In this document: in pieces, positions 1 to 32,000 of the stretch | How positions within the stretch are numbered: position 1 is the first letter of the stretch | Layout: every line of letters begins with the position of its first letter | DNA from: Candidatus Saccharimonadota bacterium | Lineage (GTDB): Archaea; Nanobdellota; Nanobdellia; Pacearchaeales; GW2011-AR1 | DNA: 32,000 nucleotides | Direction: 5' to 3' | NCBI GenBank assembly: GCA_017609205.1 | Contig: JAFCEL010000001.1 | Coordinates: 150,001 to 182,000 of the forward strand | Made by a program: the position numbers and the translations under genes | Notes under the pieces: model-generated | The model's database searches: none | Seen by the model: only the letters and a program-made list of their open reading frames with translations | Told to the model about the DNA's origin: nothing

Positions 1-360
1 CTTGAATTGGGTGATGCAATAAAATCCAGAGATGATGAAAAAATTAAACAAGTAAATAGAGAGGTTGCTAAACAAATGAGGGATTTGGCTGAAATTGCAA
101 GGAAAAAAAAGATTCCTGTAATAATAACAAATCAAGTTTATTCAGAATTTATAAAAGAAGATGAATGGGGAAACAAAACCGAAAGAGCTACAACCATTGT
201 AGGAGGAGATTTATTTAAATATTGGAGTAAATGTATAATTGAATTAAAATATGAAAAAGGGAAAAGAAAAGCTATTTTATTGAAACACAGAAGTTTACCT
301 GAAAAAGAGATTAATTTTGAAATAACCCACAAAGGGATAAAAAAAAGAGGCTTATTCTAA
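1..360 (+). CDS. radB: RecA-superfamily recombinase, RadB-like, C-terminal part (5' end lies outside the window)
   Basis: The frame is open from nt 1, so the track start at 7 is an in-frame TTG and not a real start. IPVIITNQVY strand and GGDLFKYWSKCIIELK...ILLKHRSLPEKEINFEITHKGI tail resemble short archaeal RadA/RadB paralogs. Confidence 0.55.
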   Translation, partial: LELGDAIKSRDDEKIKQVNREVAKQMRDLAEIARKKKIPVIITNQVYSEFIKEDEWGNKTERATTIVGGDLFKYWSKCIIELKYEKGKRKAILLKHRSLPEKEINFEITHKGIKKRGLF

Positions 361-412
361 AATATACTTTGAATCAAACTAATTCTTTTAAACCATTCTT
401 TCAAATAAAACT

Positions 413-985
413 ATGATTGAAATATTAGGAGACTTTAAAAAAATCTCAGGAAATTCCGCAATAATCTTTGATACAAGTTCATTAGTAAAACACTCTTCCT
501 GCTCTAATGGAGGTAACGGAAATAGATGCCATAAGAGAAAATTTCTTCATGAATTAATTGATTCTCTTAATGACGGAAGAGAGATATTTATAACTGAAGA
601 GGTCTTAAAAGAATATCTCAGATTTTTAAAAGGAAAATCAAAATGGATGAGACCCTATAGAAAACTAATAGATTCTTTCAATTCTAATGGAAGAATTTTT
701 AATTACAACAAACTCCAGTATAGTGAACAAAAAGAATACAAAAGAATAGAGCAGACATATTACCATCTTGCAAAAAGACACAAACTCCATGGAGCAGATT
801 TTGGATTATTTGTTACAGGAGTTATTTTCTCAAAAACATTCCCAGATGGTGCAGGATTAATCACCAATGATAAAGGAATTCGAAAGACAATAAAGGATTT
901 TCTAGATTACTCTCCGAGTTATTCCAGCAAACTATGGACTGCTGAAAGAGAGGATATAAATTTATTCAAAAAAGTTGTCTATTAA
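413..985 (+). CDS. PIN-domain-like nuclease (hypothetical)
   Basis: Four acidic positions spaced as in PIN domains: IIFDTSSL, ITEEVLKE, GADFGLF, LITNDKGI. A Cys/His-containing insert (CSNGGNGNRCHKRK) follows the first motif. Confidence 0.45.
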   Translation: MIEILGDFKKISGNSAIIFDTSSLVKHSSCSNGGNGNRCHKRKFLHELIDSLNDGREIFITEEVLKEYLRFLKGKSKWMRPYRKLIDSFNSNGRIFNYNKLQYSEQKEYKRIEQTYYHLAKRHKLHGADFGLFVTGVIFSKTFPDGAGLITNDKGIRKTIKDFLDYSPSYSSKLWTAEREDINLFKKVVY

Positions 986-1038
986 TTTACCTTTAAGTTG
1001 TAATAAATAAATATAAACAATTTTCTCTTGCTTATCTT

Positions 1039-2244
1039 ATGTCAGATGTCAAATTCGAGGTTATCAGAAAGATTGCAGAGGTGAAGTTCAAGTATAAAAA
1101 TCTTGGGGAAATCTCAAGAGTTGATTCAATATCTCCACCAAGTGTTTTTATTGGTTCTGGATTAAAATATCCCCAAGTTAATGTCGGAATTCTCTCACCA
1201 ATTGAAAAAGACAAGAATGCCTGGCTTTATGATGATGAAAGATATTGGGCAGAAAATGATTTTGAAATAAAAGAGGTTCTTCAACTAAGAAACAATCTTT
1301 TAAACTCAAGATTTCGGTCAAATGTCCAGGATTCCAGGCTCAATAAAAAATTTGTAGAAATTGCAAAAGAAGTAGCTATCTCTTACAGACCTGTAGATAT
1401 TGAAATAGAATTGAAAAACAGAATGAGATTTCAAAGAGAAAAAGACAGGATTGCAACACCTAATGGAATACGTGCTAGCCTTAAACAAGCAAGAATAACA
1501 GGGAATGTGAAAATTCACCGAAAGGTGGACAAAGTCATTAATGATGAGATAAGAGCATCAGAAGGGATCGAATACCTCTATAAAAGCAAGTTTGATGAAT
1601 ATGCCCTAAATCAAATTTTAAGTGTTGGTGTTCTTGGGATGAAAAAAGACAGAAAACTTGTTCCAACAAGGTGGAGCATCACAGCTACAGATGATATGAT
1701 TGGAAAATTTCTCATCAAAAAAATTAAAGAATATAAATGGATGGAAGATTATGAATTATTTTTTGGGGAATTTTTAGGTAATCAATATTTAATTCTATTT
1801 TTCCCTGATATATGGAGTTATGAATTATTTGAGTTATATCTTCCCAAAAGCTCATGGAATCCTTCTGGAGAGATAAAAGCCTCGACGGATTTTGAGGGAT
1901 ATTCTGGAAGAAAAGGATATGCTTTTGCAACTGCAGGTGGCTATTATGCAACTCGCCTTCCAATTTTAGAATACCTAAAAAGAATAAAGAGACAGGCAAG
2001 TGTCCTTGTGATAAGGATTGAAACACCTTCTTACTGGGCTTCTCTTGGTGTCTGGGTAGTTCGCGAGAGTGTGAGGAAAGCGTTGAAGAAAACAGGAATG
2101 AAATTTAAGAGTCGAGAAGAGCTAGTTAAAAGCGCAAAAAAAATTGGAAAACTAAAGTTTAATTTTGATTATGATTTTGTTCTGCAGAAAAGTAGAATTC
2201 TCAAAGAGAAAAAAGAGCAAAGGCATCTTGGTGAGTGGTTTTAA
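1039..2244 (+). CDS. Nre-family archaeal DNA repair protein (DUF650/DUF651-like)
   Basis: 401 aa. The N-terminal SPPSVFIGSGLKYPQVNVGILSP motif and overall length match my memory of archaeal NreA/NreB proteins. The gene sits next to radB-like and PIN genes. Confidence 0.5.
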   Translation: MSDVKFEVIRKIAEVKFKYKNLGEISRVDSISPPSVFIGSGLKYPQVNVGILSPIEKDKNAWLYDDERYWAENDFEIKEVLQLRNNLLNSRFRSNVQDSRLNKKFVEIAKEVAISYRPVDIEIELKNRMRFQREKDRIATPNGIRASLKQARITGNVKIHRKVDKVINDEIRASEGIEYLYKSKFDEYALNQILSVGVLGMKKDRKLVPTRWSITATDDMIGKFLIKKIKEYKWMEDYELFFGEFLGNQYLILFFPDIWSYELFELYLPKSSWNPSGEIKASTDFEGYSGRKGYAFATAGGYYATRLPILEYLKRIKRQASVLVIRIETPSYWASLGVWVVRESVRKALKKTGMKFKSREELVKSAKKIGKLKFNFDYDFVLQKSRILKEKKEQRHLGEWF

Positions 2245-2245
2245 T

Positions 2246-2953
2246 TTAAAAAGGGTAGGGGATTTCAACATTTGCTTCAGTGATCATTTTTTTATGTTTA
2301 TATTTCTCCAATTCTTTATCTACATATTTATCCCCAAGATAAATTGCTGTTTCTCCAAGACCCTGTCCTCCAATATAAATTTTTTTTGAGCGGTTTGTTT
2401 TCCAAATATCGTCTTTTTTGAAAAGAAATGTTTCTGGAAGTCTAAAGATATCAGGATCTATAAATATTTTTGCGTCACCTTCTTCCCACGCTGTTGAATT
2501 TCTGCCGAGGACAAATTGTTTTTCTACTTGAACATAAAGACGTCTAAATGACTCTTCAACCTCAAATTCACAATGTCCTGAGATAATCCCTGTTTCCATA
2601 ATACTATTGTTTCTATCAGAAGGTTCTCCCTTAATTTTATCAACGTAAATAGATAATATTTTTTCCCCTTTTAACCCTTCAACTCTCATAACGAACCTTT
2701 TAACTAAGGGAATTCTATCAAATACATCTTCATAAAAATTTCCAAAACAATAATCTAAAAGAGGATCTGAAATTTGTTCCTTATTTGATAATTGTTTTTT
2801 AATGCTCCTTTCTAATTTCTTTCTTGATTCTAATAATTTATCTAATGTATTAGAAGCCCTTATTCCACCTTTTTTTATCTCAGAAATCTCCCTATGGATT
2901 TTTATCACCTCTTTTACTTTTTCCTCTAGTGTTCCAGAGATTAGGGAGTTCAT
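2246..2953 (-). CDS. hypothetical protein (N-terminal coiled coil, beta-rich C-terminal part)
   Basis: Long ORF with typical local codon usage. It converges on the Nre-like gene with a 1-nt gap. No family recognised. Confidence 0.5.
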   Translation of the reverse strand: MNSLISGTLEEKVKEVIKIHREISEIKKGGIRASNTLDKLLESRKKLERSIKKQLSNKEQISDPLLDYCFGNFYEDVFDRIPLVKRFVMRVEGLKGEKILSIYVDKIKGEPSDRNNSIMETGIISGHCEFEVEESFRRLYVQVEKQFVLGRNSTAWEEGDAKIFIDPDIFRLPETFLFKKDDIWKTNRSKKIYIGGQGLGETAIYLGDKYVDKELEKYKHKKMITEANVEIPYPF

Positions 2954-3144
2954 TTTTAAAATAAAATTTTGTACTTTTAAGGATTATGCTAATATTATAG
3001 ATATTACAGAGGCAGTTATAGAGTTAAAGAATCTTTAGAGAATTGTTCTAAACCGTTAAAATCAAGTAATTTAATTAAGTTTGATTTATAAATTTAATCA
3101 AATCCGTGATTTTGTATAACCTATTCTTAAACATTATTATCTTG

Positions 3145-5511
3145 TTATTCTTTTCTTTTTTTATATTCTTCTATCCTCTCCTTATTTTTAGGGCATTCTG
3201 GATTAAAACAAAAAATCCACGGCTTCTTGCCTCTTGAAATTCTCTTTAGCATCGGAAAACCACATTCCTCACAAAATTTTTCTGTTTTTTTAATAACCCC
3301 GTTAGGTGGAAGAGAATAAGTATTTGTGCATTCAGGGTATTTATCACAACTTACGAATTGCCTCTTATTTTTTCTTGAATAGTTTATCATTAATTTTCCT
3401 TTTTTACAAACAGGACAGTCGTTAAGTTTATTCTCTTCCCTTTGCTGCTCAATAAATTCGTCCTGTGCTTCAATAAGTTCTTCACCTATCTCTTTCTCAT
3501 GCTTCTCAAAGTCCTCGATGATTGTTGTGATTATCCTTTTTGCTCGCTCTATAATCTTATTCTTCTTAATCTCAAAGTCCTTCTTAGATTTCTCGATGGA
3601 TTCCATATCCTTCTCAAAATTCCTAGTCAGATTTTCATCAATGATTATAGGAGAGTATTTTTCAAGGGTTGTAATAAGAGACATTCCAATAGGGGTGGCT
3701 TCAATAGATTTTTCCTTAATATAACCCCTATCATAGAGAGTTTCTAAAATCGCGGAGCGTGTTGCTTTTGTTCCGAGATTTCTTTTTTCAAGTTCAGAAA
3801 CTATGGAAGCCGGAGAATATCTTTTTGGTGGCTTGGTCTCTTTTTCCTCAACTCTCGAATCAACGATTTTCACTTTTCCATTTAAATCAGGAATCTCTTC
3901 TTCCTGAAGTTTAGAGGGATAAAATTCCAGCCACGCTCTTTTCTTGATAGCAGAACCTCTTTTGACAAAATCCTTATCCTCAACAGAAATCTTTATCCTC
4001 TTATTTTCAATAATTGCATCTTCACAAAACAAAGCCAAAAATCTCTTAACAATTAATTCGTAGATTTTCTCCTCTTCACCTGACAAAATCTGCTTCTCTC
4101 CTGTAGGATAAATTGACGGATGAGCAGGATCAGATTTTTTCCCTTCAAGAGGTTTATCTCTCACCATCAAATGCCCAACATTGTATTCTTTAGCAAGTTT
4201 CTCTTTTATAGATCTATAATTAACTGAATCAGGTAATTTCTGGGAAGAAGTTCTTGGATAGGATATTAATCCTGCAAGATAAAGGGATTGAGCGATTTGT
4301 AAAGTTCTTGAAGGAGTGATACCATAAAATTTGTAAGCTTCTGTCTGAAGGGTAGTTAAATTAAAAGGTGTTTGAGGAGAGAGTCTTTGTTCTTTCTTTT
4401 CTGTAATGGCCTCGCCTTCTCTCCCAACAAGATTCTCAAACTGAACCAACTCTTTTTTATCAAAAATATCCTTAACATATTTTAATTCTAATTTATGCGA
4501 TTTTTCTGTAATGAAAACCTGCCAATAAGGTTGTGGCTTAAAAGCACGGATTTCTCTTTCTTTTTTAACAATTAAATTTAAAGCAGGACCCTGAACTCTT
4601 CCTATGGACATTATCTTAAATCTTCCAACAGATTTTATTGAATTCATCAACGCTCTTGATAAATTTATTCCATAAAACCAATCAAGATAATGCCTTGTCT
4701 CTCCTGCAATTGCCTGATTCCAAAAGATGCTCTTAGATTTCTTTTCATAAGAATCATTTAATTCCTTAGAAGTCAAGGTTGAAAATTTCATTCTATTAGC
4801 ATCCTCCTGCCCACATAAATAGCGAACAATATTCATACCAATAACCTCTCCTTCCACATCAAAGTCAGTTGCAATAGTTAAATTTCCTGCATTTTTTGCC
4901 AATTTTAAAATCGCATCATAATATCTTTTTGTAAAATCATTTTTTCTTACAAGATAATTGGGAACCCATTTAATATCAAATATAGGAATATCAGAACCAC
5001 GAACATTTTGGCTAAGAGTGAATAAATGCCCAACAGCACAAGCAACAAGGATTTTCCTCCCTTCCCTGTCTACTTCATAATAAGAAATTTTATTGAGAGA
5101 TTTCTGTGAAGCTTTTCCTAAAGCATTAGCAATCTTCGAAGCTGCTTGAGGTTTTTCTGTAATGATTAATTCGTATCCTTCTTTTTTAAGAGAAATCTTA
5201 GGAGGAGAGTATTCTTTCACTTTTTTGTTTTTTGTATTCTTTCTGGCTGTCTTTTTTCTCCGGAATATTCTTGATTTTTTCTGAACAATCTTCTCAAGAG
5301 ATTTTCTCTCTGGTCTTTTATATTCCTTTTCTACAACTTTCTTAACATCACTCTTTCTATCCTTAACATGAATTTCAACAGGTTCTAAGAAATCTTTTTC
5401 AAGATCTTTCTCTTCCTTCTCAATAGTGTGTTTTAGATTACTTTCATCAACAGGAAAATATTCTTCTACGACTTTTTCTTGTTTTGATTTGACTTTCCTC
5501 TTACGTAGCAT
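3145..5511 (-). CDS. topA: DNA topoisomerase, type IA, with C-terminal zinc ribbons and a K/E-rich N-terminal extension
   Basis: Toprim motifs ELIITEKPQAA and ATDFDVEGEVIG. Active-site tyrosine context GLISYPRTSSQKL. C-terminal CPVCKKGK...CDKYPEC and CEECGFP...CFNPEC zinc ribbons. TATA-like CTATAAAAA lies about 25-30 nt upstream of the ATG on the minus strand. Confidence 0.93.
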   Translation of the reverse strand: MLRKRKVKSKQEKVVEEYFPVDESNLKHTIEKEEKDLEKDFLEPVEIHVKDRKSDVKKVVEKEYKRPERKSLEKIVQKKSRIFRRKKTARKNTKNKKVKEYSPPKISLKKEGYELIITEKPQAASKIANALGKASQKSLNKISYYEVDREGRKILVACAVGHLFTLSQNVRGSDIPIFDIKWVPNYLVRKNDFTKRYYDAILKLAKNAGNLTIATDFDVEGEVIGMNIVRYLCGQEDANRMKFSTLTSKELNDSYEKKSKSIFWNQAIAGETRHYLDWFYGINLSRALMNSIKSVGRFKIMSIGRVQGPALNLIVKKEREIRAFKPQPYWQVFITEKSHKLELKYVKDIFDKKELVQFENLVGREGEAITEKKEQRLSPQTPFNLTTLQTEAYKFYGITPSRTLQIAQSLYLAGLISYPRTSSQKLPDSVNYRSIKEKLAKEYNVGHLMVRDKPLEGKKSDPAHPSIYPTGEKQILSGEEEKIYELIVKRFLALFCEDAIIENKRIKISVEDKDFVKRGSAIKKRAWLEFYPSKLQEEEIPDLNGKVKIVDSRVEEKETKPPKRYSPASIVSELEKRNLGTKATRSAILETLYDRGYIKEKSIEATPIGMSLITTLEKYSPIIIDENLTRNFEKDMESIEKSKKDFEIKKNKIIERAKRIITTIIEDFEKHEKEIGEELIEAQDEFIEQQREENKLNDCPVCKKGKLMINYSRKNKRQFVSCDKYPECTNTYSLPPNGVIKKTEKFCEECGFPMLKRISRGKKPWIFCFNPECPKNKERIEEYKKRKE

Positions 5512-5544
5512 ATTCTTACTTAGAAGGAGGGTTTTTATAGATTT

Positions 5545-6156
5545 TTAAATCTCAATAATCTTTCCCTTCTTTCCAACATTAATAACTCTTGTCTTTCCAA
5601 TTTTCTCTTCAATTCCTTCTGCCTCATGAATATGTCCTGATAAAAGAATATCTGGTTTAAATTCCTTAATCGCTTTTCTAATTCCCTTACTCCCCCTAAA
5701 CCCAGAGAACTCTGCCTTTGACTTAAATGGATGCATATGCGTTACCATAATCTTTTTTTTAAGATTTTTAATTCTGCTATGAGCCTTTTCTAATGTTCTA
5801 AAAAATTCTTTCTCAGACATAGGAGACATGCCAAAATCAGCTCCGCCTGCCCCAAAGACTCCAACGTCATCTTTTACAAAAGAATAACCATGAAGATTAG
5901 TTGCCTCGTCATAGATTTGGCTCAAAAAATCAATAGTTGCAAGAGACTCATGATTTCCATGCAAAAGTAATACAGGTTTCTTAAGGCTAGCAAAAGGTCC
6001 AATAAGATTCTCTGTTGAATTTTCAAAAAGAGTTAAATCCCCAGCAAGGATAATCATATCAACGTTTTCTTTTTTCGCCATTTCAGATAGGCGCTTAACA
6101 AGTCCTGTATCTCCATGAATATCCCCTGCTGCAAGGATTTTTGTTTTTTTAACCAT
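5545..6156 (-). CDS. metallophosphoesterase (calcineurin-like, MJ0936/YfcE type)
   Basis: ILAAGDIHGD, ILAGDL, GNHE and GHIH motifs. Start moved to the internal Met (MVKKTKIL) because TTTATATTAAAATA lies about 25 nt upstream of it, and the longer track ORF adds a non-conserved, promoter-overlapping extension. Confidence 0.85.
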   Translation of the reverse strand: MVKKTKILAAGDIHGDTGLVKRLSEMAKKENVDMIILAGDLTLFENSTENLIGPFASLKKPVLLLHGNHESLATIDFLSQIYDEATNLHGYSFVKDDVGVFGAGGADFGMSPMSEKEFFRTLEKAHSRIKNLKKKIMVTHMHPFKSKAEFSGFRGSKGIRKAIKEFKPDILLSGHIHEAEGIEEKIGKTRVINVGKKGKIIEI

Positions 6157-6269
6157 AAAAAAGAAATATTTTAATATAAATAAAACCTTCGTATTTTTAC
6201 TACTATATCCTAGAAAATATATATTACAAAACATTTAAAAGGTCACTACTTTCTGAATATATAGATAAA

Positions 6270-6551
6270 ATGCCTCGATCTAAGATGAAAGACAATTTTG
6301 ATATCTTTTTTAGAAGAAAGCCTGCAATGATGCTGGTTTCTCTTAAAAAGAACTCACGGATGAGGTATGGTAGTGTTTTAGCAAAAGAAGTTGACTGCAC
6401 ATACAGTCACGCAGTTAAAATCTTGCAAACACTTGAGAACTTAAAACTAGTTCTTTTTGAGAAAAGGGGGAGGATAAAAGTAATCAAGTTGACAAAGAAA
6501 GGTCAAGAAGTTGCAGACGCTATAGAAAACATTCAGAGATTGATTAAATAA
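6270..6551 (+). CDS. small winged helix-turn-helix DNA-binding protein (MarR/ArsR-like)
   Basis: 93 aa. YGSVLAKEVDCTYSHAVKILQTLENLKLVLFEKRGRIKVIKLTKKG has the helix-turn-helix plus wing pattern. Confidence 0.55.
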   Translation: MPRSKMKDNFDIFFRRKPAMMLVSLKKNSRMRYGSVLAKEVDCTYSHAVKILQTLENLKLVLFEKRGRIKVIKLTKKGQEVADAIENIQRLIK

Positions 6552-6718
6552 CTACCTGCCCTGAAAGAATTGAATGACGTATAGATAGTTAGCAGCAGGT
6601 CATACTTATTAAGAATTTTCTAATTTAATTACAGAAGTTTAAGATAACAACAATTATTTAAACTTCTTAAAATCTAATATTAAAGTATTATATACAACCA
6701 TTCTGACTACAAAGAAAT

Positions 6719-6793
6719 GGTCCCGTAGCTCAGCCTGGTTAGAGCACCAGACTCTTAATCTGGGTGTCGGGGGTTCAAATCCCTCCGGGGCCA
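6719..6793 (+). tRNA. tRNA-Lys (anticodon CUU), no intron
   Basis: Hand-drawn cloverleaf. Acceptor GGUCCCG/CGGGGCC. D arm GCUC-AGCCUGGUUA-GAGC. Anticodon arm CCAGA-CUCUUAA-UCUGG. V loop GUGUC. T arm GGGGG-UUCAAAU-CCCUC. Discriminator A, CCA not encoded. TTATATA box about 28 nt upstream. Confidence 0.93.
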
Positions 6794-6878
6794 TTCTGAT
6801 TTAAACAGAAGAAGATTATTCCTTCTGAAAACCACAATCCTAAACTTTATTAATACAGACTCTTTTCTTTTGTAAAAG

Positions 6879-8501
6879 ATGGTGAACGCAGCATTAATTG
6901 CAATCATAGGAATTTTGTTTTTAATTATAAATTACTTTTTGTATGGAAGATTTGTTGAAAGGAAAATAAAGCCTACAAATAAAAAAACTCCAGCTCATAC
7001 GAATAGAGATAAAACTGATTATTATCCTGCAAATAAGTTTTTTCTATTTGGACATCATTTTGCATCAATAGCAGGAGCAGGTCCAATCATTGGTCCAATT
7101 CTCGCTGTCTCATATTTTGGATGGTTCTTCGTCGCTGTTTGGATAATTCTTGGAACGATTTTCATTGGAGCCGTTCATGACTATCTCTCCCTTATGATCT
7201 CTGTTAGAAATAAGGGACAAGGAATCTCAGAAATAACAGAGAAAACCTTGAATAAGAAATCAGGAAAGATTTTTGCATTCATGATTTACCTCACTCTTGT
7301 TCTGATAATTTCTGTTTTTTCTATATCTGCTGCAGAGAGCATAATTTTTCAACCAAGTTTAGTGATTCCTATAATTGCAATCTCAATAATAGCCTTTGCT
7401 CTTGGTCTAGCAGTTTATAAATTTAAGAAAAATGCTTTAATCTCTACGATAATTGCATTGATTTTCGCCTTCTTCTTTATGTATCTTGGCTACAAAATTC
7501 CAATAACACTACCATTCTCATTAGCAACTCAAAAATTTATATGGACAACAATTTTTATTTCCTACGGGGCAATTGCATCATTAATACCTGTCTGGATATT
7601 TCTGCAACCTAGAGATTATATCAGCTCAATCCAATTAATCTTATTTCTCTTTCTCGGATTTGTATCTATTATGATAACAAAACCAGTATTAAATTCTCCG
7701 ATGATAATAAGAGGAAATTTTCCTATTTGGCCAATTTTATTTATAACAGTAGCATGTGGTGCAGTTTCTGGGTTTCACTCCCTTGTTGCTTCAGGAACAA
7801 CTTCAAAACAACTTGCAAAAGAAAAAGATGGGAAATTCGTTGGATATGGCGGAATGATAGCAGAAGGGCTTTTAGCATTGCTTGTCTTATTAATGGTATC
7901 GTCATTAAAATGGGATTCAGGAAATTTAAACTTTATAGATTCCCTAAATAAAAACTGGGTTGTAGCATTCGGAAACGGATTCGCAAACATGGTTTCACAA
8001 ACCGGGATATCTTTCTTAACATTCTCAATAGTGAGTTTAATTGGAGTATTCATGGTAAACCAATTCATTTTAACTTCTTTAGACACTTCAACAAGACTCT
8101 CAAGAATTGTTATCTCAGAAACATTAAGAACAAAAATTTTCAAAAATAAATTAATAGGTGTTTTGGTAACAATAATTCCCGCATATATTATTGCAATAAC
8201 AAGTGTATACTCAAATATCTGGAGACTATTCGGAAGTGCAAATCAATTAATTGCAGCAGTTGCTCTAATCACAATTTCTGCATATTTCATAGAACACAAA
8301 AAAAAGATAAAATTTTTGATCATTCCTACAATATTTATGATAGTTACGACAATCTCTGCAATTGCTTATGGATTATTCAACGACAAAGGATACATAGCAA
8401 CAGGAAATTGGATTCTAACAATTATTTCCTTTGCACTCCTCATACTAGCCTTAGTCATTTCTTATGAGGGATTTCAGATAATAAAAAATGGTAAAAAATA
8501 A
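6879..8501 (+). CDS. cstA: carbon starvation protein CstA-family transporter
   Basis: Polytopic membrane protein with the CstA signature FLFGHHFASIAGAGPIIGPILA near the N-terminus. 540 aa. Confidence 0.85.
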   Translation: MVNAALIAIIGILFLIINYFLYGRFVERKIKPTNKKTPAHTNRDKTDYYPANKFFLFGHHFASIAGAGPIIGPILAVSYFGWFFVAVWIILGTIFIGAVHDYLSLMISVRNKGQGISEITEKTLNKKSGKIFAFMIYLTLVLIISVFSISAAESIIFQPSLVIPIIAISIIAFALGLAVYKFKKNALISTIIALIFAFFFMYLGYKIPITLPFSLATQKFIWTTIFISYGAIASLIPVWIFLQPRDYISSIQLILFLFLGFVSIMITKPVLNSPMIIRGNFPIWPILFITVACGAVSGFHSLVASGTTSKQLAKEKDGKFVGYGGMIAEGLLALLVLLMVSSLKWDSGNLNFIDSLNKNWVVAFGNGFANMVSQTGISFLTFSIVSLIGVFMVNQFILTSLDTSTRLSRIVISETLRTKIFKNKLIGVLVTIIPAYIIAITSVYSNIWRLFGSANQLIAAVALITISAYFIEHKKKIKFLIIPTIFMIVTTISAIAYGLFNDKGYIATGNWILTIISFALLILALVISYEGFQIIKNGKK

Positions 8502-9852
8502 AGAAAGCTTAAAACACCAAGCAAGAAACTATAGTATAAAAAGAGGAATCTTTAACTCAGCAAGAACCTCTTTTGGAGAAAGATTCTTTGAACCTTTTGC
8601 AATTGCAATTAATACAAGCAGCCCAATGGTTGCTTTAATTTCTTCTATGAAGGGTTTACTCGGTCCAATAAGCCAATTAATAAGCTATAGAAGTATTGAA
8701 AATCACAAAAGAAAGGATGTTGTTTATAAGTTTTCATTAATAGAAATTTTTGCTTGGATCCCCCTAATATTAATTGCACTTCTTTTCTATAAAGGATTGA
8801 TTCCAGATTATCTTCCCCTAATCCTTCTTCTTTTCATAGGAATGATAATTTTTGCGGATAATGCAACAATTCCTGCATGGTTCTCCTGGATGGGGGATAT
8901 CGTCAATAAGAGAAATAGAGGAGATTTTTTCTCAAGGAGGAATATCCTGAATAATTTTGTAGCAGCAGCAACAGCGATTATAGCATCATTTTTTCTTGAT
9001 TATTCAAAGAAACAGGGATGGATAATACAAGGTTTTATAGTTTTATTTGTCTTAGCAATAATCTCAAAAACTTTGACATTAAAGGTTATAAAAAAACAAT
9101 ATGAACCAAAAATAAAGTTTAAAAAAGATAAATTTTGCTTTTTTGAGTTTATATTAAGTTCTCCACGAACTAATTTTGGAAAACTAGCAATTTACCGCAT
9201 GTTATTTACTTTTGCAGGAGCTGTTTCTTCGTCACTTCTTGCAGTTTATCTTCTTCGTTATTTGAATCTCTCTTATTCCACGTATATAATTATAATCTTA
9301 TCGGGGTCATTCCTGTCTCTCTTTGCATTGAAATTCTGGGGTATTATATCTGATACTTACGGAAACTATCAACTAATCTCAATAGCTTCTGCAATTCTCC
9401 CTCTTACATCTATTCTATGGATTCTAAGTGACAACCCCTTTTACTTAGTATTTATCCCCTCTACAATAAGCGGAATTTGTTGGGCAGGATTTCATCTTGC
9501 AGAAAATAATTTCATATATGATAACATACCAAAAGAAAAACGAGGAAAAGCTGTTGCGTATTACAACATGTTTTGGGGAGCAGGAATGTTTTTCGGAGGC
9601 GGACTTGGAGCATTTCTTATAAAATACCTCAATTTTAATTTTATAGAGCCAATAATAGCCATATTTATTCTAAGCAGTTTCTTAAAAATAGGCGTTGTTC
9701 TCTGGTGGATTCCAAAGATAAAAGAAATAAGAAAGACAGAGAAATTTGATGTAAAAGATTTTGTAAAGAAGAATTTGATAAGAAATGGTGTCCACACTAT
9801 TAACGAAGAAATCAACCAAATAAGGTCAATCCCACATTATCTGCAAATATAA
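8488..9852 (+). CDS. MFS-type membrane transporter
   Basis: About 12 predicted hydrophobic segments in two halves separated by a basic loop (KKQYEPKIKFKKDK). Overlaps cstA by 14 nt, which suggests co-expression. Confidence 0.6.
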   Translation: MVKNKESLKHQARNYSIKRGIFNSARTSFGERFFEPFAIAINTSSPMVALISSMKGLLGPISQLISYRSIENHKRKDVVYKFSLIEIFAWIPLILIALLFYKGLIPDYLPLILLLFIGMIIFADNATIPAWFSWMGDIVNKRNRGDFFSRRNILNNFVAAATAIIASFFLDYSKKQGWIIQGFIVLFVLAIISKTLTLKVIKKQYEPKIKFKKDKFCFFEFILSSPRTNFGKLAIYRMLFTFAGAVSSSLLAVYLLRYLNLSYSTYIIIILSGSFLSLFALKFWGIISDTYGNYQLISIASAILPLTSILWILSDNPFYLVFIPSTISGICWAGFHLAENNFIYDNIPKEKRGKAVAYYNMFWGAGMFFGGGLGAFLIKYLNFNFIEPIIAIFILSSFLKIGVVLWWIPKIKEIRKTEKFDVKDFVKKNLIRNGVHTINEEINQIRSIPHYLQI

Positions 9853-9889
9853 TAAAAAGATATTTAAACAACCTGAGATTTGATTCCCT

Positions 9890-10555
9890 ATGTTCAGAAA
9901 AAAAAGCTGTGAGAATTGCGGCGAAAAAATAAGTGGAAAAGAGAATTTTTGTCCTAATTGTGGAAAAGAATTAAAATCTAATTCTAAAAAAGACGATTGG
10001 GGCATGCTTGGAAAAGAGGATTTTGAAGAATTTAGAGAAGAAATAAGATTACCCAAAGGAATGAATCTGTTATTTAATACTTTAATCAAAAGCTTAGATA
10101 AACAATTTCAAGAATTAGAAAAAGGGGCAAGAGAAAAGATTGATTCTCCTAATATAAAGAAGAGTGGCGTAAGTGTGAATATCTCTATATCAGGAAATTC
10201 CCCTCCAAAAATAAAAATAGACCAGTTTGGAAACAGGCTTGGAAAAGAAAAAACCTTCAGAGAAATTAAAGGGGTTCAAATGAAACTTTCTCCAGAAAAG
10301 ATGAAAAAATTATCAAATCTTCCAAAAAAAGAGCCACAAATTAAAAGAAAAAGAATCTCGGATTCAATTATTTATGAGCTAAATATACCTGGGGTAAAAT
10401 CTATAGAAGATGTTTCAATTGTTCGCTTAGAAAATAGTATTGAAATAAAAGCAATAGGAAATAAATATGTTTATCAAAAGATAATTCCAATAAATCTCCC
10501 AATAATAAATTACGATATATCAAACGGAAAATTAATTCTTGAACTAAAGGGATAA
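9890..10555 (+). CDS. zinc-ribbon protein with C-terminal HSP20/alpha-crystallin-like domain
   Basis: N-terminal CENCGEKISGKENFCPNCG zinc ribbon. The C-terminal IIYELNIPGVKSIEDVSIVRLENSIEIKA...NGKLILELK follows the small-HSP beta-sandwich pattern. Confidence 0.45.
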   Translation: MFRKKSCENCGEKISGKENFCPNCGKELKSNSKKDDWGMLGKEDFEEFREEIRLPKGMNLLFNTLIKSLDKQFQELEKGAREKIDSPNIKKSGVSVNISISGNSPPKIKIDQFGNRLGKEKTFREIKGVQMKLSPEKMKKLSNLPKKEPQIKRKRISDSIIYELNIPGVKSIEDVSIVRLENSIEIKAIGNKYVYQKIIPINLPIINYDISNGKLILELKG

Positions 10556-10564
10556 AACAAAAAC

Positions 10565-10573
10565 TTATAAATA
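10565..10573 (+). promoter_or_regulatory. TATA box (TTATAAATA) upstream of the tRNA-Ile locus
   Basis: Best TATA match in the 10556-10654 spacer. It lies about 27 nt upstream of the degenerate tRNA 5' fragment, not upstream of the intact gene. Confidence 0.5.
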
Positions 10574-10595
10574 ACTTTTTCTCTTGAAGATTGAT

Positions 10596-10640
10596 GAAGC
10601 CTGTAGCTCAGCCTAGTTAAAAGATAACGCTAAACTGGGT
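10596..10640 (+). pseudogene. degenerate partial copy of the tRNA-Ile 5' exon plus intron start
   Basis: AGCCTGTAGCTCAGCC (10598-10613) is identical to 10656-10671 of the intact gene. It is followed by decayed TAGTTA...GATAACGCTAAACT, versus AGGTTAGAGCACTGCTCTGATAAACTAAACT in the gene. No T arm or 3' acceptor strand. Confidence 0.7.
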
Positions 10641-10654
10641 TGACTACAAATAAA

Positions 10655-10771
10655 GAGCCTGTAGCTCAGCCAGGTTAGAGCACTGCTCTGATAAACTAAA
10701 CTCGTTTAGTTTGCTAAACCTGTTTAGATTTAGTAAGGCAGGGGTCCGCGGTTCAAATCCGCGCAGGCTCA
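10655..10771 (+). tRNA. tRNA-Ile (anticodon GAU) with 42-nt intron at 37/38
   Basis: Acceptor GAGCCUG/CAGGCUC. D arm GCUC-AGCCAGGUUA-GAGC. Anticodon stem CUGCU/GGCAG. Loop CUGAUA|intron|A. V loop GGGUC. T arm CGCGG-UUCAAAU-CCGCG. Discriminator A. Intron about 10694-10735, boundary ambiguous by 1-2 A residues. Confidence 0.9.
10694..10735 (+). other. tRNA-Ile intron (bulge-helix-bulge type, canonical position)
   Basis: Exon CUGA (10688-10691) can pair with intron UUAG (10730-10733) as the central 4-bp helix, flanked by UAA(A) and UAA bulges. The rest forms a rod from CUAAAC/GUUUAG units. Confidence 0.75.
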
Positions 10772-10880
10772 TAAGGTAGATTATTTAGCTTCTTCTGAAA
10801 TTCTCAATTATTGAAATTGCTAAAATTTTGACCAATAAAAGACTCATAAGCTTTTTAAACCAATTTCTTTTCAATAAAAC

Positions 10881-11486
10881 ATGACAGATAAAGAAATTAA
10901 AGAAAATCCAAAAAGTGTTAAAGGATTTTATCATTATCTGAAACAATTATGGAAAAAACCAGATAAGAAAATCCTAAGAGAAAGAATGATTGAATGGAGA
11001 AAATCAAATGTCTTCACAAAAGTTGAAAAACCACTTCGTCTTGACAGAGCAAGAGCATTAGGATACAAAGATAAGAAAGGTTTTGTTATAATTAGAGTAA
11101 AGGTAAAAAGAGGGGGACATAAGCGTCCACGCCCAAATGCAGGAAGAAGAAGTAAAAGAATGCATACAAGAAAAAACCTAAAGATGTCTTACAAGTGGAT
11201 TGCAGAACAAAGAGTAGAGAGGAAATACAGAAATCTCGTTGTTTTAAACTCTTATCTAATAGGAAAAGATGGACAACATTACTTCTATGAGGTAATATGT
11301 GTTGATCCTCAAAGACCAGAAATAAAAAATGATAAAAAAATAAACTGGATTTGTAAGAAATTTAATCAAAAAAGAGCTATGAGAGGATTGACTTCAGCAG
11401 GAAAAAAATCACGCGGACTTCGAAGCAAAAATCCAATGAACAAATCTCGCCCATCTGTTAGGGCAGGTGGAAGAAAAGGGAAGTAG
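10881..11486 (+). CDS. rpl15e: 50S ribosomal protein L15e
   Basis: KGFYHYLKQLWKKP...IEWRKSNVFTKVEKPLRLDRARALGYKDKKGFVIIRVKVKRGG is the conserved eL15 N-terminus. Basic C-terminus. CTTTTTAAAC box about 30 nt upstream. Confidence 0.93.
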   Translation: MTDKEIKENPKSVKGFYHYLKQLWKKPDKKILRERMIEWRKSNVFTKVEKPLRLDRARALGYKDKKGFVIIRVKVKRGGHKRPRPNAGRRSKRMHTRKNLKMSYKWIAEQRVERKYRNLVVLNSYLIGKDGQHYFYEVICVDPQRPEIKNDKKINWICKKFNQKRAMRGLTSAGKKSRGLRSKNPMNKSRPSVRAGGRKGK

Positions 11487-11522
11487 ATATAAAATTTATA
11501 AATTCTAAATTATTTCTTTTTT

Positions 11523-12104
11523 ATGCAACTTAAAGATTCACAAACAGAAAAAAATCTGTTGAAAGCATTTGCAGGAGAAAGCCAAGCGAGAAACCGTTAT
11601 ACTTACTTTGCATCTATTGCTAAAAAAGAAGGATACGAACAAATATCAGCAATATTTTTAGAGACAGCAGATAATGAAAAAGAACATGCTAAAGTCTTCT
11701 TCGAGTACTTAAAAGAATCAGGGGGAGAACCTACTGAAATAACAGCATCATATCCTGCTGGAAAGATAGGGACAACAAAAGAGAATCTGCTTGCTGCTGC
11801 AGAAGGTGAAAAAAAAGAATGGGAAGAGTTATATCCTGAATTTGAGAAAATTGCAAGAGAAGAAGGATTTGAGGAGATTGCTGATTCTTTCAAAGAAATT
11901 GCAGAAGTTGAGGAACAGCATGAAAAAAGATACAGAAAACTCTTGGAGAATATTGAAGACAAAAAAGTTTTTGAAAAAGAAAGGACTGTGAAATGGAAAT
12001 GCAGAAATTGCGGTTATGTTCATATTGGAAAGTCTGCTCCAGAGATTTGTCCTGCTTGCAAACATCCACGTGCATATTATGAGATTTTAGCAGAAAATTA
12101 TTAA
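11523..12104 (+). CDS. rbr: rubrerythrin
   Basis: Ferritin-like diiron motifs (TEKNLLKAFAGESQARNRY, EKEHAKVF, EGEKKEW, EEQHEKRY) plus a C-terminal rubredoxin CRNCGY...CPACKHP. Confidence 0.93.
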   Translation: MQLKDSQTEKNLLKAFAGESQARNRYTYFASIAKKEGYEQISAIFLETADNEKEHAKVFFEYLKESGGEPTEITASYPAGKIGTTKENLLAAAEGEKKEWEELYPEFEKIAREEGFEEIADSFKEIAEVEEQHEKRYRKLLENIEDKKVFEKERTVKWKCRNCGYVHIGKSAPEICPACKHPRAYYEILAENY

Positions 12105-12167
12105 GATATTTAGAACTACAAAAAGCAATTAACCCAAATCTTAAAAATACTCTTTCCTTATTGTTTT

Positions 12168-13871
12168 ATGCTCTATAAAAAACTGGCACAACTCTATGAG
12201 GAGCTCAGTTCAACAACAAAACGACTTAAAAAAATCTCAATTCTCTCAAAATTTTTAGAATATCTCTCTAATAGGGACAGAGACATAATATACCTTCTTC
12301 TAGGAAGAATCTATCCCGAATACGACGAGAGAAAGATTGGTATTTCAAATCAACTTGCAATAAAAGCAATCTCTAAGGCAACAGGAACTTCTGAGGAAGG
12401 AGTAACAAAAATGTGGAAAAGAATAGGAGATTTAGGAAAAGTTGCAGAAGAACTGGTAAGAAAAAAAACACAATCAACATTGCATTCACACATCATAACC
12501 ACAGAGAAAGTCTTAGAAAACTTAAGAAAACTTCCTGAACTTGAAGGCAAAGGAACTGTTGGCAAGAAATTATCACTGATAACAGAACTTCTAACATCTG
12601 CATCTCCTATCGAGGCCAAATATCTCATAAGAACATTAATAGGTGATTTGAGAATTGGTGTTCAAGAAAGCACAATAAGAGAATCTATTGCTATTACCTT
12701 TTTCAAAGACAAAAAAGCATCTGAAAAAATTCAGAAAGCGATTGATAGAGCAAATGACTTAGCAAGAGTTTTTGAAGTAGCAAAAAAAGGCAAGATATCT
12801 GAACTAGAAAAGATTCATCTTGAAGTAGGAAAACCTATCAAAGTTATGCTTGCTCAAAAAGTCCTGACGATTAAGGATGGATTCAAGGCTCTTGGCAAAC
12901 CTTGTGCAATAGAATATAAATATGATGGATTTAGATTAGTAATTCATAAAAAGAAAAAAGAGATAAAATTATTTACACGAAGACTTGAAGATGTAACAAA
13001 ACAATTTCCAGAAGTTGTTGAATATGTTCAAAAATACGTAAAAGGAAAATCATTTATTCTAGATTCAGAAGCAGTCGGTTTTCACAAAAAAACAAAAGAA
13101 TATCAGCCTTTTCAGGCAATAAGCCAGAGAATCAAGAGAAAATACAATGTTGAAAAACTAAAAGAGGACCTGCCAGTTGAAATAAATGTTTTTGATATCT
13201 TATATTACAATGGAAAGTCTCAAATTGACAAACCGTTTGAAAAAAGAAGTGAATTAATAAAGAAAATTGTAGATAACCACCCCTATAAAATTGTATGTTC
13301 CAAGCAGATTATAACCAGCGACGAGAAAGAAGCAGAAAGATTCTATAAAAAAGCCCTGAAAGATAATCAAGAAGGAATTATGATGAAGAACCTTCATGCA
13401 ATATACCAACCTGGAAGTAGGGTAGGACATATGTTAAAAATAAAACCCGAAGACAGAGACCTTGATTTGGCAATAACTGGAGCAGAATATGGAACTGGAA
13501 AAAGAAGTGGTTGGATGTCTAGTTTTATTCTCTCATGCAGAAATAAAAAAGGAGAATTTTTAGAAATAGGAAAAGTCGGAACAGGAATCAAAGAAAAGTC
13601 AGAACAGGGAATTTCATTTAAAGAACTGACTGAAAAATTAAAGTCGTTGATAATTAGTGAGAAGGGAAAGAGTGTAAAAATTAAACCAAAGATAGTCGTA
13701 TCTGTAACTTATCAAGAAATCCAAAGATCTCCTAACTATAATTCTGGATTCGCTTTAAGATTCCCCAGATTTATAGCACTTCGCCCAGATAAAGAAGTAT
13801 CTGAAATATCAACACTTGAAGAAATCAAAAAAGATTTTGAGAATCAGAAGAGACGTTGGGGATATGGATAA
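12168..13871 (+). CDS. lig: ATP-dependent DNA ligase
   Basis: Adenylation motif I CAIEYKYDGFRLVIHK (KxDG). LDSEAV and EGIMMK motifs. OB-domain tail ...FALRFPRFIALRPDK. 567 aa, typical archaeal Lig1-like size. Confidence 0.95.
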   Translation: MLYKKLAQLYEELSSTTKRLKKISILSKFLEYLSNRDRDIIYLLLGRIYPEYDERKIGISNQLAIKAISKATGTSEEGVTKMWKRIGDLGKVAEELVRKKTQSTLHSHIITTEKVLENLRKLPELEGKGTVGKKLSLITELLTSASPIEAKYLIRTLIGDLRIGVQESTIRESIAITFFKDKKASEKIQKAIDRANDLARVFEVAKKGKISELEKIHLEVGKPIKVMLAQKVLTIKDGFKALGKPCAIEYKYDGFRLVIHKKKKEIKLFTRRLEDVTKQFPEVVEYVQKYVKGKSFILDSEAVGFHKKTKEYQPFQAISQRIKRKYNVEKLKEDLPVEINVFDILYYNGKSQIDKPFEKRSELIKKIVDNHPYKIVCSKQIITSDEKEAERFYKKALKDNQEGIMMKNLHAIYQPGSRVGHMLKIKPEDRDLDLAITGAEYGTGKRSGWMSSFILSCRNKKGEFLEIGKVGTGIKEKSEQGISFKELTEKLKSLIISEKGKSVKIKPKIVVSVTYQEIQRSPNYNSGFALRFPRFIALRPDKEVSEISTLEEIKKDFENQKRRWGYG

Positions 13872-13902
13872 AAACTATAAACTTCAAAATACCTTATAAA
13901 TT

Positions 13903-14997
13903 ATGAGACTCTCAGAAATCTCTAATTATTTTTCGCTTGCAATAAAAATAATTCTAATTGCTTCTATATTCAACGCTATTTATATGGGTTTGTGGCATAT
14001 CATGTCAGCAAATATCTTCCTGCTCATTCTCCTTTTTCTCCCACAAATTCTGAAAAGAAGTTATGAAATAAAATTACCTGTTGAATTTGAATGGATTCTG
14101 CTATTGTTTGTCATCTCTACATTTTTTCTTAGAGGAATACAAATAATTATTGCCCCTCTATTATTTGGGATTGCAATGGGTTTAGTGGGTTTTATGATTC
14201 TATTAATCCTCTATTCTACAAATCAGATAAGAAAGAATCTATGGCTAATGACTGTTTTTGCATTCACTTTTTCCATTAGTTTAGGATTTATCCTAGAATT
14301 ATTGAAGTTTTATTTAAAGAAAATTTTAGGACATCAACTAAGCCAGGACATATACATTTTCTCTATGTACACTATGACTTATGTTTTCTTCGGAGCATTT
14401 ATTTCTTTAGCAATGGGCTATCTTTACTTGAAAGGTTATAAGAGAATTTTATATAAATTAGTAAGAAAATTTATGGATGTAAACCCCTCAATAAAACAGA
14501 GAAAGAATGAAATAGACGACATTCTTGAATTAATAAAGGAAGGTGAAGGGGAGAGAACAGAATTCAAATCAACTTTGAGGGTTAATCTCTACACAAAAGA
14601 TATTGACAGAAAAATAGAATACTCTGTATTAAAAACAATTTCTTCATTTTTAAACTCAAAAGGAGGAATATTATTAATAGGTGTCTCAGATAGAGGGGAG
14701 ATAATTGGAATTGAAAAGGATAGATTTGATAACGAAGACAAGTTCACTCTTCATCTAATTAATTTAATCAAAGAGAAAATAGGAAAGAGATATTTGAATT
14801 TAATAGACATTCAAACATTCAAAATTAAAGATAAAACCATATTAAAACTTGAATGTCTAAAAAGTAACAAACCAGTATTCTTGAAAAATAATTCTGGAGA
14901 AGAAGAATTCTATATTCGAGCAGGTCCTTCAAGCACACAAATTCACGGAAGTGAATTGATTGAATATATTGAAAAAAGATTCAAAAAGAAGAATTAA
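13903..14997 (+). CDS. membrane protein (about 6 TM) with C-terminal AlbA_2/Schlafen-type putative DNA-binding domain
   Basis: The N-terminal 180 aa are hydrophobic helices. The C-terminal EGEGERTEFKSTLRVNL...LKTISSFLNSKGGILLIGVSDRGEIIGIE matches the AlbA_2 (divergent AAA_4) signature E.K....... then FAN..GG.L.iGV.D.G.i.G. Confidence 0.6.
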   Translation: MRLSEISNYFSLAIKIILIASIFNAIYMGLWHIMSANIFLLILLFLPQILKRSYEIKLPVEFEWILLLFVISTFFLRGIQIIIAPLLFGIAMGLVGFMILLILYSTNQIRKNLWLMTVFAFTFSISLGFILELLKFYLKKILGHQLSQDIYIFSMYTMTYVFFGAFISLAMGYLYLKGYKRILYKLVRKFMDVNPSIKQRKNEIDDILELIKEGEGERTEFKSTLRVNLYTKDIDRKIEYSVLKTISSFLNSKGGILLIGVSDRGEIIGIEKDRFDNEDKFTLHLINLIKEKIGKRYLNLIDIQTFKIKDKTILKLECLKSNKPVFLKNNSGEEEFYIRAGPSSTQIHGSELIEYIEKRFKKKN

Positions 14998-15012
14998 TTA
15001 ACCTCGATACCT

Positions 15013-15022
15013 TTATAAATAA
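15013..15022 (+). promoter_or_regulatory. TATA box (TTTATAAATA) of the tbp gene
   Basis: 28 nt upstream of ATG 15041 with no SD in between, which implies a leaderless transcript. The same geometry is seen for lig, mcm, rpl15e, rbr and the nitroreductase. Confidence 0.6.
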
Positions 15023-15040
15023 AAATCTCTAATAAACATC

Positions 15041-15589
15041 ATGCCAAGCAATTATAAAATTCAAAATATTGTTGCAACGACATCATTAGAAAAACCAATT
15101 CCCCTAACAAAACTTGCAAGAACGCAATCAAATACAGAGTATAATCCAGAAACATTTCCAGGACTGATCCTTAGAATAAAACAACCAAAGTCAGCAGTTC
15201 TTGTTTTCTCATCAGGAAATCTTGTATGTACTGGGACAAAATCTATAGCACAGGTCAAACAAGTTATTAAAGAAGTTATAAAGCAACTCAAGAAGATAAA
15301 TGTTAAAATAACTGCCACACCAAAGATAACGGTTCAAAACATTGTTGCTTCAGGAACAATTGACCTTAAATTAAATCTCAACTTTCTTGCTCTTGAGATG
15401 GACAACACAGAATATGAACCAGAGCAGTTTCCAGGGTTGGTTTATAAACTTATTGAACCAAATGCGACTTTTCTCCTTTTTAGTAATGGAAAACTTGTAT
15501 GTACTGGGACAAAGAATAAAGCCCAATTAGAAGATAGCATGGAGCAACTTTTGAAAAATGTCAAACAGGCATTGAAAAACTATAAATAG
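15041..15589 (+). CDS. tbp: TATA-box binding protein
   Basis: Two direct repeats IQNIVATTSL...FPGLILRIKQPKSAVLVFSSGNLVCTGTKS and VQNIVASGTI...FPGLVYKLIEPNATFLLFSNGKLVCTGTKN. 182 aa. Confidence 0.97.
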   Translation: MPSNYKIQNIVATTSLEKPIPLTKLARTQSNTEYNPETFPGLILRIKQPKSAVLVFSSGNLVCTGTKSIAQVKQVIKEVIKQLKKINVKITATPKITVQNIVASGTIDLKLNLNFLALEMDNTEYEPEQFPGLVYKLIEPNATFLLFSNGKLVCTGTKNKAQLEDSMEQLLKNVKQALKNYK

Positions 15590-15651
15590 ATTTCTAAAAC
15601 TACTTAATAATATATATAAATCTATAAAAAAGACATCAGCTTCTTTCTAAA

Positions 15652-17676
15652 ATGGAAGAAGAGGCAAAAAAACCAAAAAAAGAAGAATTGATAATTGAAG
15701 CAAAAAATTTCTTTGATACTTATAAAAAAGAAATAGGAGAGTCAATCAGAAAAGAAGATAATGTTATTTATATTGACTTTATGAAACTTACAGAGTTCTC
15801 GAATAGTATTTCAGATGAAATTATCTCAAACCCAGAAGAAACCCTTAATATCCTTGAAATTGCAATAGAGGAATTGGGTCTGGTTGAGAATGCAAGGATA
15901 AGACTCTACAACCTTCCTAAGATTCAAGAGATAAAAATAAGAAATCTTCGTTCAAAACATCTAAATGAGATGATTGTCATAGAAGGTATAATTAGGCAAT
16001 CCTCAGATGTTCGGCCGCAAGTAGTAAATGCAAAATTCGAATGTCCAAGCTGTGGAACAATTCTTTCTGTTCTTCAAATAGAAAAAAAATTCAGAGAGCC
16101 AACAAGATGTTCTTGTGGAAGAAAAGGGGGTTTTAGATTAATCTCAAAAGAAATGGTGGATACTCAGAGATTGGTTATTGAAGAATCTCCAGAATCTCTT
16201 TCAGGGGGGGAACAGCCAAAAAGATTGAATGTTTTTGTCAAAGAGGATCTGGTTGAACCAAGAATGGAAGAAAAAACAACTCCTGGAAGCAGAGTAAAAG
16301 TAATTGGCGTTTTAAAAGAAGTTCCTGTTCCTCTTTCATCAGGAGGATTATCGACAAGATTTGAGCTCGCAATAGAAGCAAATAATGTTATCCCTCTCGA
16401 AGAGACATTTGAAGAACTTGATATCTCAGAGGAGGATGAGAGGCAGATAATAGAACTGTCACAGGACCCAAAAATCTTTGATAAACTTGCATGCAGTATT
16501 GCTCCAAGTGTATGGGGTTATGAAGAAATAAAAAAATCCCTTGTCCTTCAATTATTCGGTGGTGTAAGAAAGATTCATGCTGATGGGCAAAAAAGCAGAG
16601 GGGACATTCACATCTTATTAATTGGTGATCCTGGAGTTGCAAAATCTGTAACACTTACCTTCATGGCAAATATTTCTCCAAAAGGAAGATATGTCGTCGG
16701 AAAATCTGCATCAGGAGCAGGATTGACAGCAACTGTTGTAAGAGATGAATATCTTAGAGGTTGGAGTCTGGAGGCGGGTGCAATGGTTCTTGCAAACAAA
16801 GGATTAGTATGCATAGATGAATTAGAAAAGATGGATCCTCACGATAGAAGCGCTATGCATGAGGGAATGGAACAGCAGACAATCACAATTTCAAAGGCAA
16901 ATGTCCAGGCAACACTTCGTTCAGAAACATCAGTACTTGCAGCAGCAAATCCAAAATTTGGGAGATTTGACCCTTATCAATCAATCGCCCAGCAAATTGA
17001 CCTTCCTCCGACGCTGATAAACAGATTTGACGTAATATTTACTCTAAGAGATATTCCAAATAGAGACAAAGATGAGAGAATAGCAAGACATGTCTTATCT
17101 GAACATCAAAAAAAAGGGGGAGAAATGATAATCCAAAAAGATATTTTCCAAAAATATGTTGCTTATGCAAAACAAAGAATAAGACCTTTTCTTTCCTCTG
17201 AAGCTGTTGAAGAACTAAAGAAATTTTATGTTGAATTAAGAAATGTCCCTATATCCTCAGAAAGTGCGATGAGACCAATTCCAATTTCTGCAAGACAACT
17301 TCAAGCATTAATAAGAATGGCAGAAGCATCTGCAAAAGTCCGTTTAGATGAAAAAGTCACTATAGACGACGCGAAAATAGCAATAGATTTAATGAAATAT
17401 TACCTTATGCAGGTAGGATATGACTATGAATCAAAGACAATTGATATTGACAGAATTTCAAGTAAATTTTCTACATCTCATAGAAATAAAGTTTTCACTG
17501 TAAGAGATACTATAACTGAACTCACAAAGAAATTTGGAGAACTGGTCCCTATCGAAGAGATTGAAAAAGAACTTGAAGACAGGTTAAAAAAAGATGAAAT
17601 CCACGACGCTATCCTTGAACTTGTGAAGAATAGTATAATCTTTGAACCAAGAAAAGGTTATGTTCAGAAGATGTGA
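15652..17676 (+). CDS. mcm: MCM replicative helicase
   Basis: Zn motif CPSCG...CSCG. Walker A LLIGDPGVAKS. Walker B CIDELEKM. Arginine finger SRFDVIF-like NRFDVIF. C-terminal winged helix. No intein. Confidence 0.97.
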   Translation: MEEEAKKPKKEELIIEAKNFFDTYKKEIGESIRKEDNVIYIDFMKLTEFSNSISDEIISNPEETLNILEIAIEELGLVENARIRLYNLPKIQEIKIRNLRSKHLNEMIVIEGIIRQSSDVRPQVVNAKFECPSCGTILSVLQIEKKFREPTRCSCGRKGGFRLISKEMVDTQRLVIEESPESLSGGEQPKRLNVFVKEDLVEPRMEEKTTPGSRVKVIGVLKEVPVPLSSGGLSTRFELAIEANNVIPLEETFEELDISEEDERQIIELSQDPKIFDKLACSIAPSVWGYEEIKKSLVLQLFGGVRKIHADGQKSRGDIHILLIGDPGVAKSVTLTFMANISPKGRYVVGKSASGAGLTATVVRDEYLRGWSLEAGAMVLANKGLVCIDELEKMDPHDRSAMHEGMEQQTITISKANVQATLRSETSVLAAANPKFGRFDPYQSIAQQIDLPPTLINRFDVIFTLRDIPNRDKDERIARHVLSEHQKKGGEMIIQKDIFQKYVAYAKQRIRPFLSSEAVEELKKFYVELRNVPISSESAMRPIPISARQLQALIRMAEASAKVRLDEKVTIDDAKIAIDLMKYYLMQVGYDYESKTIDIDRISSKFSTSHRNKVFTVRDTITELTKKFGELVPIEEIEKELEDRLKKDEIHDAILELVKNSIIFEPRKGYVQKM

Positions 17677-17720
17677 TTCAAACCACAAATCTTTAAAAAA
17701 CAGCTTCAATTTCTTCTAGA

Positions 17721-18344
17721 ATGAGTGAACAATTCAAAAGAAACATAGCATATAAATTAAGAGTCGGCGATATCCTAATGGGCAAACCAATATTTGATGG
17801 AGAGAGATTTAGCTTTCTCGAATTAGGAGATAAAAAAATTATAAGAGTCAATATTATTGCAAATATTGTCGATAAATATGAAAGTGAAGGAGAAAAAAGA
17901 TTTCTTGTATTCACCATTGACGACGGCACAGGTCAAATAAAAGCAAGAGCATTTGCAGAAGACGTTGAAAAGTTTAACAAATTTGTTCAAGGACAGACAG
18001 TTGTAGTAATCGGTGTTCTGAGAAGTTTTAATAATGAAATCTACATTCTCCCAGAAATAATCAAAGAAAAAGACCCAAGATACCTTTTATTAAGAAAACT
18101 TGAAGTTGAAAAAACAAAAAATCAAACAACTCCTGAAATTCCAAAAGAGAAGATAAAGGCTCTTAAGGATAGACTGCTTGAGAAAATCAAAGAAGCAGAA
18201 GAAGAAGGCGGAATTGATACAGAAAAACTAATAATGAATATAACAGATGCTACTCCTGAAATCATTAATTCAGAAATTAGAAAACTTCTTGAAGAAGGAA
18301 TAATTTTTGAACCACGTCCAGGGAGAGTAAGGTGGCTTGGATGA
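17721..18344 (+). CDS. OB-fold protein with C-terminal winged helix (RPA32/Stn1-like)
   Basis: VNIIANIVDKYESEGEKRFLVFTIDDGTGQIKARAF...GQTVVVIGVLRSFNNEIYILPE is an OB-fold pattern. An acidic linker is followed by ...LLEEGIIFEPRPGRVRWL, a wH-like tail. The gene lies immediately downstream of mcm. Confidence 0.55.
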   Translation: MSEQFKRNIAYKLRVGDILMGKPIFDGERFSFLELGDKKIIRVNIIANIVDKYESEGEKRFLVFTIDDGTGQIKARAFAEDVEKFNKFVQGQTVVVIGVLRSFNNEIYILPEIIKEKDPRYLLLRKLEVEKTKNQTTPEIPKEKIKALKDRLLEKIKEAEEEGGIDTEKLIMNITDATPEIINSEIRKLLEEGIIFEPRPGRVRWLG

Positions 18345-18390
18345 TTTTAAGAGAATAATTTAATGAATTAATCCATCATTACTAATAAGA

Positions 18391-18930
18391 TTATTTTCTC
18401 CAGAAAAGTAATTTTTTTCTTTTCCCACGATTATTAAACCAATAAGAAAGGTAAATAACAGCGGCCAGACCTAATAGTGAAAGAATAAACCGAAGTAAGT
18501 CGTCGCTATATCTCCAATAGCCACCGGCACCGTATAGGATTGTGCCAACCCCACCACCCATTAAACCAGCTCCAACTGCTTCTAATCCAAAAAAGAGCCC
18601 TCCTAAAACAAGAAGCAAAATTCCTAGGGGAAGCGCAATAAAGAAAATTATTTTTGAACGTAATTCCCGAGCACTCTCATAATCCTTTCTACAGCTATAA
18701 TCCCTATCACAATAACCCCTTATATCACCCATTTTATCTGAGCCATAAGAAGTCCATTGCCCTCCAATTTCAATACATCTTGCTTCATTGTCAATAATCT
18801 CTTGTGTTTTTACAGGCAGACAATAATCTTCATATTGAGGCGAAGGATAAAATAAACTAATGCCATAAACAACTACAAAAATTGTCAAAATCATAATAGA
18901 AATTCCCAGAATAATATCCCTCAATTTCAT
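18391..18930 (-). CDS. membrane protein with Cys-rich extracytoplasmic segment (hypothetical)
   Basis: Start moved to the internal Met (MKLRDIILGISIMILTIFVV). The longer track ORF would overlap the divergent aIF-2beta gene and its promoter. One N-terminal TM, a 4-Cys segment, then Gly-rich C-terminal TMs. Confidence 0.5.
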   Translation of the reverse strand: MKLRDIILGISIMILTIFVVVYGISLFYPSPQYEDYCLPVKTQEIIDNEARCIEIGGQWTSYGSDKMGDIRGYCDRDYSCRKDYESARELRSKIIFFIALPLGILLLVLGGLFFGLEAVGAGLMGGGVGTILYGAGGYWRYSDDLLRFILSLLGLAAVIYLSYWFNNRGKRKKLLFWRK

Positions 18931-18979
18931 AAAATAAGAAGGTATTAAAGATTTATAAACTCTTTCACTGCTATAAAAT

Positions 18980-19387
18980 ATGGAATATGAGCAACTTTTA
19001 GAGGAAGCATATAAGAAAGTGAAACAGATAGACACCTCCAGTGAGAGATTCGAGATTCCAAAAATTGAAGGGCATTTTCAAGGAAAAAGGACTATTTTAA
19101 CAAATTTCTTTCAAATAGCATCGCATTTAAGAAGAAGTCCTGAACACTTTCAGAAATTTCTGCTAAAAGAACTCGCTGCATCAGGTTATAAAGAAGGTGA
19201 CAGACTAATACTAAACAATAAAATTCCTTCTGCAAAAATTAACCAAAAGATAGAACAATATGTAAAAGAATTTGTTCTTTGCAAGGAATGCGGAAAACCA
19301 GATACAGAAATAAAAAAAGAAGACAGATTAACTTTTGTCCATTGTTTAGCCTGTGGAGCAAAGCATTCTGTTAGGTCTAAGATTTAA
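18980..19387 (+). CDS. eif2b: translation initiation factor aIF-2 beta subunit
   Basis: YEQLLEEAYKKV start, ...TILTNFFQIASHLRRSPEHFQKFLLKELA..., and C-terminal zinc ribbon CKECGKPDT...CLACGA. Confidence 0.93.
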   Translation: MEYEQLLEEAYKKVKQIDTSSERFEIPKIEGHFQGKRTILTNFFQIASHLRRSPEHFQKFLLKELAASGYKEGDRLILNNKIPSAKINQKIEQYVKEFVLCKECGKPDTEIKKEDRLTFVHCLACGAKHSVRSKI

Positions 19388-19507
19388 TGTGAGTAGTTAT
19401 TTTAGAATCCCCTTAGAAAACCAGACAAATCAAAACTCTTAAAAACAAATCTTTCTATACAGGATATAAAATTCCTTAGAATTTTATGAATTAAAGATGA
19501 GGTAAAA

Positions 19508-19702
19508 ATGGTAGAAGCTTATTGTGTGAAATGTAAAAAGAAAGGGCAGAAAATGAAAGATGCCAAGATTAAAAAAACGCCCAGAGGAGGATATATGGCA
19601 AAAGGAAAATGCCCTGATTGCGGAACAACAATGTGCGCAATGATGTCTGAGGAAAAAGCAAATAAAGCGATTGAATCAGGTGAAGCAGAAAAAGAATTCT
19701 AA
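19508..19702 (+). CDS. small zinc-ribbon protein (DUF5679-like)
   Basis: CVKCKKK...MKDAKIKKTPRGGYMAKGKCPDCGTTM pattern. GAGGT Shine-Dalgarno 4 nt upstream of the ATG. Confidence 0.55.
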   Translation: MVEAYCVKCKKKGQKMKDAKIKKTPRGGYMAKGKCPDCGTTMCAMMSEEKANKAIESGEAEKEF

Positions 19703-19744
19703 AACCCTCAGCAACACTTTTAAATTCTTTATTTTTCATTTTTT

Positions 19745-20041
19745 ATGTTAATCAAAATCCACAAATCTTATAGGGACGTCGTTGCAATCTGTGATTCTGA
19801 ATTAATTGGAAAATATTTTGAAGAAGAGGGATTCCAATTAGATATAAAAGAATCTTTTTATAAAGGCAAAGAAGTCTCTGAAGAAAAAGCAAAAGAGATT
19901 GTAGAGAAGATGTCTCGCGAAGATGCAACATTCAACATTGTAGGAGAAAAGTCAATAAAATGTGCAACAGAGACTGGAATCATCTCAGAAGAAGGAGTTA
20001 AAAAAGTTCAGGGAATTCCTTTCGCACTCGTACTTTTATAG
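19745..20041 (+). CDS. conserved archaeal protein, DUF424-like
   Basis: 98 aa. VVAICDSELIGKYFEEEGFQLDIKESFYKG...ATFNIVGEKSI...GIISEEGVKKVQGIPFALVL fits my memory of the DUF424/COG2412 pattern. Confidence 0.5.
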   Translation: MLIKIHKSYRDVVAICDSELIGKYFEEEGFQLDIKESFYKGKEVSEEKAKEIVEKMSREDATFNIVGEKSIKCATETGIISEEGVKKVQGIPFALVLL

Positions 20042-20116
20042 ATATTGTCAATGAATCTAAAGGTTTATTCAGGTCTATAACCTCTAATTTTATAAACACT
20101 CTTTATTTTTTAAACC

Positions 20117-20443
20117 ATGGTAGCAAAAAAAAATTTTCCAGACCCAGACGAGCCAAGAATAAAAAGAGCAAAACTCCCAAAGGAAGGAGAAGTAATAGGA
20201 ATAATTGAACAACGGCTTGGAGGGAACAAAATGATGGTTAATTGTCTTGACGGAAAAACAAGAAATTGCCGAGTTCCAGGAAGATTAAGAAGAAGATTAT
20301 GGTTAAGACCAGAGGATGTAGTCATTATTCAACCATGGGAACTCGACGATACAAAAGGAGATATCTTATTCAAATATCCTTCAAACCAGATTGAATGGCT
20401 AAAAGCGAATGGTTATCTTAAAACAGAAAGTATAGAATTCTAA
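20117..20443 (+). CDS. eif1a: translation initiation factor aIF-1A
   Basis: S1-like OB: LPKEGEVIGIIEQRLGGNKMMVNCLDGKTRNCRVPGRLRRRLWLRPEDVVIIQPWE. Confidence 0.95.
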   Translation: MVAKKNFPDPDEPRIKRAKLPKEGEVIGIIEQRLGGNKMMVNCLDGKTRNCRVPGRLRRRLWLRPEDVVIIQPWELDDTKGDILFKYPSNQIEWLKANGYLKTESIEF

Positions 20444-20510
20444 ATAAACAATATCAACCCCTAAAAATACCCAACCAAAACCTTAAAACTATTTATTTCT
20501 TCATGAAATT

Positions 20511-21011
20511 ATGAAGAAAATAATCTGTGAAAAACTTCCGAGAATAACCAAAAACAGGCGAAAATTAGAAAAGAAATTAAATGTAAAAATCACAAATAGA
20601 GGCAAAGAAGTTTTTATCAATGGAGAGCCTGAAGATGAATACCTCGCAGAGAAAGTTATTGATGCCCTTAATTTTGGCTTTCCCTTTTCAACAGCTCTGC
20701 TAATCAAAGAACAAGGTTATGAATTTGAAATCCTAAACATAAAAGATTATACAAATAGAAAAGATTTGGAAAGAATTCGGGCAAGAATAATTGGAACAAA
20801 AGGAAAGGCTCTGAAAACTCTATCTTCTCTAACAAAGTGTGACCTTGAGATTAAGAATAACTACATAGGAATAATTGGACATCCAGAACTGATCAAAAAT
20901 GCTCAAGGAGGAGTTATATCAATAATCAGAGGGACAAAGCATGGGAATGTCTATAGGCACTTAGAAAAATCCAAATCAAAACCTGTTTTGGACTTAGGAT
21001 TAAAAGAATAA
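20511..21011 (+). CDS. KH-domain RNA-binding protein (archaeal Pno1/Dim2-like)
   Basis: Two KH-like units. IIGTKGKALKTLSSLTKCDLEI carries the GxxG loop. The position just after aIF-1A matches a conserved archaeal neighbourhood. Confidence 0.7.
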   Translation: MKKIICEKLPRITKNRRKLEKKLNVKITNRGKEVFINGEPEDEYLAEKVIDALNFGFPFSTALLIKEQGYEFEILNIKDYTNRKDLERIRARIIGTKGKALKTLSSLTKCDLEIKNNYIGIIGHPELIKNAQGGVISIIRGTKHGNVYRHLEKSKSKPVLDLGLKE

Positions 21012-21044
21012 ATTTTAAAAGGAAATTTCTCTTATTTTTAGCAA

Positions 21045-21160
21045 GTCCCGGTAGCTCAGTTGGTAGAGCGCATGGCTGTTAAATTCAACTTGTTGAATAA
21101 CCACAAAACGTCTGTTTTGCAGGAACCATGGTGTCGTAGGTTCGAGTCCTACCCGGGACG
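21045..21160 (+). tRNA. tRNA-Asn (anticodon GUU) with 43-nt intron at 37/38
   Basis: Acceptor GUCCCGG/CCGGGAC. D arm GCUC-AGUUGGUA-GAGC. Anticodon stem CAUGG/CCAUG. Loop CUGUUA|intron|A. V loop GUGUC. T arm GUAGG-UUCGAGU-CCUAC. Discriminator G. ATTTTAAAAGG box about 29 nt upstream. Confidence 0.9.
21082..21124 (+). other. tRNA-Asn intron
   Basis: Exon CUG(U) 21076-21079 can pair with intron (G)CAG 21119-21122, flanked by 3-nt bulges UAA and GAA. Two internal hairpins: AUUCAA/UUGAAU (21083-21098) and CAAAAC/GUUUUG (21104-21119). Confidence 0.7.
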
Positions 21161-21198
21161 TTTAATTAATTTTATAAATACAATCCTCTTTGCTATTA

Positions 21199-21753
21199 AT
21201 GGAACTCCAGAAAGCAATTAAAAAAAGAAAGAGTGTGAGAAAATTTAAAACAAAAAAACCCGATTGGCGAGATATAATTGAGTGCATTGATTCTGCAAGA
21301 TATGCACCAATGGCAGGAAATTTATTTACTCCAAGATTCATCCTAATAGATGATAAATCAACTATACAAAAACTTGCAGAAGCAGCACAACAGGATTTTA
21401 TTGCAGAGGCAAAATATGTAGTCATAGTCTGCTCATCAAAAGAGAAAACAATTAATTCTTTTGGAGAAAGAGCAGAAATCTATGTTCGTCAACAAACAGG
21501 AGCAGCAATTCAGAATTTTCTCCTTAGCCTGGAAGAGAAGGGATTAGCAACATGCTGGATAGGGCATTTTGTCGAAGAGCAAGTCAAGAGAGTGGCAAAA
21601 ATTCCAGATAATGTCCAAGTAGAAGCATTTTTTCCAATAGGTTATGCATATTCAGATGCAAAAGGAAGGAAAAAAGTCATGATAGATGATGTCCTTTACT
21701 TTCACAACTATAAAAACAAAAGAATGAAAATTCCAAGAATGCCTTATGCCTAG
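21199..21753 (+). CDS. nitroreductase-family flavoprotein
   Basis: ELQKAIKKRKSVRKFKTKKP...IIECIDSARYAPMAGN... is the nitroreductase N-terminal signature. Start set at ATG 21199 (the track start at 21190 is TTG), 25 nt downstream of TTTATAAATA (21169-21178). Confidence 0.85.
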   Translation: MELQKAIKKRKSVRKFKTKKPDWRDIIECIDSARYAPMAGNLFTPRFILIDDKSTIQKLAEAAQQDFIAEAKYVVIVCSSKEKTINSFGERAEIYVRQQTGAAIQNFLLSLEEKGLATCWIGHFVEEQVKRVAKIPDNVQVEAFFPIGYAYSDAKGRKKVMIDDVLYFHNYKNKRMKIPRMPYA

Positions 21754-21809
21754 AATAATTCTTATAACTTAAAAATCCCCGGGAATTTTCCCGAGGATAA
21801 AATAAAAAA

Positions 21810-22889
21810 TTAACTTAACACTTCTATACCTAAGTCAGAAATTTCTTTTGACATAGGCATTGACTGCTCTTCAAGATCCTTACCAAGCACATAAGGAGAC
21901 TTGACACCAGTCATTATTGTTATCACTCGCACTTTTCCGACAAAATCCTTGCTAATTCTTGCACCAATGATAACTTGTGCTTCAGGACTTAAATTTTCAG
22001 AGACAGTTCTTCCAATAATGTCAAACTCTTCTAATTTCAAATCAGGACCACAAGTCACGTGTATTAAAGCGCCAGTAGCACCTCTGTAATCCACATCAAG
22101 TAGAGGATGAGTAAGTGCCTGCTGTACTGCTTCTTGAACACGATTCTGTGTATCATTCTCTCCGATACCAATCACAGCAACACCACCATTCTTCATTATT
22201 GCTGAAACATCTGCATAATCCAGGTTAATTAAACTTGGAAGTGTAATTGTTTCTACAATTCCTTTAACCATTGTGCTAACTAATTCATTAGCAACAGCAA
22301 ATGCCTGCTCGATTGGTAATTGTCCTGCAATATCTACAAGCCTGTTATTATCAAGAACAATGCAAGTATCTGTAACTTCTCTAAGCTCTTGCAATGCAAA
22401 TTCTGCCTTATCGATTCTTGCTTTCTCAGATTCAAAAGGCATAGTAACAACACCTATAACAACAGCACCTGTCTCTTTAGCAAGCTGTGCAACAACAGGA
22501 GCAGCACCTGAACCAGTTCCACCGCCCATTCCAGAGAGAACAAAAACCATATCAGCGCCAGAAACTGCTTTCTTTAAATCTACAATTGCTTCTTTTGCTG
22601 CTTCTCTCCCTTTATGAGGCATACCACCAGCACCAAGCCCTCTTGTTAGCTCTCTTCCAATAAGAACCTTTTCGTCAGACTTTGTGACACTCAAGTGTAA
22701 AGCATCTGTATTTGCCCCATAAACTGTTGCTCCATTAATTCCTTTATTAAAGAGCCAAGTAACCATGTTACATCCGCAACCTCCAACACCAATTACCTTT
22801 ATGCTAGCTTTTCCAGCTTTCAAATCGTCGAAATTGATACTGTGCGAATCTGCATGTTCAATTGCTTCTTTTGCAAAATCTAATGTCAT
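21810..22889 (-). CDS. ftsZ: cell division GTPase FtsZ
   Basis: IKVIGVGGCGCNMV and the tubulin signature SGMGGGTGSGAAPVVAQLAKE. NDTQNRVQEAV T7-loop region. AGGAGGT SD (22897-22903, minus strand) upstream of the ATG. Confidence 0.96.
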   Translation of the reverse strand: MTLDFAKEAIEHADSHSINFDDLKAGKASIKVIGVGGCGCNMVTWLFNKGINGATVYGANTDALHLSVTKSDEKVLIGRELTRGLGAGGMPHKGREAAKEAIVDLKKAVSGADMVFVLSGMGGGTGSGAAPVVAQLAKETGAVVIGVVTMPFESEKARIDKAEFALQELREVTDTCIVLDNNRLVDIAGQLPIEQAFAVANELVSTMVKGIVETITLPSLINLDYADVSAIMKNGGVAVIGIGENDTQNRVQEAVQQALTHPLLDVDYRGATGALIHVTCGPDLKLEEFDIIGRTVSENLSPEAQVIIGARISKDFVGKVRVITIMTGVKSPYVLGKDLEEQSMPMSKEISDLGIEVLS

Positions 22890-23111
22890 TTTTCATACCT
22901 CCTTTCAGCCATATTTCCTCTTTGCTAAACAAAGGTTGAAGTAATCAACAAAAAATTTAAATAGTTGACATACTTCCAAATACCATTATAGAATAAGAGG
23001 AAATTAAGCACCTCTTGTATGCATACAAGGTTTAATTTATTCAAAGCGCCAACCTGAATAAATTAATATAATAAGAAAGTTAATAATTTGTTCTATATAA
23101 AGATTTTTATA

Positions 23112-23690
23112 TTAGAGAATAGCATTTAATTTGTTAATTTTACTCCATCCTTTCTTTAGATTAAGGTTTGATTTGATTATAATCAATTTTAAAAACTCGT
23201 CGTTGACTAAAAGTTTTTTATGAATTATTGGGAATTCTAATTTTTCTGTGCTGATTAATTCAAGCAAAAAACCTTTATCAGAAACTTCCATAATCCCGCT
23301 TCTTTTCCATCCAGCATTTCTTGCTTTCTTTAATAGTCTCTTAGCATCATCTAATTCTTTGCAAATAACATGAAGTATGGGTGGCTCTTGCTTAAACTTG
23401 ACAATCTTCCTAGATTCTATTTTTTCTAAATCAGATTTAATTTGAGAGAATTCAATTAAATCATGATAAACTCTCAAGAACAGTCCATGCCTCTTTTCTG
23501 AGCTATCTATAATAAGAACAACCCTTCCTGAACATGATGAAGTTGTATAATAATTCTCAAAAGAATTTATCTTCTTACATAGAGAAGAAATCTTTTTATC
23601 CCAATTTTTCTTAAAGGACTTGTCTTCTTTAGATAAAATAGATGCTTTTCTTTGGTAAAAGTTTTTTTTCATAAAGAGTATTTTAACCAT
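23112..23690 (-). CDS. taw3: tRNA wybutosine/wyosine biosynthesis methyltransferase Taw3 (TYW3 family)
   Basis: KNWDKKISSLCKKINSFENYYTTSSCSGRVVLI carries the TYW3 TTSSCSGR motif. The start is either 23690 (8-nt overlap with the upstream gene) or the internal Met at 23672. Confidence 0.8.
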   Translation of the reverse strand: MVKILFMKKNFYQRKASILSKEDKSFKKNWDKKISSLCKKINSFENYYTTSSCSGRVVLIIDSSEKRHGLFLRVYHDLIEFSQIKSDLEKIESRKIVKFKQEPPILHVICKELDDAKRLLKKARNAGWKRSGIMEVSDKGFLLELISTEKLEFPIIHKKLLVNDEFLKLIIIKSNLNLKKGWSKINKLNAIL

Positions 23691-24165
23691 TTAATTCTTT
23701 TTTGAGTTCATTAAAAGAAATATACCTCAAATCAAGACTTTTGTCTAATTCAGAAGGCAACTTTCCTGATACAAGCTCTTTTATAATATAAACTGGCTTA
23801 GGTTTAAACCATTTTGAATATGCAATCTCTGCCAAGACTCCTACGGCATAGCCAATACATAAAAGAACATCTGTTTCTTCATTTAATTTCTCAGGTTGAT
23901 TTCTCCATGTTCCGCAATTAATTCCCTCTCCTAAATCAAGATTGACCCATTCTTTATACCCCAATTCAACATCTTCTAATGGGAGCACTTCCCAGACTTT
24001 TTCCCCCTTATTTCTTAGATATTCTTGTGCAAAAAATTCAGATGCAGAACCCTTATCAGGTGTTACAACAATTTCATATCCTAATTCTGCGATTAGCTTA
24101 GCTAATTCAGATATTTTCTCTTTATCTCCTCTCAATTTGCTTGGACCAATAATCCCAATCTTCAT
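23683..24165 (-). CDS. Rossmann-like protein, divergent LOG/TIGR00725 (SLOG-superfamily)-like
   Basis: MKIGIIGPS...ELAKLIAELGYEIVVTP...TDVLLCIGYAVGVLAEIAY...KPVYII follows the LOG-family layout. However, the usual GGGxG and PGGxGTxxE motifs are degenerate (PDKGSAS, GYAVGVLAE). Confidence 0.35.
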   Translation of the reverse strand: MKIGIIGPSKLRGDKEKISELAKLIAELGYEIVVTPDKGSASEFFAQEYLRNKGEKVWEVLPLEDVELGYKEWVNLDLGEGINCGTWRNQPEKLNEETDVLLCIGYAVGVLAEIAYSKWFKPKPVYIIKELVSGKLPSELDKSLDLRYISFNELKKELNG

Positions 24166-24185
24166 TTGATAAATCCATTAGTAAA

Positions 24186-24851
24186 TTATATCTTCTCTAA
24201 AATCATACATTCTATTCCAAACTCCTTGCACATATCACAAAATTCCTGAGCATCCTCCTTGCTTCCGATAATGCTTCCATAATGCATCGGAATAGCAAGA
24301 TCTGGTTTGAGTAGTTTTGCAACATCAGCAGCTTCTTCTGCACTCATAGTAAATCTTCCTCCAACAGGAAGCAACACAATAAATTTTTTTCCATTGTGCT
24401 TATGTCCAGTTAGTCTCTGCATTTCTGGAATATTATCTGTATCTCCGGCATGATAAACCATTACCTCATTCATTTTAAGAAAATAGCCCACCCAATCATC
24501 TTCTTTTTGATGAAAACTTTTATCAATATTATATGCAGGAAAGGCAGTAATCCTGATGTTTCCTAAAACAATTTCTTGTCCTGGCTCTATTATAATCATC
24601 TCAACAGGGGCTTTAAACTTCAGAATCTTACTTTGGCAATCAGCAGGCATTATTATTTTAGTGCCTTCCTTAATTATTTTCTCTATATCTTCAATACTAC
24701 AATGGTCATAATGGCTGTGAGTTATCAGAATGATATCTGCTTTTTCTAATCCGTCTTTAATTTTATAAGGATCAATATAAAGTATTTTAGAATTCTTTAT
24801 CAAAAATCCTGCATGCCCCAACCACTTAATCTCAATACCATTAATTTCCAT
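24186..24851 (-). CDS. metallo-beta-lactamase-fold hydrolase (UPF0173-like)
   Basis: IKWLGHAGFLIKNSKILYIDPY, ITHSHYDH (HxHxDH), YHAGDT and PMHYG motifs. Start placed at the internal Met (MEINGIEIKW), as is typical for the family. Confidence 0.85.
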   Translation of the reverse strand: MEINGIEIKWLGHAGFLIKNSKILYIDPYKIKDGLEKADIILITHSHYDHCSIEDIEKIIKEGTKIIMPADCQSKILKFKAPVEMIIIEPGQEIVLGNIRITAFPAYNIDKSFHQKEDDWVGYFLKMNEVMVYHAGDTDNIPEMQRLTGHKHNGKKFIVLLPVGGRFTMSAEEAADVAKLLKPDLAIPMHYGSIIGSKEDAQEFCDMCKEFGIECMILEKI

Positions 24852-24874
24852 GGAATAGAAAACAGAGTGAGTTT

Positions 24875-25366
24875 TTAAGGATTTTTCTTCCACTCTACAA
24901 CGTTTCCTTTTTTCAATTTCTTATCCAACATTTCTAATTCCTCATAAATCCCCTCAATTAACTCATAATTCTTAGATTCTTCAAGATTCACCCATTTATA
25001 ATCTGTCAAAGCATTGCATAATTTAATGTTTTCTCCAATAGGCTCTGCCCATAAACTCATAATCATAGTCGGTATTTTATCACTTCTGATATAAACCATG
25101 CTTGTAACATAACCAATATTTTTAATATCTAACCCTACTTCTTCTCTCACTTCTCTTTTTATTAAATCTTCAAGAACATTATACCAGTGGTCAGAAGTAT
25201 CTTTCTTTCTTAAAACATAATCCAGAACTTCTAATTTTCCTCCTGGCACAGTCCATTTTCCAGGAAATGCTTTTTCCCAATCAGCTCTTTTAACAATTAA
25301 GAATTTTCCCTTGCTGACTAAAATACAAGTAGCAACAATATAATGGACTAAATTTTTATTATACAT
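24875..25366 (-). CDS. NUDIX hydrolase
   Basis: Intact Nudix-box core REVREEVGL preceded by PGGKLE, with an insertion of about 19 aa between them. Start at the internal Met (MYNKNLVHY) with a TATA box about 24 nt upstream. Confidence 0.8.
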   Translation of the reverse strand: MYNKNLVHYIVATCILVSKGKFLIVKRADWEKAFPGKWTVPGGKLEVLDYVLRKKDTSDHWYNVLEDLIKREVREEVGLDIKNIGYVTSMVYIRSDKIPTMIMSLWAEPIGENIKLCNALTDYKWVNLEESKNYELIEGIYEELEMLDKKLKKGNVVEWKKNP

Positions 25367-25382
25367 AAAAAACTCTATCACA

Positions 25383-25397
25383 ATTATATTTAAATAG
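25383..25397. promoter_or_regulatory. shared AT-rich TATA element (ATTATATTTAAATAG) in the 53-bp divergent spacer
   Basis: Its centre is about 24 nt from the minus-strand ATG (25366) and about 30 nt from the plus-strand ATG (25420). It is the only TATA-like box between the two Nudix-related genes. Confidence 0.5.
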
Positions 25398-25419
25398 TTC
25401 CTCAAAAAATTTGACTAAC

Positions 25420-26022
25420 ATGGAGCAAAAAATTTTAGAAACATTTCTTTACAATCACAAATTAAAATTTAATGAAATTGAGAAATTAACAAAAATCCGC
25501 TCAAATAAACTCGCTTATTATATTAAAAAATTAGAAAACAAAAATATTCTCGAAAAAGAAAAAGATTTTTACAAACTATCTGAAACAGCTGAACTTTTAA
25601 TTCCTTATATAACTAGTAAAAAATCTGTTCTTGCAATAATCTTAATTGCAATTGAAAAAAATAAGAAAGTTTTTCTTTATCCTCGACAAAAACGGCCATT
25701 CAAAAACAAGCTTTCACTTCCAGGAGGCAGGCTTATTTTAGGAGAAACAATAAACAATGCAGTAAAAAGAATTATGAAAGAAAAATTTAATATAAATGCA
25801 AAATTAAAAAAAATAAATTCTGTATCATTAGAGCATGTAAAAAAAAACAAAAAAACAGCTCATTCATTTTTATTAATCTTTACAACAGCGACGACAAAAG
25901 ACAATATTGAATATTTTAATATTGAAAAAAATAAAACTAAAATAATTCAAAGTGACTATAAATTAATAAAAAATGATTTAAACAAAGAAATTAAAATTAA
26001 AACTCTTTTGACAAAAAGTTAA
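25420..26022 (+). CDS. winged-helix DNA-binding domain fused to a degenerate NUDIX domain (putative ligand-sensing regulator)
   Basis: N-terminal ILETFLYNHKLKFNEIEKLTKIRSNKLAYYIKKLENKNILEKE is wHTH-like. The C-terminal GGRLILGETINNAVKRIMKEKFNI keeps Gx5Ex7R, but REUxEE is replaced by RIMKEK. Start at ATG 25420 (the track start at 25411 is TTG). Confidence 0.6.
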   Translation: MEQKILETFLYNHKLKFNEIEKLTKIRSNKLAYYIKKLENKNILEKEKDFYKLSETAELLIPYITSKKSVLAIILIAIEKNKKVFLYPRQKRPFKNKLSLPGGRLILGETINNAVKRIMKEKFNINAKLKKINSVSLEHVKKNKKTAHSFLLIFTTATTKDNIEYFNIEKNKTKIIQSDYKLIKNDLNKEIKIKTLLTKS

Positions 26023-26027
26023 AGAGA

Positions 26028-26828
26028 TCATATATCTAGCAAGAAATAATCCCCTGCAAAACCTGCATTAACTATTGTTGTTTTGCCAATTTTCTTTTTT
26101 CCTTTTCCCTCATGAATATGCCCACAGAAAACATATCTCAAATGTTTTTTCTTAATATAACTCAAAATAATTTTGCTTCCAGCATGTTTGCCTTTCCAAT
26201 GTTTAGGAGCTCCCTTAAAGGTGACTTTATCTAAAAAACCATAAGGGGGTTGGTGGCATAAAAGAATATCAATTTCTTGTTTAGCAAACCACCTTAAAAT
26301 TCTCTTTGCTTTATCAGATTCTTTTTTAGCCATTTCCAATTCTTTTTTATATTCAAAAGGTTTAAACTCCTTAACCCAACAAGTATCTAAAAAATATCCT
26401 AACCCTCCTATTCTTAGCCCATTAAAATTCCCAATTCTATTATTAATAATCCTAACATTCTTCATAGAGTTTAATTTATTTGATAAATAAAGCAAGGCAA
26501 CACCAATTTTTCGGGATTGCTTTCTTGTTTCATAATTTGAGGATTCTACATTCCCGAAAATCGTATAAACTGGCGCAAATCTTGAGAAATACTTTACAAC
26601 TTTCACACTGGAATTATAAGCTTCCATAAATGCTCTTTTTTCCTGAATAGGAGTATATTCTTTTTCTGGCAAACCTCTTTTGCTTCTTTCAATATTCTCA
26701 AAAGCCATTTTACGCATAAGATTTGCACTGCCTAAATCACCAGTTAACAAAACCAAATCAACTTTTTTCAAAATAGATTCACTATATTTTGTAGAACCAT
26801 GAGGATCTCCAATAACAAGTATCTTCAT
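26028..26828 (-). CDS. metallophosphoesterase
   Basis: MKILVIGDPHGS, LLTGDLG, GNVE, CHQPP and CGHIHEG motifs. Start at the internal Met. Confidence 0.8.
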   Translation of the reverse strand: MKILVIGDPHGSTKYSESILKKVDLVLLTGDLGSANLMRKMAFENIERSKRGLPEKEYTPIQEKRAFMEAYNSSVKVVKYFSRFAPVYTIFGNVESSNYETRKQSRKIGVALLYLSNKLNSMKNVRIINNRIGNFNGLRIGGLGYFLDTCWVKEFKPFEYKKELEMAKKESDKAKRILRWFAKQEIDILLCHQPPYGFLDKVTFKGAPKHWKGKHAGSKIILSYIKKKHLRYVFCGHIHEGKGKKKIGKTTIVNAGFAGDYFLLDI

Positions 26829-27063
26829 AACACCCCAAAACAAAATTTATTTATAAAACATTCTCTCTTAATTAAAACGAAACTAATTTTTCATCCAAAA
26901 ACTTTAGATTATCAAGAGATATAGAGGCGCTAAATTACAAAAACAAATTCTAGGTTATTTGCTGTCTTGAAAGAGGATATTCAAAAAAACTTAGAGAATT
27001 AATTGAGGAATTTATTATGGGATTTGTGATTAAATTAATAAACTATAATTCTATTATTCAAAT

Positions 27064-28419
27064 ATGGTAAAGATTGGTTTAGAAATTCATGGATATATTA
27101 ATACAAAAGAGAAATTATTTTGTAAATGTAAATCAGCACATGGATTGAAGATTTCAGGACCCAATATAAATATCTGCCCTATATGCACAGGACAACCAGG
27201 AGCAAAACCAATGGTTCCTAACAAAAATGCCGTCGACAAATCAATACAGATTGCATTAATTCTTGGATGTAAAATAAACGAAAAACTCCAATGGTTTAGA
27301 AAACATTATGACTGGCCGGATTTACCTAAGGGATATCAAAATACTCTCTCAGGTCCGCATGCAATTCCTATAGGAGAAAAAGGTAATTTCTTAGGAATAG
27401 GAATAATAGAATGCCATCTTGAAGAAGACCCTGCAGCATGGAATCCTCAGACAGGAGAAATTGATTATAATCGTTCAGGAAGCCCTTTAATAGAAATAGT
27501 TACAAAACCAGACTTCAATTCTTCAGAACAAGTAATCGAATGGTTAAGAAAATTGATTGTCACTTTAAACTATATCAAGGCTATAGACAAGAACGCAGGA
27601 ATCAAAGCAGATGTTAATGTATCAATAGAGAAAGGCGCAAGAGTTGAAATCAAGAATATAAACAGTTTGAAGAAAATAAAAAGAGCAATAGATTATGAAT
27701 TTGAGAGACAAAAAAAGGAAAAACCCAAGCAACAAGAAACACGAATGTTCGACGACAATAAAGGGATTACAAAACTCATGAGAACAAAAGAGCAAGCACA
27801 AGACTATAGATTTATTTCAGACCCTGACTTACCGATAATAGAAATAAAAAGAGAAAATATCCAAAAATTAAAATCAATGATTCCTGAAACACCTGCTGAG
27901 AAGCTAGATAAACTCATACAAAAATACAAAATAGATAAAAAACACGCAGAGATTCTGACAAAAAAACTCGAGATTGTTGAATTCTTTGAAAAGATAATTG
28001 AGAAATCAGACCCAAAACTTGCAGTTCGCTGGGTAACAGAAGAGCTTTTGAGTGTTCTTAATTATAATAAAAAAGAATTATCAGAAGTTGAGATAAAGCC
28101 AGAACATTTTATTGAGTTGCTTAAACTTATTGAAAAGAAAAAAATAACTGAATTAAAAGCAAAAGAAATTCTTAGAAGCTGGAAAGAAAAATCATCATCA
28201 CCAAAACTGCAAGCAGAAAAAATATCACAGATTTCCGACGATAAAGAAATTAAGAAGCTGGCTGAAAAAGTTATCAAAGAAAACCCAAAAGCTGTTGCAG
28301 ATTATAAATCAGGAAAAAAAGAATCTTTGAATTTCTTGATTGGGCAAGTTATGAAATTGAGTGATAAAAGAGCTGATTATAAAACAACAAGGGAGATTTT
28401 AGAGGGGGAGTTGGGGTAA
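27064..28419 (+). CDS. gatB: Asp/Glu-tRNA amidotransferase subunit B
   Basis: KIGLEIHGYINTKEKLFCKC...CPICTGQPGAKP N-terminus, HLEEDPA motif, and C-terminal GatB/YqeY tail ADYKSGKKESLNFLIGQVMKLSDKRAD. 451 aa, so GatB-sized rather than GatE-sized. Confidence 0.9.
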   Translation: MVKIGLEIHGYINTKEKLFCKCKSAHGLKISGPNINICPICTGQPGAKPMVPNKNAVDKSIQIALILGCKINEKLQWFRKHYDWPDLPKGYQNTLSGPHAIPIGEKGNFLGIGIIECHLEEDPAAWNPQTGEIDYNRSGSPLIEIVTKPDFNSSEQVIEWLRKLIVTLNYIKAIDKNAGIKADVNVSIEKGARVEIKNINSLKKIKRAIDYEFERQKKEKPKQQETRMFDDNKGITKLMRTKEQAQDYRFISDPDLPIIEIKRENIQKLKSMIPETPAEKLDKLIQKYKIDKKHAEILTKKLEIVEFFEKIIEKSDPKLAVRWVTEELLSVLNYNKKELSEVEIKPEHFIELLKLIEKKKITELKAKEILRSWKEKSSSPKLQAEKISQISDDKEIKKLAEKVIKENPKAVADYKSGKKESLNFLIGQVMKLSDKRADYKTTREILEGELG

Positions 28420-28560
28420 AAAAGATCTCAAACCCCTGATCAAATACATCTCTAGATTATATCTAAAATTAAGCAAACAACAAAAAAGGGATTAGTAAGG
28501 ATGTTGAATTTAATATTGTTAGATAGATAAACTTAAAATTAAAGAATCTCTTGTATAAAT

Positions 28561-29985
28561 ATGACTATATCAAACATAATTCATAGTGTTAGAAATATAA
28601 TGAGAAAAGACCCTGGAGTGGATGGAGATGCTCAGAGAATTTCCCAAATGACATGGATGATATTTCTTAAAGTATTTGATGCTATGGAAGAAGAAAAAGA
28701 AGCAGAAAATTCAAAATATAAATCTCCTTTGCCTGAAGAAATAAGATGGAGAAATTGGGCATCAAATGAAGAAGGAATAACAGGAGATGAATTATTAGAT
28801 TTTGTGAATGATCAAGTTTTCGAGGGAATTAAAAAATTAGATGTGAAAAATAGTAAAAAGGCTCAGATAGTAAAACAAGTTTTTGAAGATACTTATAATT
28901 ATATGAAAAGCGGGGTCTTGATGAGGCAAGTTATTAATGAAATAAATAAAATTGATTTCACTAGTTCTGAAGACAGGCATTTGTTTAATGATATTTATGA
29001 GACAATTTTAAGAGAACTTCAGAGTGCTGGTTCTGCAGGAGAGTTTTATACCCCAAGAGCAGTCACGCAATTTATAGTTGATATGGTAAATCCTAAATTA
29101 GGAGAGATTTTATTAGATCCTGCATGTGGAACAGGGGGGTTTTTAGTTTCTGCCTTAGAAAATATGAGAAAAGAAGTTGATAATATTGAAGAATTACAAA
29201 GATTAGGAAAAAATATCAGAGGAATAGAGAAAAAACCCTTGCCTCATTTGTTATGCATGACTAATTTGATGTTACATGATATTGATGAGCCAAATATTAA
29301 ACATGATAATTCATTGTCAAAACCATTAAGAGAGTATTCTTCTAAGGACATGGTTGATGTAGTTGTGACAAATCCCCCTTTTGGAGGAGCAGAAGAAGAA
29401 GGTATTGAAAATAATTTCCCAACTGAATTTAAAACAAGAGAAACAGCAGATTTGTTTTTAGTTCTTATTATGAAACTTTTAAGAGAAGAAGGAAGATGCG
29501 GGATTGTTTTGCCTGATGGATTTTTATTTGGAGAGGGTGTTAAAACAAGAATAAAAGAGAAATTATTAACTGAATTTAATCTTCATACAATAGTTAGACT
29601 TCCTAATGGTGTTTTTAACCCATATACTGGAATTAGAACAAATCTACTTTTCTTTGAAAAAGGAAAACAAACAAAGGAAATTTGGTATTTTGAGCATCCC
29701 TTGCCAAAAGGATATAAAACATACAACAAAAGCAAACCGATTAACATTAGAGAATTTGATTTGGAAAAAGAATGGTGGAACGATAGAGAAAATGAAAAAT
29801 TTAAGCAATATGCTTGGAAAGTTTCTATTGAAGAAATCAAAAAGAGAAATTATAATTTAGATATTAACAATCCTAACGGAAAAAAAGAGGAAGAAAATTT
29901 GAGTTCTAAGGAGATTCTGGAGAAGTTAGAGAAGAGTTTGGAGAGTAGTAAGGAGTTAATTGAGAAGCTTAAGGAGGAGGTTTGA
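28561..29985 (+). CDS. hsdM: type I restriction-modification system, methyltransferase subunit M
   Basis: N-terminal HsdM_N-like IMRKDPGVDGDAQRISQMTWMIFLKVFD. AdoMet motif I LDPACGTGGFL. Motif IV VVTNPPFGG. 474 aa. Confidence 0.93.
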   Translation: MTISNIIHSVRNIMRKDPGVDGDAQRISQMTWMIFLKVFDAMEEEKEAENSKYKSPLPEEIRWRNWASNEEGITGDELLDFVNDQVFEGIKKLDVKNSKKAQIVKQVFEDTYNYMKSGVLMRQVINEINKIDFTSSEDRHLFNDIYETILRELQSAGSAGEFYTPRAVTQFIVDMVNPKLGEILLDPACGTGGFLVSALENMRKEVDNIEELQRLGKNIRGIEKKPLPHLLCMTNLMLHDIDEPNIKHDNSLSKPLREYSSKDMVDVVVTNPPFGGAEEEGIENNFPTEFKTRETADLFLVLIMKLLREEGRCGIVLPDGFLFGEGVKTRIKEKLLTEFNLHTIVRLPNGVFNPYTGIRTNLLFFEKGKQTKEIWYFEHPLPKGYKTYNKSKPINIREFDLEKEWWNDRENEKFKQYAWKVSIEEIKKRNYNLDINNPNGKKEEENLSSKEILEKLEKSLESSKELIEKLKEEV

Positions 29986-29990
29986 AAATG
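29971..29990 (+). promoter_or_regulatory. strong Shine-Dalgarno (AAGGAGGAGG) plus ATG at the 3' end of hsdM, feeding only a 16-codon ORF
   Basis: The SD lies inside the last hsdM codons, 7 nt before ATG 29988. That ORF (MRNIDTLLNIKRSKNE) stops at 30036-30038. Confidence 0.45.
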
Positions 29991-30034
29991 AGAAATATTG
30001 ATACATTACTAAATATAAAGAGATCAAAAAATGA

Positions 30035-30117
30035 ATAGGGTAAGTGCGTCCGTCAATCCTACTAACCGCATCAAGAGCAAGCTCCAGCACGGGGTTCGTC
30101 AGGTCGCGTTTCCCTAT
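30035..30117 (+). ncRNA. candidate structured small RNA / cis element (GC-rich rod-like hairpin), function unknown
   Basis: About 56% G+C by hand count (45/80) in AT-rich surroundings. Nested pairings: 30035-40/30112-17, 30042-48/30105-11, 30050-51/30102-03, 30055-60/30091-96, and apical 30075-77/30082-84. TATA-like AAATATAAA at 30011-30019. A U-rich tract follows. Confidence 0.4.
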
Positions 30118-30201
30118 GTATTATTTACTACTCACTACTATTTAAATTTTATGACTATGGATATTTTAAATAAATTTTGAATATGTTGAGGGGGTGTGAA
30201 T

Positions 30202-31044
30202 ATGGTAAGATTTATCAATAAAAATTTAAAGTCTCATTCTTATACCTCAAGTGAACCTTTAAATTCTTTAATGGACAACATTGTTCAATCCGAAATAGCT
30301 AAATTATTGGCATTTCACTTTAGAGATTTTGGGAAGAAATCTAGTACTGATCTTACTCATTTGCTTCAGAAAACAACAATACAATTAGGATTATCTTCTC
30401 CAAGGGAAGTGGATTTCTGGTTTGGATCTGGGCAAATAAGCGTTAAAGAGTTTTTTTTGTTAATTGAACTTATCCTTGAGACTTATGTAGAAAGCAATAA
30501 AAGATGGTTAGAAGAATCATACATTCTAGATTTTGTAAATGATATTAATGATTTTTTTCTTATCCATAAAGTTCCCTTATCAATTAGATATTTTTCAAAT
30601 AAAAAAGAATTTTATGTTGAAAAAATAATTTCTCCTGAAATTAGTAAAGAAATCAAAAAAACTTTAGAAGATTTCTCAAAGGAGGAAAAAGTGTTTGAGG
30701 ATTTTAAGGAGGCTATTAAAAAATATAGTTCTGGAAATTATGAAGGTTCTATTGAAAAATGTTGTGTTTCAATTGAAGATTATCTCTGCATTCTTTTAGA
30801 GAAAAAAACATGCTCTAGTATTGACAAGTATTATAAAGATATTGCTAAGAGGTTAAAAATTCCTGAAGATTTAAATGATAGATTCACAAATATCATACAT
30901 TACATCCATAAACACAGATCTCATCAAAACCATGGATCTATTGAGAAGAAGGTAATTGAAGATATTGAATTGATTAATGAAATTATTATTGGATTTACAA
31001 TGACTATTTTAAATTATTTGAAAAAGAAAAATGAAAAAAGTTAA
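30202..31044 (+). CDS. AbiJ-like abortive-infection protein with C-terminal HEPN (Abi_C-type) domain
   Basis: C-terminal DFKEAIKKYSSGNYEGSIEKCCVSIEDYLCILLEKK helix and HKHRSHQNHG (R-x4-H-G) fit the HEPN Rx4-6H motif. The middle segment ILDFVNDINDFFLIHKVPLSIRYF...YVEKIISPEISKEIKKTLE resembles AbiJ N-terminal domains. Start at ATG 30202 (the track start at 30196 is GTG), 5 nt after SD GAGGGGGTG. Confidence 0.6.
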   Translation: MVRFINKNLKSHSYTSSEPLNSLMDNIVQSEIAKLLAFHFRDFGKKSSTDLTHLLQKTTIQLGLSSPREVDFWFGSGQISVKEFFLLIELILETYVESNKRWLEESYILDFVNDINDFFLIHKVPLSIRYFSNKKEFYVEKIISPEISKEIKKTLEDFSKEEKVFEDFKEAIKKYSSGNYEGSIEKCCVSIEDYLCILLEKKTCSSIDKYYKDIAKRLKIPEDLNDRFTNIIHYIHKHRSHQNHGSIEKKVIEDIELINEIIIGFTMTILNYLKKKNEKS

Positions 31045-31282
31045 AGAGAAAACTGAAGATCTGCCAGATTGGATTAAATTAATCTTTAAATGGGTTTTTC
31101 TTTTAGCAGGAGTTCCTAGTCTCTCCTATGTTTTTTTATGGGCCTCTGTTCAAAGTGCTTTTGAAGCTGCAACAACAGGTTGGCAAATTTTTCTGGGATT
31201 TAGTCTTTTTAGTATTTTTCTGGGATATATTTATTTTTCAATTAAATATTTAGTCGAAGAAACTATTGGTTATTTTAAATGA
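31031..31282 (+). CDS. small 2-TM membrane protein (hypothetical)
   Basis: 83 aa. Two hydrophobic helices (WIKLIFKWVFLLAGVPSLSYVFLWA and WQIFLGFSLFSIFLGYIYFSI). Overlaps the HEPN gene by 14 nt and the hsdS start by ATGA. Confidence 0.55.
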   Translation: MKKVKEKTEDLPDWIKLIFKWVFLLAGVPSLSYVFLWASVQSAFEAATTGWQIFLGFSLFSIFLGYIYFSIKYLVEETIGYFK

Positions 31283-32000
31283 AAATTAATTTTATTCCTC
31301 TAACTTTTATTAAATCTCAAGAAGATTTGAATTTCCAAATAAGAAATACCTTAATAATGAAGAAGATTTTAGAAAAGTTTAGTGATGAAAAAGAATTAAA
31401 AGAACTTCTAAAAAAAACACAATATGGATTTACTACTTCAGCAAAAAAGGAAGGGAGATATAAATTTCTTAGAATTACTGATTTAAAAAATGGAAAAGTT
31501 GATTGGGAGAATGTTCCTTCTTGTGATGGAGATTGTAATAATTATTTATTAAAAGGAGGGGATATTGTGATAGCAAGAACAGGAAATAATAAAAGTTTTC
31601 TTATTAAAGATGTTCCAAATAATGCTATTTTTGCAAGTTATCTTATAAAATTAGAAGTTAATAGAAAAGTTTTACTTCCCGAATATCTATATATGTTTTT
31701 GAATAGTTATTTGTTTTGGAGCCAAGTTTTAAAAATGCAAACAGGGACTACTCTTTCTAATGTTAATGGAGAAAAGTTGAAAAAATTAAGGATTCCTTAT
31801 TGTCCAATTAAAGAGCAAGAAAGGATAGTTAAAGGAAATTTTGATAAAAACCTTAAAGAAGTAATAAAAAAGGTTGAAGATTTTTTAATTAGTAAAGAAA
31901 AATTGGCATTAAATTCTCAAAAAGACCATGAACTCTTAAAGAAACTCAAACAATCAATCCTCCAAGAAGCTGTTCAGGGAAAACTCGTTCCGCAAGATCC
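31279..32000 (+). CDS. hsdS: type I restriction-modification system, specificity subunit S (3' end lies outside the window)
   Basis: Not in the ORF track because it runs off the window. My translation has no stop through nt 32000. TRD pattern YGFTTSA...YKFLRITDLKNGKVDW...GDIVIARTG...ASYLIKL...LSNVNGEKLKKLRIPYCPIKEQERIV, then the conserved spacer LKQSILQEAVQGKLVPQD. Confidence 0.85.
   Translation, partial: MKINFIPLTFIKSQEDLNFQIRNTLIMKKILEKFSDEKELKELLKKTQYGFTTSAKKEGRYKFLRITDLKNGKVDWENVPSCDGDCNNYLLKGGDIVIARTGNNKSFLIKDVPNNAIFASYLIKLEVNRKVLLPEYLYMFLNSYLFWSQVLKMQTGTTLSNVNGEKLKKLRIPYCPIKEQERIVKGNFDKNLKEVIKKVEDFLISKEKLALNSQKDHELLKKLKQSILQEAVQGKLVPQD

Follow-up and report, generated by a model that had tools for sequence, protein, structure and literature searches.

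The 32,000-nt window, the whole stretch of DNA analysed here, ends in a type I restriction-modification (R-M) locus whose genes and features are collected in Table 1. The hsdM product matches the Pfam models N6_Mtase (2.5e-76) and HsdM_N (8e-15) and the PADLOC type I methyltransferase model (MTase_I, 4e-206), and it is 87% identical to the HsdM proteins of two other loci, L019 and L016. The window end cuts hsdS, which in full length encodes 481 aa on L001, a contig from the same strain. On that contig a convergent hsdR (788 aa; ResIII/DEAD and EcoEI_R_C) lies 2.4 kb past the hsdS stop, completing in one locus a type I set of 474, 481 and 788 aa. A preliminary description had allowed that hsdS might be a decayed pseudogene; the gene is intact on L001, and together with the convergent hsdR it indicates that the layout of the locus is not debris. 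The same description placed hsdM and hsdS on one strand and 1.3 kb apart, and all of its coordinates are correct. In order, the gap contains a 216-nt spacer, a 280-aa ORF and an 83-aa ORF, TM83. As had been claimed, TM83 shares 14 nt with the 280-aa ORF and meets the hsdS start as ATGA.

Table 1. Features of the hsdM-hsdS region, in window positions
Feature	Positions	Strand	Basis
hsdM, type I R-M methyltransferase subunit, 474 aa	28561-29985	+	Pfam, PADLOC
216-nt spacer, lineage-specific insertion separating hsdM from the AbiJ-like gene	29986-30201		locus comparison
GC-rich structured motif	30032-30121	+	G+C content, covariation, covariance model R1
direct repeat copy 1, 13 nt, TGAATAGGGTAAG	30032-30044	+	repeat search (family D4)
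direct repeat copy 2, TGAATATGGTAAG, includes the AbiJ-like ATG	30197-30209	+	repeat search (family D4)
AbiJ-like gene, 280 aa	30202-31044	+	homologs, presence/absence as one unit
N-terminal alpha+beta domain, AbiJ_NTD4-like, residues 1-150	30202-30651	+	hhalign A1/A2, AF2
C-terminal HEPN (Abi_C-like) domain, residues 151-280	30652-31041	+	domain model, Foldseek
Rx4H motif codons, R239-S-H-Q-N-H244	30916-30933	+	invariance in alignment
TM83, 83 aa, two predicted transmembrane segments	31031-31282	+	homologs, hydrophobicity
conserved cassette tail ATGAAAAAAGTTAAA	31031-31045	+	comparison of downstream starts
hsdS, 5' part only (window end cuts gene)	31279-32000	+	Pfam Methylase_S 1.1e-14

The 280-aa protein has 39 homologs (39-100% identity) from DPANN-type hosts labelled Woesearchaeota and Nanoarchaeota, and a profile of the family found only 19 matches among 1.84 billion cluster representatives. 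The start of the gene, ATGGTAAG, is conserved across homologous loci; use of an alternative GTG (30196) would lengthen the product to 282 aa, but the homologs all begin MVRF. It had been proposed from the sequence that the C-terminal half is an Abi_C/HEPN domain and that the middle resembles AbiJ N-terminal domains. A Pfam scan of the window protein and 38 close homologs at E<=1 yielded no match to Abi_C or AbiJ_NTD models, and comparison of the 280-aa protein with PADLOC, NCBIfam and PHROGs yielded none either. Precomputed Abi_C matches, flagged weak or faint, exist for 26 of the 39 homologs. A profile search reaches distant relatives (P0053, P0054, P0047 and others) at E-values of 1e-13 to 1e-4. 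Among these relatives (group A2), some score 38.9-48.6 bits against Pfam AbiJ_NTD4 (cut-off 34; best 1.6e-12) and 21.7-23.6 bits against Abi_C (cut-off 24). When aligned with hhalign, the profiles of the window family (A1) and of A2 match end to end over 275 columns (99.7%, E 5e-26), and the N-terminal part of the window protein thereby aligns with AbiJ_NTD4 proteins.

In the AF2 model, the N-terminal part consists of helices plus a beta-hairpin at residues 126-141. The C-terminal domain is modelled as an all-alpha, up-and-down helical bundle (pLDDT 89.8, pTM 0.84), for which the best Foldseek matches are 2hsb (E 0.04), 1ufb (TM 0.68), HepT, 1o3u, 1wol, SO_3166 and the sacsin HEPN domain. Six of the first 10 PDB matches are annotated as HEPN domains or HepT toxins, and HEPN structures dominate likewise when the whole-protein model is searched. 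These matches have probabilities of up to 1.00, TM-scores of 0.5-0.69 and rmsd values of 3.3-4.5 A, at modest E-values (0.04-0.6). HepT/MNT and minimal HEPN toxins (7bxo, 5yep, 1ufb, 2hsb, 1o3u, 1wol) are thus the closest structures to the C-terminal domain, over about 125 residues. Unlike HepT, the window protein has no MNT nucleotidyltransferase partner; sequence identity to these toxins is 6-20%, and its 150-residue N-terminal domain is extra.

The motif HKHRSHQNHG is present as described, and the expectation that it is conserved was borne out: R239 and H244, along with G245, are invariant in all 39 homologs. In the distant group bearing AbiJ_NTD4 and Abi_C, the histidine is invariant and the arginine nearly so, with a spacing of x6-7. 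The Rx4H loop is the region of lowest confidence in the whole-protein and domain models alike. Given the end-to-end profile alignment, the invariant Rx4H motif and structural matches headed by HEPN proteins, we assign the 280-aa protein to the AbiJ family as a predicted divergent HEPN member. Both proposed domains are supported by profile-profile alignment and, for the C-terminal one, by motif and fold, and not by a direct Pfam match to Abi_C or AbiJ_NTD.

A sister locus, L019, whose HsdM is 87% and hsdS DNA 75% identical to that of the window, reads hsdM, TM83, hsdS and has no AbiJ-like gene. Relative to L019, the window carries positions 29984-31041 extra. By this comparison, the AbiJ-like gene appears as an embedded cassette, an indel between otherwise corresponding loci. 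TM83, with hydrophobic segments at residues 17-40 and 53-71, had been counted as part of the insert. Its three homologs (67-72% identity) are all encoded in the hsdM-hsdS interval of loci that lack the AbiJ-like gene, and their native N termini differ from that in the window (MPNPKEK in L019, MAKPKEE in L022). Judged from these loci, TM83 is resident in the R-M operon lineage as a small membrane component of its own, outside the insert.

The first residues of TM83 in the window come from the cassette itself. The tail ATGAAAAAAGTTAAA gives the next gene its start codon and first residues, MKKVK, and an identical tail with an MKKVK start precedes a different gene in each of three loci: TM83 (window), hsdS (L015) and an unrelated ORF of 204 aa (L016). 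Of 15 close-family loci, 11 have a downstream gene that overlaps the cassette end or directly adjoins it. We considered whether the HEPN protein and the downstream small membrane protein form a two-gene module of sensor and membrane effector or anchor. The next gene's product has predicted transmembrane segments in 11 of the 12 loci where that gene is not hsdS, and the transmembrane gene mostly overlaps the cassette end, as such a module would predict. Small transmembrane ORFs are, however, common in such genomes, and these downstream proteins share no homology. In L003, L011 and L015, hsdS follows directly and the transmembrane gene is absent, and TM83 in turn occurs without the HEPN gene. 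We regard the module as improbable.

Linkage to R-M or defence genes, raised in the preliminary description as a point to check, is strong: in 13 of the 15 close-family loci, the AbiJ-like gene has DNA methylase or restriction genes of type I, type III or another kind as neighbors. Upstream of it, hsdM is directly adjacent in six, and two further copies are in type I loci, two in type III-like mod/res loci and three next to other DNA methylases. The hsdM-hsdS position seen in the window recurs in L003, L010, L011, L015 and L016. Copies of the cassette at 50-60% identity occupy type III-like loci (L002, L007) or adjoin methylase genes of C5 or TaqI_C type (L006, L004), and one such copy, in L005, has no R-M genes in view. 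Distant members in L012 and L013 adjoin integrases.

Such placement recalls PrrC in EcoprrI, where a HEPN-type nuclease gene is likewise carried inside an hsdMSR locus and co-oriented with it, as a presumed second line of defence. The prrC gene sits between hsdS and hsdR, and the AbiJ-like gene between hsdM and hsdS. By analogy, and in line with the preliminary description, which suggested a back-up layer sensing inactivation of the R-M complex, the AbiJ-like protein could be held inactive by HsdM/HsdS or the full R-M complex and fire when a viral anti-restriction protein disables that complex. The hsdM stop lies only 0-4 nt ahead of the AbiJ-like ATG in five other loci, including L010, L016, L003 and L011 (HsdM of the first two is 84-87% identical to that of the window), and the gene is co-oriented with the downstream R-M genes and overlaps them; apart from PrrC/EcoprrI, a general HEPN-R-M proposal offers precedent (PMC3710099). 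But PrrC has an N-terminal ABC-ATPase, and Pfam, NCBIfam and PADLOC reveal no ATPase or P-loop in the 280-aa protein. Moreover, PrrC is found almost exclusively in type I loci, whereas the cassette also resides in type III-like, C5/TaqI_C-methylase and R-M-free contexts. These varied contexts make a sensor specific to HsdMS unlikely. In the window, finally, the 216-nt insertion uncouples the AbiJ-like gene from hsdM. Control of this kind by the R-M complex is in our view unlikely, though it is the most serious of the alternatives.

We favor the reading that the gene is a divergent archaeal AbiJ one-gene cassette, which probably serves as a second abortive-infection layer co-inherited and co-expressed with R-M. 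The N-terminal AbiJ_NTD4-type domain would be the sensor or inhibitor, and the C-terminal Abi_C-type HEPN domain, with its Rx4H site, the presumed RNase. The cassette would be self-contained and slot in just downstream of a DNA methyltransferase gene, and the start codon in its 3' tail would keep TM83 and hsdS translationally coupled. Before infection the RNase would be kept latent, and the sensing of infection would most probably fall to the protein's own N-terminal domain, not to HsdM/HsdS; once triggered, the RNase would cut cellular or viral RNA and so give the predicted defence phenotype. A small-genome, DPANN-type archaeon thus carries a predicted suicide RNase gene inside an intact type I system, near a small membrane protein and a structured RNA-like element. 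The tight positional coupling to methylase genes weighs somewhat against this autonomous view, as it could mean a functional tie to R-M that the view ignores. Alternatively, the gene might be a passenger, hitch-hiking or in decay, that at present serves no function. The rarity of the family, with its 19 profile matches, and the spacer insertion, a sign of a junction still evolving, fit a passenger, but the ORF is intact throughout the alignment of 39 homologs, 31 columns including the catalytic motif are invariant, the coupling tail is conserved and the neighboring R-M genes are intact. We consider a functionless passenger highly unlikely.

The HEPN families include AbiJ, and the HEPN clades linked to R-M systems number at least 16 (Anantharaman et al. 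2013, PMC3710099). The preliminary description had called the arrangement uncharacterised. HEPN genes in R-M operons, AbiJ included, were described in 2013 (PMC3710099), and a preprint documents embedding in type I R-M as a general phenomenon (bioRxiv 10.1101/2024.01.29.577857), so that an AbiJ-like gene in an R-M operon falls within an established style of layered virus defence, of which the archaeal example is a new member. AbiJ is bacterial in the 2013 table, and AbiJ proteins of R-M operons mostly lack the N-terminal domain (PMC3710099), whereas the window family is archaeal, from DPANN-type hosts, and retains it. AbiJ family members (Abi_C PF14355, AbiJ_NTD1-5; AbiJ_NTD4 PF18863) have the same build of an alpha+beta N-terminal domain and HEPN with Rx4-6H; the window protein is too divergent for a direct Pfam match and is homologous at the profile level. 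Lactococcal AbiJ, the only member tested, confers phage resistance by a mechanism that is not known (PMC13064643). It is of similar size (282 versus 280 aa), and the likeness rests on size, domain build and family profiles. The 'guilt-by-embedding' families of Payne et al. 2024 (HEC-08, PDC) are likewise single-gene candidate defences inside a larger immune operon. HEC-08 defence requires the histidine of its Rx4-6H motif, but HEC-08, with DUF3644 and zinc ribbons, belongs to a HEPN family other than that of the window protein; the passages of the preprint consulted make no mention of a start-codon-donating tail.

The spacer ahead of the cassette has no copy in any other locus by blastn. It contains the GC-rich element of the preliminary description, whose high G+C content we confirm. 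The motif core (30052-30101) reads GTCAATCCTACTAAC..GGGTTCGTCAGG; the stem GTGCGTCC/GGTCGCGT closes it, with ATAGGG/CCCTAT as an outer stem. At 54% G+C against 32% for the window, it ranks in the top 0.1% of 83-nt segments, with tRNA-Lys alone higher. No Rfam covariance model rose above noise in the window at E<=10, and the homologous site in L024 gave no match at E<=0.1. Three relatives on IMG/VR virus contigs have conserved loops and stems that are different yet complementary: the closing stem has compensatory changes in five of eight pairs, and 94% of cells pair versus 31-54% in slid controls. Covariance model R1 scores the window motif at 78.8 bits.

The motif lies 80 nt upstream of the HEPN gene, on the same strand, with covariation-supported structure, an order reminiscent of ToxIN/AbiQ, AbiF and AbiV, in which an RNase toxin (HEPN or other) follows a structured non-coding RNA. 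HEPN toxins with RNA antitoxins are known, AbiV and AbiF among them (PMC13064643), and virus-contig copies could act as decoys if the RNA were an antitoxin or regulator, as in type III toxin-antitoxin systems. The antitoxin RNAs of those systems, however, are tandem repeats co-conserved with the toxin, whereas the window motif is single-copy, with no tandem repeats found. The earlier tie between element and HEPN gene also fails on distribution: R1 finds the motif in none of 16 other AbiJ-like loci, including standalone loci with long upstream regions, and the virus copies neighbor a tRNA array, primase and DNA methylases, with no HEPN gene nearby. We judge antitoxin-type control very improbable. 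The comparisons mark the element as a rare structured motif with covarying stems, not partnered with the HEPN gene; it is probably a later insertion independent of the AbiJ-like cassette.

It is hardly more probable that the motif, with its core GUCAAUCCUACUAAC...GGGUUCGUCAGG, represents a new small structured RNA class common to viruses and a host defence locus, which would modulate either the embedded HEPN RNase or the R-M operon (as antitoxin, decoy or processing signal, for instance), the virus copies being counter-defence mimics. Were that so, R-M system, AbiJ-type RNase and virus-related RNA would engage in a three-way interplay in DPANN archaea. The two 13-nt direct repeat copies agree at 12 of 13 positions, with a rough estimate of about 0.4 such pairs expected by chance in this AT-rich 400 nt; as a duplicated junction or target site, the pair is only suggestive.

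Between hsdM and hsdS, the window carries a spacer, a 280-aa gene (the AbiJ-like gene, or cassette) and a gene for an 83-aa protein with two predicted transmembrane segments (TM83), in the layout that the preliminary description had given. That description had allowed that hsdS might be decayed and the arrangement only debris. A 9.5-kb JGI contig from the same strain (L001), which extends past the window end, holds a full-length hsdS of 481 aa and an intact, convergent hsdR of 788 aa, 2.4 kb past the hsdS stop; because hsdS is complete and hsdR intact, the layout is not debris. An archaeal host fits the window's G+C content of ~32% and its tRNA genes with long introns, and the records bearing homologs of the studied genes carry Woesearchaeota or Nanoarchaeota labels.

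Coordinates of the features in the window and in the comparison loci
Feature	Locus	Coordinates	Details
hsdM	window	28561-29985	Pfam N6_Mtase 2.5e-76, HsdM_N 8e-15; PADLOC type I MTase 4e-206
Spacer	window		216 nt, between hsdM and 280-aa ORF
280-aa ORF	window	30202-31044	
83-aa ORF (TM83)	window	31031-31282	14-nt overlap with 280-aa ORF
hsdS	window	from 31279	ATGA overlap with 83-aa ORF; Methylase_S 1.1e-14
TM83 homolog	L019	6001-6252	
TM83 homolog	L021	4499-4750	
TM83 homolog	L022	453-707	
Collinear block, upstream	window / L019	28522-29983 / 4537-5998	83%
Stretch absent from L019	window	29984-31041	
Collinear block, downstream	window / L019	31042-32000 / 6012-6973	75%
Conserved cassette tail	window	31021-31045	AAAAAGAAAAATGAAAAAAGTTAA
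Conserved cassette tail	L015	7819-7844	
Conserved cassette tail	L016	7816-7841	
Conserved cassette tail	L014	3471-3496	
GC-rich motif	window	30032-30121	closing stem GTGCGTCC / GGTCGCGT
GC-rich motif	L024	3978-4056	closing stem GGCAAGCCCC / GGGGCTTGCC
GC-rich motif	L056	3461-3541	closing stem GAGCACCC / GGGTGCTC
GC-rich motif	L059	10002-10082 (minus strand)	closing stem CTCTCC / GGTGAG
TATA-like string	window	30011-30020	AAATATAAAG
T-rich tract	window	30118-30150	
Second TATA-like string	window	30164-30172	TTTTAAATA
204-aa ORF	L016	7827-8441	RNLVAH motif
DUF4145 protein gene	L014	5331-5819	HEPN family
GmrSD_N protein gene	L018	3923-5722	
175-aa ORF	L001	4479-5006	overlaps hsdS stop (ATGA)
Small genes between hsdS and hsdR	L001	5088-6897	
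tRNA gene with intron	window	10655-10771	
tRNA gene with intron	window	21045-21160	
tRNA-Lys	window	6718-6794	ARAGORN

Direct scans of the 280-aa protein against Pfam, PADLOC, NCBIfam and PHROGs returned nothing, none of the 39 family members matched Abi_C at E<=1 in our own Pfam scan, and searching PDB sequences with the family profile turned up noise only. Precomputed database tables list PF14355 on 26 of the 39 members, with flags that, where shown, are weak or faint. We counted the direct scans as failed, and the family assignment therefore leans on profile-profile evidence. The close family comprises 39 clusters at 39-100% identity, and the profile search found just 19 matches among 1.84 billion cluster representatives. 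The weaker matches are ~300-aa proteins, several of which carry the Pfam domains AbiJ_NTD4 (up to 1.6e-12, 48.6 bits against a cut-off of 34) and Abi_C (21.7-23.6 bits, cut-off 24), and one of which carries DUF7014. Compared profile to profile, the close family and this distant group align end to end over 275 columns (99.7% probability, E 5e-26). The AbiJ/Abi_C relationship proposed at the outset thus stands at the profile level but not at Pfam's own threshold.

Every close-family member keeps R239, H244 and G245 (HRSHQNHG), along with an EDYxC motif in the long helix before Rx4H; the distant group has an invariant equivalent histidine and a nearly invariant arginine, at x6-7 spacing. AlphaFold2 models the whole protein (pLDDT 83) as a helical N-terminal part with a beta-hairpin followed by a helical C-terminal part, and the C-terminal 130 residues alone reach a pLDDT of 89.8 and a pTM of 0.84. 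For both models, Foldseek ranks HEPN proteins first in the PDB, among them AF_0298 (2hsb, E 0.04), TT1696 (1ufb, TM 0.68, rmsd 3.3 A), HepT toxins, TM0613, ST0689, SO_3166 and the sacsin HEPN domain, and also retrieves lactococcal AbiA, which bears a C-terminal HEPN domain. The modest E-values are typical of small helical bundles, and the ranking is consistent. The HEPN motif and fold that had been suspected in this protein are both found, and at the profile level we identify it as a divergent AbiJ-family HEPN protein.

We recovered 16 further distinct loci and annotated their neighbours. Among 15 close-family loci, six have hsdM directly upstream of the cassette (window, L003, L010, L011, L015 and L016) and two are type I loci with a different gene order (L014 and L018). 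Type III-like loci with an N6_N4 methylase and ResIII account for two more (L002 and L007), while in three the cassette adjoins or lies near another DNA methylase: a TaqI_C-domain protein (L004), a C5 methylase (L006) or an Eco57I-type enzyme 3.3 kb off (L017). No R-M gene is in view in 2/15 (L005, with housekeeping neighbours, and L008/L009, on short contigs). The most distant members (L012 and L013, ~40% identity) stand alone beside integrase genes. The association of the AbiJ-like cassette with DNA methylases and R-M systems is strong; that it is a passenger there without current function we regard as very improbable.

That HEPN genes occur in R-M operons is textbook knowledge: 16 or more HEPN clades have been tied to R-M systems, AbiJ among them, with PrrC as the paradigm (PMC3710099), and genes embedded in type I R-M loci have been catalogued in their thousands (bioRxiv 10.1101/2024.01.29.577857). 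A PrrC-like role, in which the HEPN protein would guard its R-M system, is unlikely, given that the same cassette occurs across varied R-M types and in R-M-free contexts and that the ATPase domain is absent.

Loci with and without the cassette could be compared directly. The HsdM proteins of L019 and L021 are 87% identical to that of the window, and L019 is collinear with the window on either side of the AbiJ-like gene. The stretch between has no counterpart in the alignment to L019, and the spacer and AbiJ-like gene therefore represent a 1058-bp presence/absence difference in an otherwise collinear operon. The three related locus states (hsdM/TM83/hsdS, hsdM/AbiJ-like/hsdS, and AbiJ-like gene and TM83 together) form a clean natural test case for whether an embedded HEPN gene needs its host R-M system.

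Given the family, motif, fold, indel and linkage, we judge it reasonably probable that the gene is an AbiJ-type single-gene abortive-infection module, a latent HEPN RNase embedded behind a methylase gene. The putative RNase would stay inactive, with its own NTD4 domain as the most probable restraint, until a trigger released it, with abortive infection as the expected phenotype; latency through the N-terminal domain has been proposed for AbiJ-type architectures (PMC3710099). Its position behind the methylase gene would favour co-inheritance and co-expression, as in 'guilt-by-embedding' systems. For AbiJ itself there is no mechanistic knowledge to date (PMC13064643).

Other defence-type genes occur at the same R-M loci. 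L014 encodes a DUF4145 protein and L018 a GmrSD_N protein, and the 204-aa ORF of L016, which has no Pfam match, may be a second HEPN.

The junctions suggest how such an insertion could be tolerated. At the other loci with hsdM upstream, the hsdM stop lies 0-4 nt from the cassette ATG (ATGGTNAGATT). The lysine-rich C-terminus of the cassette is encoded by the conserved tail ...AAAAAGAAAAATGAAAAAAGTTAA, whose out-of-frame ATG is the start codon of the following gene. Because the tail holds this codon, unrelated downstream products share an MKKVK start: MKKVKEK for TM83 in the window, MKKVKLGE for hsdS in L015 and MKKVKDK for the unrelated 204-aa ORF in L016. Native TM83 at cassette-free loci begins MPNPKEK (L019) or MAKPKEE (L022). 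In 11 of 15 loci, the next gene overlaps the cassette or lies directly against it. From these sequences we read the cassette as preserving the translational coupling of the operon that it interrupts, and such start-codon donation would provide a concrete explanation for insertion into operons without polar damage.

TM83 yielded nothing useful from Pfam, PADLOC, NCBIfam or PHROGs. It has three homologs of 83-84 aa and 67-72% identity, each flanked by hsdM and hsdS, which it abuts or overlaps, at a locus lacking the AbiJ-like gene. TM83 was initially taken as part of the insert; since its homologs occupy this position without the AbiJ-like gene in 3/3 contexts, it belongs instead to the R-M operon lineage, of which (a DPANN type I lineage) it is a conserved component independent of the AbiJ-like gene. 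In 12 loci the cassette is followed by a gene other than hsdS, and in 11 of these the product has at least one predicted transmembrane segment. These proteins (L002, L004-L010, L014, L017 and L018) span 73-353 aa and are non-homologous to one another. Small transmembrane ORFs are common in such genomes, and we treat the pattern as an unexplained tendency. That HEPN and transmembrane proteins function as a pair, as this tendency might suggest, seems to us decidedly improbable.

The GC-rich element in the spacer truly stands out in composition: at 54% G+C it ranks in the top 0.1% of 83-nt windows. Its single-sequence folding is marginal over shuffles and not significant (z = -1.67 on the plus strand, -1.06 on the minus). 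Rfam searches, at gathering thresholds and at E<=10, matched it to no family, and it was not recognised as a tRNA or tmRNA. Judged by eye, its core motifs do not fit a minus-strand hammerhead, a tRNA T-arm or split tRNA, a C/D or H/ACA sRNA, a group II intron end, a CRISPR repeat or known riboswitch aptamers. A minus-strand coding reading (LTNP...VSRIDG) is ruled out by stops that break the frame in the virus contig L024 and by covarying flanking stems.

Pattern scans of IMG/VR recovered three true relatives, on virus contigs L024, L056 and L059. The 77-nt exact pattern had zero matches there, and no additional member emerged from a third degenerate pattern. Chance accounted for a 19-mer match in a high-GC coding region (L023), for 36 of 39 gapped-pattern matches, in coding regions without flanking stems, and for 10/10 extra 16-mer matches. 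Only chance matches came from blastn against GenBank phages and PLSDB plasmids, and a covariance model found no further copy in ~380 kb of collected loci. All four copies of the motif (~60-80 nt) share GTCAATCCTACTAAC, then 18-27 variable nt, then GGGTTCGTCAGG. Their closing stems vary in sequence and keep complementarity: across the four sequences, compensatory changes occur in 5/8 closing-stem pairs, and 94% of cells pair, versus 31-54% with the partner slid by 1-3 columns. G-U pairs favour the strand shown. Outside the motif, the three virus contigs lack similarity to the window or to each other. The L024 copy lies beside a 7-tRNA array and a primase, the L056 copy 47 nt upstream of, and divergent from, a C5 DNA methylase, and the L059 copy amid small unknown ORFs. 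A structured-RNA (or ssDNA) motif is a credible but unproven reading of these four sequences, and its occurrence in virus contigs and an archaeal locus gives RNA biology a lead. The L056 contig was recovered from IMG sample 3300033144, a number near that of the sample behind the window's own JGI contig (3300033148).

The element is absent beside every other AbiJ-like gene examined, and is accordingly a secondary insertion in the window lineage. This runs against the earlier view of it as a partner of the HEPN gene, and we give hardly any credence to an RNA antitoxin. A 13-nt direct repeat (12/13 identical) flanks 165 nt and itself takes in the AbiJ-like ATG; it could be a target-site duplication, though it is statistically unconvincing and possibly chance. 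A TATA-like string lies ~25 nt before the element and a T-rich tract after it; both are compatible with an independent small RNA gene, and such strings are common at 32% G+C. About 30 nt ahead of the AbiJ-like ATG is a second TATA-like string, through which the insertion may have supplied the downstream genes with a promoter of their own. The promoter and terminator scan used bacterial models and is uninformative for an archaeal host.

Recognised defence systems are reported to be scarce in DPANN archaea (PMC12988326). Because Pfam, PADLOC, NCBIfam and PHROGs fail to detect the AbiJ-like family, defence inventories of DPANN miss it, and its presence in their R-M operons marks an annotation gap. 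Novelty here is limited to a divergent archaeal AbiJ clade missed by current defence finders, a cassette tail that donates a start codon, a small membrane protein conserved at the hsdM-hsdS junction, and a rare structured motif common to virus contigs and the window; this motif could be the sole part that proves really new.

Elsewhere in the window, two tRNA genes contain introns of ~43-44 nt; Rfam detects both and ARAGORN, which reports only tRNA-Lys, detects neither. Just past the window end, the 175-aa ORF on L001 carries a hydrophobic segment at each end, separated by a long charged region that is probably a coiled coil; a PHROGs scan gave no family match and no Pfam family is on record. 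The position after hsdS is elsewhere taken by differing uncharacterised genes: 315 and 137 aa in L011, AF_1680 in L010 and DUF4238 in L019. Between hsdS and the convergent hsdR on L001 lie several small genes, encoding a DUF3892 protein, a weak SNase-like protein, a 52-aa Cys-rich ORF and a protein with HFX_2341_N/Csa3_N-like matches, which may be further defence-island cargo.

What the first reader, a model, noticed from the sequence alone, without database searches (positions are those of the whole stretch)
30011..30130. GC-rich 83-nt rod-like element with its own TATA-like box immediately upstream of the HEPN gene
30037-30116 is about 56% G+C (45/80 by hand count). Intergenic DNA elsewhere in the window is far more AT-rich, and the only other non-coding GC islands are tRNAs. 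The element can be drawn as one long imperfect hairpin. The pairings are AUAGGG (30035-40) with CCCUAU (30112-17), AAGUGCG (30042-48) with CGCGUUU (30105-11, two G-U pairs), CC (30050-51) with GG (30102-03), and AAUCCU (30055-60) with GGGGUU (30091-96). The apex is GAG-CAAG-CUC (30075-84). AAATATAAA (30011-19) sits about 25 nt before the first G run, the right distance for an archaeal promoter, and a U-rich tract follows the 3' foot. The location suggests an RNA partner of the HEPN RNase, such as a type III-like RNA antitoxin, decoy or substrate mimic. Alternatives are a cis terminator or insulator between hsdM and the insert, or a scar of foreign DNA marking the insertion border.
Basis: seen in the sequence. 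Interest (0 to 1): 0.65.

Follow-up and report, generated by a model that had tools for sequence, protein, structure and literature searches.

The report
Unrecognised small RNA gene, opposite strand
The GC-rich patch is a real gene for a conserved, folded small RNA of tiny DPANN archaea that no RNA database lists, but it is read from the other strand and goes with a different, nuclease-like protein (lost here), not with the neighbouring HEPN gene.

Summary
The GC island is real: 45/80 G+C, in the top 0.05% of 80-nt windows. As a single sequence it folds no better than shuffles (z about -1).

Homologues settle the question. The same ~80-nt element occurs in more than 45 DPANN contigs (Woese-, Pace- and Nanoarchaeota). 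Flanks diverge, and 16 of 19 base pairs show compensatory changes.

The RNA is on the minus strand, about 30120 to 30032. Three things show this:
- Every copy has an A-rich BRE plus a TTTAWAW box at a fixed distance on that side.
- An oligo-U tract follows.
- Frequent G-U pairs would be C-A mismatches on the plus strand.

The fold is a rod: a closing stem, a covarying helix, an invariant kink-turn core (CUGA / GG-NNN-GAC), an AGUA/GAA sarcin-ricin motif, then a covarying hairpin. Rfam 15 has no match.

All seven X genes looked up without regard to the RNA have it convergently downstream.

Related hsdM-Abi_C loci lack the element. It is therefore an inserted block and not a HEPN partner.

Function is inferred: a protein-binding RNA partner of nuclease X, possibly antitoxin-like.

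The parts
30032..30120 (-). Small RNA gene, about 83-89 nt. Covariance-model match of 91.4 bits; the same interval on the + strand scores 8.3 bits.
   Evidence: Homologues in more than 45 contigs.
30139..30153 (-). Promoter of the RNA. TATA box TTTAAATA (30146-30139) is preceded by the A-rich BRE-like CATAAAA (30153-30147). It lies 21 nt upstream of the first base of stem P1.
   Evidence: All 40 copies compared have an A-rich tract plus a TTTAWAW box at the same offset, -27 to -20 from model position 1.
30026..30031 (-). Oligo-U (U6) terminator tract, 3 nt after stem P1.
   Evidence: Read directly from the sequence. T-rich runs follow most copies.
30112..30117 (-). Stem P1, 5' strand (AUAGGG). 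It pairs with 30035-30040.
   Evidence: Compensatory changes G-C to A-U, U-A to C-G and A-U to G-C.
30035..30040 (-). Stem P1, 3' strand (CCCUAU). It overlaps the stop codon of the X remnant on the other strand.
30098..30107 (-). 5' strand of the kink-turn region. GCG-A-CC is the NC helix and UGA-C is the D-box-like CUGA. GA forms the tandem sheared pairs.
   Evidence: The NC helix is replaced compensatorily in variant copies: GGGAUUC/GAAUCC, GGGUUC/GAGCCC, GAGCUC/GAACUC and GGAUUUU/AAAUUC. CUGA is invariant.
30046..30059 (-). 3' strand of the kink-turn. GG is the C-helix side, AUU the 3-nt bulge, GA the sheared pairs, then C-GG-A-CGC is the NC helix.
   Evidence: The bulge varies (AUU/UUA/UUU/AUA) while the flanking GG and GAC are invariant. 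K-turn definition taken from PMC8191799.
30095..30097 (-). GAA half of a sarcin-ricin / loop-E type motif.
   Evidence: Invariant in all 40 copies. AGUA/GAA is the canonical motif sequence (PMC1865062).
30060..30063 (-). AGUA half of the sarcin-ricin / loop-E type motif.
   Evidence: AGUA in 38 of 40 copies and AUUA in 2.
30066..30092 (-). Hairpin P3 (30088-92 pairs with 30066-70). It carries a lineage-specific extension hairpin (GGAGCUUGCUCU, 30074-30085) and the invariant loop dinucleotide UG (30073-30072).
   Evidence: 4 of 5 P3 pairs show double changes. U-G and G-U pairs are frequent, at 17 and 14 of 40 sequences. The extension is absent or different in other lineages.
29988..30038 (+). 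Remnant of gene X: a 16-codon ORF, MRNIDTLLNIKRSKNE*.
   Evidence: tblastn gives 92% identity to residues 143-154 of the L041 X protein, E = 7e-4. Full X genes sit at this position in other loci.
29974..29990 (+). Left copy of a 17-nt imperfect direct repeat, GAGGAGGTTTGAAAATG. It holds the last hsdM codons, the stop codon and an ATG.
   Evidence: 14/17 identical to 30188-30204. Together the two copies bracket the ~197-nt inserted block.
30188..30204 (+). Right copy of the direct repeat, GAGGGGGTGTGAATATG. It ends in the Abi_C start codon.
28561..29985 (+). hsdM, the type I R-M methylase. Context only; not part of the RNA module.
   Evidence: Pfam N6_Mtase 2.5e-76 and HsdM_N.
30202..31044 (+). 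Abi_C (HEPN-type) gene. Context only; not the partner of the RNA.
   Evidence: Homologues carry PF14355. They abut hsdM directly in L001 and L002.

Best explanation
SHOWN
- The segment is a stand-alone gene for a small structured RNA of about 83-89 nt, transcribed from the minus strand (about 30120 to 30032).
- It has its own archaeal BRE/TATA promoter at 30139-30153 and ends at an oligo-U tract at 30031-30026.
- The RNA folds into a rod with four parts. P1 is the closing stem. A second helix leads into a kink-turn (CUGA opposite GG-AUU-GAC). This abuts an AGUA/GAA sarcin-ricin (loop E) motif. Last comes a covarying hairpin P3 with a conserved UG in its loop.
- It belongs to a family absent from Rfam 15, found in DPANN archaea.
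- All seven X genes looked up without regard to the RNA, and most loci overall, have the RNA gene immediately downstream of, and convergent with, a 154-aa RNase H-fold protein, 'X'. X has a putative D-E-D-D catalytic set.
- Clades of X go with variants of the RNA.
- In this window X has been lost except for its last ~13 codons.
- The block (X tail + RNA + promoter) sits as a ~200-nt insertion between hsdM and the Abi_C/HEPN gene, bracketed by a 17-nt imperfect repeat.

INFERRED
- The RNA is a protein-binding scaffold. It has no long conserved single strand that could act as a guide.
- It probably binds L7Ae through the kink-turn, and binds X.
- The X-RNA pair is an accessory two-part module that sits in defence and toxin-antitoxin islands.
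- My preferred mechanism is that the separately and strongly transcribed RNA keeps the X nuclease in check, following antitoxin-like, type III logic. The copy here would then be an orphaned antidote.

LIKELIHOODS
- Real minus-strand RNA gene of a new family: about 0.9.
- Functional partner of X rather than of HEPN: about 0.7.
- Neutraliser of X specifically: about 0.3.
For: Family and conservation:
- An exact 19-mer found 3 other DPANN genomes.
- A two-block pattern found 40 metagenome contigs.
- The core is near-invariant while the flanks are unrelated.

Structure:
- Alignment A3: 97.9% of cells paired, 7 pairs with double changes, 0/500 shuffles as good.
- Alignment A5 includes variant copies: 96.2% paired and 16/19 pairs with double changes. 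Versions with the partner slid by 1-3 columns give only 33-49% paired.
- The helix next to the kink-turn is swapped wholesale in variant copies, while CUGA..GAA and AGUAGG-NNN-GAC stay fixed.
- That swap rejects RNAalifold's alternative central helix.

Strand:
- The BRE/TATA box sits at a fixed offset in 40/40 copies.
- G-U pairs are frequent.
- The model scores 91.4 bits on the minus strand and 8.3 bits on the plus strand.

Not a known family:
- No Rfam match.
- ARAGORN finds nothing at this position.

Partner X:
- X is adjacent in most loci.
- 7 of 7 X genes looked up without regard to the RNA have the RNA directly downstream.
- X proteins next to B-type RNAs form their own clade.
- The X model has pLDDT 92.9. 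Foldseek's best hits are archaeal RNase HII (E = 2.6e-5), plus the IS621 RuvC domain and YqgF.

Not HEPN:
- L001 and L002 have hsdM directly followed by Abi_C with no spacer.
- No Abi_C was found in the other RNA loci.

Accessory nature:
- Only 3 of 185,579 species representatives carry the 19-mer.
- Neighbours include type I R-M genes, MazEF-like genes, ParE, YafQ and SLFN_AlbA_2 ATPases.
- RNA genes without X exist: the window, L009, L013, L017, L026 and L033. No X gene without the RNA was seen.
Against: - There is no expression data. The transcript ends are inferred from promoter and terminator motifs only.
- The central kink-turn and loop-E assignment rests on sequence consensus plus covariation of the flanking helix, not on a 3D structure or a binding test.
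- The two search patterns forced invariance of 28 core positions in most of the collected copies. Conservation of the core is therefore overstated, and only about 12 copies were found independently of the pattern.
- The neutraliser idea has no direct support. X toxicity is untested, and the RNA is not a repeat array.
- The gene order is convergent rather than the upstream, co-transcribed layout of known type III systems.
- Orphan RNAs with perfectly kept sequence suggest the RNA may have a role without an adjacent X. Alternatively X may lie elsewhere in those genomes, which cannot be checked from a 32-kb window.
- X is unusually well conserved for a toxin: only about 100 clusters at 50% identity, most of them fragments.
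Confidence: 0.6

Rival explanations
1. RNA subunit of an RNP nuclease. The RNA does not inhibit X but scaffolds, activates or targets it. This would resemble the way other RNase H-fold enzymes (TnpB/IscB with omega-RNA, IS110 recombinase with bridge RNA) depend on an adjacent structured RNA.
For: - X has an RNase H/RuvC-like fold, and the IS621 and IscB RuvC domains are among its Foldseek hits.
- X and the RNA are strictly adjacent, and X clades track RNA variants.
- The window and L013 hold a relocated block consisting of the X tail plus the RNA, which hints at mobility.
Against: - No variable guide-like segment exists. Every conserved unpaired position is part of a structural motif.
- X is only 154 aa and has no other domain.
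- The RNA has its own convergent promoter and is not part of the X transcript.
- No terminal repeats or conserved DNA lie upstream of X.
Confidence: 0.13
2. Cis-antisense regulator of X, with type I toxin-antitoxin-like logic. X transcripts read through into the RNA gene, so the two convergent transcripts pair over ~80 nt and X expression is repressed.
For: - The orientation is convergent, with the X stop codon 0-45 nt from, or overlapping, the RNA's 3' end.
- There is no clear T-run between the X stop codon and the element on the plus strand in many loci.
- RNA genes occur without X, but X was not seen without the RNA.
Against: - Antisense pairing alone does not explain invariant kink-turn and loop-E motifs, or compensatory changes that keep the RNA's own helices.
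- Type I toxins are small hydrophobic peptides, not 154-aa RNase H-fold proteins (established knowledge).
- Synonymous sites of the X 3' end vary freely.
Confidence: 0.12
3. An autonomous L7Ae-type small RNP RNA with a cellular role, such as RNA processing or ribosome biogenesis. Its adjacency to X would be only conserved gene order.
For: - The core is near-invariant across Woese-, Pace- and Nanoarchaeota.
- A kink-turn like that of box C/D RNAs is present.
- RNA copies persist intact without X.
Against: - Occurrence is sporadic: 3 species representatives and 40 metagenome contigs by exact pattern.
- Some contigs carry two different variants, or tandem copies.
- The RNA lies in variable regions rich in R-M and toxin-antitoxin genes.
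- X clades go with RNA variants.
Confidence: 0.1
4. One reading: an RNA partner (antitoxin, decoy or substrate mimic) of the adjacent HEPN/Abi_C RNase, transcribed from the plus strand.
For: - It lies 85 nt upstream of the Abi_C start codon in this window.
- L006 also has an Abi_C gene and an RNA variant on one 2.8-kb contig.
Against: - L001 and L002 have hsdM followed directly by Abi_C with no spacer, and L003-L005 lack the element.
- None of the other loci with the main RNA form has Abi_C.
- The plus strand has C-A mismatches where the minus strand has G-U pairs.
- The supposed TATA box is coding sequence of X.
Confidence: 0.03
5. A DNA-level element: a recombination site or single-strand DNA hairpin used by X acting as a transposase or resolvase, or a terminator, insulator or scar of foreign GC-rich DNA.
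For: - The block is an insertion flanked by a 17-nt imperfect repeat.
- X is truncated at nearly the same codon in two loci.
- X is RuvC/RNase H-like.
Against: - A BRE/TATA box at a fixed distance and an oligo-T tract point to transcription.
- Invariant kink-turn and sarcin-ricin sequence motifs are RNA motifs.
- Only one copy was found in the 32-kb window.
- There is no match to phage, plasmid or viral collections and no coding-fragment signal. Copy lengths of 74-106 nt differ by non-multiples of 3.
Confidence: 0.04

Closest known systems
Archaeal L7Ae-binding kink-turn small RNAs (box C/D sRNAs)
   Same: - Small (~80 nt), GC-rich RNA in an AT-rich archaeal genome, with its own promoter.
- It contains a box-D-like CUGA opposite a box-C-like UGAC(G), with a 3-nt bulge and tandem G-A pairs. 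This is a standard k-turn by the definition in PMC8191799.
   Different: - Only one k-turn is present, in C'/D'-like polarity with the bulged strand on the 3' side.
- There is no second box pair and there are no 10-12-nt guide segments.
- The C-helix side is a sarcin-ricin motif followed by a long covarying hairpin.
- It is linked to an RNase H-fold gene. No link to Nop5 or fibrillarin was examined.
Type III toxin-antitoxin systems (ToxIN, CptIN, TenpIN)
   Same: - A protein nuclease is paired with a dedicated structured non-coding RNA.
- The pair has accessory, patchy distribution in defence-rich regions.
- Protein and RNA variants are matched to each other.
   Different: - Per PMC8860590 and PMC3401426 (abstracts), the toxins are endoribonucleases and the antitoxin is an array of multiple RNA repeats. 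PMC5772629 (abstract) says the ToxI antitoxin is co-transcribed with the toxin. That it lies upstream of the toxin gene is from my own knowledge.
- Here the protein is RNase H-fold, the RNA is a single ~80-nt rod, and it is transcribed convergently from its own promoter.
RNase H/RuvC-fold enzymes with an adjacent structured RNA (TnpB/IscB omega-RNA; IS110 bridge RNA)
   Same: - An RNase H-like protein with a conserved structured RNA gene directly next to it.
- The IS621 and IscB RuvC domains appear among the Foldseek hits of X.
   Different: - X is far smaller, at 154 aa and a single domain.
- The RNA has no variable guide or target-binding loops.
- The RNA is on the opposite strand, and no transposon ends were found.
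Sarcin-ricin / loop E motif RNAs (5S rRNA loop E, 23S SRL)
   Same: The canonical AGUA/GAA sequence pair is invariant here (PMC1865062).
   Different: Here the motif sits in an ~80-nt stand-alone RNA directly stacked on a k-turn. There is no Rfam match to 5S or other rRNA models.

Membership tests
Any Rfam 15 family | Covariance-model match at or near the gathering score. | tested here: not met
   No hit on the element at the gathering threshold. With E up to 10 on 29900-30300, only chance-level hits appear; the best on the minus strand is Lacto-usp at 17.7 bits against a cut-off of 50. No hits on homologous loci of either variant.
tRNA / tRNA fragment | Cloverleaf detected by ARAGORN or by the Rfam tRNA model. 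| tested here: not met
   ARAGORN finds only tRNA-Lys at 6718-6794. Rfam finds tRNAs at 6719, 10655 and 21045 only.
Kink-turn (structural motif) | [quoted passage not shown] | tested here: met
   - Bulge AUU, which varies to UUA, UUU and AUA.
- G67:A22 and A68:G21 are invariant.
- -1b:-1n is G:C, invariant.
- 3b:3n is C:U.
- The NC helix is 100% paired, with 4 of 5 pairs showing double changes.
This is met at the level of sequence and covariation only. The 3D fold was not tested.
Kink-turn (structural motif) | Binding by an L7Ae-family protein. | not testable with these tools
   Needs EMSA or RIP with DPANN L7Ae.
Sarcin-ricin / loop E motif | AGUA opposite GAA (or an isosteric variant) inside a helix. 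| tested here: met
   GAA is present in 40/40 copies. AGUA is present in 38/40 and AUUA in 2/40. Canonical sequences are taken from PMC1865062. Sequence level only.
Box C/D sRNA | Terminal C (RUGAUGA) and D (CUGA) boxes plus internal C'/D' boxes. | tested here: not met
   Only one CUGA / UGAC pair is conserved. The UGAUG in some copies lies in a lineage-specific extension and is not conserved.
Box C/D sRNA | 10-12-nt single-stranded guide upstream of D/D', complementary to rRNA or tRNA. | tested here: not met
   No conserved unpaired stretch of that length exists. Conserved positions are all in helices or in the two motifs. Complementarity to rRNA was not searched because no rRNA is in the window.
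H/ACA sRNA | Pseudouridylation pocket and a 3' ACA box. | tested here: not met
   The 3' end is CCCUAU followed by U-rich sequence, with no ANA box at a fixed distance. There is no large two-sided internal loop.
Type III toxin-antitoxin | The antitoxin is a tandem array of short RNA repeats (PMC8860590, abstract). | tested here: not met
   There is a single ~80-nt unit per gene. Where two copies are adjacent (L022, L024), each has its own TATA box and they are different variants.
Type III toxin-antitoxin | The antitoxin is co-transcribed with the toxin (PMC5772629 abstract). That it lies upstream of the toxin gene is from my own knowledge. | tested here: not met
   The RNA is downstream of X, on the opposite strand, with its own promoter.
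Type III toxin-antitoxin | The toxin is a ToxN/AbiQ-type endoribonuclease. | tested here: not met
   X is RNase H-fold (Foldseek). PADLOC has no matching family for X; the only hit is a chance-level one to Cmr5, E 0.018, for one of three X proteins. Pfam gives only a weak sub-threshold NYN hit.
Type III toxin-antitoxin | The RNA binds and neutralises the toxin protein. | not testable with these tools
   Needs co-expression and binding assays.
   The model finds no RNA in L001-L005, which are Abi_C loci. tblastn finds no Abi_C in 43 RNA loci. The only other co-occurrence is L006, where the RNA follows X after hsdS.
X-associated RNA (the family defined here) | Lies directly downstream of, and convergent with, an X gene. 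| tested here: inconclusive
   In the window only the last ~13 codons of X remain. The RNA itself scores 91.4 bits against the family model. Whether an intact X exists elsewhere in this genome cannot be seen from 32 kb.

The most novel reading that the evidence does not exclude
X and this RNA form a new, minimal ribonucleoprotein nuclease confined to DPANN archaea. In it, a 154-aa RNase H/RuvC-fold enzyme would need a dedicated kink-turn / sarcin-ricin RNA, possibly together with L7Ae, for its activity or specificity. That would be a new class of RNA-dependent nuclease or mobile/defence module, not a mere inhibitor pair.
Probability: 0.13. Interest if true: 0.9.

Novelty: new variant of a known kind. 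Interest (0 to 1): 0.68.

Why it matters
DPANN archaea have tiny genomes and almost no experimentally studied RNAs. This work defines three things:
- A compact RNA family with a clear, strongly covarying architecture: a kink-turn stacked on a sarcin-ricin motif.
- An uncharacterised RNase H-fold protein family.
- A tight genomic link between the two.

None of the three is in Rfam, Pfam, NCBIfam, PADLOC or PHROGs. I also found none of them in the literature I could search.

If the pair is a nuclease/RNA-antidote module, it extends protein-RNA toxin-antitoxin biology to archaea, with a new toxin fold and a new RNA design. If it is an RNP enzyme, it is a new minimal RNA-dependent nuclease.

There is a practical use as well. 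The covariance model lets annotators label a recurrent 'hypothetical small ORF', since gene callers place 57-93-aa ORFs over this RNA.

The case also carries a methodological lesson. A single-sequence folding z-score of -1 would have wrongly dismissed a real RNA.

Tried and rejected
- Single-sequence folding of both strands gave z = -1.03 and -0.85, which is uninformative.
- Rfam at the gathering threshold and at permissive E-values, on the window and on eight homologous loci, matched no family.
- BLAST of the element against phage and plasmid collections gave nothing, apart from chance 25-nt Streptomyces hits.
- Two 20-mers scanned in IMG/VR gave no hits.
- Coding-fragment idea. Six-frame translation shows a 49-aa plus-strand ORF and a 44-aa minus-strand ORF. 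I rejected this because homologues differ by indels that are not multiples of 3 and show compensatory base-pair changes.
- The RNAalifold consensus paired the invariant centre differently (13-23 with 59-70). I rejected it because the variant copies break those pairs and keep the kink-turn helix.
- By eye I considered and dropped several identities. These were hammerhead (CUGANGA is present but there is no GAAA or stem III), 5S rRNA, SRP RNA (an 8-nt GUCAGGUC coincidence on the wrong strand), a split-tRNA half and H/ACA. None has Rfam support.
- Mobile-element ends. No conserved DNA or inverted repeats lie upstream of X; conservation starts at the X start codon.
- A general link of X-RNA to type I R-M. 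tblastn with the window's R-M genes hit only 4 of 43 loci. Pfam shows five lineages with X-RNA inside type I loci. The link is recurrent but not universal.
- Pfam, NCBIfam, the PDB sequence search, PADLOC and PHROGs gave no name for X. The only signal was a weak, sub-threshold NYN hit.
- Literature searches found no description of this RNA or of X.
- The second GC island, beside an Abi_C homologue in L003/L004, is unrelated in sequence. It has no Rfam hit and no folding signal.
Full report
**1. The observation**

Positions 30037-30116 hold 45 G+C in 80 nt (56.25%), in a window that averages 31.8%. Only 0.05% of 80-nt windows reach that value, and the only richer spot is tRNA-Lys. The composition claim therefore holds.

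The 'rod-like hairpin' is not significant on its own. The plus strand folds to -22.8 kcal/mol against -20.1 +/- 2.6 for dinucleotide shuffles (z = -1.03, 30 of 200 shuffles as good). The minus strand gives z = -0.85. Rfam has no match at gathering or at permissive thresholds, and ARAGORN sees nothing at this position.

**2. Surroundings**

- hsdM ends at 29985 (Pfam N6_Mtase 2.5e-76).
- The downstream ORF (true start 30202) is an Abi_C/HEPN-type protein; its homologues carry PF14355.
- An 83-aa membrane ORF follows, and then hsdS runs off the window end.
- In related contigs hsdM is followed within 0-4 nt by the Abi_C gene (L001, L002).
- The ~200 nt between the two genes here is therefore extra. 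The element does not travel with the HEPN gene.

**3. Homologues**

A 19-mer from the element hit three other DPANN genomes in the GTDB species set: a Pacearchaeota and two Woesearchaeota. The aligned element is nearly identical in these, while the flanks are unrelated.

A two-block pattern then retrieved 40 metagenome contigs, giving 32 distinct sequences. A covariance model built from them (R1) found further, more divergent copies:
- a 'B-type' in L006, L050, L053 and L054;
- second copies in L020, L022, L024 and L039;
- copies in L056, L058 and L060.

The window holds exactly one copy, at 30032-30120 on the minus strand. It scores 91.4 bits, against 8.3 bits for the same interval on the plus strand.

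**4. Strand**

Three independent lines place the RNA on the minus strand.
- All 40 copies compared have an A-rich BRE-like tract (CGAAA, CAAAA or AGAAA) followed by a TTTAWAW box at a fixed offset. In the window this is TTTAAATA at 30146-30139.
- A T-rich tract follows the other end. In the window it is U6 at 30031-30026.
- Helix P3 and stem P1 contain many G-U pairs: U-G in 17 and G-U in 14 of 40 sequences at two P3 positions. These would be C-A mismatches on the plus strand.

On the plus-strand side nothing sits at a fixed distance.

**5.

In most loci a ~154-aa ORF, here called X, ends just before the element on the plus strand. Its conserved C-terminus reads ..EYQxSL[VI][LI]DTLLN[IL][EK]R...

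The window keeps only a 16-codon ORF, MRNIDTLLNIKRSKNE* (29988-30038), starting 2 nt after the hsdM stop codon. Its last 12 residues are 92% identical to the end of the L041 X protein (E = 7e-4).

AAATATAAA (30011-19) is the codon run L-N-I-K. It is conserved because it was coding sequence, not because it is a promoter.

**6. Structure**

Column n of alignment A3 corresponds to window position 30121-n.

- **P1** (30112-17 with 30035-40) shows G-C to A-U, U-A to C-G and A-U to G-C exchanges.
- **P3** (30088-92 with 30066-70) has double changes at 4 of 5 pairs.
- On A3, 97.9% of cells are paired and 7 pairs show double changes. No shuffle out of 500 does as well.

The centre was invariant in that set, but my search pattern forced this. 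RNAalifold proposed one pairing for it. The consensus motifs suggested another.

The divergent copies decide the matter. GCG-A-CC / GG-A-CGC is replaced by four alternatives:
- GGGAUUC / GAAUCC
- GGGUUC / GAGCCC
- GAGCUC / GAACUC
- GGAUUUU / AAAUUC

Meanwhile CUGA-C-GAA and AGUA-GG-NNN-GAC stay fixed, and the three bulge bases vary among AUU, UUA, UUU and AUA.

With these copies included (A5), 96.2% of cells are paired and 16 of 19 pairs show double changes. The central helix is 100% paired. Control structures with the partner slid by 1-3 columns give 33-49%. One caveat applies: A5 was aligned to the model, which favours the model's structure.

The fixed core fits two textbook motifs.
- Directly on the kink-turn's C-helix side is the canonical sarcin-ricin sequence pair AGUA/GAA (PMC1865062).

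The P3 loop keeps an invariant UG. In some lineages, including this window, it also carries an extra small hairpin.

**7. Protein X**

- Pfam gives only a weak NYN hit (E = 0.004, below the cut-off).
- NCBIfam gave only chance-level hits, and the PDB sequence search, PADLOC and PHROGs gave no family for X.
- There are more than 500 close homologues, all hypothetical DPANN proteins.
- A profile search of 1.84 billion representatives finds only 100 clusters, most of them fragments, and no distant relatives.
- An AlphaFold model is confident (pLDDT 92.9). Its best PDB matches are archaeal RNase HII (E = 2.6e-5, TM about 0.5), with the IS621 RuvC domain, YqgF and IscB further down the list.
- Invariant or nearly invariant D11, E73, D101 and D142 lie where an RNase H-fold active site would be. 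This last point is my inference from the secondary-structure order.

**8. Link between X and the RNA**

Seven X genes were fetched without regard to the RNA: L006, L050, L053, L054, L056, L058 and L060. All have the RNA directly downstream and convergent. The second X genes in L020 and L039 have one too.

The reverse does not hold. The window, L009, L013, L017, L026 and L033 have the RNA without an intact X.

X proteins next to B-type RNAs cluster together, apart from those next to A-type RNAs. This fits co-evolution of the two.

Conservation of DNA begins exactly at the X start codon, with no repeats upstream.

**9. Distribution and neighbourhood**

Only 3 of 185,579 species representatives carry the 19-mer, so the RNA looks accessory rather than universal. 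Its neighbours vary.
- In five lineages the pair lies inside type I R-M loci: the window, L006, L007/L019, L016/L029 and L056/57.
- Elsewhere it lies beside genes that look MazEF-like to me from their N-terminal sequences.
- It also lies beside ParE, YafQ, NTP_transf_2 plus NYN, SLFN_AlbA_2 ATPases and DUF2779.

**10. The window's own history**

A 17-nt imperfect direct repeat brackets the inserted block. The left copy is GAGGAGGTTTGAAAATG at 29974-29990 and the right copy is GAGGGGGTGTGAATATG at 30188-30204; 14 of 17 positions match. Both copies contain the last hsdM codons, a TGA and an ATG.

This pattern fits duplication of the original hsdM/Abi_C junction when the block (X tail + RNA + promoter) arrived. 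L013 has X truncated at almost the same codon, which I cannot explain.

**11. Interpretation**

Shown:
- a conserved, structured, minus-strand small RNA gene of a family not in Rfam 15;
- not a partner of the HEPN gene;
- tightly linked to the RNase H-fold protein X.

Inferred: the RNA is a protein-binding scaffold, since it has no guide-like single strand. It probably binds L7Ae and X.

Of the possible roles I favour an antitoxin-like neutraliser of X, at about 0.3. The reasons are the accessory distribution, the toxin-antitoxin and defence neighbourhoods, the matched variants, the independent promoter, and RNA-only remnants with no X-only remnants.

It is not a member of the known type III families. 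The RNA is not a repeat array, it is not upstream or co-transcribed, and the protein has a different fold.

Rival readings remain open:
- RNA subunit of an RNP nuclease (0.13);
- cis-antisense control of X (0.12);
- an autonomous L7Ae RNP (0.10).

**12. Verdict**

The element is best filed as a new RNA family built from known motifs, paired with a new small RNase H-fold protein family. Its function is still to be tested.

Noticed in passing
window 10655-10771 and 21045-21160 (+): Two intron-containing tRNA genes (116-117 nt) are found by the Rfam tRNA model (54-59 bits) but missed by ARAGORN. Together with the promoter style, they mark the window as archaeal.
   Followed up: partly
L003 3925-4035; L004 about 1206-1316: A different ~110-nt GC island (53-57% G+C) lies just downstream of an Abi_C homologue that is not in an R-M operon. 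It is unrelated in sequence to the window RNA. It has no Rfam hit, and its folding z-scores are +0.6 and -0.9.
   Followed up: partly
window 29997-30035; L013, about 60 nt upstream of its RNA copy: Gene X is truncated at almost the same codon (..DTLLNI[EK]R..) in two independent loci that keep an intact RNA gene. This could mean a preferred recombination point or a defined end of a movable RNA cassette.
   Followed up: partly
L022 4195-4280 and 4327-4404; L024 201-278 and 324-411; L020 172-258 and 832-937; L039 170-247 and 2198-2284: Some contigs carry two RNA genes, and in L022, L024 and L020 these are different variants (A-type and B-like). In L022 and L024 they stand in tandem, each with its own TATA box. 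L020 and L039 hold two X-RNA pairs. So distinct variants coexist in one genome.
   Followed up: partly
L007 21-7998; L056 1-5468; L016 and L029: One gene order recurs: hsdR, a ~101-111-aa ORF, DUF2283, a 67-68-aa ORF, X, the RNA, several unknown ORFs, then hsdS. Type I R-M loci in these archaea seem to collect cargo genes, including X-RNA and Abi_C.
   Followed up: partly
window 29974-29990 and 30188-30204: A 17-nt imperfect direct repeat (14/17 identical), each copy containing E-(E/G)-V-stop and an ATG, brackets the inserted block. It looks like a duplicated hsdM/Abi_C junction.
   Followed up: partly
window 31031-31282 (+): An 83-aa ORF that looks like a membrane protein overlaps the Abi_C stop codon and ends where hsdS starts. 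A similar 77-aa ORF follows Abi_C in L001. It has no Pfam or PADLOC hit and may be a partner of Abi_C.
   Followed up: no
L001 1-223: A strongly GC-rich stretch (up to 67% G+C) at the start of an otherwise 31% G+C contig. To me it looks like a foreign coding fragment, possibly from an ABC-type ATPase on the minus strand, or an assembly chimera.
   Followed up: no
L056 2965-3138; L007 4185-4376; L009 4281-4466; L022 4176-4457: ORFs of 57-93 aa lie over the RNA gene. One is a called gene on the public contig (L056, 57 aa). The others come from my own mechanical ORF listings. They are very likely false protein predictions.
   Followed up: no
window 18490-18603 and 22448-22568: Two further mild GC peaks (54% G+C over 80 nt) lie inside long ORFs. 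I took them for ordinary coding composition and did not examine them.
   Followed up: no
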